A DNA stretch of 63,744 bases, counting the filler, from Atractiella rhizophila (Eukaryota), in the NCBI GenBank assembly GCA_021432655.1. It is 9 parts of 9 records of this genome, joined end to end, with 100 filler letters (N's around TTAATTAATTAA, not from the genome) between each part and the next. Parts side by side here need not be neighbours in the genome. Positions count along the whole stretch, not along the records: positions 42,297 to 50,516 come from MU272162.1; 8 more parts are not named here. One strand, written 5' to 3'. Positions 1-63,744 of this stretch are shown one piece after another; the first letter of the stretch is position 1; every line of letters begins with the position of its first letter. The notes beneath the pieces were generated by a model that ran no database searches, was not told where the DNA came from, and worked only from the letters and a program-made list of their open reading frames with translations. The translations under genes were made by a program, and so were the position numbers.

Positions 1-731
1 GGCGTGTCCAACAAAGGTTCATGGCACGACCGATACAAGGATAGCGCGTACATCCACATCGGAGGACTGCACAAGCAACTGACGGAGGGGGACGTGATCA
101 CTATTTTTTCTCAATATGGGGAACCGGTGGATATCAACATGCCGAAGACGAAGGAGCCGCCGTACACGAATAGAGGGTTCGCTTGGCTCATGTATGCTGA
201 TCAGAGGAGTACTGTGCTTGCGGTGGATAATTTGAATGGAGCTCAGGTCTTGGGGAGGTATGTGTTTCTCTTTTCTCCGTTTCTCCCTTTTTACTCTTCA
301 TGTTGTTTTTTTACTTTTTTTTTGAAGGGTTATTGATATTAATTAATCATTGCTTGGTGATAGGACATTGAAAGTGGATCACACGGAGAAGTATAAGCAG
401 TTGGAGAGGAACGAGGAAGGGAAGATGGTCGAGCGTGAGACTGAGAGCATGAACGCGGCTCCTGAGCTATTTTACAACCCATCCAAAGGTTCGTCCTGTC
501 CTCCTTCCCCTGTCCCTTTTTAAAATCTTTTGTTCGTGAGTAGACGAAGAATCGGACGTGGAGGTGAACTTGGATGGTATCGACCCTGACGATCCGATGG
601 CAGAATTTTTGATTGAGGAGCGGAAGAAGGAGGCACGGAAGAAGGCGAAGAAGAAGAAGAAGAGGGATGGAGAGAGTAAGGAGGAACGGAGGGAGAGGAA
701 GAAGAGGAAGAAGCTTATGAAAGGAGACTGA
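1..731 (+). CDS. IST3: RRM protein, RES complex/U2 snRNP Ist3 (Snu17)/RBMX2 homologue; 5'-truncated; exons <1-257, 364-488, 544-731
   Basis: SWHDRYKDSAYIHIGGL...GFAWLMYADQRSTVLAVDNLNGAQVLGR|TLKVDH is the RBMX2/Ist3 signature. GT-AG introns 258-363 and 489-543 keep the frame to TGA at 729-731. Lys/Glu-rich tail. Confidence 0.93.
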
Positions 732-1046
732 TCTCGTCTTCTCCTACTTTCTTTCCATTCGAGCTAGCGATCACCACTCGCACCCCGATTCGACGACGTT
801 TAGGAAGTCAGTCCCATGAATTCTGACATTCTGGACTTGTGATCCATCTCATTACGAATTCCTTCGTCTCCGAGATGTCCACCTATTGTATATGAGACCA
901 GCATTGAGGCTATTTACCAAAATGTGTTCATTTGGCGTTATTGCTCGCAAATAAAGTTCATACCCCTTCCGCAGCAACTGCATTCTCTTGATCCACTTTT
1001 GCCGAACGACCTCACTTCACAGCATCACCTTATTTATGCACTCGCC

Positions 1047-2596
1047 ATGACCTCCTCGCCACCCTCCGTCCAGCCAGCCCTCCCATCCACACTCCCCAGC
1101 AGCCTCAGCCCAGCCACCGAGCCCACAGCCACGCACGAACTCCCCCTCCCCTTCCCCTCCGCAAACGTCACAACCACACCCACATTCGCACCCGAGTCCC
1201 CGTCCACATCCGCCGTAAACCTCCCCAGTCCGTCTGCCTCCCCCGCCGGTGCCCAGGTCGCAGGTCACGGGGTTACCAGGAACGTCCTCAATCACGTAGG
1301 CACGAACTCGAACGGTGCAGCGACGGGCTCCCCTATTTCTACTCCGACCACTACGAACGACTATCAGATGATCTCGACATCTCCTTCTCCGTCTCCGCCA
1401 GCTCTTACCCCAGAGTCGACAATGGGGAGAGGTGGTGGGAAGGGAGTCGTGAATGGCACAGGAACGTTCGGAGGTGGTGGGGGAACGGGAGGAGGCGGAT
1501 GGACCAGCGGGTTGGGTGTCAATGGAAATGGTTCGGGTTTGAGCGAAGGAACGCAGACGCAGACTCAGGAGAGAGGTGTGGGTGGTGGTGTGAATGGAAT
1601 TGCCGGAGAAGGTGGGTTTCTCCCTCTTAATCTAATCCTATTCGATGGAGGGACAGTGTTGCCTTCGCTTTCTTGTTCGCACTCTATCCTCATGCATTCA
1701 AGCCGCAATGCTTGCAATGTAGAGGGTCATGTCGTAGTTTTTTCTTTCTTTTTCGGCGTTCCTCTGGTCGCCACACGCGACACCATGCGACCGCGAAGCG
1801 CAGTGGACGGATGGAAAAATCGTCTTATTTCCTTTATAAAGAGAAGTCTTACTTGTTCCCTACCGTGCCTCGGTGCTCTTCAATGGAGGGGTCGGCAAGT
1901 GCTTGCCTGTTGTTCGACTCGCCGAATGCTCGTTCTCTCATTCTTAGTTGGTGAGGGTGGAGAGCTTCCTCGCTCCACGACCCTGTTTGATGATGAGTAT
2001 CTTGATACGCGACATAACTTGAATCCAGAAACAAGCGCCGTCGTGATGATGTTAATGTCAGTGGTGTCGTGGCAAGCAAATTATTGTCCTTTGATGGCAG
2101 TATGAGTTCAGGACTCTTCCTGCTTTGTTCCTTCTCTCGGATAATTTGCTTCTTATTTCTCCAAGGATAATACATTTCTGTCTGTAATTGAGGCATCATC
2201 GATGGATTCCTCCCCTTCCACTTCTTTTCCCCACTCTGTCCCTCCCTCTTTCCCTCCTCCGAACTCAAATTCAAATACTGACATATCTCCATCCCCTCCT
2301 TTCCTGACTTCCTTCTCCTGCACGACCGAACTCCGACCATCCCACGACCCGAATGGCAATCTCAAACCGCCGGATATCCATGCCTACGCACTTGCCGCCC
2401 AAGAAGCCTACCTCACGAATCCCAAAACACGTCCTCACCGGACCAACTCCGCCTCGTCCACCTCCACCATCACTGGTATCCCAGCCTCGTCCAATCAGAC
2501 GAGCTCAGCATCGACCAATCCCCCAGTCTATCAAGCGCAGCCTCCCCAACCTGCTCCGCATTCGCAGACCGCAACCGCGAACTCGAACTCTTCTTC
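1047..2596 (+). CDS. Low-complexity Ser/Pro/Thr/Gly-rich hypothetical protein(s); exon structure unresolved; runs into the assembly gap
   Basis: ATG at 1047, open to a GTGGGT donor at 1612. A second coding-like block from about 2202 (LRPSHDPNGNLKPPDIHAYALAAQEAYL) runs to the gap. No recognisable domain. Confidence 0.45.
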
Positions 2597-3554
2597 NNNN
2601 NNNNNNNNNNNNNNNNNNNNNNNNNNNNNNNNNNNNNNNNNNNNNNNNNNNNNNNNNNNNNNNNNNNNNNNNNNNNNNNNNNNNNNNNNNNNNNNNNNNN
2701 NNNNNNNNNNNNNNNNNNNNNNNNNNNNNNNNNNNNNNNNNNNNNNNNNNNNNNNNNNNNNNNNNNNNNNNNNNNNNNNNNNNNNNNNNNNNNNNNNNNN
2801 NNNNNNNNNNNNNNNNNNNNNNNNNNNNNNNNNNNNNNNNNNNNNNNNNNNNNNNNNNNNNNNNNNNNNNNNNNNNNNNNNNNNNNNNNNNNNNNNNNNN
2901 NNNNNNNNNNNNNNNNNNNNNNNNNNNNNNNNNNNNNNNNNNNNNNNNNNNNNNNNNNNNNNNNNNNNNNNNNNNNNNNNNNNNNNNNNNNNNNNNNNNN
3001 NNNNNNNNNNNNNNNNNNNNNNNNNNNNNNNNNNNNNNNNNNNNNNNNNNNNNNNNNNNNNNNNNNNNNNNNNNNNNNNNNNNNNNNNNNNNNNNNNNNN
3101 NNNNNNNNNNNNNNNNNNNNNNNNNNNNNNNNNNNNNNNNNNNNNNNNNNNNNNNNNNNNNNNNNNNNNNNNNNNNNNNNNNNNNNNNNNNNNNNNNNNN
3201 NNNNNNNNNNNNNNNNNNNNNNNNNNNNNNNNNNNNNNNNNNNNNNNNNNNNNNNNNNNNNNNNNNNNNNNNNNNNNNNNNNNNNNNNNNNNNNNNNNNN
3301 NNNNNNNNNNNNNNNNNNNNNNNNNNNNNNNNNNNNNNNNNNNNNNNNNNNNNNNNNNNNNNNNNNNNNNNNNNNNNNNNNNNNNNNNNNNNNNNNNNNN
3401 NNNNNNNNNNNNNNNNNNNNNNNNNNNNNNNNNNNNNNNNNNNNNNNNNNNNNNNNNNNNNNNNNNNNNNNNNNNNNNNNNNNNNNNNNNNNNNNNNNNN
3501 NNNNNNNNNNNNNNNNNNNNNNNNNNNNNNNNNNNNNNNNNNNNNNNNNNNNNN
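2597..3554. other. Scaffold gap (958 N) inside contig 1
   Basis: Run of N without the TTAATTAATTAA linker. Confidence 0.98.
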
Positions 3555-3699
3555 TTCCTGGTCATTTTGTATACCTCGTCTCTTTTACTTTATCTTTTCG
3601 AAATTTGTTGCTTTCTTGCTTTGTCTTACCGTGTCTGGCTTTAGTTGGTTGACTCTGTTCTTCCGCCCATCTTTAGTTAGGAACTGGAACGACTTTTGA

Positions 3700-4800
3700 C
3701 ACATTTAAGGGTGACGTTGTCGCTGGTGAGGACGACGAGGTTCTATAACGTAGCAAAGGCCAACTGAGGTTTCGCGAACTAAAGGCGGTGGAGCCTTCAG
3801 TGGAAACCTCCTGCCGAGGTCGCGGAACGGCAAGGGAAAGCTTCCCGACTTGCTGCTGTGTAGCGAGGGACGCAGACATACTGCTACACGACTTGGTCTT
3901 GGCTGTCGACAGCTTAGGCTTAGCGATCATTTTCGAGGTTAGAAGGCACCTTCCAACAGCCAGCGCAGGAGCCAGTTACAGCAGGCAAAGCTTTCTCTCG
4001 CTGCTCTCCCTCTTCTGGCGGCAGACGCAGAAGCAAAGCCAGAGCTCGAGAAAGGGAGAAGGGGAGGTAGTCGGAGTAAGAGAGGTAAAGCTCCCCACGG
4101 AAGCAGGCTTAGCGAGAGCAGTAGGCTGACGAGTAGGTTGTCGGCGACGAAGAGTTAGCGTCGGACAAAGTGAAGGGTTAGTGATTGTTTGACGAACTCA
4201 AAAAGAGAGAGGAGGAGGGTGCGGAAGGATAGGACGACGGTGAGCCGGAGTTTGAATGAAGAGGTAGGGACGGTAAAGACTGGGAGCAAGAGGTCAGGGC
4301 TCTAGAAGAGAAGCTCATTGGCTTACCATCATCTTCGTACCAGCACAACTCGAAATTCTCGCAGCCTCTCGAAGCGCCGAAGAACGTTAACCTCGCTCTC
4401 AAAGAGCTAGGAAAGGCAGTTCGCGGCGTAAAACTCGGACTTCGACAAGTCGTTCTCGCAGTTAGAAGAGAGGCATAACCCCAGTTGTTCCTAAGGTAAG
4501 CCGTATCGTACCTGGCCGCCCCGAAGGAAATCAGGAAGGAAGTACTGAGGAAAAGGTGCAGGTTACGGTTAAGGGCGGTGGAAGTTAGGCGCTTGACATA
4601 GGTATAAGAACGGCTAGGTAAGAGAAGTAGGAGTAGGAGGACAAGTTCGTAGTAGCCATGGCCTGAGTGAGAGGGGGGTGACCGTAGGAGGCGGAAAAGG
4701 GAGAGGAGGACAAGGGAGTAGAAGAGGAGAGGGAGAGAGAGTAGTGGAGGAGGTGGAGGGAGAATGAGAGAAGGTATGTGGAGAGTAGAGGCTGTGAAGG
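3700..4800 (-). pseudogene. Degenerate coding-like or repeat-derived sequence with many TAA/TAG stops (RIP-like decay)
   Basis: Minus-strand frames read as protein broken by stops (e.g. NCENDLSKSEFYAANCLS*LFESEVNVLRRFERLREF; NLENDR*A*AVDSQDQVV*QYVC). TpA greatly exceeds ApT. Confidence 0.4.
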
Positions 4801-5693
4801 GAAAAGTTTGAGAGTACAAGTCGGTTGTCTCTAAGTTTCCGTTTCGTTTTCTCTTTTTTTTATATCGTTCAAGCAGATCTGACGTTTGTTTCTATCGCCT
4901 CTCCATCATCTCGACGAAAAACAATCGGCAACTGTACTTTTCGACTACCCTCGTTCCTCCGATTACTTGCGTACCTCCTCAACGAAAATACGACTCCACT
5001 TCTACCTCCATTTCCTCACATCAACTCGATGCCATTTTTTCTACTCGTACTTCGTCTGCTCTACTACTTTACTCTAAAAATGCAGTGTGCACCCCATTTC
5101 GACTGTGCTGCGCCAGCTTGACGGCTTCGCATATCTTAATAACGATCTACACTGGAACGATCTCATCTTATCTTGCCTTGGCTCTCGAACACTGTCGCAA
5201 ATATTTTCAGCAACATATATTTGATCGTCTTGATCGCAATCTCATTTGGGAACTCGAAGTCGACTCAGGATCATTAACATTGGTCTAGAAACGGGATCAG
5301 CTGCAACAGGGACACTGAGCATGAGAAGTCGTACTTGCAACAATGTGAATGTTGGTTATTCGTGCTTAATCATCAATATTTGATCATTTCCTATCAGTAT
5401 CAGTACAATCATGATGACGAGTTGGAGAAAAGCAGGAAACAGGTGCACTTACACGAGCAATCATGTTTGTTCCACAGAGCCACTGGCACTCCAGGCTAGG
5501 TTGCATTTGTTCCCCTGGTCAAAATAAAATCATTGAGTGAGCCAAAGTGAGCTTACAAATAAATATGCACTGCATGCATCAATTGTAACGCTGCACGTAC
5601 GCGAAATAATGCGCATAGTCACGCGTCACGGGGATTTCGACGACCGAAAGCAACCAGCCTCACTTCTCCACTTCTTGTTTTTATGAACTCATC

Positions 5694-6900
5694 ATGGATT
5701 TCTCGGCCCAACCCACTCTTACTCCCGCCAGTGCCCATGCCAGCACCAGTGAGGCGTTCACAGACCCAGCAAGCTCGACCTCTCATTCAGACCAAGTCGT
5801 CGATGTTATGAGCTCGGAAGGAGATATTACTGCTATGGTAGCCGAGAGTAGTGATACGGAGAGTGCTTGGAGCAACGGAAACGCGATACAGACCCAGGGG
5901 AGGGTAGAGGCAGTTGAAGGTGTTGATGCTCAAGTTGAGGCACAAGGACAAGGTGGGTTCTCAGTTTTTTTTCATGGTGGGAAGAGAAGTGCTTTTTGTT
6001 TCGATATTTTTTGGCACTGGTGATGAGAGCAGTTGCATCGTTTGACACTGTGGTGTACTACTGTAAATAGACACCTCGCTTCCCTTTATTCCGTGGAAGT
6101 CGGTCACCAACTCCGCCCAGAAGGAGGAAATGAATAAATCGTTTTTCTCCACTGAAAGCGGCTTTTGCACACGATACTCGTTAGTGGAGAAGGTGTTTAG
6201 GTTACATCAGCCTTAGTTCTGCGCGTTACGGAAAGACATCCTGTTTCCTTACCCTCCCCAGCATGACAGCATGACACGTGAGGTCAGCTTGTAATCTTCC
6301 CAGCGGCGGTACAAATCTGCACAGGTTGGATCCACCATCCAAGGACGCTGTTCAGCGTTCCCAGTTGTCTGGGAAAAAAATGGAGCCCGACTTGTTCTAC
6401 AACCTTTGATATTTATGTCTTCTTTTTCTGACCCAATGCACCACTTTCACCCTCTCGATTGAACCGTGGGGTTGAATTATCATCCATTGTCAGAGGAGTC
6501 GGCCACCGGTTGTACGTAGGCTACAACTGAATGCCAAGGAGACAAACACGATTAAAACATGGCTGCACCTTCTGAAGGCAACGTGTCCTATCTCCAAGAA
6601 ATGACAAAGGATTATGATATATTGTAATCACTGTTCAGAGCCGGTTCTATGTTCAAGAACAAGGCAGCCGAACGACGATCAGGTAGGGAGAAGAGTCCCA
6701 GGGTCCCCACTGTGACCTGCATCGAATAACTCTAGTCGCTCAGACTAGGTAGAAGCTCCAGAGAAGAGTACAGGCATTGCACGCAACTTCTGTTTGCGAG
6801 GAGTGTCGCAATGGCAGCTTGACTCAGATAACGGAGGAACTCTACCGACATATCGCATCCTTATGCTTGCAAAATGCTGGACCATTCCTGAGATAAACAA
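5694..6900 (+). pseudogene. Hypothetical spliced gene, probably decayed in its 3' part
   Basis: ATG 5694 ORF ends at a GTGGGT donor (~5952) and splices in frame to DTSLPFIPWKSVTN (~6071-6179). Further fragments (VVRRLQLNAKETNTIKTWLHLLKATCP) are broken by stops. Confidence 0.3.
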
Positions 6901-7159
6901 TGGACTACTTATGGCATGATTCATGTCTTTTTGCTGGACTGAACTTCAGACAGACACCAACGTTTCTTTCTGCTCGTAATCTGATCATGTAACTCGAATG
7001 TTGATTACGACGTGAGCAGCCTACCAAACCAATCCCAGGACGAGTAGTCCACCTCGAACTAGTTCCGCACCCTTTCCCTCGACCTCTACCGTTACATTTC
7101 CCCCCGCCTCTTCATCGTCGACGCAACCCAACCCGACAACGGCAAACACCCATTCATCT

Positions 7160-8402
7160 ATGTATCAGCACCAGCCTCCATCCTCTCTGCAGTCCCATCA
7201 TCCATCTACGACCACGAACTCTAACTCGCGTTCGATTTACCCTTCCCTCCATCTTACGCCGATCAACGACAGCTTCGTCCCCAAGCAAATCTCCCTCAGC
7301 CCCCCTGGCACTAGGGTGAGAATAGGAAGGCAAACGAATGCAAAGACGGCGCCGAATGATAGGAATGGATATTTTGAGTCGAAGGTGTTAAGTCGGATGC
7401 ATGCGGAGGTGTGGTACGAGGGAGGGAAAGTATTTATCAAGGATGTCAAGTCTGCTAATGGGACTTTCATAAATGGAACTCGGCTCAGTACTGAAGGCGT
7501 AGAGAGTCAGCCTTGGGAATTACATACTGATGACATGGTGGTAAGCAGCCTTCTGCGTCTTGGAGTACGGTACTGAGGACTTCACCGCATAGGAATTCGG
7601 AATTGATATCATGTCGGAGGACAACAAGATGATCGTTCACCACAAGGTGTCGGCCAAGGTCTTCCTCGTCCTCAACGCCGAAGATGCAGTTGCTTCTTCG
7701 AGGTACGCCAACCATCTTCGCAAAAGCGTTGACCCAAGCTGACGGGACATATTGCTGTAGGGATTTGAACGCTTGGTTTTTAAGTGTGGGAGAGAGTCCA
7801 CTTCATCGTCGTGGCAAGGCTGGAGGGAGTGTAGGGCTAAACTTTGATCAGCTCTTCAGCCATCTCCAGGTGCGATTTTCTGTTGCACACGGTCTATCTT
7901 TGAACAAGCTTTGATCGTGTTGGTGCACACACAGAATGAGATCCAGAAGTCAAAAGAGACGACTAACGAGCTGAACGTTGTCACGAACATAATGGGATCT
8001 ATTCACGAGACTATAAATGGTGGTCAATCAGTCCCACCTCCCATTTCACCGAAGCAGATACCTCCCTTTTCTCCCCGTGCTCCACCCATGCTTCCCGCTG
8101 CCAAGGATTACGGATCCACCATCACGGCCCTGCAGAACCAATTGTCAGAGACGCAAGCTTCTCTCACCTCGCATACAGAGCGGATGGGAAATCTTGAATC
8201 TCTGCTGGCTGAACATGAGAGTCTGAAACGGGAGATGTCAGAAATGAAAGAAGTAATGGAAGATAGCAAGAGGGGGATGGAAGAAGCGATGAAAGAGAGG
8301 GAGAGAGAACGCGAGAGGGAAAAGAACGGAAATGCGACCGGGAGGGTGAGCCCAGTCCCGATGATGCTCGAAGAGAAGGATGAGGATGAAGAGGAGTGGC
8401 CG
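7160..8402 (+). CDS. VPS64: FHA-domain coiled-coil protein, Vps64/Far10/SLMAP family (STRIPAK); 3'-truncated; exons 7160-7540, 7593-7702, 7761-7869, 7935->8402
   Basis: RIGRQTNAKTAPNDRNGYFESKVLSRMHAEVW...KDVKSANGTFING FHA motif, then EFGIDIMSEDNKMIVHHKVSAKV and a coiled coil. Confidence 0.85.
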
Positions 8403-8502
8403 NNNNNNNNNNNNNNNNNNNNNNNNNNNNNNNNNNNNNNNNNNNNTTAATTAATTAANNNNNNNNNNNNNNNNNNNNNNNNNNNNNNNNNNNNNNNNNN
8501 NN
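8403..8502. other. Artificial contig-joining spacer; identical spacers at 16879-16978, 25354-25453, 33822-33921, 42197-42296, 50517-50616, 58831-58930, 61866-61965
   Basis: Exactly 44 N + TTAATTAATTAA (stops in all six frames) + 44 N each time. Confidence 0.99.
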
Positions 8503-11500
8503 CAGCGACACATTCCTAAATTCTACTTTGCCAGTGGACGGCCAGTCTACGGGTTTTGGTGGGCAGTCAGGAGCGTCTTCGGGTTCGAGGTCCCTGAATG
8601 AGCATGAACGGTGCACAGGAGAAACAGAATGGACTGGCTCACTTATACTCCTGGAGTCTATCAAGGGCAGCGGCGGCGATCTGAAGTTCTGTCCAAGCAA
8701 GAACAACGTAGTTGACTGTTCCGCTGAGGGTAAACACTTGCAAGATGGCGACTGCGAGGACCGCAGGGTTCAGAACTCCAACTGACGCTGCCCAGCGAGG
8801 TAAGTAATTTGGTGCAACATGGAACCGTCACGTACAAACTGCTACTACGACAAGCACAATGGCAATGAAGCTCATCAGATTAGATAATGCCGAGCTGAGC
8901 CATATGCGAATCATTGCGAGTAGGTAAACCGTCCTTTGGGCGACATTCACTTGTTCGCTGTTCAGAGTTATAAGCTCCTCTTCACATCCAAATGCTCGCA
9001 AAGAAATGAGCCCTTTTGGATCAACCCTGCACATCCGGTTCAGACGAAGCAGAAGGGAATCAAGGAGCGCACGTTTCACTGAACAGACTGTGGGATCAAT
9101 GAGAAATGTTTTCGAAGTTGAGAGAGATTACTTTACGTGTTCAGGGGACTAACCGCGCTGGCGCTCAACCGACGCAATGATTGGGATGTGAACTACCGAA
9201 CGAACCTTAGGGCCACGTTTACTGCGATGAGAATGCTTCTTTACATTATAGAACCGCTGGATAAACCAGAGCCCGAGAAACAGAATCCCAAGGGGAATCC
9301 ACATTATAGGGACAGCGGTGATGACAAGGATGAGTTGAGCGATCATGTTCAATCCTGCAGGAAAAACAATCAGACGGCGCAGAGACACAACCGTAGTAGA
9401 TTACCGGCTTAGGTCGTAGATAGCCAATCTGCATGAGTGTTTCCTCCTTTGCCGACAAGTTAAACTCACATGACGTTAGGTTGGCAGACTGTCCAGGGAA
9501 CATGAAGTCTACAGGAACTAGTTAGCCGCCATGTCGTAAAATGTCACCATAGTGCGGACCTAAGGTCATTACATCAGAGCTGTGAGATTTTCGATGAGTA
9601 AAATCCCAGACAACAAGAACTAGACATACGAAAACCTAGTGATGATGCGGCCAATCGGTTGGTTTTCGAAAAAAGAAAGTGAAGTTCTGCAATACGGTCA
9701 GATTATTCATGTTGAACGGGTGCAAACGAAGCATACAGGAGTACGTTTTCGATAACAGGATTGACAACGTGTTTGGATGTGAGTGTTGGCATACGAACGA
9801 GGATATTATAGGAGTTCCCCCAATACGAAAACAAGAAGCCCAATTCGAGTACAACGTAAAAAGCGAGGCTCGTCAGAAGATATGCAGTGTCCAAATGATC
9901 GGCCATGGATTGGAACCATCGAGCCTCTGCCTCATAAGTCAGCTGGTGTTTTCATATGAGAAATGAGACAATTACGATACAACGGAATCGCCAACGTGAA
10001 GGCTGAGGTAAACATCATCCCCAGATAGTAAAGGCACCCGTTGAAGATGCCAGCGGACATGTAGTAGTTCCAATAAGTCGAAGATGGTATAGTCTTGAAT
10101 CCAACATCTAGATCTTTAGAATTCTTCGTAACCACATCCCTTTCATCTCTCTTGCCGCCACCGTCATCAACCGAAGCTACTTTGGTCGCCTTTTCATCTG
10201 CAACTTCCCGCTGCTGTTTCAGCTCCTTCAGGAGGCTGTAGCCGTGGCCTTTCTTCAGCAACAGTTGCTCATATGTTCCTTGCTCGACAATTGTCTGCCC
10301 TTCCATCCAAATGATCCAATCAGCCCTCGGAAGCCGCTGCACTAGAACAGAGGCGCTGGTTAAAGTCAGTCGAGTGGCCAGGAACATACATGCCTGCATT
10401 GGTCGTCATCACCACCTGTGATTCACTTCAGCGAGGTCCTTATAGGATAAGGACCACGGATAAAGACTGACGGTTTGATCTCTCAAAATTCCATCTTGTT
10501 TGTCAAACAGTTGGCGAAAAACGTGTTCCTCAGTCAACACGTCCAAAGCCGAAAGCGTATCATCCAAGAGGTAAATATCATTCTGAGCATAAAGAGCTCT
10601 TGCTAAAGCCACTCGCTGTGGAAAAGAGGTCAGATTCACATCGGCAGTGGACAACGAAAGGATCTACTTGACTTTGCCCTCCGCTCAGTGTTGCAGTCAA
10701 CGTTTCATCGCCCTCCTTCAACGTGGCCAGATCAACGTCGAGGGCTACAGCACGTAGAACGGTGTCATACAAAACCGATTGATCTTTCGATCCCATAAAC
10801 TGAATATTCGTTCGAATGCTCTCACTCCGTCGAAGCCCTGCGCTTTCATCAACTCCTTTTCTGTTCGACCAAAGATACTGACAAGCATCTTGAGAACAGT
10901 ACGAAATGTTCCTTCCACCTCTCCCCGAAAATTTACCCTCGGACAGTACAACTTCCTCCAAGAGGGCTTGAAGAAATAGGGACTTCCCACTTCCCACCTT
11001 CCCAACAACCATCGTGAGTTTACCGCTCCGTATGCTTGTCGTTATGTCGGCCAAAAGAATTGTACCGTCTTTATTTTTGTAGGTTGCGTTTTGGAGAGTC
11101 AGGTCCGCGATTTCAAGTGGTGTGGCCACTGTTCGTTTCTCGTTTCGCAACAAAAATTCCTGGTCTCGCTGGTCAGGTTGGGCTATGTGGGCGGTTGGAT
11201 GAAAGCCGACCTCTATCCTGAGAACAGAATTAACTGTTTGGACAATGGAACCATAGTCCTGTCCTAAGCGTACTGCATACCAGTCAAAACTGAGAAATCC
11301 TGTGGTAAATGGAAATGCTCACTCAATGGTGCACCGATGACTTGTACCATACTGACGACAGTAAACATTTTTTCGACGTTGAGCTCACTGCGTCTAGACG
11401 GGGTGAGAAGGCAGATGATGGTAAATGCACTTGAATAAGGGCATGTCAGCCAGCCACTCTTTGTGGGAGGGAAAGAGACCCACAGAATCGTGAGCTAGAG

Positions 11501-13548
11501 GCACATTCAAATGTTAGCTCAGTTTAGCTGAGCAAAGAAAAGTCTCTTCACAAGCCTAAAGGTGTCCCCGGTCACACCTTTCGAGGTTACATTTTATCAC
11601 TATTGAGCAGTCACGAGATGTAGCCAGCTCACTAGACACAAAAGCTATCAAAGTAGCCCTGAAAAACATGGCCTTCCGCTTGTCGAGCTCGACTTCTCGA
11701 TAACTTTGAATTTTCCGGATCAAGGGAAGTTCCCAAGAGGAAAGTTTGACGGTCCGGATGCTCTTCAAAACCGATACTAAAAGTTTGGACCGCTTGTCCA
11801 TCGCTTGCCTCCAAGCAGCTTGCAAAGGTCCCATCGGACGAGAAAGATGAGGGGTGACCGATAGGAAAACAACTGCTCCTAGCAGAGGGGCGACAAATGC
11901 AGCTCCAACCTCGTACCAAAGCAGTACCAGGCCAAATATCATGGCTATGACGGCCGAGTAAAGACCTGTCACCTGGCTTGATAGGAGTACTCCCATGTGA
12001 GAATGACTTGCCGTGGAAAGTGGTGACTCCGTCCGAAATGTTGCTAGTGTCCTTCAACCGATTCATTAGTCATTAACAAAAAGGATTTGACAAGGAAATA
12101 GAACCGCAGTAATCATGTTAGACGCCATCCCTGTTCCGACTTCTCTCATTTCATCAACATCCATTCGGAGAGATTTTCGATAAATGATCTCTCGCAAGAA
12201 GCCTTGTAAGGTAACAGAACTCCGCCTGAGTGCAATATCCCTACAACCCTGTAAGCGCAGGAGTCGCTGAAATCTGGAACACACTTTAGATTGGTGAGCA
12301 GAGTCTTCGAGATCAGGACGATGCCCACACTCCAAGCAAGATATGTGCCAACCACCGCATCCTCTGGGGCATCGGAGGCTTGTGAGCTGCAAATGATTTA
12401 GCAGAAATAATGCGTGCTATAATCATACGGACTTGAGGTAGCCAATAATTCGACCAATGAGATATGGCTGTAAAAGTGAAATGGCCGTGACGAGAAGATT
12501 TGGAATAGCTGGTCGAAGCAGAATCGGCCAGAAGACAGAAAGGATAGTCCCAAGAAGTGGGGATATTGTCATTCCATGTTCCTTTCCCGACTTCCTGGCC
12601 AAATAAACATCGCGCTGGTGGTCCCACACAGCCTGAGCGCGAAAGTAGCTCGCCTTTCCGCTCAGACGTCGATCCATCTCTGGCAACTCGGAAACTGCGA
12701 GAGGACGTGAAATGTCGGATCCTCGCATTAGAAGAGGAAACAGCCAATTGACGAGCACCTTGGACAGCGGCGGGGCCATCTCTTCAGGAGGAAGCTTCGC
12801 AGCCTGTGAATGTCGAACACTTAGTTTCGAAGATATTAATGCAACAAAAGCACTCACCAGGTCCTCCTCGATAAAGCAAGAACTCTTGTTTACGTTTTCG
12901 ACACTCAGTAGTAGGACAGTAAGAAGCCAAGGGAGATAAAAGACTAGCTCAAAGACGAGTAACTCCTTCGTCACCAAGACTGAGGAATGTAGGAAAACGT
13001 TGGAAAAAGTGCGTATTTTGAGGAGATTAGATATTGTCGTCAACAGTAAATAAACCGAGCTGGCGGAAGAGGAGGCGACAGCGTAGAAATGGTTGAGGTA
13101 GACTAGAGATGACAGCAATATCTGGAGTCTATGTCAGCGCACTGTTCTGAAGGGAGCAAACCGACTGACCGTAGCAACAAAATCTTCAACCCCAATGCCA
13201 ATCATGTGAGCCGTCCCCTCCTCCCATCTTTGATTCCACCAGATGGCTGCAGCTTTGCAGGTCAACAAGACGCCACAGATCAAAACTTTGACAGTTGCAA
13301 GCCAGTTCCATTTGATGAGACGTATGCCGTTGTGGGGTATGAGCAACGGGGCAGAGGTGATAATCAGAACGGTTGGTAACGTAGTCAAAAAGCTGACGAT
13401 ACCTTTCAGTTAGTTTCTTTTGGTTGCGAAAGAACCCTGAAGATAAGGCTCACAGATGCGAGAATGCTAATGTTACATCACGGTCTCTACAGTTTGCGCT
13501 CAGTGTAAAGATGTCCCACTCATTTGAGCAAAAATTTGGCTCCTCCAT
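8503..13548 (-). CDS. ABCC/MRP-type ABC transporter, many exons; 3'-truncated at the start of NBD2
   Basis: Start MEEPNFCSNEW...NCRDRDVTLAF. NBD1 has Walker A GKVGSGKS, signature LSGGQ and Walker B IYLLDDTLSALD. TMD2 has FFENQPIGRIITRF and LISLRAFG. Ends WPSTGKVEFRNVSL at the contig end. Confidence 0.92.
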
Positions 13549-14737
13549 GTTGCAGCGTCAGTGGAGTGGCCTCCAGGTTAAGCACGGTCGGCTCGCATAT
13601 TCCTGTCACATGTTATAAGGGGAAACAAGGTAAGTCGGTTTGAAGGAGGAGAGCGTGCGAACGCAACTCGAAGGTCGCGCAAAGCGCACTTCCTTGTATC
13701 TCGGGATATCCAGATATCTGATGTAGTACTCTGTCGCACTCTGCATATACAGGAGAAAACACCCGCCGTGACAAACGGCACTGCGCTCGGCAGCACACAG
13801 CAGCTCGTAGCAAGAAAGATCTTGCAGCAGCTCCTCAAGCGGCGGACTGCCAACTTTTCTCCGAGTACATTACTATACGGGTCGCTAAACATTTGGCTTT
13901 GGATCTGCGACGCACTCTCAGGATGGAGCATCAGGATCACAAATGTCTTAATGAACGAGAACACCAGGGGTTTGCTCCAAAACCTGCTGCTCAACGCGTA
14001 GCTTCGATACCAAGTTTTTTATGGCTCCTTGAAGTGGTGAAATGGGATTTCCCACGATAAAGTTAAAAAGTTAAGAGGATACAAAGCTCCCAAGCCTAAC
14101 TCATGGACGCTGCTCTAAGGATCGTTTCTGTTCTGACTGGCTATACACATTAGCGGCCTGGGTATTGAAGTGCGAGGGAGTTTGAAAGACCCTGAATGGG
14201 ATTTTTGTAACCGTGGAAAGACGCACCACGACACAAACTCGGGCGGGATTTGGGGATGATAAACATTGGAAGGAGGGTGGGTAAAAAAATAAGTCCAGGG
14301 AAGACATGCACACGTAGAAAGACGACATGAGCCTGACGCTGAAGGCATACCATAAACTTGTACAAAGCGGTTCCGGTGCCGTATCTGAAACATTAGTATT
14401 GTTTATCGGTGTTTGGAAGGATCGACAAGTATCAACACGGCGCCTGGCGTTTCGCGGGAAACTTTTTTCATTCAGGCACACTTTGGATCAGAAAAGACGA
14501 CCAACGTAGACGCATTCCTTGCAGCAGCTGCACACGATCAGAACGTGTTAGAAGCCACTGGCAAGTTTTACAGGGCTATCAAGTGAGTGACTGATTATAT
14601 TGGGCATCGATGGCGTTGGGGAGCTGTGTTGATGTTGTTTTCCTGCTTCTTCTCCCGTCAGGAGTATCTTCACACATTCGCCGCTTCATCCATAGTTGCA
14701 ATACGCGTGCTTATTCCTCACACAAATCACCATTAAT

Positions 14738-16700
14738 ATGTCAGCCCCTTCCGCATCAGCATCGCCCGATGAGGACGCAGTTCCTTCCGTACGCCCGTCC
14801 TTTGTGTTATTGTTGGCATAAGTAAATGCGAATCGCATATCTGCTTAGGCTGCAGCTGCTCTTATCACGCAAGTAACGCCGCAAACCACTCATAATACTC
14901 GTCTAATATCTCCGCCTAAAATCTCCAAATCCCAGAAGAAAAAGCAGACCTCCAAAACCACTGATAATTTCGCTGAAGCACCTTCGCATTCTCCACCCTC
15001 CGATTCTGCACCAGCACAGTCTGGTCAACCCGAAGCTCCATCTACAGATCCACTTGTCGATGATACCTTAGAGAAATTGGAGCTGCATCCGACCAACCCA
15101 GAATCCCTTACGACGGCAAACACGACATCCACAACAGTTAACGGTATTCTGTCCACCGAAGAGATCGCAGCAAAGATCATAGCGCCGAAAGATGCAACCG
15201 CGCCCGCCAGCGAGGAAGAGGGAGCTCCGGCTCCAGCCAAGGCGGCAGATGCAGGCGAGAAGGCGGTTGTGGACGAGGAGAAGGGAAAGGAAAGAAAACG
15301 TCGGCACAAACGTCTTCGGAAATCTTTGAAGCCAACAAGATCAACTTCTGACCCTGATGCGGCACCGTCAGACAAGGAGGCAGGGAAGGAGAGGCGTGGA
15401 CTGCTGAAGTGGGTCCGTGCACTCCGACTCTCTGCCTTCATTCCTTGTGTCTCCAATGCTGCACATGACCCAGCAGACCAGACGGACGCTGAGAAGGCCG
15501 CCCCTTCCGCTCCCGCCCCTATCCCTGCTGTCGAGAACGAGAAAGATACCCCAGTTCCCGCTCCCGTTCCCGTTCCAGCTCCAGCTCCGGCTACACCATC
15601 TCCATCTAGACAAAGATCTTCGCGATCCTTGACCCCCATGCGACATGGCAGCACCACTCCTTCTGCCGAGCCGATCCACACGGATACAGAGCACGCTGCT
15701 CAAATTCTCGCTTCGACGACAAGTGGAGGAGCGTTGAGTCCTGGTGTGGTTCTACCGGTGGAAGAGACTGGGGGAGTGTTGAGCTCGGACGTTATGCCGA
15801 TTGGAAAAGGGACCATAACAAGTAGGGAAAGAGAATCAGATAGGGCTGAGAGCTCATCGAGCGAAGAGGAAGAGGAGGTAGAGAGCGAGGTAGAAGAGGA
15901 GGAGGAGGAGGAGGGGGAGGAGGAACCAGTGCCGATGCATGGCGGTTTGGGCATCCCGATTGGCCCAGATGGAAAACCTAAACCTCTTCTGCCGGAACTT
16001 CTACCCAGCGATGCTGGAAAGAAATGTTTAGTTCTTGACCTGGACGAGACTTTGGTTCATTCTAGTTTTAAGGTAAGGCTAACATTCCATTTACATATTT
16101 GCCTTTATAAAACTGACTGACGTGACCGTAATAGTTTGTCCCTAGGGCTGATTTCATTATTCCAGTGGAGATTGATAATCAAGTGCACAACTTCTACGTG
16201 CTCAAGCGACCCGGCGTTGACGGTTGGTTACCCTGCTAACTAGTTCTGCGTTAGCGACTCACCGATGTCCTCTTTAGATTTTCTCCGCGCTATGGGTGAG
16301 GTGTACGAAGTAGTCGTATGGACTGCATCACTCGCGAAGTATGCCAACCCATGTCTTGATAACTTGGATCCTGGACGTGTCGTTCGCCATCGACTCTTCC
16401 GAGAGGCGTGCTATAACCATCATGGGACGTACGTCAAGGATCTGTCGCAATTGGGGAGACCGGTCAGCGATACTATCATCATCGATAATTCACCAGCTTC
16501 GTACATTTTTCACTCCACCAGTGCCGTCCCCGTTTCGAGTTGGTTCAATGATCCACATGACACAGAACTATACGATTTGCAGCGCGTTCGTGCCATTATG
16601 TCTCCCCCTTCTGATATCACTGATAAGTACGATATAGTTTCTTGCTGACATCACCGACGTTGATGATGCCAGGGCCGTTCTTGATGGCGGCCTTAGTTGA
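14738..16700 (+). CDS. PSR1: NIF/HAD-family CTD small phosphatase (Psr1/Psr2/CTDSP-like); exons 14738-14788, 14849-16072, 16135-16222, 16278-16585, 16638-16700
   Basis: [18 protein letters not shown] (DxDxT), [15 protein letters not shown]...[33 protein letters not shown]. All introns GT-AG and in frame. Confidence 0.92.
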
Positions 16701-17036
16701 ATGACTGTCAAGGTCGGAAAAGCCTTTCCTCCCGCTTCGTTCTCGAAGCTACGTACCGTTTCGAGCACCGAACTACGAGTTTCCTTTGTGAACTCATCCG
16801 AATATTATCATGCCACCTTATTAAGATCGCCTTTCGCTTTCTTATCTCTAATCGATCCCCAATCCTATGTACAGATCGNNNNNNNNNNNNNNNNNNNNNN
16901 NNNNNNNNNNNNNNNNNNNNNNTTAATTAATTAANNNNNNNNNNNNNNNNNNNNNNNNNNNNNNNNNNNNNNNNNNNNGGAGTTTACCTGCTGTCGGTAT
17001 GGTTGAAGTGTTGAAGACTTACTTGGAAATTGTAAG

Positions 17037-19725
17037 GGTACGGACGTTGCACTGTATCAAAGGACAACCAGAACCCGACCTGAAGTCGTGCACATCCAAC
17101 TCTGCGAACTAGTTGATCTCTTCATGATAACTCACTGGAGCCAGGTGACTGACGCTCCGCGAAACAAGCGACTTCCAGTCAGCGCTCACTGTGAACTCCC
17201 CCTAGAAGTCAACGTCCAACACCTCAGTTTTCCATGACTATTCACGTTCTGAGGCGCGGAAAGAAGCACTTGTCACTGCGCTCTGTGGTGCCTAGGCTCA
17301 AGCTCAAGCGCAAGCTTCGTAAGATTTTTGACGGTTATTTGTTGAAACTCCTGAGCTGAGGCAACATACAGGTTACTTTCTGAATTTGATCAATGGGCAG
17401 CACATACGCCGGAAGGAGAGATTTAAGTGCTCCCCACGTCAGGACAGTCCAATTTTACAGCTGCCTATCAAACTTTTGGTCCGGATATTCGACCTTCCTC
17501 CAGTCACTCGTGCCTGGGATCTGAATCAAGATTTCATTTCACGTTTTTGCGCCTTTGGAGCGGTTTGTTCCACATTCAGAAAAATAGCATTATCCCGCCT
17601 ACGAGACTATTGTGCTGTTGTTGGCTTTACCTCTTATGCTCCGAACATAAATTACCTCAGGAACATGGTGACAGAACACCATTTGATAAAGTGGCAGAAG
17701 GATGCAAATGGCAACACAATTCTCAAACGGCATCCGCAAATGTCTCCGATCGCTCAGCTACCCATCGAACTTCTGGATCGGGTATTTTACCTCTTGTTAC
17801 CTGCAGTCTCACACATCCAGGACTTGGATCAAGAGTTTGTTTCACAGTTTTGCATCTTGGCAGGAATTTGCTCCGCGTTCAGAAATATAGCTCTCTCTGC
17901 CCTACAACATTACTGTGTTCTTTTTGCAGACAACTTTTCCTCTTACGCTTTGAACGTCAGTTATCTCCGGAATATGGCAGTGAATCATGGATTAATGAAA
18001 TGGGAGAAAGATGCAACACTGACTTTAGGTCGTCCCCTTCCACCGTCTCTCAAATCTTGGCCCCATGTACTGGACTCTGTAGCAAAGCACTCAGGTAATA
18101 CGAAGGTGCGGGTCTACAATTTGCCATGGGACGATTTCGATCTGCAACTTACGTTGAGATCTATCTCTTCGCTCGGACCAGCATCTTTGAGCCTTTTCTT
18201 TCAAAATCAGCAAGCTGAACTTTCTTTTGCAGAAATACTGAGCTCCTCGACTGACAGCTTTAGGTCTACGCGGTCTGTCACCATATCTGGGCTAGTATCT
18301 TCTAGGTCGGGTCGTTTCCGATTCCCTTCGATTAACGATGTTTCCGCTCAGTTGGCTCTCCTTGCTCTCCTTAAGTGTTGCCTTTGTGACGGAGACTTCG
18401 ATGGGATCCTTGACACACAAGAAACATCATACCACTTGTCCATGCTCAGGTTCAGCTCATTCCGTCACCTGTTTTCTGAAGAGGGCTTTCGCAGGATGTT
18501 GAAAATTTTTCAACCATCTCGTCTTTGTTGCGCTTTCCAGCAGCTTTCGGATAGCAGCGATGGCAACACAGTATCATGTCTGAGTCTGAGAAGACCCGTC
18601 GACTATGAACTACGTGAATGGCTCCCCAATTGGGATCCTTCCTTGTCCTCACACTCACTGTACCTTGATGGCGGGAGGGAGGAATCGAATCTTATTTCCG
18701 AAACATTTCTAGACGAAGGTCGATGGGACAACCTTAGAGCGCTCGTTTTGCTTTACTGTCATTTTTCAGCTAGCACAGTGTGCGAGTTCCTATCTAATGT
18801 CGTTCGGATACAGAAACGGATTAGTCTCTCTCAGACTTATCCTCGTTTGGTCGTACAGTTGAAGCCTTTCTTTGGAGATTGCGACTTTTCCACCTCCTGG
18901 TTCTCCAAAGCCTTAGGGACATTCCACAACTTAGTGGCAGTGTCATCTGTCAAATTGTTCAATCAGAGGTATAAACGCCGCGAACGCACCGAATATCCGC
19001 TTCAGTATGATCCCTCAAGGTCAGGGACAGTGTTCAGCGTTTTTTGCGGGCAAGACGGTAACCGACTAGATATTTGGTTCATTGACCAAGACGACGAGCC
19101 TGGGAACGAGGACACGCTCTTCTTTTGGAAGAATTTTGACGCAAAGAAGCGTCTAAGGTCGTGATCCTTACAGTGGACATCCGTTTGGATTGGATACAGT
19201 GGTGGCTCGAAATTGCAGTCAAAGAAACGATACACGGGAAGATTGCTTTGGGATATCTTTTCGTAACTTGGTAGCATTTTGCTTCAGGTCACAACGGAAC
19301 AAACGGAAGTTAGCTCGTATGTTGTGATGTTGACAACAATAATTAGTTGCTTTCTTCCTTCCAGGCCATGTATACACTACAGTCAATGCTTTGAAAAGTT
19401 TGTTTTACATCATCCTTTGAGATTTCGTATCAAATCGCACGGATCGAAGACAGCTGCCCTTCACCTTGTCCCACCTGCGCTTAAAAAACGTCTGGCAACA
19501 ACCTCCTGCACTCAGTCAAGAGGCTCTGACACCCTGACCTGACTAACTAGCTCTACAACATCCTCAACAACCGACCATCTCCTCTAAGCTCCTCGACTTC
19601 TTGGCAAATCAGCCTAATGCTATCCATGCATTGCGCACTCCTTCCTCATCGCCCTCGTGCATTCGTTTCCCCATCCTCCTCCTCAACTACATCTACATTC
19701 AGCTCGAATTCCTTCATTCTCTAGA
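17037..19725 (+). repeat. Segmental duplication copy 1 (upstream region, F-box gene and 3' flank); copy 2 at about 21838-24530
   Basis: Shared anchors GGTACGGACGTTG (17037/21838), GGAAAGAAGCAC, CAGTCAATGCT and CCTCTAAGCT flank both genes. Offset about 4.8 kb. Confidence 0.85.
17234..19164 (+). CDS. F-box-like protein with two tandem ~100-aa F-box modules (paralogue A); exons 17234-17318, 17372-19164
   Basis: SPILQLPIKLLVRIF...GAVCSTFRKIAL and SPIAQLPIELLDRVF...GICSAFRNIAL match the LPxELLxxIF...VCxxFRxxA F-box pattern. A 53-nt intron joins a basic first exon (MTIHVLRRGKK...KLKRKL) in frame. Confidence 0.8.
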
Positions 19726-19889
19726 ATCACGTTTGACTTGAAATATTGGTTTGGAAGGCAACTCGTGCATTGTTGCTGTGTGGCGCGAGGGAGGAAGTGA
19801 GAGAGGGTGTATGTAACACGGGATGGCGGCAACGTTGGTTACGGAGGAGGAGCGTGCGTGTGGACGCGTAGGACGGAGATGGTGCGGAG

Positions 19890-21430
19890 CAGGGAAGATT
19901 GAATTCGATCGCCACTTCCTATGCGTGTGGTGCAACACGCTGGCGAGTGACAATTCAGATGAGTCGGCAGCTTTGTGGCTTCGTCAACACTGATGCGACG
20001 TCGCCTTCGCGTTCAAACCCTACCCGCACATGCATCCCATCAAGTGCTTGATAGGAGCGGCGCTGAAAGGCATGGAAGGAGCTTTCAGCAAGTCCCGCGG
20101 GAAGTACCCCAGTGGAGCTCTCCAGGGGGCACTCCAACCCCTTGCCCGAAGGTTGGCCGCTCAGATAAGGATATGTACGGCATTGCAACTAGTCAACTCT
20201 CTCAAGGCGCCTGAGCTCCTGCCTGAGCTCCTTCGTCATATGGTTCCTGAGACCATTTCCGACTTGAATCCTAACGTGACAGACCCTGGGACGATGTAAA
20301 TGATTCCCCGCCTCTGGATAGCAGGCTTGGAGACTGCACTGATCGTTATTCAGGTACGGTGGAGCATGCTGTCATGAATGGTTCGTCCTTACGCTCACAA
20401 TCGCGATGACGCTGAATATGTAGAAAGGTCTTGTAGCCTGTGGGAGATACCTTGCTCAATTTCAGCCTTTCGTTCCTTCCTCTACAGCTCGCACTGACCT
20501 TTTCGTTTATCCGCAGCTGCTCCTACCATCGGTCTCTCCGCGCTATTTCATCCCATGTAATCGGTTGCTACCACTGGTCGTCGAGAGGACGGTTCAGGTC
20601 ATCAGCCCATCGAAGTCGTTGCGCATTGGCGTGCACTCCCCAACTGTAATGTTTGGCGTCCAGCTGGTTCGTCATTACCTACCCTTTTCTATCTGGACCG
20701 ATCGTCTTGTAATGTGCAGATGGAAACGAAGTCTCTGAGCCTACATCAGCGTCATCTCTTCCGTTCATGCCCCGTCCATTCGTTGACTCCCTCGTCAAGC
20801 CGTATCGCAGATCGAAGTATCATCAGTCGAGAAGGCTCTCCGGGGAGGATATGTTGTTCACTAAGACGAGAACGCTGACTTCACCTTTCTTTCTCCCTGT
20901 ACGGAGGTCTCGCTCGTCTGCGAAGCGAGGGAGATTCTTCGGAAGGAGGGTTTCAAGACTTGAGTTGTATTCTTTCCTTGCTGGGAACTTGTCGAGGTGA
21001 GGAGCCGCGATTATAGCTCAGCGTATTCCCTGATGGTCACCAGTTTACTCCGTAGCGGCCTACTCCGTGTGTTGCCATTCGTCTTTCTCTCAGATGATGT
21101 CGTTCTCATGCGCCTGGACGGACGCAAGGATGGTAGAGGTGCCCGCGCTGGCATCAAGCGCCCCGGATGGCATCAACTTGAGTGCACTCTTGCCTATAAG
21201 AAGAAAGGTACTGAGATGTGTGACAGCGATTCGGCATGTCTAGACCGTCCAAAGATGTCGACAACGCGCTCAATCTGACAGGTCCCGACCTCATTGAGAA
21301 GACGAAGAAAGTCATTGCACAGTACAAAGGCGTCAAGCTCCTTTGGCTCATCAACACTCAGTTCGACGCTGGCGTCGCCGCTGCGCCTCATCGCATGAAC
21401 AAGCAGACTGTGACGGAGTCAATTATCTAG
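19890..21430 (+). pseudogene. Fragmented multi-exon hypothetical gene between the F-box paralogues
   Basis: EFDRHFLCVWCNTLASDNSDESAALWLRQH*CDVAFAFKPYPHMHPIKCLIG... has an in-frame TGA. The last exon-like piece reads GPDLIEKTKKVIAQYKGVKLLWLINTQF...ESII*. Confidence 0.35.
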
Positions 21431-21837
21431 CAAATAAAGAAAGGATATACGCACGAAGTAGAAATGTGTTGTAGATGCTTCCCCAAGCTTAAAGATGAAC
21501 GGTGCGAAAGGTTACAGGGTATGATAAGCTCAACTGATTCCCGACACATTTAAGCATTACTCCAGGAAAGCAGTAGGTATCCCTGAAACACCAATGAAAG
21601 CTCTCTTGTTCAATGCACTGGTGTCAGTGTTTGGAATCTAGGTTCTGTGCACTTCTATGGACAAATGGATTTTGAGCACCCTTGCGCTCCCCTTATGACT
21701 GACTTGATAACCAAGGATAACGGCGTCCCAGAACATGAAACAAGGAACTGAGGGCTCCGTTGACCTGGGCAACCTGAGTCATAAGTTCGAGGCTGGCGGA
21801 GGGATAGCGGCATTCCGAGAAGAAGGATTATTGTCTA

Positions 21838-24530
21838 GGTACGGACGTTGAGCCATACAAAAGGCTCGTCCTCAATCTGGACGGCCTCGATCTCTCACCG
21901 AGCTCTGCTATCTACTGTAGTTGATCTAATCTTGATAACTTGTTGTAACGAGCTGCGTCATCTGGTTTATCCAACCAATTTGTGTTCTCCTCACAGTGGA
22001 TCAGTACATCGCGACACTTTTTCATGATTTTTTACCTTTTGAGGCTAGGAAAGAAGCACGTGCGATCTGTGGGGTCCAGGCTCAAGCACAAGCTTCGTGA
22101 GATTTGATGATTTTTCTGCTGGAGCTAAAGAGTTGAAGCAACACGCAGCATCGATCAATGGAAAATTGATACAAGTAGCCTTACCCAGTAGCAGGACGGG
22201 GACGTCGGAGTACTCACGACCTCCCCAAACTGCTCAAATCCTCCAGCTGCCCATCGATCTTTTGTTTCAGGTATTTTACCTTTTATTGCCTCCAGTCTTT
22301 CAAATCCAGGAGTTTATTTCATGTCTTTGCACCTTTGGAGGGGTTTGCTCTACATTCAGGAAAATAGCGCTCTCTGCCCTACGAGATTACTGCACTGTTG
22401 ATGGCTTTCTCTCTTATGCTCTGAGCAATGGATACCTTAGGAACATGACGTCAAAACACCATTTGATAAAATGGCAGAAGGATGCAATTGGCAACATAAT
22501 TCTCGAACGAGATCCGCAGACATCTCCGATTGCCCAGCTACCCATCGAGCTTTTGGAACGCATATTTTACCATTTGTTACCTCCAGTCTCTCACATCCAA
22601 GATCTGAATCAAGAGTTTACTTCACAGTTTTGTAACTTGACGGCGATTTGCTCTGCTTTCAGAAACATAGCCCTATCTGTCCTACAACATTACTGTGTCC
22701 TTTTTGCTGACAACTTTTCCTCTTATACTTTGAACATCAGTTATCTCAGGAATATGGCGATGGCCCACGGTTTAATGAAATGGCAGAATGATGCAACATT
22801 GACTTTAGGTCATCCACTTCCGCCGTCTAACAAGTCTTGGTCCCATCTACTGGACGCTGTTGCAAACCATTCAGGTAATACGAAGGTGCAGGTTTACAAT
22901 TTGCCATGGGACGGTTTCGATCTGCATGACATGTTGAAATCTATTTCTTCACTCGAACCAGCATCTATAGCCCTTTTCTTTCAAAATCAGGAAGCTGAAG
23001 TTTCTCTTGAAGAATTACTTACTGGCTGGAGTGCTCATTGTGGGTCTATCACCATAACTGGGCTGCCCCCTTTTAGTACAGGTCCTTTCCGACTACAGAA
23101 AATCTTGGGGTCTTGGACCATTGATTTCGCTTTTCTTCAGTGTTGCCTTTGTGATGAACATTTCTACGGCACCTTCTACTTTGACCAAACAGAATGTTGC
23201 CGCACCTTCAGGTTCAGCTCATTCTATTACCTGCTTTCCACAGAGTACTTTGGCTACATGTTGAGAATCCTTGGACCACGTCATCTTTGTTGTGCTTTCC
23301 AGCGGCTTCCATATAGTGCTGAGGACAATATTTCATGTCTGAGACGACCCATTGACGATAAACTCTGTGAATGGCTCTCGATCTCCTGGAATCAGCCAGG
23401 CCCAAGGTCACTTTACCTTGATGGGGGAAGGGAGGACTCAAATATTACGTCAGAATCATTTCTAGAGGCTCAATCCAAATGGAACAACCTTAGAGAACTT
23501 GTTTTGCTTTACTGCCATACCCCAGCCAGTGCAGTCTGTGAGTTCCTGCAGAGGGTCGCACAGTTGTCTATGAATCAGTTCCTGTTGTCTTTCGCCCATC
23601 GTGAACCTTTGAAACCTTTGATCGTACAGCTGAAGCCATTCTTCGGAGACTGCGACTTTTCCGCCTCCTGGTTCTCCAAAGCCTTAGGGAATTTCCACAG
23701 TTCAGTGGCAGTGTCATCCATCCAATCATTCAACAAGAGGTACAAAGACTCCGAATATTCACTCCAGTACGATCCCTCAAGGTCAGGGACAGTGTTTAGC
23801 GTCTTCTGCCCACTGGGCTCTGTGCAACTTGACATTTGGTTCATTGACGAAGATGATGAGCCCGGGAATGAGGACTCTCTCTTCTTTTGGGAGAATTTCG
23901 ACAAAAACCGACCGCTGAGGTCATGATCGTCACTATGCATTTCCCTGGGATTGGACGGAGTGGTGGGCTCGAAAATGTAAATCAAAGAAGCGATACACAC
24001 GGAACATTGATTTGGAATATATTTACATGGATTCAGTCCCATTTCCTTCAGCTTACATGAAGCAAGCTCGCATATTCAAACGGCGAATACTACAATTGGC
24101 GACGTGATGCTCTCTTGCATCCAGCCATGGACAACGCACAATACAGTCAATGCTATGAACAGTTTGCTTCACATCGTCCTATCAGATTTCACACCAAACG
24201 CACGCATGGAAGATAACAACCCTTCACTTGTCCCACCTCCCCGAAAAATTCTCGGAAAAACTTACTGCACCCGGATCTAGTGCCTTTGACACTCTGTACA
24301 TTTACTCTTGGCATCTCTCCCTGACGCCCTATACACTCTTGACATCTCCTTCACAATACAAATAACTCTTGATATTTCCTTTTTGATTCATGGCCTAAAC
24401 GGCCAACCCTCAGCCTCTAAGCTGCTTGGCTACTGGCACATCATCCTAATCTCATTCATACATCGCGACACTGTTCATTGCTCTTTCCCTCCTCCTTCCT
24501 ATCCTCACCTTTATCAACATTCTGCTAGAA
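21838..24530 (+). repeat. Segmental duplication copy 2
   Basis: Colinear similarity to 17037-19725 in both flanks and the CDS. Confidence 0.85.
22024..23926 (+). CDS. F-box-like protein with two tandem F-box modules (paralogue B); exons 22024-22096, 22149-23926
   Basis: Same architecture and same phase-1 intron (52 nt) as paralogue A. Shared C-terminus QYDPSRSGTVFSVFC...LDIWFIDxDDEPGNEDxLFFWxNFD...LRS*. Confidence 0.8.
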
Positions 24531-25051
24531 CCCAGCTTCAGAATACGTATATTCCTTTGGAAGGTAACGTGGGTTATAACGGCGAGGCGTGAGGGAGGGA
24601 GGACGCTTGAAGGAAGGGCGTAGGGAATGTTTCCGAAAAGAAAAAAGGAAAGATCCGATTTGGGTTTGAGACGTTCGTGGGTGGAGAGACCGCTGGTGTG
24701 CTGGTGAACATTGCGAGCTCTTGAGTCTTGTCGCAGTCAAACCTTATAATATCTGCCTGTGTCACCCTTTGTCAGTTCGGTTAGTGCCGCGACGGTGTAA
24801 ACCAGTATAAACAGTTCAGAAGCGGTTTGCGTGTCATAGAGACTCAACCCATGGCTTACTTTTGCCCAAACGGGAACCATCGTGAATGATGCAGCCCTTT
24901 GTTCTGTCATGATGATCGATGATCAGTGGGCGAAAATCAGCCCGGAGCTTTGAGCTTAGGCCTCTTCATGGTCTTCTTCACTCCATCAGTACCGACAGGC
25001 CGTTTGCCTTCGTTTTCGAACTTTCATATCATTTCGTTCACATTTAGAAGT

Positions 25052-25353
25052 ATGACGCGCACCAACAAGAAGTTTCAACACTCCATCTCCCTCCATTCTC
25101 CCACTTTTCGACTGTCTGCTTCGTACTCGGACGCGTCGGGTCTACGCGAGGCGACTTCCAAACTGCGAGCGATTACTTTGGACGAAAGGGAAGCCCGAAC
25201 ATTTCGAAGGGAGCGAGCACTACGGAAGGAGTGCGCGAGGGCACATCTGGAGCGACTCCGACAGCAGCGCAAGTTTGAGAGGAAGGAGAGGAGGTGGAAG
25301 TCTAAGCTACTGGAGTCGAAGGAGAAGATCAAGCATTTGGAAGGGAAGCTGAG
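25052..25353 (+). CDS. Basic coiled-coil hypothetical protein, 3'-truncated
   Basis: ATG at 25052 (MTRTNKKF...) open to the contig end, with a charged helical stretch. Confidence 0.4.
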
Positions 25354-25453
25354 NNNNNNNNNNNNNNNNNNNNNNNNNNNNNNNNNNNNNNNNNNNNTTA
25401 ATTAATTAANNNNNNNNNNNNNNNNNNNNNNNNNNNNNNNNNNNNNNNNNNNN

Positions 25454-27199
25454 TACTCACCCCGCTCGCACTTCGCCAGAATTCAAGTCATCCCTCCACT
25501 CCCTCCTCGACCTCCTTCGCAAATGGGCGCGCGACAAACCTCCGGCAGTACGAGAATCCTCCGCTTCCTTTGAACTGGATGCAATCCCTGATCCGTCAGG
25601 TCACCTCAGACCCGCGCTCCAGGCTGCTGATCGACTTTTCTCTCGCTTCACGCAGGGTTCATTCAAGGAGCTTCTTCAGGTCGGAGGAGCCTTCCTCAGC
25701 GACATAGACTCTAGCCCTCCTCTTGCAGAACTATACGATCGAGCTGATGCCTACCTCAGAAGACTCATCGATGACGTTGGCTATGCCGAGTCAGAGGAAT
25801 CAACCGAAGACGGGAGGAAGCTTTACAACGAGTGGAAGCAGATTAATACGGATGCTAGTTCGCCCAACGGAAGGAAGCTCCAAGAGATTTTGGAAAGAGA
25901 TTCCAGGAATTTTGTCGAGGACAAGGATGTGCAGAGAGTCAAGACGGCGAACGTCAACCTTGGGAAAACGGCGATTGATTGGGTCGGCATTCTGGGAGTA
26001 CAAGGAGCAGAACAAGCTGCAGGAAGCCTCAATTTTACTCGAGATGCGTTGAACGATCTGCTCGACGTTCTCTTGCCACGTGTTTTCGCTTATGTCAAGA
26101 GTCTCCCAATCCCGAGGTGCGCTTTGATGTGTCTCATGAGAAAACAACTAATGAAATGAGCAGAACGGAATACGTTTCTCCCGAAGGAGAGTTCGTCATG
26201 GAGAATGTCAACTTGTCCTCTGTTCAGATTCTTCCAGGGAAAATCAAGGTCTCTCAGACTATCGATACGGATATCTCGAAAAAGGACACCTCTTCTGACG
26301 CCAATCAACACACGACTACTCACGGTCATGTCGTCATTCGCGGAGGTCAGTTTAAAGCTCAGGATGTGTCGTATTGGATGAAAACGAAAGAAGTTCCGCT
26401 CCTCAAGTCCGATAGTGGAATTGCGGACGTTTCCCTCCCTCCCGAGGGCTTCGACGCGACGATTGCCTACAAGCTGTCTTCCAAGACGGGTAACGAGCGA
26501 ACTACCTTTTGGGAAGTCACGAAAGTTGACGTCATTCTACACGACTTTGACTTAGTGATCAGAGAAAACCAGCACAGTGTTCTCAGCAAGCTGTTCAAAG
26601 GCACCCTTCGTTCCGGTGTCAAGAAAATGTTTGAAAGGACCCTGGAGAACTATCTACAGTATGTCATCTCTTCCCCTTGCAAGCTGCAAGCTCAAAACGT
26701 CCTAGACTCGCCTTTGATTTTGCCGATCACGTAGCATGGGATGTGAGGAAGAGATACGGAGTGTTTAAGGACACAGGCTTGAATGATTCCGCTGCCTTCT
26801 TGGGGGCAGTCAAGAGTGAAATTGGCTATCTTTCACAGCAACCTAGTGTGTGGGATGGGATGCAGCTCACAAGTGTACGTTCGCCCAACTCCTTTCAGCC
26901 ATTTCTGAAAGCGTGAGTTCCTACAGGTCGGTATTATTAAAGACGATCCGAAATCCGACAAGGCCTTTGCTGTTGGCGCAGCTCCGCAACTCATCAGTGG
27001 AGACAAGCACGGCCCTCTTGCTCATACAACAGCGGAAAGTGGAGTCGCCATGGAGGTTGATTCTGGAACCAGCAGACAAGCGCAGAATATCGGAGCAGAA
27101 GCCAAAGGTAGGGTGAATAGCTTCAAGGATGCCGTTACCGCTAGGACGGAATTGGAAAGGAACAGAGATGGTTGGAGAACCGACGCCTTCGATTTGTAA
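25454..27199 (+). CDS. HAM1-like/DUF4449 (S. pombe C32A11.02c-like) protein, 5'-truncated, multi-exon
   Basis: LLPRVFAYVKSLPIPR|TEYVSPEGEFVMENVNLSSVQILPGKI, FWEVTKVDV...HSVLSKLFK, and terminal GWRTDAFDL*. Confidence 0.65.
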
Positions 27200-27329
27200 A
27201 TTTGTCTCTGCTAACGATATCCTCAAATAATATCGGAATAGACCTCGGAAACCAAAGATGTAAATAAATCTGAAATACGATTGATACGAGTATGTATTCA
27301 CCAAATGAAAATGTTCTGTATTATTACAG

Positions 27330-29593
27330 CTAGAGCTCCCTCCTGACCCGCTGTTGGGCCTCAACAGCCCAAAGCTTCAGAACATCTGCACGTTCAAGGA
27401 ACTCCTTGTCATCCACGACTCCTTCTTCTTCAGGCCTTCCATAAACTGCAGAAGTCAACCAAACCTCCGCTCCAGCTCTCAAGTCGATCATTGAGATGAG
27501 AGTTGGTATGACAGTTCGAGCATCCATGATATTCGTGTTTGGATCGGCCAAGACGACCACTCCTCGTCGTGGCGGAGCTTGATCCCATGAGAAGTCCTTG
27601 ATTCCGACAATCCCAGCTTTACTTCTAGCCCAAGCCTCCCCTTCTTTTTCTAGTTTTCCTTGTTGCGCAGAGATATCGGAGACATAGGGTAATACTCGTC
27701 CCTCACCCTCCGCACGTCCATGAATCGCCCATGCTCCATCTGCGAGTTTCAGCCTCCTGCCTCCTCCAGAGGAGCCGATGTAGCGAAGACGGTGGATGCG
27801 AAGGTGCCAGCCTGGAAGTAGAACGTTGCCGTCAGAATCGAGAGGTGGAGGAACGAGGATAGTCAGGATTTCTGTGTTGCGGAAAGGCATCCACGTTCCA
27901 ACAAGGACGCCGTCCTTGATTCTTTCTTCCTTCACTACTCTGCGGACCTTCCAGCTTTCCCATCCTGATACCACCTTGCCGTTGTCTGTATTCAGGAGTC
28001 CAGCATTTAAGTCGTCTTCTTCGTCCGCGTCGCAGACGGCGAGCATGGAATCGGCTGCCTTCTGCTCAAGTCCAATGTCGCCGACGGGAACAGAATAGCC
28101 GAATGCGGCACTGTATGAGAATTTGCCGTATCTGTAAACAAATCATGTCAGGGCGGCATATTTGCGATAGAGAAACTATTTACTTTTCTGATCCAGCGCG
28201 TAAGGGGTAGTGACAAGCTTGGCCCGAGGAAAGCAGGTAGGAATGATTACCGTCCGTTACGACTATGTGCGAGGGTTCCTCCAGTTCGACCACTTTTGGA
28301 AGGTTGAGTGTTGGATCATTGAATGGGGATGGAAGCTCTTCCTCCTTCCAAAACGGATGTTCCTCCCCTTGAGCAAGACAAGCGAAGATTTTCATCGCCC
28401 TGCAAGACATCAGAAGCTATTCCACTGAACAAGACTAACCCGTACCAATATGGACTGCCATCCGAGTTATAGTTTCTGCACAATATCAGGCGGCTTTTGG
28501 AGCAGACAGGGACTCGACTTACTCAGTCATGTTCATATTAGGATACGTGTACCCGATGGTCATTGTCCCATCCTCATGCAGCCATTCCTCTTGGGACAAC
28601 CACCAACGAAGATGGCGTAGGATGATGCCCTTCACGTGTCCCCAATGCAGACCGGATGGAGGAGGCACGTTGGCAAAAACCATTGCACTCCAAAATGCCA
28701 CCATGGCGAAACGATAAATATGCGATCTACCAAACGGTATTGGACGTCCTTTCATATTCCATGAGAACTGGTTCCAGCGCGGGTAGACAAACCTACCTTT
28801 CCTGTCCACATAATGAAGGAAGCTCTGTGCGTAAGCCGTAGCACGCTCCCTATACTCTTCACACCGAACTGGATCTTCTTTCGAACGGATGGCAGAATAA
28901 ACCAGTTGTTCAAACTGGATCGCAAAGCTGCCACTATAATAATCAATCTGCTTTACTCCAGCTGGCCCGTCACGAGAAAAACCATTAGACAGGTAAAACG
29001 AGTCCAAGCGGTCCAGGTCTGCTTGGAGCTGGGAGGGAGAGTACGGAGCGGAGGGAATATTGAGATTAAGCAGTGCAAGATTGGCGAAGACCTTGCAAGA
29101 CGTGAAAATCCATGTGGAAGGAAAGAAAAGGACACCGTACTCGAAACCAACGCCAATTTGTGTCTGGGATATCCTTCGAATTTAACCCTGTCAACCACTT
29201 CGCACACCGTTCCTTTCCATCTTCACTCATCCGCTCACTAAGTCTCCCAACCACAATCGCAAATCCAACGGGTGCACATTCCACCATTCTCTGGTCTCTA
29301 TCGCGTATCTCTCCGATTTCGTTGACCTTTTCAAGTCCCTGAATCCAACTTGCGGCCAATTCCAGGTCGGGCTCGACAGCAGTGAGAGAAGCGAGTCCCC
29401 ATAATGGGCGAGCAAATGCTTCGAAAGCAGCAGCATGTCGATCGTAATGTGTCGCATGAGGACCAATCCCAAATTCATGTACGGGACTGCCATTGACAGG
29501 CTTGATAGCTTCCAGGAGATTCTCGAGGATGGCACGGACATCAGTTCGCGTTCGCGCCTCGCGAAGTGCATGGATAGTGTGTCTTGGCGTCAT
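27330..29593 (-). CDS. DUF2264 (GH154-like) protein, multi-exon
   Basis: ATHYDRHAAAFEAFARPLWGLASL, DRDQRMVE, NWRWFRV, DGP..KQIDYYSGSFA, IPFGRSHIYRFA, IGYTYPNMNMTE|YNSDGSPYW, YGKFSYS. Confidence 0.9.
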
Positions 29594-30543
29594 CTTGTTA
29601 CACAAATGAAGGTTTTTGGGGGTAGAGCAACCAGAGCGGGAAAGGGCTCTCCTTTATAAATCTGTCAATCGATGTGCACTCCGGAGCAACGGTCCGTCCT
29701 TCCGTCTCTTTGCCCGTACTCAGGGAGGCCAATTTGGAGAATGCTGGGCATCCAGTCGGCCTCTCAGTCATCAGAAAATGTATGCAACTTGAATCAGGAA
29801 TTCTCGATTTCAGGACGACGCATAGTATTCAGCCTAAGGTATTGCGACCTTGAGTATTTATGGCCGCCGAGTTCAGGAATAAGAGTGATATAACGGGCAA
29901 TCTTTTCCTCCTCCAATACGCCTGCCTGTATCCCTTTGTCTATTAGGGACAAAATTGAATGGATGGTATCGAGCGGTCAGGAAATTGGGCGTCATGATGA
30001 GAAGTCTTTTCACAGACAAGGCTTTGTTGTGAATCGCACTGGTTCGCGTTGGACAGCTCAGGTGCTATATATCGTTCTGGTTTCAGTTGTCCTTATGGTA
30101 ATGATACCTTGATGCCATGATACCTCCAAATTGTGGAATGGAGCTCAAAAATCGCACAGGAACAGGCCGACAGTCCAGCAATCCAATTTTTGGCTATGAA
30201 AAAGACATACTTCATTCCCCCATCAGTTGCTTCCTGCGGTGTTCATCTCCCCTTCCCTCGTTCGAGTTTGGAGCTGTGTAGGTCGTGTGTAGGTGGTTGG
30301 TGGCCATGGATCGTGCAAGTGGTTCCCTGAACTTTATGACAAACCCTCCTCATTCCCCTGATTCCACAATATTGACGAGTTCGCCATTCATCATAAGAGA
30401 CCTTGATGTTTTGATGCGATATCATTGAGAATTAGTGCAGAAATAATCTGCTACTCGCTTCCTGCTCAGCACCAAAATCATCCGATCAAGAACCGGTGTC
30501 ATCCGGAACTACCAATTTCCACTTCAATCGAGCGAGCGTCAGC

Positions 30544-33500
30544 ATGGAAGCAGCGACAGCCTTCCTTGTTCCCCCCCTGCCCCCGTCTATTCCCTCTACG
30601 CCCAATCCGCCTGTCAAACGCGGCAGAGGACGTCCGCCTAAATCCCAACCTTCCACACCAGCTAACAACGGAGGTTCGACTTCGCATGTAACCAGCAATG
30701 GAGAAGGGAGCAGCAGCAAGAGTGCCAAGAAGGAGAAGAATGGGTTAGTATCCTCCTTCCAGTCGAAATTCCCTGGTTTGGGAAGAGAATGGCCTCGACA
30801 TTGTGGATTTTGAGTGGGGTCGTTGTTCTGTTCCGTTTCTTACCTCGTTATTTCGTCTTGTTTTCATGCTGAACAATCTTAGAAAAATTCTGCGAGCATT
30901 GTAGCGTTGGTCCGAGCGCAATTGAATGGGTGGATCGAGAGTTATCGTCCCATGCTGTCACTTGAGACGGAGCGGGATGAGAGTCGAAGATCGGCCAAAC
31001 TCCCTGCTTCCTCCTTCAAAGTGTGCTTAATCTCTTTATATGGGCTTTCGACGGGCCTGTGCAAAATTTCGCTGGATTTGAATCATTATTTCTCCTCTAA
31101 AACATTTATCTCTGGAAGGTGTTCACGGAAGGAATGTTGATAACATGCCCTCATACAGGCTCCCGTTCTCCCTGGCACAAACCACGGTCTTTTCCTCTCT
31201 CGCCCTCACTTTCCCCTCGGACGATGCGGCAGGCATTGGACCCGTTCCGCGTTCGACTCTCCCTAACCCACCACACGCTTCACTCAACCCTTCCCGGCTC
31301 TCCCAAAAGCAGACCAAAGCGCCAGTAGTCCCTATGTCCTCACTACGAACCCAATCTCCAATTCCTCGAGGATACGACGAAGCTTCTCGGAAGGAGAGAA
31401 TTTTCGGTTTGGAGAGAGGGCCGACTTTCTATCCGACGGCGGAGGAGTGGGCGGATCCAATGGCGTATATCCAAAGATTGGCGAAACCTGTGGGAGAGGA
31501 AGGCGGTCTAGGAGCGGCTGAGTATGGGATAGCGAAAATTGTGCCGCCACAGGGTTGGCAGATGACTTGGGATATGGATACTGAGGTTCGTTGTCATGAT
31601 TTCTCTATGGTGGTAGATTCGGTGGCTGTTCGTTAACTTCGGCTTCTTTGCTTTTGTGGTGTCTAGGTGTTCAGATTCAAGACGCGAGTGCAAACGTTGA
31701 ATTCGATGGAGGCGTGCGCGAGGGCGAACCTCAATTTTATGGAACAGCTCTACATATTCCATAAGCAACAAGGTGTGCTTTCCCGACCTTTCAAACCCTG
31801 GGTGTAAGAAAGAATCTAGACAAGAGTCCACACTCGAAAATCACTGTCCCCCAGATCAACCATCGCCCTGTGGACTTGTGGAGATTGAGGAAAGAGGTGC
31901 ATTCCCAAGGAGGATATCAGGCAGTTCGTCTTCCCTCCTCCTAAGATAAACTGTTTGACGGCCTGTGAAGATCACTCAAGCCCGCAAGTGGCCATCCGTC
32001 GCTAAGTCATTGGGCTACGACGTTCGTAACGTCCCGTCTGTCTCATCTCAGCTCAAGACGGCGTTCCAACGTATCATCCTTCCTTTTGATGAATTCATGG
32101 CCAATTCCCCTTCATCCTCTTCCGCCACATCGACCAATCCAAGCATCACTCCGAAACCAGCAGCTCGATCCAACTTAATCGTCAAAGAGGAAAGTTTGGA
32201 GACGCCCAAAGTTATGGAGAGGGTGAAGGAGGCTACGAAGCGTCTGGAAGAGGCGCTAAATACGGAGTCGGGGATGGAGGTGGAAGAGGAAGTACCTCCA
32301 GGGGAGGTGCGTCATTCGATCTCGTCTCTCATCTCCAACAATCGGATTGAACTGTGGGTTACTTTGGGTTGGATAGCTATGCGAGGTCTGCGGAACGGAT
32401 GATCGCCCTGAAGCAATCTTGCTTTGTGACGGTTGCGAGCGCGGTTGGCACCTTGACTGCCTCACCCCTCCTCTGAAATCGGTACCCAAATCTCCCTCGT
32501 GGCTGTGCGATGGATGTCTGCGGGTCATTGGAGGGGACTATGGCTTCGATGAGGGGCAAACGCATTCTTTGTACTCATTTAAGAAGCGAGCGGACAGGTT
32601 TCGGGAACTATGGTTGGCAAGGCATCCGGTGAAGCATACGAGAGAAGGTGAAGTTGAGAGGGAGCTGGCGATGGAAGATCATCTGGAGAGGGAGTTCTGG
32701 AGGCTAGTGGAGAGCCCTAGTGAAACGGTAGAAGTGGAATATGGAGCTGATATTCATGCATCAAAATATGGGAGGTTCGTATTCTTTTAGTCCCAATTCC
32801 TCCGCATGGCCTTTAACATGCTTAATTGCCGTCAATAGTGGTCTTCCCGGTCTCGAGAAAGACCCGACAAACCCTTATGCAAGGGACGGGTGGAACCTCA
32901 ACAATCTCCCTATCCTACCAGGGTCCCTCCTGCGATACATTAAATCCGACGTTTCTGGCATGACCGTTCCTTGGGTTTATGTTGGGATGCTCTTCTCCAC
33001 CTTTGCATGGCACAAGGAAGACCATTACACCTACTCGTGAGCTCACTCGCTTAATCCTTCCCGGGAGCGTCCGCTCATTCGAGTATGTAATAGAATCAAC
33101 TTCCAATCATGGGGCGCAACCAAGACTTGGTACGGAGTTCCAGGGCACCAAGATGAGCTTTTGGATTCTGCTATGAAAGCTGCGGCTCCCGAGTTATTCC
33201 AACAACAGCCCGACCTCCTTTTCCAGCTGGTCACACTTATGTCTCCCGGACGCTTAAAAAAAGCAGGTGTGAAGGTCTACGCAGTCGACCAACGACCGAA
33301 CGAGTTTGTAATCACTTTTCCGAAGGCGTATCACGCAGGATTCAATCAAGGGCTGAACTATAATACCGCTGTAAACTTCGCGTGAGTCTCTCTTGCTGGT
33401 ATCCGATCAGGAACTTTGAACTAAATGGCGATGGTACAGGCTTCCGGACTGGCTCGACAAAGGACTGGAGTGTGTGATGGCATATAAGGAATTGTCGAAG

Positions 33501-33821
33501 CCCCCTGTCTTTTGTCATGACGAGTTATTGGTTACCATCTCCATCCACGACAAGACGGCAGGCACATCGAAATGGTGAGTGTTTTCTTTCTGCTGTAACC
33601 ACGAATTAACTCGGATGTAGGCTCCTCCCAGCATACCGGGAGATGGTTGACCGAGAGGTCCGACGCCGCAACGTCTTGCGAGAGGAACTCCCTGAGATCG
33701 AAGAGGACGTCGACTCTCAGGATGTAGCGGATGGGGAGTATCAATGCTCACGGTGTCAAGGGATGTACTACCTTTCTCAAGTCATCCACCGACCCTCAGC
33801 CCGCATCACATGTTTGGAACA
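30544..33821 (+). CDS. KDM5: KDM5/JARID1 (Lid2/Jhd2-like) histone H3K4 demethylase: AT-hook, JmjN, ARID, PHD, JmjC, start of C5HC2 finger; 3'-truncated
   Basis: Jmj[18 protein letters not shown]...[31 protein letters not shown]...[14 protein letters not shown]...WLCDGC; Jmj[26 protein letters not shown]. Confidence 0.95.
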
Positions 33822-33934
33822 NNNNNNNNNNNNNNNNNNNNNNNNNNNNNNNNNNNNNNNNNNNNTTAATTAATTAANNNNNNNNNNNNNNNNNNNNNNN
33901 NNNNNNNNNNNNNNNNNNNNNCAGATTGAGTAGC

Positions 33935-34085
33935 AGACCCGTCGCCCAAGGGGTCGGAGACCGTCGGGGTTAAAACTGGTCGAAAACTGGTCGACCACAC
34001 GGGGGGAATCGGGCTGTCTCTGACCGAAATTTTACTTTCGGGGACAGGCTGTCCCCGAGTGCAGGCCGGGTCTGTCTCCGAACTA
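33935..34085. repeat. Cluster of short direct and inverted repeats, likely transposon subterminal region
   Basis: AAAACTGGTCG twice in tandem (33972-33993). Perfect 10-bp inverted repeat TCGGGGACAG-G-CTGTCCCCGA (34038-34058). Related motifs GGTCGGAGAC, CTGTCTCTGA, CTGTCTCCGA. Confidence 0.6.
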
Positions 34086-35806
34086 ACGGAACCGAAACTT
34101 CCTCTCCTTGCTTCTTGCTTTGGGTGCTCGAAGCATCCCAGTCAATCCTTAATCTTTCCTTTGGACCAGAGAGCCCGAGGATTCTGCGTTCAGAGGAGTT
34201 TGAAACGGAGTATTCTGTTCTTTCCAGCTTTCCCGGAAACCTGACTGGAACTGGAAACTGCTTGCTGAAAAAAGTCATAATTCTACACCTGCCATTTTGT
34301 CAAGTTGTCCAATGTAGCCCATTTTTACAACTATGCTTTCCATCCAGGCTTCCCTGCAGCGCAGCTCATTCGTTGTTTCCAGTCCCCGTCCTGATAGGAT
34401 ATGCAGTTTTCACGTGCGGGATTCCTGGACAGATTGGCACATAGTGACTTACTTCCCGATGAGCCATTTCAGGATGACAGGATGCTCAGGTTCTCCGATG
34501 CCGTATTCAACTGAGCTTCTTCGCTTCTTTTTGGAAGAAAGTATGGATTTGCGCTCCAGGCTTGATTCTGTTGCAGACGTCACGAAACTATGTAAATATT
34601 GAAGGCGGCTTAGGAACAGGGCTCCGCAGGACTTGTCTGCCAGATTTCGCCGCCTTGCGCACTGACGCCAATGTTTCGGAGGGAAGCTGGTCTTCCTGAT
34701 CTCTGAACGGCATCATTCCTACCTCCAGTAAATCAGTGATCCTCCCTTCTGTCGAACTCTCACTACCCTCCTCCCACATCGGTCCGAGGCGTCCCTGGAG
34801 AACAGTGCGTGACTTTTGTCTTTTACCCAGTTGTAGTTGGATTGACCATGCGTCATAAACATGGCAGTAGTTCTAATGACCTATTATCCCAGATCTTCAC
34901 TCCGATAACGACACTACTCCTACCCTTCCGATTTCACCTTTATCCAGCTTGTCGTACCAAACAATCAACTTATCTTCCACACCACTCCATTCGCATTCGC
35001 ATTACGCCTCACCCCGTTTCTCTCCACCTCGTCCAATTCAAGTTCGGTTGTGACCTACTCTCCCATTGCTCTATTCGATTTCTCATTTAGTAGATGAAGA
35101 TAATCAATTGAGATTTCGCTGCCATCACAAGACCTCTTGTATGTCACTTTCAACATGTTCCTACACCATTAGTGGGCCGATACAGTGCTTCGGTATCTTT
35201 CAGGTCGCCTCGCCTGTGCTCAATCAAACGCCACTCTAATGCGTCGGTTGCTTGACGCGTGGATTCATGAGCACCAGAAGGGAGGGGCGGGAAGCAGCGA
35301 TGAGGTTGTATTCTTCTAGGAGGAGGAGTCGCCGAAGAGATTGGGAAGTAACCCAGCGCCGCACCTGCATACTGACCTTAGCCGCTTGAGAGGGTAGGAC
35401 CATGTATTTCATATCGAGCGGCGGATGCGGCATTAGATTTGCGAAGCTATGTTTGGTTGAAGGGGAGGATTGAATATTGACTTTGGTGTGTTGTTGATGG
35501 AAGACGCGATCTGTCCAGAACTTGGACATCTGTCACAGTATTGCACATATTGCAAGCCAGCTGTTTTGGAGCCTCAATACTATCAAGAGCTAATCCTATT
35601 CATGGAGGAGATAGGTTGAAGAAGTCTCCTTCGTCGTACCATGGGTCAATTTACCTTCGTTCATGCTTCTTCCCTTCTGTGCATCACTGTTCTTCGGAAC
35701 ATTCAGCTAGGTTATACTCGTTATAACGCGATGATGAGCTACATTTACTATGTAGTAACAAGTTGATATTAAAACATTACTTCCTTGAGGCTTCTGCTGC
35801 AAATGC

Positions 35807-38800
35807 TCAATTTGAGCGGCCTCTATCAAGATCGACTGCTAACAGGATCTCATGTTTAATCCCAAATGAAGACGCTGGCCTGACAATATGTGCATGATGA
35901 CATTTAATCTGTTGAATGCCAATGAGCACATCCCTCCGACCACGACAATGATAAAAGCTATGTCCTTTGAGCCCTGGCCTTTGACCAAATGGTTCTGGTT
36001 TCGCAGCGTCCGAGGCATCAAGAACACCGTAAACAGAGACAACGGCAAAGATTTCAAAAATAAGGCCAGTGGGAGCTTGCCTGTCCTCCCGGAAGTGTTG
36101 AAAAATAGAAGAAATCTGTCCCCACCTCTCCTGTCCCGTTTCATCGAAAAAGATGGTGCCACTGTTGCCCTTGTGCTTGTTGTAGGTACTGAATTGACGG
36201 GTTTTCCTCTCGAATCGAGAAATATATCGCACTCAGGGTGTAGGAATCGGTCGTAGGCGCTCTTTTTGGAGGCGGAGGATTTGGAAGTGCTCATAAAATT
36301 GTAGGCTCCCGCTGGTCGAGTGACAGCAAGTAAATGCAAAAGAGCAAGGTAGTTAATGCTTCTCTTGTGGCTGACGATAATGCAACGTATTCGGCCTCTG
36401 TTAATGACACTAGAGATTGTTTCTTGCTCTTCCAAATTACCGCTCTTCCAGCGCGTGTAAAGAGCATTCCCGTAATAGACCTTCAATCGTGGCTGGCAGC
36501 GAAATCAGAATCAGAGTATCCAAAAGGTCTTTCATCCTCAGAAATAATTGCGAAGCTCCGAGAAGTGTATAGTGACGCCCACACTCTCAGTGGTCCTCCC
36601 AGAAGTGTTGAAAAATAGAAGAAATCTGTCCCCACCTCTCCTGTCCCGTTTCATCGAAAAAGATGGTGCCACTGTTGCCCTTGTGCTTGTTGTAGGTACT
36701 GAATTGACGGGTTTTCCTCTCGAATCGAGAAATATATCGCACTCAGGGTGTAGGAATCGGTCGTAGGCGCTCTTTTTGGAGGCGGAGGATTTGGAAGTGC
36801 TCATAAAATTGTAGGCTCCCGCCGGTCGAGTGACAGCAAGTAAATGCAAAAGAGCAAGGTAGTTCGTGTCAGCTAAAGGTTTTGCTTCCTTCCCCCATTT
36901 GGTGAATTCGTCTTCAGTCGCAAGAGATGGTAAGTCTTTCGTGAGCTGTAGACCACCTGGACCGCGATCTACCAAGACGTTCATTGGCTGTTCTAGAAGC
37001 GGAAGGACTGAAGCAGCTGAATCTCCAAGCTTATCTTTGTTGTTCTTCATCCAAGCAAGCAACCGTGCCTTTCGACAATATTGACGTAAACTTATGATAT
37101 CGATATTGTCTAAAGCATGTTGAGTGCTTTGAACAGGTTGTTAGAAGCTTGTCTTACCAAGTTTCCCATTATTCAGTGACCTCCCGAAGTTGCCAATAAC
37201 GCGCTCTCCCGGCCACTCTGAAACATACATCAGGGGGCCCCAATATTGGAGAAGTTCAGCTATATGCATAGCAAAGTGGTGGTTAGGCACAGCTTTTGAG
37301 TGTGGGAAAAGAGCTTTGAGGCCTTGGCGAAAAGCTTTGTAGGCTCTAAGATACTGGTCTGCCTCGATAACCGTTACGGAATATGCGCAGGCAATATTGG
37401 CCGCCGTAACGAGATTTGCAAAGTTGTCGAACAGAGCTGTGTTTCTCTCATTTGAAGAATCTTGCAGCCATAAGGTGCCTAATGTTAACGGTAAAAATAT
37501 TGTATAGAGATTAAACCAGGCGTCTGCTTTGAGTCTTCCAGCACTGGCATAGCCGAGATCAGAAGGCAAGCGTTCCACCCAAGAAGGGACTTGGACTTCG
37601 TCCATAGATTCTCGGAGACGCAAAAATTCGGCTCGTTGGAAGATGCAAGAAACCTTGGACTCAGATGCCCGTGGCCTCATTTGTTTCCGGGTTGAATCCC
37701 TCCAGGCAGTAGACTCTTCTTCCGAAGGAGAATAGTTCTCCTCCGCTTCTGCGTCAAAATCTGAGTTGCTATCCAATAAATGTGATGCACTCGGAGGGTT
37801 TGGGGCATTCGCAGGAGCTGCAGATTTCTGGCGTAGATTCCGTCTCCCTGATCCGGCACCTTCTGGAACGTCATAATTAGCATCGACAGTGTGCTGGTAC
37901 CAGGACCTTTCAGCAGCAAGGTCAACAGGTGGACCAGCATTTGCAAGTGCAGCTTCCTCTCGTTCTTCTTCCAGAGCAGCTACTTCAGCTGCCATGTCCA
38001 GGTCATCATCGTCCAATGAAATATCGTCATCCTCATCGGATGGTGGCGGCAGTTCAGTGTTGGCACCAGTATTTGAGCCCTTCTGCTTCGTTATAGCATT
38101 GATGCCCCACTGCCTTCGAAAATGATTCTGCAGCAAGCCCTCACAGACATTATGCATCACTCCAAGGACTGTGTGACGAACAGGGTCTCGATATCGGAGA
38201 CGATTCAAAACTGAGTACCGCACCCCGTACTTTCTAAAAGTTGCTTCTCTTTGCTCGTGAGTTTGTGCTTTGTGCCAGAGATCCGCTCCGACAAGGTGTT
38301 CTTCCTTTGTCCGTGGCTCCCATCTCTCGATGTCCAACCTGTCAATGTCTTTTCGATGTAGCTTGCACAAGGAGCAAAAAAGGCTGGCACTGTGAGAAGC
38401 AAACGCAGCAACTTTCCGCAAAGCAGGGATGTCCCCAATGAGCACAAGAAGCAAAACACAGAACACGAGCCCTAGTGTGGGATTGGTGGGCGTACGAAAT
38501 ACTCTGCCTTCTTGCAAAATTTCTAGATCTTGCACAATAGGTTCAAGGATGTTATTGATCGTAGTAACCGTAGGCTCTTTCCCTCCAGGCGTTAACCCAG
38601 CAACGAATAGGTTCTCAGGACGATATCGAGCATTGATCGGTAAATTTAAGCAAAAGAAGATAAAAATACCGGTTGAACGCTGTTTTTCAGCGATTCTCAT
38701 CGTGAAAGGATTGTACCAGTCGCTGAAAAATGAAAAAACTAGGTTCTCCTTTTTGTAGGTAAACAGCTGCCCATTCGCATCTTTGAGGTTTCGCCATACT

Positions 38801-39900
38801 GGAGCATCATAAATGTCACGATACCTTCCATCCTGTCTGCGCGGTCGAAAGGGTTCTTCCAACATATCCTCAACGTCAGCACGGGATAGGAAATATTGAA
38901 GCCAAGATGTGAAAGATTGTGTTGAGTAGAGAGCTCGAGGGATCTTCAACTGTGCAGTCCCCTTGATGGTTCTCCTGTCTTTCTTGAACAACGGTTCTCC
39001 GCATTCTCTAGCCTTTGGAGTCTCATTGCGATTACAAATATCCTGCGTTGTATTTGTCCATTCGTACTGCTGATGGCATTTAGGACAGCACAATCTGCGC
39101 TCGAACGAAGGTTCAATTCCTAGGCGTTTGTAGATGGATCGAGAATCCGTTGGAAAGTAAGACAGAAACTCGGATGCGTCCTCGCGTAGACGTGAAATAT
39201 TGGCGTCAAGTGTGGCGCGGGCAGGAGAAATATCGTCTAACAGTCGAATTCCACTAAGGAAACCTAATACAAGGGCAAGTGTAATCAATATCTTCCCGAC
39301 TTTGGCCACGATTGAGGCGCTTCTGCGGCTAATGCCCGCACAAAGCGTTAACCAACCCATGAAAGCGAGGTAGATGTGGAAAATGATCCGGGATTCCATT
39401 CCATTTTTCTGATTCTGAAATACTATGATATGTTATTAGCATAACATTGATAAACATATGAAAGTGTACCGTTCTTGGGATCTTGCCCTCCTTTCTGAGG
39501 TGATGGTGAACGACGTCGTGAACCTGCTCTCATTGGAGAGACACTTTTGGCATGTCTGCGAGCAGAAAGAACGTCAACATTTTTCGAAGTCTTCCAATCC
39601 TTTTGACCAGGAACATGACTTTCGAACAATAGTGTATCTAAGAGCCAATTGTTTAGATCGGGAGTCTACGAATGTACTGCCCGTACCTAGATCTTCTCCA
39701 TCTCGATTATTGCGTCCACGATGATCTATTTCCTTTCGCTTACGCTTCTCATCTCGGCGTCGATGCTCATATTCTGTTTTTCGCATTTGAGGGAGGCCAC
39801 GATGAGGGTCTGATGGATCGACGCAGTCAGAGCAGACGCAAACTGTCCTTCCTTCGGGGGCTTGATCGTGTAAGATATAACCTCCTGCTGTTGTTGCCAT
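35807..39900 (-). mobile_element. CMC/EnSpm (CACTA)-like DNA transposon, Transposase_21/tnp2-type gene, disrupted near its 3' end
   Basis: N-terminal CVCSDC...H; CCPKC finger; FFSDWYNPF, CLNLP...RYRPENL, GDIPALRK..FASHSA..FCSLC, VMHN, GRLKADAW, PNHHFAMH, WGP..SEWPGER; C-terminal FSTYNKHKGNS...GQISSIFQH. Introns after 39687, ~39468 and ~37158. Confidence 0.88.
36083..36864. repeat. 272-bp direct repeat (36083-36354 and 36593-36864) flanking a 238-bp unrelated insert
   Basis: Copies offset by 510 bp; only two differences seen (36091/36601 and 36313/36823). Confidence 0.95.
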
Positions 39901-42296
39901 GATGGAGCGAGGCTCTTAATTTGAGGTAGGGGCCGCTCTTGATCTGATCTTTTTGATGTCGATCAGACGGGTCCGATGTTGCAATCGTTCCACCTTTCCA
40001 GCCTGTCTTGCCCATTCAGGCTTCAGTGTTGTAGCCCACAAAACACTCCCCTGGGCTGTTGATAGACGTGTAAGACCGTTCCCTGTACAGGGGTGGGGAG
40101 TTGCCCAACGGTTTGAAGGTATTGCAGGTATGGGAGAGCTCGAGGAGTGGAGAGGGTGAATATCAGATTTGTTGAAAGAAAACTGCCCAGGATGTCGTGG
40201 GCTCGGTATCTGTGTGATAAGAGCCGTTCAAGGATTCGAAGGTACGTCATTGAAGAGACAGTCACATTTCATCGAGATGCTGATGTTTGCTAGATACTGG
40301 GACATGAGTAGCTGATTCTGGGTATTTCACGTCCTAGCAAGAACGACACGGCGGTCACGGTTAAAATCGAAGGATGGTGGGTAGTTCAAGTTGAAGTGGA
40401 TGCGAGGGTACTCTAGAAAAGGAGAAGCTACGATGGATGGATGGGGCGGGCAAGGGGGGTGAAGGAAGTGACGAAATTGGGGGGGATAAAAATTGTGGAT
40501 TGGTAGAAGAACGTGTTTGCGTTAAGAACGAGAGACAATGCTGCAAGCAAGTCTGCATCATTTCCTGCTTCCACTATGACGATGCCCCTCACCTCCATTC
40601 AATGGATGAGGAAAATAGCTGATGAGAAGTGGCACACTTGCTCCTCCACTAAAGGTCCTTCCCTAGCACATCGGCAACAGGCCGTAAAAGCACATTGACA
40701 AGAGCCACTAGCTAACGGGAATGAACTGGATGAAAGAGAGGTGAATTTCATCCGCTATGTTGCCGCGTGCTCCTCCAAATCAAGACTTCTAGCATAAGAA
40801 CGCTCTTCCTCTCGACACAGCCGAGGACAATTTCCTACTTCCCTCGAGTCTCCGTCTTTCCTCATGAACCTGATGCCGAAGAACTACAAAGCACAGGGTA
40901 AATTGCGCGGACAAGTCTCGAAAGTACTCGCATGACCTATCTGTATTCGATTTGAGGAAGAGGATTCAGAGATTAATGAGCGCAATGCAACGGAGATGAG
41001 GAGCGAAAGGGTCGCTGGAGGGTGCGGTGAGAACCGGAGGTTGGTCAGTTGATGTCCTCGTTCCGTCCCAGCATCCTGTCTGTGCCTCCCTTTCGTTATC
41101 CAACCCGCAACCCGTCTGCCGCACGCTGTGGCCGATCCATAACGAGAGTGGTAAGGGAACTGGAAGAGTAAGAGGACGAAAGTCATGTGATGGACTCCGA
41201 TTAGAAACGGTCGCAGCATCACGGTGCGTGGTTGAGGGGGACAAGTCATACAGCCCTCCTTTGCTGCTGACCACCTTCCGATGCTTCCTCCATCTCTTTC
41301 GCCATCCGACCTCCTTCGTACACTCCACCGACGAATTCCGGTCCTGTGGATGCGAAAGAAGGCGAAAGCGGTTGGTGGGAAGCGAAACAAAGTATGAGGA
41401 CATGGCGGAGAGCTAGAAACACAGTGAGAAGGGGGGGGGGCGAAGGGCTAGCGGCGTCCTTACGACGTCCAGCTTCGTTCCCACAAGCTCGTCCTCGCAA
41501 CGCGATGTCGCACCACGCAAGCTCCGCGGTCCGTAGTTGGAGGCTTCTGACGGCGGAGGGTCGATGGGCGGCAAGGTGCAGGGAAGTCGGAAGGTGAGGC
41601 GGGGACCGGGTTGGGATAGCGAAATGAGGCGGCGGAAGGCGACAGGGAGTGAGCGGCTTGTAAGGCTTCTCCGACATCCTAGCTCCTCTATGTCGTTGTC
41701 TTTCGCGTTCTGCTCTTCTGTGGTGCTAGAGGATGCCATGTCTGGAGTGTAGAGTGAGGAGACGGCGAGAAGGAGGGAACGAGCGTGGAGAATCACACTA
41801 TGTCAGGCCGTGTACTTAGTTCTGGGAGGTTAGTCTAACTTTCCCCCCCGCTTCCTGAAAGGTAATGTCACTGATGAGATTAAATGTCGCTTAGATCCCT
41901 CAGTTCGAACAGAGGGAGATATGCTGCAGCCTACTTTGCCTTCTCTGATTAGCCCGGTATCACCAAAACGAGCATCTAAACGTGGCGAGTTTCTCATCAT
42001 TGTTTGATGGCCTTCTAAGTATCCTTTTTCCGTCTAGCTCTGTCAGTAAACAGCATTTCTAGTACCACTTCTCGACGATCTCTCCGAATAAAAATCCTAA
42101 AGGAGCGTGAAGAAGACGTTGGTGTTTCAATGGACATGGAAGATGTTTTAGGTTCACAGTCATGGTCTCTCTTTCTATGGTTGTAAATTAACCATANNNN
42201 NNNNNNNNNNNNNNNNNNNNNNNNNNNNNNNNNNNNNNNNTTAATTAATTAANNNNNNNNNNNNNNNNNNNNNNNNNNNNNNNNNNNNNNNNNNNN

Positions 42297-42825
42297 TCCG
42301 AATCTTCAGACTCACCATACTCATTGACGATGCGTCCTATGACCGTCGTATCGCCCTCATCATTTTCGGCTACGATCCAGCTCAAGAGGCCCTTGCTTTC
42401 CAGCACAGACGTGTCCCTTGGATCCTTGTAATACAGCATAAAGTCTCTACTCTCCGAACCAAGCTCCGGCGCAGAAAGCAGGTCCGGCCTTCACCTCCAT
42501 TACCTCTGCCTTGACATAAGTAGGAACAAAGGATGCTCACCTGGACGAGAAAAGACTAATGACGCAGTTCTTCAGCTTCGTCTTTCCGAACCTCTCTCTC
42601 CCCCTCTCCCTCCCACCTCCATTCTCCTTCTCCCTTCGCGGCTTCCTCCTCTTGATAACGTCAACCTTCAGCGTCCCTTCCGGTCTGCAGCACAGGTTGA
42701 AGCTCGGGGTATACTCAGGTCCAGGGGCCGTTTTGGAGCTCGAATAAAACAGTTTGACTGTACATCCTCAACTCAAAATACAACGATTGGAAGTAGAAAG
42801 CACCAACCACCCATGAGTCTGACAT
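42297..42825 (-). CDS. Ams2/Spt21 N-terminal-domain protein, 3'-truncated
   Basis: Spliced translation VKLFYS...FNLCCR...FGKTKLKNCVISLFSSRPDLL...RDFMLYYKDP...ESKGLLSWIV...TVIGRIV follows the Ams2/Spt21 N-terminal pattern (KVLY, LKxC...PEL, DYxVY.xD, GxLSW, VxGR). Confidence 0.55.
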
Positions 42826-43064
42826 CGTTTGGCTTCGCGGTCGAAGGAAGGGTCGACGTCTGGACATCCTCCATCGTGCGTTCCCGCGTATCAATATCAA
42901 CGCGGAACTGAACAGGAGAGAAGAGCAAAAATCAGCGCCTGTAAAGCGCGTCACAGCTGCTCTCGAACACTTTAACAGGGAGAGGAAAGCGACTGAACGT
43001 CGTCGTGGTTCGGGGTGACACCCAAAACAGTCCCTTATTGCATCCTCACGTGACCACAATCACA

Positions 43065-43073
43065 TATATAAGG
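43065..43073 (+). promoter_or_regulatory. TATA box upstream of the H/ACA snoRNA
   Basis: TATATAAGG about 45-50 nt before the first stem of the RNA. Confidence 0.6.
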
Positions 43074-43116
43074 TTCGGAACGCACTTTTTGATTTTTTTC
43101 ATGAACAACGAAAGAA

Positions 43117-43372
43117 GCGGCGCATAAAGTGAGTGTTTCTCCATTCTCCTTGCAAGTCAAAGCAGTGTTCTGACGATGGTGATGTATGGTTCAGGTTCGG
43201 GTCTTTCATCTATCGAGTTGGAAAGAATCCGCGTTCCAGCGCCGCAGATTGAACGTCTGTTCGCTCACGGTGTGCTCGAGAAGTCGAAGGGAAATCGCCT
43301 GGTCTTTCTTTTGTAGGAGGCATGTGGTGGTATGAACTTTGACGGAGCGCGGTGTGTGATTGGACTACATTT
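43117..43372 (+). ncRNA. SNR37: Box H/ACA snoRNA, probable snR37/ACA10-type guide for LSU Psi2944, interrupted by a 66-nt intron (43129-43194)
   Basis: After splicing: lower stem GCGGCGC(43117-23)/GCGCCGC(43239-45), pocket AUAAA|GUU and CGUUCCA, upper stem CGGGUCUUUC/GAAAGAAUCCG, H-like box AGAUUGA at 43246 (14 nt from the pocket top), long second hairpin 43255-43365, ACA at 43367-69 followed by a U tract. Confidence 0.72.
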
Positions 43373-43933
43373 TTATTTGTGATATGGTAATGTGATTATG
43401 AAATTTTTGTTTCAGAAGGGGTTTGGATGTGGTGCGAGGTAGTGGGTTGGTCACAATTGCGCCAAATTTGCATAGACAGAGAGAGAAAGCAGCCGAACTA
43501 ATCGCTCTGCTTACCCACAAAAGAGTCAAGACGACTAGGAGCTCTGCGCCTTTATGTCTTGATGTCTCTGGGTCCAGCTCAAGCTGTCTCCTAAAACGGG
43601 ACGAAGGGAAGACAACCGCTTCAGCATGTCTTCGCGACCATGCCATCAACCCCAGTCCATCATGTATACAGGGACCAGGCAGGTAAATGTACGGTAACGC
43701 ATGTGAGTAGCGGCACGACGACAACCTCAGACATCAGATTGCTCAAACCGTCGAGGGAAAGAGAAGCGAGAGAGCCATTCTGTCGTGATGAACGAGGGAA
43801 TGACCTCACCCGTTCATAACAATCTACAGTGTGCACAACAATGAAGCAAGCAGAACTCTAAGATGGCCCTCTTCCGACCTCGACCAAGCAAAGAAACGCA
43901 CGCTCAGTCCCATATGTTTCACATACATGAATT

Positions 43934-44435
43934 TCACTCATCCGCATCCTTCACCTCCTCCGCCTTCGGAATCGCCCTCAAGCTCTCTCCTCTCATCTTT
44001 CCCGCAAAGTCCCACCTCCTCTATCCAACCAAACCGTCCCATCCACAACACACATCAATACCAATTCCCTTTCCACCTCATGGAGAGGGTTAGGGAGAGG
44101 AGAAACGCACCTCGGTGCTCTTCAACAGTCCTAAGCTAAACAGAGGCAGGGCGACGATCCAAAAGACGCTGTGGAAGGTGGTCCGGGGTGTGAAGCGGAA
44201 GGTCTTGTATGAGTTGTCTCGTGCGCGCACCCAGGCGTCTATTGCTGGGTCGAACTAATAAACGTCATGCCGCAACCGTACCAAGGAGATTGGAAAGTCC
44301 TTCTGTCAGTACAGGCATGTTGGCTGGGGAAGGAGGGACTGACTTTGACGGAGTCTGGTTGGTCGGTTAGTTAGTGGGCTCGTTTAGAATGAGAGGGTAG
44401 AGAGACGTACGGTACTCGTGTGGTCCTCCTGCCAT
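43934..44435 (-). CDS. NDUFB4: Complex I accessory subunit NDUFB4 (B15/NB5M), 88 aa; exons 44435-44411, 44354-44344, 44254-44111, 44020-43934
   Basis: MAGGPHEYHSVKFDPAIDAWVRARDNSYKTFRFTPRTTFHSVFWIVALPLFSLGLLKSTERRWDFAGKMRGESL...; DPA..W, FRFTPRT, one TM helix and WD..GK are family hallmarks. Not in the ORF track. Confidence 0.88.
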
Positions 44436-44589
44436 GTTCACTTTGGCAGAGTCAAACAATATCAATCCTCTAATCGAAATCGTCGTTTTGTCACCTTGGA
44501 GCTCCGTGCGGACGGGTAGTCTTCTATGCTTTCTATAGTTTCTTCCTTCCCGCTTAAAACTCACCCACCAGCAAAACACTGAGCACAAC

Positions 44590-45870
44590 ATGTCTGCACC
44601 TCCACCGCACACGTCCGCATCGACCTCCAGCGGTAAAAAGAAGGCCTTGCCTCCACCTGCGACCCCGGAAGAGACCTACAAAGCGCTCCAATCACGAATA
44701 GCCGCGTGAGTTTTCCCAGTCCAACGCAACTAAACAACCAAATATCGAAAGACGAAGAGAATTGTCCCGCAGAACTTGCTAGCATGCCTGCTGAGATGTT
44801 GATGTTGTGTAGACGGAGATATTCATGTTGACTTGAGATGTTGAGGGAGTGAAGGTGGAGATGTTGTTGACTTGGGAGGGTTAGGTAGACTCGAAAGCTC
44901 GAACGCTGCGTTGGAGGAGGAGGTCAGGAGGGACGAAAGCGCTGCGAGGGAGAGGTTGGGTGGCGGTGGGGACGGGGATGGGGAAGTGTTGGGGAAAGGA
45001 GAAGTGGAGAGGAAGTACATCGAACTTGTCAGTCTCTCTTCATGCAGTCACTTCTTCGGGAAAGAGAGGGTTGAAAGATGGTTTTTGTTTGAGACAGTTC
45101 AAGGAGATGAAGAGGAACGAAAGGGAGTGGATGAAAGAGAAGAAGCGGCTCCTAAAAGACAAAGAACTAGGTGTGCCTCCCTCCTCTCTTTCTTTCTAAC
45201 TATGCGCTTACGATTCGGCATCGCATCGATGGACAGTCAAATCCGACCTCACGAAAGCTAATGCGGCGCGGACCAAGCTCGAGAAGCTCTCGAGGGACCT
45301 GACGAAGGAGAACAAGCGCTTGGCGTCCCTTTCCGCCTCTACCTCTGCCTCTGCTTCCACTTCAACTTCCACCGTCGCCGTCGGAGGAGGGGCGAGTGAA
45401 CGTCGACTGTCAACGTTAGAGGCGGAGGTGGAACAACAATACGAGGTCCGTCCTTCCCTGTCCTTCTCCCTTCTCTCTTCCCATTGTGTGATTGTGTGTT
45501 ACGTTGGAGAGTGCAACTGATGATGAATGGTGGATGTGGATAGATGAGAGAGAAGTACTACGAATGCGTGCTCCGCGCTAAAGATTTGGAGGTCGCGTTG
45601 GAGAGGGCGAGAGGGGAGAAGTGGAGGAGGAGGGCGGAGGAGTTGGTGAGTCTTCCTCCGTCCATCTTTCTGTTTGGATGTGACTGATTGTTCGAGCAAT
45701 GTGGGTGCGGTAGGAGAGGGAGAGGGAGAGGACGAAACGGTAGCATTTCTTCGGTCTGGTCGACGTCTGCGTTGGCCAATTCGCAGTTGTGTTCCAAATG
45801 CCAATTTCGAAAAGGGATATATACCGAGCGACTAGTATGGGGGACGGAGCTCGAAGGAGCGCGTAGATAG
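44590..45870 (+). CDS. Taxilin-family coiled-coil protein (short); 3' end uncertain
   Basis: KYIEL|FKEMKRNERE...KANAARTKLEKLSRDLTKENKRL and MREKYYECVLRAKDLEVAL resemble the taxilin KLExLCRELQ and RExHF..K.LE motifs. Confidence 0.7.
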
Positions 45871-46452
45871 GGAGCGCTCTTCTTTGTTGTGTTTATACTT
45901 TGCCTTGCGAGGATGATATCAAGCATCAAGCACATCAGGGATCATGAATCATCAATGGGGGAATGGTGAGATAGTAATACAAGATAAATGTTGCTCGATA
46001 TTCACATTGATTGACATCATTTGCTCCAACTTAACGTACCATCGCCGTTTCCTTCTCTCTGCCACTCCGCTAACCAGTCCTACCAATCCACCCTTCTCCG
46101 TTCGCAAAAGTCTGAATTATCACATTATCATATCATCTTACGCCATTCTTCAGCTCATTCCTCTATCCTCCACGCATATTAAACCCGGCAAAAAGTGATG
46201 ACCAATAGATAGACTCGGGAAAGTTGGGTCTAACTTGGCGTAGATGATGATCGTGGAAAGAATGCCGTGATAGTCTTTAGGAGAGGAGAAGGTAGAGAGA
46301 GTAGGGTAGAGTTAGAAAAGACTACGAATCGCTCCTCTCTGTCGGTTCGCCTTTTGAGCTGTCATCCCGAAATTGACAAGTCAACACCTGACCGACTGAT
46401 CCCAAGCGATAAGGGAGAAGCAAAGATCATGCATTTCGAACGAGAGCTTCTC

Positions 46453-46963
46453 TCATATGCAACGTAGCCCTCCCATTGCCTTCGCGGCCCTTGAAAAAAG
46501 ATTAAGGAAGTTGGAGACGCACCCTTGTGGCCATTCCCGGTTTCCCTCTTCCTCCGACTTCTGCACTTGTCGTCTGAACAGGCTCCTCCCTTGAGGTGTT
46601 TCTGCTTCTACGACGAGTAAAGGCGAATCAAAGGATCGCTGTAACAATGCCTACCGACCCAAACGTACCACAGTCAGCAATTCACATTCAAACTTCAATA
46701 TTCCAAGTCCATAACTTGAAGACTTCGCAACTTGAAATTTTCGTGAAATGACCTGAGGAGAAGATATAAAGACACACCTGCCTCCGTATGGATGCCAACT
46801 CGTCTTCTAAGGCTGATATCTCGCTGGAGGTGGGTTGGGCGGGAAGAGAGCGGAAGAGGAGGCGGGTGTGCTGGAAGAAGTAGGTGCGGAAGTTGTACGA
46901 CGGGAAAGAGAGCGCGGCGCGGAGTGTGCGTCTGTACAATGTTCGTAGGCTGGTAGAAGACAT
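46453..46963 (-). CDS. ISD11: LYR-motif protein Isd11/LYRM4 (cysteine desulfurase partner); exons 46963-46778, 46650-46453
   Basis: LYRRTLRAALSFPSYNFRTYF...FR...LASIRRQ|ALLQRSFDSPLLVVE. Confidence 0.85.
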
Positions 46964-47131
46964 CCTTTCTGGCCTTTCAGACTATTTACCTCACTCTCAA
47001 TATTCTGGATCTTGAATCGCTTCGTTGATTTGCTTTGCCTTGGTTTGGTTTGCTGGTTTGGTGGGAGAACTTAAAGTTGGCACAGTATCCGGCCGCAGGA
47101 AAGATCAAATCCAGCGAGTTTGAAAGGAGAG

Positions 47132-49311
47132 ATGGAGGCGGATAGCGTGCCAAAGAAGAAGGCTACGGTGAGAGAGCTGAAGCAGAAGGACTCGGAGAAA
47201 GAAAAGGCGAAGGAGCGGGAGAAGGAGAAGTTCATTTGGAGACAGGTCCTCGCGAACCCTCACAGTGCTAAAGGACAGAGTTGGTGAGTTTGTCGTCTTT
47301 CTTTTAGTATCAGGGAGGGGAGGGAGTGTTGTTTTTGCTGCTCAGAAGGAAGATTCTGTGTGCTCTATGAAGGACTTCAGCATCTGTTTCGACTGGGAAC
47401 ACTCCATTTGCTCCGTACGCTATTGTACAATCTTGCAACACCAGGAAAAACCTGGCGTATCACAGGAATAGGAATTAAAGAGTACCTTTTGGGAAGCTTC
47501 ACACATTACACTAACTTTGGACATCACTACTCACTAGCGTCCACAGGCCACACCTCCCATCCACTCCCGAAGGCTTAAACCTCTGCAACGAGCTCATTTC
47601 CCTCTTGTCTCCGATAGGAGAACAACGTAGCGCCGAATCGGGGTCGTCGAACTCGAAATCGAAGAAGCGAAAGCGCAAGGAAGCAGCCTCGTCCTCGTCC
47701 GTGAGCACGAAGAAACAGAAGGTAGCGACGGAACCAGTTGTTTCAGGATCAGGAGCGGATGTTCCCATGGAGGTGGACGCGACTGGTGGATCTCAGGACG
47801 CAGTCGTTGTCAGGTCGTATACGTTGAGGTCGGATAAGGTGGTGGAATATCGACCTCGTCAGAACTTGTTCAATGCTTCTAAAACTGCCAGCGGTCAAGA
47901 GGACGCGAATGGGAAGATGGAGCAGGGGGTGGAGATGCTGGAGGAAGTGAAAGGGGAGGCAGCCGTGAACGATGAATTGCTGCAATTCGTCACGATAGGG
48001 ATTAACGACGTCACGAAACAATTGGAGAGGATGATACATTCTCGAAGAGCTGTTGAGGTCGGAGCTTCAGATGATGTCCCAGTTGCCCAAGTAAAGGAGA
48101 CGGAGAAAACGAACCCATCGGAAGATGCGCTCGCTTCCGTCTTTCTATCAAACCTCCAACCAGCCATACCACCTCCGATTTCTTTGCAAGCAGCTCCTCC
48201 AGAACTAGTATCGAAGAGGATCCAGCTAGCGCAACTCTCCAAGCCCATGGGATCAGAAATCAGGATCAAACGGGACACGATAGCCCTCGACCTCGACCTT
48301 CCTTCTTTCCGATACCTCGCCAAACCCAACTCAGAACAAGACGTGGGGAATCAACCATCGTCGTATGCCCTATTCCAGGATATGCCATCCCTCCCCCCGA
48401 TTCCTTCCCTCCCTGATTTTCATACGCAACCTCACCCTCCGATACTCAATGGGAAACCTCATCCTTCGAAGAATTCCGCTCTCGTTACGGATTCGGTCTT
48501 GAAAGAGCTTTATAGACCGATGGTCGAAAGCATTTACAGGGAGGAGAGGGAGAGAAAGATTAATTTGAAGAAGAGGGGAGCGAAAATGCGGAGGGTGAAG
48601 AGGGAGGTTGAGAGGATGGAGATGTTGGTTGCTGCAGGAAGATTTGTGAGCTCGAAACAGAAGATGCAGAAAAAGGAAAGAGGGATGAAAGGGAGTCGCA
48701 AGAAGAAGGAGAAGAAGGAACAGGTGGATAGAGGAGATGCGAGAATCGTCCTGGTTTGTAGGGACGACCTGAACCCGCAGAGCTTGACGGATCATCTCTT
48801 GCAGATGGTAGGAAGTTGGAATGCGTTATGCGAAGAGGAGACAAAGGCAGATGAAGGAGATGAACAAGCGGAGAGGAAATCATCGGAATCCAAGCCTGAT
48901 AAGAAGGAGGAGAAGGTGTTTCTAGTCGCTTTACCACAGGGCAGTGAAGTATCACTTGCGAAAGCTCTCGGTGTGAGACGTGCAGCTGCCATCTCCCTTT
49001 CTTCGACCTTCCCCTCCCTCGAACATATCGTCTCGCTTCTATCTACCAATGGCATCTCGCCCATATCCCTTCCGAACCTCAATCGTCCCAGGTCGTATGA
49101 ACAGACCCACATCAAGCATCTGAAGACGAGCGTGCCGACGGACTTGAAGGAGAGGAAAGAGGTGAAAGCAGAGAAGAAGAAGAAAAGGAAGGAGGAGATA
49201 CGGGCAAAGGAGAGGAAAAGAAAGGATGCGCTGAAGTTTGAGAAGAAGTTGAAGCAGAAGGAGCAGAAGAAAAACAAGACGCAGATGATGAACCGGGCAC
49301 AGTCACAATGA
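47132..49311 (+). CDS. POP3: RNase P/MRP subunit Pop3/Rpp38-like (L7Ae fold) with large insertions; exons 47132-47283, 47547-49311
   Basis: VLANPH...W|PHLP...LISLLSPIG; VTIGINDVTKQLE; IVLVCRDDLNPQSLTDHL; LVALPQGSEVSLAKALGVRRAAAISL; THIKHLKTSVP. Confidence 0.72.
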
Positions 49312-49562
49312 AATTCGCTTTAGCAGACTTCACTGTTGAAGTATTTACAAAACAACTCGTTATCATTGTCATACACCCTTGATCTCAAAATATAACGCGA
49401 TTCGACGCGGCAACATCATGTGATCTACGCAAAACTTGAGTTCGGGACAGATTCAGGTGGGTTGCGTTCCTGGCTGCCACGACGCTAGAACGCGTCAAAA
49501 ACGACGGGATTGGCCTCATCCTGCTCTATTTTAATGTTCTTTAGATAGTCTGTAAGGAGAAG

Positions 49563-50516
49563 ATGGACCCCAACGATCTATCACAGGTTCTACCAAGTTC
49601 CCCATCGAAGAAAGCTCGGCTCGCCATTGATGGAACAGCGACCTGCCAACAAACATTTGAGGACCCGATAACCACAATCGAAGAGCAGAATGACGAAAGT
49701 ACTGTGGAATTTGCAACTGATTTGACGGAGGAGGAAGTGAGAAAGTCAAGGAAGTATCAAGATGAAGCACTTGTTGCTGCAAAGGCTGGGAACGTTATTG
49801 TCAGGATGCCTACGGTGCGTATCACGATTAGTTCGCAACTTGTGCCAAGAAGCTTGTTTTTCATTCTGCTACATAGGCATGAAAGCCTGCTGATCCAGCT
49901 TGTCAAAAGCAGTCTTCTTGAAACTGTCACACTTTTAGCCTTTTGAAAGCCACAGAGCAGGATCAGCTCACTGATTCATTTAGGGATCTGGAAAGACAAT
50001 GGTGGCAACTATGCTGATAAAAGACATGTTGTCCTCACCCCTGAGCCAAGGTGATACCACACCCAAGGTCCGCCTCTTCACCTCCACTTAAATTGTGTTT
50101 CCAAATCCCGCTTGACAGAAAATCATCTTCCTTGTTCATACAACGCTCCTTGTGCACCAGCACCACGCCACACTCTCCGCCTCACTCCCATCCCTCCATT
50201 CCTCCTCATCTCTCAAATCCTACTATGGCATGGGGTACGACGACTGGTCATCCTCAAAATGGGAAGCCGAGTTCGAAGAGCTCGCTGTGGCGATCATGAC
50301 GGCCCAAATCTTTCTGAACCAGCTCCGAGCTGGGACGTGGAAAATGAACCGGTGCCAGCTCATTGTCTTTGATGAGTGCCATAATGCCACGAGAAATCAT
50401 CCCTACGTTGCGATCATGAAGGAAGTTTATCATCAGATGCCTGCAGAGGAGAGACCAAAGATTTTAGGCCTCACTGCAAGCCCGATTCAGGATCCACAGG
50501 CTGATAAGGCGAAGAA
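49563..50516 (+). CDS. Dicer-like DExD/H helicase N-terminus, 3'-truncated
   Basis: RKYQ...NVIVRMPT|GSGKT; IFLV...LVHQ; IMTAQIFLN; LIVFDECHNATRNHPYVAIM; RPKILGLTASP. Confidence 0.88.
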
Positions 50517-50616
50517 NNNNNNNNNNNNNNNNNNNNNNNNNNNNNNNNNNNNNNNNNNNNTTAATTAATTAANNNNNNNNNNNNNNNNNNNNNNNNNNNN
50601 NNNNNNNNNNNNNNNN

Positions 50617-51632
50617 AACCTTCACGAAAGACTTGCAGTTTTCAAAGACAGCATGGCGATCTCTCGAAAGATGTACTCTGACCGGAAGGAAAGTTCGAAT
50701 TCTCGTCGTACGCGGATGTAACCAAGGATTAGTGTTGCCGACAGCGATAGATCCATCGTTACTCCCAACTAGACCATACATACCTTCAGTATTGCTCAAT
50801 TATGAGTAGTAGCTCTTCTCACAAATGTCCAGCAGAGCAGGGTTCGCATGATCTAATATCTGTCAGGAACATCTTACTCCAGTTAAGCGACCGTACAAAG
50901 TGAAGTCGTTCCTCCTTTAGTTCTCTGTCTCCGTTTGCAAAGACGGCTGATCCGAAGAGTGAGACATAAAGATGGAGGGCAGATGAGGCTTACGACCACT
51001 CAATGCGAAGAGAATTCCGCTCGTGAAGCAACAGGATATAACAATGAAAGCATATACTTTGAAAACGATCTTGGTGAGTTTTGACTGGAGGAGCTGCAAG
51101 CGCAGTAAGGTGAGGCGACCAGTGAGTTTTTAGGTAACGTGTGGTGAACAGTTCAAGAGGACGAACATTATGACACCGTCTCGCAAAGAAGATTTGAGAC
51201 ATAACCCCTGCGATCACGGGGGATGCTGAAAACACCTCACTATTCAGCGCGGCTTTCTGGGGATATGACAGGAACTTACCAATCATAACTGATTCCAACT
51301 CAAACCACGGCCACTGCCTTTCAACAAGGTAACGCCAGCTCAACTACAGGATACTTGCGTCAGTTAGCCATTGGGACAAAAATCGCACCGACACGAAACC
51401 CGAGAGTGTTGGAGAACCAGCAGTTCAGATACAGTGCGAAGATGAGGGCTTTAATCCACCGATTGTGTTCAGAGACAGCTGTCCGGTATACCTCTGGTGT
51501 AAGGAGACCCTGGTCTTCGCATCAGCTCAGATACATCGACGCGGGATCGCGAACAGTTAGAAGGCAAGAGGATGATAGACCCAACAACCAGCCACCGAAT
51601 AGCATCTGAGGGCTGTCAAAGGGCGATGCCAT
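50617..51632 (-). CDS. Multi-pass membrane protein (basidiomycete DUF6534/7TM-like), multi-exon; 3' end unresolved
   Basis: MASPFDSPQMLFGGWLLGLSSSCLLT|GLLTPEVYR...WIKALIFALYL; PVIAGVMSQIFFARRC; KIVFKVYAFIVISCCFTSGILFAL are successive hydrophobic segments. Confidence 0.5.
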
Positions 51633-52317
51633 GAGGAAGTTGATGCAAGACAGTAGCCTTCGCCCAAGCATGTATTAGAGCACAGTTAAATTATCACTGA
51701 GACGTAATCTCGTGTTCCAGAGAGGGTGTCGTCGTTTGCAAACCCAGATAAAAGCGAATGTCTCAGAATCAGTTCAGTAGATTAGCTGCCACTCACGCCG
51801 TAGGAGGGCAGGCTTCAGCAGGCGGGGAAAACCGAGGGGCAAACCGTGCCTCCAACCAACTCCATCATCGGATAACCAACACTCGAGAAAATTCAGAGGA
51901 TGAGGTGGGTGCATTGGAGTCTCATATTCCAGACTTGTGGACAATATCACCGTGACTCATGACCAAAAACTTGCTTGCTTTCCAGCTGCAGAAAACGCGA
52001 AAGCATTGGAACGGAGCGGAAAGGTTTGCGATAAAGAAGCTGTGAGGCAAGATGGGACACAATGCATCAACCCAGGGAGGAGAAGGTGGAGCGGGAGGCG
52101 AGGCACCGAGAGATCTTTATGAAGGTGGGTTCCTCTTCACCAGCTGAGATTGGGAATGGGTTTGTCTCGAACACTTTGTGAGGGATACACTCTGCTGAAT
52201 AGCGTTCGGATGCACTACTCCCTGACCGGACGCAGTTCTAAAGTGAACTATATGCTTCCGCGAGATCTATTGCCCAAGAGATGTTTGTGTTGTAACTGCT
52301 GACTTTCTGCACGCAGT

Positions 52318-54261
52318 CCTGAACGTCCCATCATCTGCTACGGACGAAGAGATCAAGAAATCGTACGTCCTTCCGTCCACTACTATAACCATCCAACGAT
52401 ATCATAGCCAGCTTTCGGAAGCTTGCGCTGCAGCTACACCCCGACAAGAACCCAGATGATATTGAAGGCTCCACCAAGAAATTTGCAGAGCTTCAGAGGG
52501 CTTACGAGGTTCTGAGCGATCCGAATGAGCGTGCCTGGTATGATCGAAATAAAGAAGAGCTTCTGAAGGGCCCAGTACAGCAGGAGGAGGATGGAGATAT
52601 TGAGGAAGACTTGAGGAAGGGCTCTTCCAACAAACCAACAAGAAGCGATTCTCCAGGAACTAGCGCAAAGCAGATACTCAGATTTTTCGATCCATCCAAG
52701 TGGAAAGCCTTTGATGATTCTCCAAAGGTTGCAATGCTGCTCCGTTGTAAAGAAAGTAGACTAACCTGTGAACACTGATAGGGGTTCTATTCGCTTTATG
52801 CTGCTTTATTTGCTCGACTAGCGTCCGAAGAAGCCTACCCCCTCTCTACCTCTTTACCTACATTCGGCACCTCGACCTCGATCTACGTGCCAGATGTCTC
52901 TTCCTTCTATTCCGCTTGGTCGTCCTTTTCAACGTCAAAATCTTTTTCATGGCGAGATCAATACTCTCTCTCAACTGCACCAGATCGTAGGGTTCGTCGT
53001 TTGATGGAGAAGGAGAACAATTATTGCCGAACTGAAGGACGGCGGGAATACAATGAGGTCGTCCGTTCACTCGTCTCATGGCTGCGAAAGCGTGACCCAC
53101 GCGTTAAGGATTGGGAGGCAGGTGGCGGGCGGGAGCGGGCCAAGGTGGAGGAGGAGAAGAAGCTTAAACTGGAGAAGGAAGAGAGGGCCAAGAGGGTGGC
53201 TAAGGAAAGGGAAGAGTTGGCCAAAACCTACCAGGAGCCGGAGTGGATGAAAAGCGCGAAGATTGGGGAAGGAGTCTGGAACGCGGCTGATGAATGGAGC
53301 AGTGAGGAAGAAGACGAGGATGGAAGCGCCATCGCGGAAGGCGAGGAAGAAGATGAGGATCCAGAGCTTTTCTGTGTTGCCTGTAATAAACGATTCGCGA
53401 CCGAAGCGAGCTGGATGAACCACGAGCGATCCAAAAAACACATCAAAAATATCAAGTTGTAGGTCTTCGCACTCTCTTTCCCCTTCTTGTTTGCCAAATC
53501 TGACACATGTACAGAATCCAGCGCGAGATGAAAGAGCAGGATGAAGAATTTGGCCTTCACGATGTTTCTCCAAGTGCAGAAGCTTCTGAAGATGACGAGA
53601 AAGCCGTTCGCGAAAAGCTAATTCACGATATCAACGCTTCTCTTGCATCTACGCACCTTTTCATGTCTCCTACTGATAATTCACAAGCAACTTCCGGAGT
53701 TTCGACTCCCGCATCTCACTCGAAAAAAGGAAAGAAGACAAAACGGAAAGGACAGGAAGCGCCGCGAGAAAACGATGAAGAGGAAGATTTCGCGTTTCCG
53801 ACAGGAATGGTACAGAAGGGGAAGAAAGGGAAGAAGAAAAATGTACAAATTCCGTTTGACGAGGGTCAAGACGCAGAGGAACCGCATGCTTTAGATATTC
53901 CTCTCCAAAACGATGAGCCGCCGTTGAAAGTGGGAGAGGGGGAGATTAAGAAGGAGGAACAAGTAGAAGATGCGCCACAACTTAGCAAGCGTGAGAAACG
54001 GCGGGCTAAAGAGGCAGCCAAGAAAGCTTCGGAAGAGCGGTCTGAGGTTCAGGTTCGTCGATCCATGCAAATTTCCTGCTCTCACTTGGCTGAATGTACG
54101 GACAGCACTGTCATGTCTGCAAGGAAGAATTCACTTCGCGAACTAAACTTTTTGCGCATGTCAAGGACACAGGACACGCGTCTGCTCACGATGAACCTCC
54201 TCATGGTCTGAACGAGAAGAAAGGAGGAAGGCAAGTTGGGAAGAAGGGCAAGAAAAATTAA
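52318..54261 (+). CDS. JJJ1: J-domain zinc-finger co-chaperone Jjj1/DNAJC21; 5'-most exon(s) (about 52120-52280) unresolved
   Basis: [22 protein letters not shown]...[31 protein letters not shown]...[22 protein letters not shown]...[26 protein letters not shown]...GH. Confidence 0.93.
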
Positions 54262-54420
54262 CTCGCGTCCTCGTCCATGCCCCTGTGTACCTCAGCATCG
54301 GAATGTCGCAATGAATATTCAAAATAGTTACTGTACTTTATGATCTCCAAGCTCTCTTCCGAGTCGTGGGAGGTCGCACGGACGCGCATCCGCTGGTTAT
54401 GAGGTAACTAACTATCTACC

Positions 54421-56953
54421 ATGGATCGAAGCGAACAACACTCTCCGGAAGACGTGAGCTTTTATATTGCACCACGAGAATTAGCAAGTCTAATACTGCA
54501 TAAAGCGGGGCTACCGGATCAGTCGAGAGAAATATACAGATGAAGAACCGCAGGACACTTCAGCAACTCAGCCTCTCCTCCCCGGCTCTTCATCCTCTGT
54601 CCACCTCCCAGACTCCACCCCTTCAGGCTCACAAACGCCAGCTCCTTCTTATCATGCTCAAAGTAAAGGTAATGGGCGTTCGAGCCACCGTACCGTGGCA
54701 ATTCCAATACCGGAATTGTATGATGCTCACGGGCGGACGAGAGTTGAGAAGCCAAGGAAGGAATATGGATGGATGACCATTTTTGTTGGGATTTTGGGGA
54801 CTATTTGGAGTTGGGTATTTGATTAGCTTTTTTGTTGTAGCTGGGACTCGTTATGGTGAGCTTTTATTCTGTTATCTAACTGTTTGAGAATAAAGGGTTG
54901 TGTTGCAATGAAGGCCACCAGGTCAATGTCAACGTTATTCTGATGATAAGTGACGGCTTTGGGCCTGCTGGAGAAACTATGGCTCGATCATTCGTTCAGT
55001 ATTTACACAACCAACGTCTGGCCTCTCCAGAATCTATCAACTCGTCGGCATGGCAGTGGACCTTTGACGACGAAGATGGATTCCTTGGGAAGGACGTCGG
55101 TGGCATGCTGCCCCTCGACGAAATCCTGGTCGGCAGCTCCAGAACACGAAGCAGCAGTAGTTTGATCACCGATAGCGCTGCTGGAGCCACAGCGTTCGCT
55201 TGCGGGTGAATTTCTCGATAGTGCTTCCTAGAAAAAAAAGCTGAATGAATGGGGAAAGATTGAAGACGTATAACGGGGGAATATCGGTTACGCCAACAGA
55301 TTTGATGCCATGTAAGTCGTACACGACGGGAAGAAATTCAGCTGGCCAAACGTGTTTGAATAGGTGGGACTGTTCTTGAAGCTGCTCGACATTTACACTA
55401 CAACACTGGCCTTGTAGCTACCTCGCGGGTTTGTCTTAGATTGTGCTTCCTCGCCTATTGTTAAGCCGAGTACAGAATAACGCATGCAACACCCGCTTGC
55501 TTTTACTCACATGTCCTTGACCGGGACATGGAGAACGAGGTACGCGATTTCCCAACGACTCCGCGTGTAATTTCACAAAAGCCTTCAGATCGCTCGCTTT
55601 CTTGTTGGAAATGGTCCATTGGGTCACCAAGTCGATGTTGCTTTCGGTGGTGGACTTTGTCATTTCCTTCCGAACACGGACGATGCATCGTGTCGCAGGG
55701 ATGATGTCGATCTACTTGAACCTGTCCGCAAGCTCAATGGGCAGGTCGTCACGGACTTTACCTCGTTTGACAAACTCTCCGTCTCAAGCAGTGGAACGGG
55801 ATTACCTGTTCTCGGATTATTCAATGAGGACCACATGATGTATGAGATAGATAGGAGGGCCGCTGCTGCCGCCGATGCTGGAGCAAGGGAACCGAGCTTA
55901 AAGGAAATGTGAGCACTCAAACCGGCAACCGCGTTGACGCTGATGGCAGAATAGGGCTCTGAAGGCTTTGGGGATTTTGGATAAGGTTTCTAACAAAGGT
56001 TTCTTTCTCATGATTGAAGGTATGTCTTGTCTCGGTTGTTGTATCTCCCTCATATGTGTCGAAAAGGCAGCCGAATAGATATGGCGGCACACTCGAACGA
56101 TCCAGTAGGACATATGGGAGACATACTCGCCTATCAAGAGACCGTCAAGGCCGTCAAGGCATACGTTGACCAGCAAAACGTCAAAGGTCGTCCAACGGTC
56201 ATGATCTCAGTGTCGGATCACGAGACTGGCGGTCTGGCTCTTGGTCGCCAGCTCCATGCAAATCGATACCCCGAATATCTTTGGTATCCAGATGCGCTCC
56301 TCAATGCTACCCAGACCGCGTACAACCTTGGAGTCCAACTTGCCAATGAGAAGAATCCTTCTGAAGATTGGATCAAGTCTGAAATACTTGAGAAGGGGCT
56401 GGGTATTGTGGACGCTAGTTCACAAGAGATTGAAACCATCTTTAAAGGGACTGGGAATGCATACAGGAATGATAGGATGTTGGCAGATATGATGAGCAGA
56501 CGAGCCCAATTAGGATGGTCGACGAGTGGTCATTCTGGTGAGCTTCTGCTTCAGCCACAAATATCAATTCGTTTAATAGCATGTGGCAGGTGTTGACGTT
56601 AATGTGAGTAACCTTTTATCTGGAAACGAATGAAATTAATGTTTTTCAAGCTGTATGCGTATGGATATCAGGCAGACAAGCTCCGAGGCAATCACGAGAA
56701 CACAGATGTATGTCCTGCTTCTCTTCTGTCTTTGAGACCTAAACACTCTCGCAGATTGCATCATTCATTGTAGATGTCATGGGACTTGATCTTTCGGTTT
56801 CGACAAAGGATTTGAAGCGGTAATGCCGTTCCTTCTGGAGAAGGCTGCCATTGATCCTTTTGCAGAAATCTCAAAACATGGTTCAATCCTGACGGCCGCC
56901 ACATGGATGACACGACACATCTTTCAAGATACGCTGATCACCACGACTTTTAA
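54421..56953 (+). CDS. PHO8: Vacuolar alkaline phosphatase with N-terminal type II membrane anchor, multi-exon
   Basis: TM segment WMTIFVGILGLFGVGYLISFFVV; NVILMISDGFGP; ITDSAAGATAFACG; THATPA; FFLMIEGSRIDMAAHSND; SDHETGG; GHSGVDV; GNHENT. Confidence 0.95.
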
Positions 56954-57074
56954 ACGATGACTGAATGGAAAGGTCCTGCTTTATACCTTCAGTGAATTTC
57001 TGATTAATTTATCCGATTCTGATTCGCGCATGTGCATACATCCAGTCCCATCTGCGGTAGAATATCTCACCACA

Positions 57075-58548
57075 TTACCTTGCACCAGATTTGTTGTCTC
57101 TCATCTTCTCTTTCTCCAGTTTCAACCTCTCTTTCAGCGTCAGCACTGTACTGGCTTCACTCTTTCCTCGATTATTTGACGCCTGCATTCGTCGGAGCAA
57201 CTGAGCACGAAGAGTTGCTTCCTGATTATTCTCGGGTTGACACGGTGCTGTAATGTTGTCGTAATTTTCCGTAGGGCCTTCCTCAAAGTCGACCCCATTT
57301 GTGGACGTGGTGTTTTCTGTGAGGTTCTGGCGGTCCATGCCTTCCATCCGATTCTGCTGAGCAGAAAACGTCAGAGTCTTTCCCCTCCTTTTCAATGCGT
57401 TCTTAAGAGCCCTCTCAGCATACAACGCAGTAGCGTCAACAGGAGGGAGAACAGGAACCATCATCTCTTCCGCCTCACGAACTGATTTCACCTTTTCTTC
57501 TTCCAACCGCTTCATCAGTTGCGCTCGTGCTTCGTCTGAGAATTTGACTGGCGGGGGACGATCGGAATGTGAAGGTGAATGAAGAGAGTCTGCTGTTACA
57601 CGTGGCCGTTCTATGAGCCGTCTTGTTTCTTCAGCGTCTATAATCCGTGATGGCGGTCCACGAGGTTTGCTTTCCGTAAGTTGAAGCGCAGCAAAGAGTC
57701 GGGAGCGACCATGCCGTAGCCTGGATGCAGAGACGTCCTCGATTTTTTGTGTGGTCGCCTTAGCAGATCCCCGTATCGACAACGTGAGTGGTTTTGCTTC
57801 TTGTTGAACCATCGAGGTGTCGACGGAGTCACGGACAACTTGTAGCCCCAATCAATCATCAATGATGTCTGAATAACTCTTAGGGCATGCTCACCAGCTT
57901 CCCTTTCGCCCGCTGGGACAACCGTATCAGCAGGTACCCGTGGAGGAGAGCTTGACAACTGTCGAGATTGTGACCTCCGACTACAGGCTGGACTTGAGCT
58001 GCGACCTCTGCTTTTACTGCAGCTCCTTTCTCCGTAAATCTTTCTGGGAGCAGTTGGCATAAGTCTACTATCCTCACTGCCATCTCTGGCACTGCGCCTG
58101 CTTTTGTGATCAGCATCGTGATGGCTCGCTGGGTGGGAAACAGTTCTTCTTGATTTGAGATCATATCTAGGTCGGTAGCTGTCCGTCTTTGCCTGCTTCT
58201 CCGGTCGTCGGGACAGTTCTTGGAACGAACGTCTTCTCTTCTTGTCCGATGAACCTGTCAACAAGGATGGTCTTTCCTCTCGCGTGGTCGGTGCTGGAAT
58301 TGTAGGTAAATATCGCTCTGGACGATGGTACTGGATCACACTGTCCCATATCTGTCGCCCGTAGTCAGGACTGCAAAGACAAAGAAGAATGAAACATGCA
58401 AGTATATCCCTGTAAGGACTCCTGATGAAGGAGGCAACTTCGTGGGCAAAGTGTTCAGCTGTGCTTTCGGAGAGAAACTCTCGAAGTAATCTAATGGCCG
58501 CTTCCGACTTTGCCTCGAATTGTGATAGAATGGCTGCAGACTAGTCAA
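57075..58548 (-). CDS. Arg/Ser-rich hypothetical protein, spliced; start uncertain
   Basis: Three consecutive long minus-strand ORFs (58336-58548, 57638-58339, 57075-57851) linkable by short introns; ends LKERLKLEK. No known domain. Confidence 0.55.
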
Positions 58549-60360
58549 TATCAGTTAGGGAAGAGCGAGACACCGTACAAACAGTATAAGGAGCAAGAAA
58601 CTCTATGTCAATATGTTCCCCATCGATTGCTTCCAGCTACGTTAACACTAAGTTGACCTGTTTGGTCTTGTGATAGAACGAACGCTAACCTCTCTCCTTA
58701 TAAATATTTCTGTTCTCTTTTTGAGGTCCTTATCCGAAGCAAACTGCCTTGGTGTCAAGTTTCGAAATCTCGTGTAAATATTGGAGGCTACGTGCTTAGC
58801 ATAGAGACTGTTTCTGTATATGTACTTTCGNNNNNNNNNNNNNNNNNNNNNNNNNNNNNNNNNNNNNNNNNNNNTTAATTAATTAANNNNNNNNNNNNNN
58901 NNNNNNNNNNNNNNNNNNNNNNNNNNNNNNGGGGAGATGGCTGATTGCGGTTGTGCTGCTGACTTTCCTGCAGCATTTTCAAGTCGCGATGAGATTGTGG
59001 AATTGGAGAGACACACCTTCGGACACAATCCAAGCTTGCGGCCAACTTGCGCAGTTTCAGCTGCATGGGGACTCGAAATATGGATCAGAGGACGGTCGCT
59101 CAGCGAGTTTGTGTGAGATTCGAAATCGGCTTCGACTGTTTGCCTCTATTCCTGGTCCCCACAGGATTCAATTTCGCGCCACAACTTCCTAAAGTCACTT
59201 ACCCAGCACCTGGGTGCTCGTTTTGGACTCACGTTGGGCTCACTTCGGTGAGTTTTCAAATTTTGGATTTCCTGGACTCGAAACTCACTTTGCCGTGTAG
59301 GACTGTCTGCGAATGAATCTGGAAAGGACTACTTATGAGGTAATGAATGAACTTTAACGATCAACGTTGAACATGGCACTTTGAATCCCAGATGCAATTT
59401 CGAACTCATTTATATTGCAATGGAATGTAATGTCAGACAGATCCACACCATTAGAGCGCCAACCAGAACCAGTTGTGTGAACATCGAACTGTTTCGCCAG
59501 ACGTTCACGGGCTGAGATTGATCGGATCATTGGGCTCTGCAACCTCGATACTGTACCCAATGAGCTCCAGCATCTTAGAAGGTAGGTCCTTCTCACCCGA
59601 CACTTCTTTGCCTTTCGCAAAGCGGCTGCCCGCTGAATACGTGACCCACGACGAAGTGCAGTGCTGAAACCATGCATAAGCTCTAAGAATAGCCACAATG
59701 CATTCTAGCCTCTTCGAACCTCTGTCTTCATTTCAAAGAACGCAGGAAAGACGCGCTCTCGGACCTGCAACTTTGCCACTGGCTGAAATCTGGAAGCCTC
59801 AACTGTAAACTATTTTTATACAGCCTGTCGCTTTCTTCCACAGTTGCCATGAGCTCCCCCATGAAATAATTGAAGGAAGTGGTCAGCCTCTTGTTTCCTT
59901 CTCGCCTTTTGTCTGAAGAAACTTTTGGTTCCATGCGGCATCTCGGCGTCTGAAAAATCCGAATTATCCCAAAATAGCGGGTGTTCCCCTGTCGCACCAT
60001 GTCAATTCCTGCTCTTCGTGCCTTTGGAGCTTCTAAACCTGAGAAAAATGTGGAATACCTCAGTTTATGCATGGAGTATGCAGGAAGTATGCATGAGGAA
60101 AGAGTGGATACAAAAAAATGATATGCTTCCTCCCCTCTTCCGTTAGGCGTCGACGGGTTCCAAGAAAAGGTTCCGCGGACTTCTTACGTCTGGAAAGCAC
60201 CGAAGCCAATAAAACCATTGGGTCAGTGTCCGTGAATGATTCCCCCTTAACAACCATCCCAACCTCCTCAGCTCTCCCTTTGACCTGACCAAAGCAAGAG
60301 CGACCTTTTCTACACTCTTTTGTAACTCACAACAAAAAATTACAACGAAATTTTTTCAAG

Positions 60361-61535
60361 ATGAGGCAATCAGCTCTTTTCCTCGTTTCTGCGCTCGCCA
60401 TCGCCGTTAACGCGTCCAACATCAAACACCTTCAGATTTCCCGTGCCATTGCTTCCAATGTCACAAGCGCTGATGGCTCCAACGCTCTCTCGGTCGACAC
60501 GGACGACTCGGACTACGAGCCTCAGGACCATGACTACTCGGAATTTATCCACGACGTTGATCCAGAGGAGGATGGATGGGAGGATATTGATACCCACGGA
60601 ATGATGGTCTTCGATCACGATGTTTCGCCCGTTGAACAGAGCTCGCTCATTAAGAGGGCATATTCGGTGGATTCGAGCCCGATCAGGGATGTGGCAAGGA
60701 GGGAGGTCGAGATGCACCTCGACGAGAGGGGAGAGCTTCATTTCCCCAGGAGCTGGAATGACTTGAAGAGCATGGTCAAGACCGTCAAGAGGGGATTCAG
60801 CTTCAGTATGTTAATTTCTCCGAAGGGGATGGAATGGGTGTGAAACGATTTGTTGCAGAGGCGAGGATCACTTGGTATACCGGATATGATTTGAAGTACC
60901 CCAAGTCAGTCTTTGTTTCCTTGTACTGAGATGTCCATGACTGAACTGCATTTCAGCTGCTGTGACGTTCGTCCCCTCTCATAGGCTCTCTATCCTCAGT
61001 CCTAACTATTCTCTCAGAAATCCGGCTTCACTCCCACTGACAAATCTCTCATCGCGGCCACGACCCTCAATGGCTGGGCTGGCGCTCCTAAATGTGGTAC
61101 TTACATGAAGGTTCGCTTTTTTTGGATGCTGAAGAAGCGATATTTATGGAAATCTGCAGCTCCGCTCCACCAATGGCAAGAAGTCAGTCATCGTCCGCAA
61201 GATCGATACCTGCGCTGGATGTGCAAAGGGAAGCAAGCACGTCGACCTTACAAAGGCTGCTTTCTCTGCTCTTTATTCCCTTGATGTTGGGTGCGTTATC
61301 CTGTCTATTCCTCCTTCCAGTCCACCTGCATGCCGTGGGATGGGATGCTGACGGGTTTCTGTTGTGTTTATGTGACAGATTGGTCAACAACATTCAGGTG
61401 AAGCAGGTTCCCCAACCTTTCAAGAAGTACACCACCGCCATCGTACGTTTTCAAGCCCTCCATGTAACATCTCTTCTACCGAACTGATTCTCTCCCTGTG
61501 AACAGAAAAAGATCTACGGACCCAAAGTACTTTAA
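60361..61535 (+). CDS. Secreted RlpA-like double-psi beta-barrel (expansin/loosenin-like) protein with a long acidic pro-region
   Basis: Signal peptide MRQSALFLVSALAIAVNA; ARITWYTG...NCCD...PTDKSLIAA...KCG; SVIVRKIDTCAGC...HVDLTKAAFSAL..LDVG. Confidence 0.88.
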
Positions 61536-61965
61536 ACGCTCCCATCAAACGTCAAAGGATGGGATGGTGATACCTGTGCCGGTATACCTGCCTTTCAATC
61601 GGACTTGGAAATCTTTGCTTCATTCTTTTTCTGTCCTTCCTCGGTTCGATTCCCCTGTCCAAAAAATTCACCCTTAAAACACAAGTGACCCTGGCTTCGG
61701 TTTGACTTCTGCCCCTCCTCATCTCATTGATGAGATGGGATGATCCACGACCGCTTTTTTTGCTTTCTCGGTCGTTGAATTGCTTCATTGGTTTTTTTGG
61801 TCGGTCGTTCCCACTGTCGATACTCATTGTCAATTATATGTCAATGCTTAGCTTCAGCTATCGACNNNNNNNNNNNNNNNNNNNNNNNNNNNNNNNNNNN
61901 NNNNNNNNNTTAATTAATTAANNNNNNNNNNNNNNNNNNNNNNNNNNNNNNNNNNNNNNNNNNNN

Positions 61966-62319
61966 GCTCTCCCCGTCGCTAAACGGGTGACAAAACAGTT
62001 TGGCCGTTCTGCTAGCCTGTTGATTCAAGATGGTTATGGACATTGCACCCCTGCTCAGTCATCCATATGCACGGCCACGGCCATAAGAAATTACTTTAAT
62101 GATGGAGGTAACGATTTATTTGATCTGTCTACAGCAGACTGGCTCATGGTGTGGAAAGTGCTGCCGAAATCAGGTTCAGTCTGCAAAGCTGATGACGACA
62201 TCTTTGGGGACAAAATCCAGAGCTTTGAGGGGATGAACAGTGATGACTTCAAGCTGCAACAAACTATGAAGGAGCTTGGACACATGCTAGAGGGCTACCA
62301 CAGCAGAAACTACAGATGA
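61966..62319 (+). CDS. C-terminus of a TAP-like alpha/beta hydrolase (peptidase S33), 5'-truncated
   Basis: LLIQDGYGHCT..QSSICTATAIRNYFNDG|VLPKSGSVCKAD..F is the TAP-C motif with the catalytic His. Confidence 0.8.
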   Translation, partial: ALPVAKRVTKQFGRSASLLIQDGYGHCTPAQSSICTATAIRNYFNDGGNDLFDLSTADWLMVWKVLPKSGSVCKADDDIFGDKIQSFEGMNSDDFKLQQTMKELGHMLEGYHSRNYR

Positions 62320-62910
62320 CTTGGATATGGTTGAACAATGACTGTCACAGAACGTATAGCATGCTTTATCACGCCATATCATACAGTCACCTTCCCTCAC
62401 CCTCCTGAGAGGAAAGCATTTTGGTGAACAATCTGAAGAACGGCGTTGCAGGTTCTGCTTTGAAATACTAGCAAAACATGAACCTCTTGCCAACTGCAAT
62501 ACAATCGCCGTGCAGCATAAAATAACAATAGCTTTGCTTTTTAATATTCCCAGGACCTTACTAACTATGGGCCACGGAATGACTTACCATTAACCAAGAT
62601 ATTAGCCCATTCCCATGATAGTCCAATGATGGGACGTCCTCATGTTCTTCAATTCAACGCCTGGAACCTCGTTCCTCCACTGCCTCTGCTGGTGCCGACA
62701 GTAGAGACGCGTCACTTCTCGCGCGATTTCAGAAAAAGCGAATGGCGAGATGGCGATTGTTATCAAAACAAGTCGGTGGACGACCTCGTCGTCCGATTTC
62801 ACAGCCGTCGGGACGCCACCGCTCCACCAAAACCGCGACTTAAAAGACTTTTTGCGTTGGGGTTGAAGGCTCCGACAATTTGTAGCGGGAGGTGTGTTGC
62901 TGGATTAGAG

Positions 62911-63744
62911 ATGAGTAAGAAGGTCGTAAGGGTTGGAATCATTGGCAGGTCTGTGGCAGTCTCGCATTTGCTATGGTGCCCCATTGATCGTGTTTGACAG
63001 TGGTCTTTCGGGTCTTGTGGCTGCTAATTTACTCAACTTTTATAATAAACAAGATGACGAACAGGTGGAGTACGATGTGAGCAATCGTTCAGCTCTTAAC
63101 CGATGAAAACTAATGGCAGTCGGTGAACAGGTACACCTTTTTGAGCGAGTGAGTATTCCTACCCGCTTTGTCTCCTCTAGCTCATGCCTACGAAGGCCTC
63201 GACGCTCGGTATGGATGCCAATTCCCATACCATAACAGCTCCTTCCGGTGCTCCTTTCAGGGTTGACTCGCCCATGCGTGCGATGCAAGGAGGTAGCCGT
63301 TCCTCTTTTAGCATCTCGAAATCTAGAGCTGAATGATCATTGTGAACAGGGACACACGATCGTGTATTCAAGCTGTATGAATATTTAGGGATCCCCCTAA
63401 CTCAGAAGAACTTCGACTACTCCTTCTTCATCGCCAACTCCCGATCCTCTTCGTCTCGTCTCGTCTATGAAGGCTCGAATGGATTCGGCACTTTTCCTCC
63501 TTTCAAACTCAATCCTAGCTCCTCAGTGTGGGAGTATATCTCTATCTCCATTGCCTACGTCCTCCTGGTCGTCTTCTCCTTTGGCCTCCGAGTCCTGCCA
63601 AAGGGTTCAACGAAGATTGACGACTGGGAACTGGGGGACTTGGAGAAAGTGCCATTCGTTAGAGGGAGATTTCTGGAGGAAATTCTAGTGCCATTATTTG
63701 CTTGTGTCTGCACTGCAGACGTTGGGAAAATCAAGCAACTTCCA
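62911..63744 (+). CDS. FAD-dependent oxidoreductase (amine oxidase-like Rossmann fold), 3'-truncated
   Basis: Spliced MSKKVVRVGIIGS|GLSGLVAA (GxGxxG), VHLFER|ASTLGMDANS...RVDSPMRAMQGG|THDRVFKLYEYLGI...NFDYSF; open to the window end. Largely missed by the ORF track. Confidence 0.82.

Follow-up and report, generated by a model that had tools for sequence, protein, structure and literature searches.

We report a locus in Atractiella rhizophila that has the anatomy of a box H/ACA guide RNA gene with a spliceosomal intron inside its guide pocket, and that is expressed as a short RNA. One contig from a soil metatranscriptome (run X1) is the predicted exon-exon junction, 43128|43195. The best explanation of the data, which we regard as quite likely to hold as a whole, is a TATA-driven H/ACA gene that is transcribed by Pol II. 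Its intron is removed in vivo to leave a product of ~196 nt (~43111-43128 joined to 43195-43372), which enters an H/ACA snoRNP and leads to pseudouridylation of a site in the LSU rRNA.

Under this explanation, Pol II would transcribe an independent guide gene from the TATA box, and the spliceosome would take the 66-nt intron out of the 5′ hairpin. The spliced RNA would then assemble into an H/ACA snoRNP whose 5′ pocket should direct Cbf5 to isomerise the U in the LSU sequence GGAACG-U-G-AGCU. This U corresponds to yeast 25S Psi2944, to N. crassa 26S Psi2902 and to the target of human ACA10. A working pocket would be expected in the spliced form only.

Anatomy and fold of the locus

The window, i.e., the whole stretch of 63,744 nt that was analysed, consists of pieces of ~8.2-8.4 kb (the last two are shorter). 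They are separated by spacers of the form N44-TTAATTAATTAA-N44, which occupy positions 8403-8502, 16879-16978, 25354-25453, 33822-33921, 42197-42296, 50517-50616, 58831-58930 and 61866-61965. A run of 958 N's occurs separately at 2597-3554. Given that the window is made of joined pieces and is not one molecule, genes on different pieces are not neighbours.

The locus occupies 43065-43372 within the 8220-nt piece at 42297-50516, and all of its features are on the plus strand. An earlier reading of this DNA that was made without database searches (hereafter, the sequence-only reading) had proposed a TATA box, a canonical intron and the absence of any real ORF, and each of these claims holds. By sequence inspection, the TATA box (TATATAA) is at 43065-43071, and the 5′ end of the RNA in X1 follows 46 nt downstream of it. 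Exon 1 comprises about 18 nt (43111-43128), with an approximate 5′ end that is taken from the boundary between adapter and RNA in the X1 contig. The 66-nt intron (43129-43194) starts with GTGAGT (43129-43134), contains CTGAC (43170-43174) and ends in CAG (43192-43194). The longest ORFs across the locus are only 40-49 aa, and Pfam scans of the flanking ORFs revealed no gene that overlaps the snoRNA locus.

We also noticed some features in the surroundings. A CACGTG palindrome of the E-box type (43047-43052) precedes the TATA box by 12 nt and may be a promoter element. Directly past ACAUUU, the T-rich segment 43373-43420 has GTAA and TGTGAT motifs, and may carry signals for 3′-end formation. An ORF fragment at 45200-45520 (plus strand) has a weak match to Taxilin, a coiled-coil protein (29.8 bits versus a cut-off of 30.3), and is probably one exon of a gene located ~1.8 kb downstream of the snoRNA. 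On a different piece from the snoRNA, a 752-aa ORF (37141-39399, minus strand) matches Transposase_21 of the tnp2 family (E 1e-07).

The spliced RNA was made in silico by joining 43128 to 43195, and was then folded with ViennaRNA. Its minimum-energy structure is the hairpin-hinge-hairpin-tail arrangement with an ACA-UUU end that the sequence-only reading had described for the RNA after intron removal. In hairpin 1, the strands GCGGCGC (43117-43123) and GCGCCGC (43239-43245) form a lower stem of 7 bp, which is evident from both sequence and fold. The upper stem and its apical loop occupy 43198-43231 in the fold, where 43198-43207 pairs with 43221-43231 in 10 bp with a bulged A43226. The pocket is the internal loop between these stems, with a left strand of 8 nt (AUAAA|GUU) and a right strand of 7 nt (CGUUCCA, 43232-43238). 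The intron is located in the left strand, 5 nt past the lower stem and 3 nt short of the upper stem, with AUAAA (43124-43128) in exon 1 and GUU (43195-43197) in exon 2.

The hinge, AGAUUG(A) at 43246-43252, contains the H box, 14 nt after the upper stem (the pocket top). This H box, AGAUUG (43246-43251), fits ANANNA at five of six positions; it carries G instead of A at position 6, which was already remarked upon in the sequence-only reading, and the next nucleotide is A. Hairpin 2 (111 nt, 43255-43365) is part of the minimum-energy fold and includes three stems that had been named earlier. It is followed by an ACA box (43367-43369) and a UUU tail that extends to 43372, both assigned by sequence inspection. 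We rejected a working second pocket in hairpin 2, as no pocket is present at 14-16 nt from the ACA in the minimum-energy fold. We also rejected the idea of a Cajal-body (CAB box) RNA; no UGAG was seen by eye in either apical loop.

Compared to 300 dinucleotide shuffles, the fold z-scores are modest: the spliced RNA scores -1.89 and the unspliced RNA -0.16, and the 5′ and 3′ hairpins score -2.14 and -2.43, respectively. GTRAGT..CTRAY..YAG triples occur 9 times on both strands of the window, versus 8.5 +/- 3.0 in 50 shuffles, which is chance density. Therefore, the sequence by itself makes the gene plausible but unproven, and it is the public RNA contigs that raise the finding above chance.

Guide pocket and predicted rRNA target

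The pocket is complementary to the LSU sequence 5′-GGAACG-U-G-AGCU-3′. CGUUCC in the right strand can form 6 bp with the rRNA GGAACG immediately 5′ of the target U, and A|GUU in the left strand can form 4 bp, of which one is G.U. The U-G in between is left unpaired, and the distance to the H box is 14 nt. By inspection, the U in rRNA AGCU is the partner of the final A of exon 1, while the GUU of exon 2 makes U-A, U.G and G-C pairs with A-G-C. The pairing was checked by inspection against the N. crassa 26S sequence printed in PMC2780460, used in place of the host LSU; an Rfam cmscan of the whole window detected no rRNA. From this complementarity, we infer that the target is the U in LSU GGAACGUGAGCU, the site of yeast 25S Psi2944.

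The sequence-only reading had assigned the pocket to this site, citing yeast Psi2944, snR37 and ACA10, and the accessible portions of PMC2780460 and PMC8307265 agree. According to the former, ACA15 of N. crassa (Nc ACA15) is the homologue of snR37 and ACA10, and guides 26S Psi2902 from its H-side pocket. Its pairing is given as 5′-GCU / CGUUCCC(N8)AAAGUA-3′ with 26S 3′-CGAG-Psi-GCAAGGG-5′ (PMC2780460, supplement 5). The modifications of yeast 25S listed in the available text of PMC8307265 include Psi2944 (snR37), Am2946 and Cm2948, whose spacing fits U-G-A-G-C. The same text places the Psi2944 site in the PTC, and describes it as conserved in human and as one of few sites that are <85% modified.

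As stated in the sequence-only reading, the left pocket strand spans the splice junction. One correction concerns the base at the junction, which matters little for pairing because the unspliced GGUU also pairs with AGCU via G.U. What splicing alters is the geometry of the pocket, since the left strand goes from 74 nt to 8 nt.

Splicing may conceivably be required for activity, or may couple the spliceosome to modification. A more far-reaching reading would make splicing an obligatory and tunable activation step, with the level of Psi tracking splicing efficiency, or would place the locus in a wider Pucciniomycotina class of intron-split guides. We consider this reading rather unlikely. If splicing were to gate activity in this manner, a left strand of 74 nt instead of 8 nt would deprive the unspliced precursor of a working pocket. 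If the wider class is real, Pucciniomycotina would have hidden intron-bearing guide snoRNA genes that covariance-model annotation has missed. The locus is also a simple test system for the question of whether splicing can gate rRNA modification.

The RNA could instead be a spliced, stable H/ACA-like RNA that does not guide LSU pseudouridylation. Its 10-bp complementarity to the LSU would then have arisen by chance, in an orphan RNA or in one with another target or role. The non-canonical H box fits this idea, and so does a left guide strand that makes only 4 bp, one G.U among them. The pairing was judged from sources other than the species' own LSU sequence or a Psi map. Of 20 H/ACA RNAs that the accessible text of PMC2780460 lists for N. 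crassa, 7 are orphans. As to the H box, the cloned RNA Nc ACA4 is printed with AGAUAGA, which has the same deviation (PMC2780460, supplement 5).

Rfam searches likewise fit an RNA with another role. A match to snR37 or SNORA10 would have been in line with the sequence-only reading, but cmscan on the unspliced DNA found neither of these nor any other family, with 0 matches at the gathering score in the whole window and 0 at E<=10 in 42900-43500. However, Nc ACA15 agrees with the new RNA in the CGUUCC right strand, the unpaired U-G, the spacing of 14-15 nt and the use of a pocket on the H side, and conservation of the site extends to yeast and human according to the available parts of PMC2780460 and PMC8307265. 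Moreover, hairpin 2 varies in the four public runs analysed below, but the guide strands and upper stem have no variants there. We regard a role unrelated to the LSU site as improbable, and continue to favour the LSU guide.

Splicing and conservation in public runs

Six public runs were listed for 42950-43450, all with small shares. Four of the six (X1, X2, X3 and X6) were aligned to 42900-43500 at a likeness of at least 85%; the habitat labels of the runs support no claim. Exon 2 carries contigs in all four. RNA libraries may contain DNA, and both uncovered parts and contig ends are weak evidence that cannot fix the exact ends of an RNA.

The junction is seen in X1. The 171 positions 43195-43365 are covered by a 209-letter contig that differs from the window by 2 letters and 1 gap, and 37 further letters of this contig, a loose end, immediately precede 43195. 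The final 30 letters of this loose end consist of adapter letters and then 18 letters, the final 14 of which are exactly 43115-43128, a 14-mer that is unique in the window. The DNA that precedes 43195 in the window, namely the end of the intron, is unlike the letters of the contig there. An RNA-library contig thus joins the tail of exon 1 to 43195, as the sequence-only reading had predicted. This junction is shown by one of the four runs, in one contig with 18 exon-1 letters, and the alignment listed no formal joint. Because the adapter adjoins there, the RNA would end ~6 nt upstream of the lower stem and 46 nt downstream of the TATA box. The source of X1 is a near relative, of another strain, with 2 differences just upstream of the stem.

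X6, whose library type is not on record, has four contigs. A 141-letter contig spans 43230-43370 with 0 differences, and a second one (43239-43370) has 3 differences and 1 gap and represents a second gene variant. Contigs of X6 that are identical to the window begin exactly at 43195, and two X6 contigs stop at 43370. A 100-letter contig follows the opposite strand from 43259 down to 43195, continues with 5 unplaced letters, and then has GCGCCGC and the hinge on the plus strand. This contig looks like a cDNA snap-back that was primed on the lower stem. It is consistent with a spliced RNA because the 5 letters equal the spacing of AUAAA, a correspondence in number, as the identity of these letters is not displayed.

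The remaining runs differ in what they cover. X3, another metatranscriptome, begins at 43199 and is uninformative on the junction. No contig in X1, X3 or X6 lies on 43129-43188, although the uncovered segment 43110-43188 is not evidence by itself. X2 (~94% alike, with 14 other letters and 2 gaps in 290) extends over 43189-43478, i.e., to 106 nt beyond the ACA; its type is a guess, and it is probably DNA. Its loose end before 43189 is a diverged version of the 3′ part of the intron, in which CTGAC is intact, and runs on through CAG into exon 2. As X2 retains both CTGAC and CAG, a relative carries the intron in its DNA. Downstream of the ACA, the flank in X2 has 6 differences in 106 nt, a rate about equal to that of hairpin 2.

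A stable RNA of ~200 nt, another expectation of the sequence-only reading, is borne out by the RNA-derived contigs. Those of X1, X3 and X6 are confined to 43195-43370, with an adapter-flanked 5′ end in X1, which fits an RNA of ~196 nt that ends just past the ACA.

Near relatives retain the stems, the ACA and the intron signals. Across the four runs, the 60 nt at 43195-43254 have 0 variant sites; this segment carries guide strands and the H box as well as the upper stem and the lower stem's 3′ strand. In hairpin 2, 6 sites are substituted and 1 C is inserted, in a bulge. Four of the six substitutions swap Watson-Crick and G.U pairs (43271, 43288, 43315 and 43361), the one at 43265 turns a U/U mismatch into G.U, and the one at 43340 breaks a U.G pair. 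All three sets of natural variants that were refolded have the same architecture. Concerning conservation of the intron and covariation in relatives, the former is seen in the intron signals kept by X2, but no double-sided compensatory change occurs among the variants of the four runs. A metagenome locus that was the sole match to a 27-letter pattern with 7 free positions (L001) is GC-rich and unalignable outside of the pattern, and we rejected it as a chance match.

The region exists in more than one version. The piece 42297-50516 also contains a 514-aa ORF (47767-49308, plus strand) that has no Pfam match, but that matches two hypothetical proteins of Atractiella rhizophila with 98% and 96% identity, one on an 8220-nt contig and the other on a 292-kb contig. 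Given these two matches on two contigs, the region exists in two diverged copies, and the piece seems to be the second, diverged copy (an allele or a duplicate) of a region on the large contig. Two diverged copies fit the two RNA variants in X6.

Multiple copies are relevant to the possibility that a genuine H/ACA RNA exists but an intron-less copy, in a paralogue or relative, gave rise to the joined contig. The 66 nt would then remain unspliced here, as an insert in the pocket or as part of an inactive copy. The 96%-alike copy on the 292-kb contig implies more than one gene copy, the junction letters are in one contig of one metatranscriptome, and this contig departs from the window just upstream of the stem. 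An unspliced insert would also be in line with the chance density of splice-signal triples, and the minimum-energy fold of the unspliced RNA still makes the same lower stem. However, 43195 is the exact start of X6 contigs that show 0 differences from the window, the segment 43129-43188 is free of contigs in X1, X3 and X6, and the spacing in the X6 snap-back contig is the 5 letters expected of a spliced RNA. The sole junction-less contig that reaches upstream of 43195, in X2, runs 106 nt past the ACA and is DNA-like. In addition, CTGAC and CAG are preserved in the relative despite changes to the letters in between. We therefore hold an intron-less source to be quite improbable, and retain splicing of the 66-nt intron as the explanation of the junction. 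A gene-free stretch of intergenic DNA that folds by chance would agree with the modest z-scores and with intron signals at chance density, but is hardly credible in view of three RNA-labelled or RNA-like runs from different studies that cover just 43195-43370, one of them with an adapter at a discrete 5′ end.

Relation to known small RNAs

The sequence-only reading recognised no earlier description of an intron inside an H/ACA pocket, and our search leads to the same result. No H/ACA guide gene with an internal intron was found in the full-text literature, a scope that excludes most subscription journals and in which part of the searching was weak on the term 'H/ACA'. The accessible text of PMC5824354, PMC10557570, PMC2656528, PMC2377427, PMC3596301, PMC5033589 and PMC8476143 has no intron inside an H/ACA guide gene. 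We rate the locus as an ordinary guide RNA with an ordinary intron, in a combination and position that are unreported in the literature searched.

An intron-split H/ACA guide would add a new class of RNA, one with no physical link to the spliceosome, to the intron-bearing small RNAs, i.e., U3 and snRNAs. Intron-split guides are invisible to standard snoRNA annotation, as the 0 Rfam matches here illustrate, so apparent guide 'losses' in intron-rich fungi may be artefacts. The intron's origin could lie in a general tendency of Pol II ncRNA genes to gain or retain introns. Intron-dependent expression, as reported for Cryptococcus genes in the available part of PMC3744415, is a second possibility.

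Nc ACA15, snR37 and ACA10 (SNORA10) share with the new RNA the predicted target context GG(G)AACG-Psi-G-AGC and the right strand CGUUCC. As in Nc ACA15, the pocket is in the 5′ (H-box) hairpin, with 14-15 nt from pocket to H box, and the N. crassa gene is also intergenic and independently transcribed, according to the accessible text of PMC2780460. The same text reports no intron in Nc ACA15, whereas the gene here has a spliceosomal intron in the 5′ strand of the pocket. Further differences are the H box (AGAUUG versus AAAGUA) and the left strand (AGUU, with a G.U pair, versus GCU). Unlike snR37 and SNORA10, the new RNA has no detectable Rfam match in a scan of the unspliced DNA.

We examined the 5′ part of Nc ACA15 by eye in supplement 2 of PMC2780460. 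Between a possible strand of the lower stem and GCU are ~47 nt that include a perfect UACUAAC and then AG. As a candidate intron, this segment has no convincing 5′ splice site that could be found by eye in the supplement.

Introns of the mRNA type occur in the U1, U2, U5 and U6 genes of Rhodotorula hasegawae (Erythrobasidium hasegawianum), according to work cited in the available text of PMC5855946. This organism belongs, like Atractiella, to Pucciniomycotina, and its snRNA genes, as far as they are described there, resemble the new locus: they are genes for small structured RNAs, with spliceosomal introns in conserved regions. However, these snRNAs are parts of the spliceosome, whereas an H/ACA snoRNA is not a spliceosome component. 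The R. hasegawae introns were reportedly explained by reverse splicing at the catalytic centre. Because an H/ACA snoRNA is no component of the spliceosome, this route is not obviously applicable here, and reverse splicing into spliceosome-bound RNAs is a poor fit as an origin of the intron.

Fungal U3 genes, i.e., SNR17A/B of S. cerevisiae and those of N. crassa, most Pezizomycotina and Basidiomycota, resemble the locus in having their own promoter and a GU..CTRAC..AG intron in the 5′-most stem-loop. In the accessible text of a 2017 survey, U3 and U6 alone among small structured RNAs are known to be frequently interrupted (PMC5832005). U3 introns are present throughout Basidiomycota, and each U3 gene of Rhodotorula graminis has two (Canzler et al. 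2017, PMC5832005). Unlike U3, a box C/D processing RNA, the RNA here is an H/ACA guide, and its intron is in the substrate-binding pocket. The branch A of this intron is 21 nt from the 3′ splice site, and the range given for fungi in the available part of the survey is 6-36 nt (PMC5832005).
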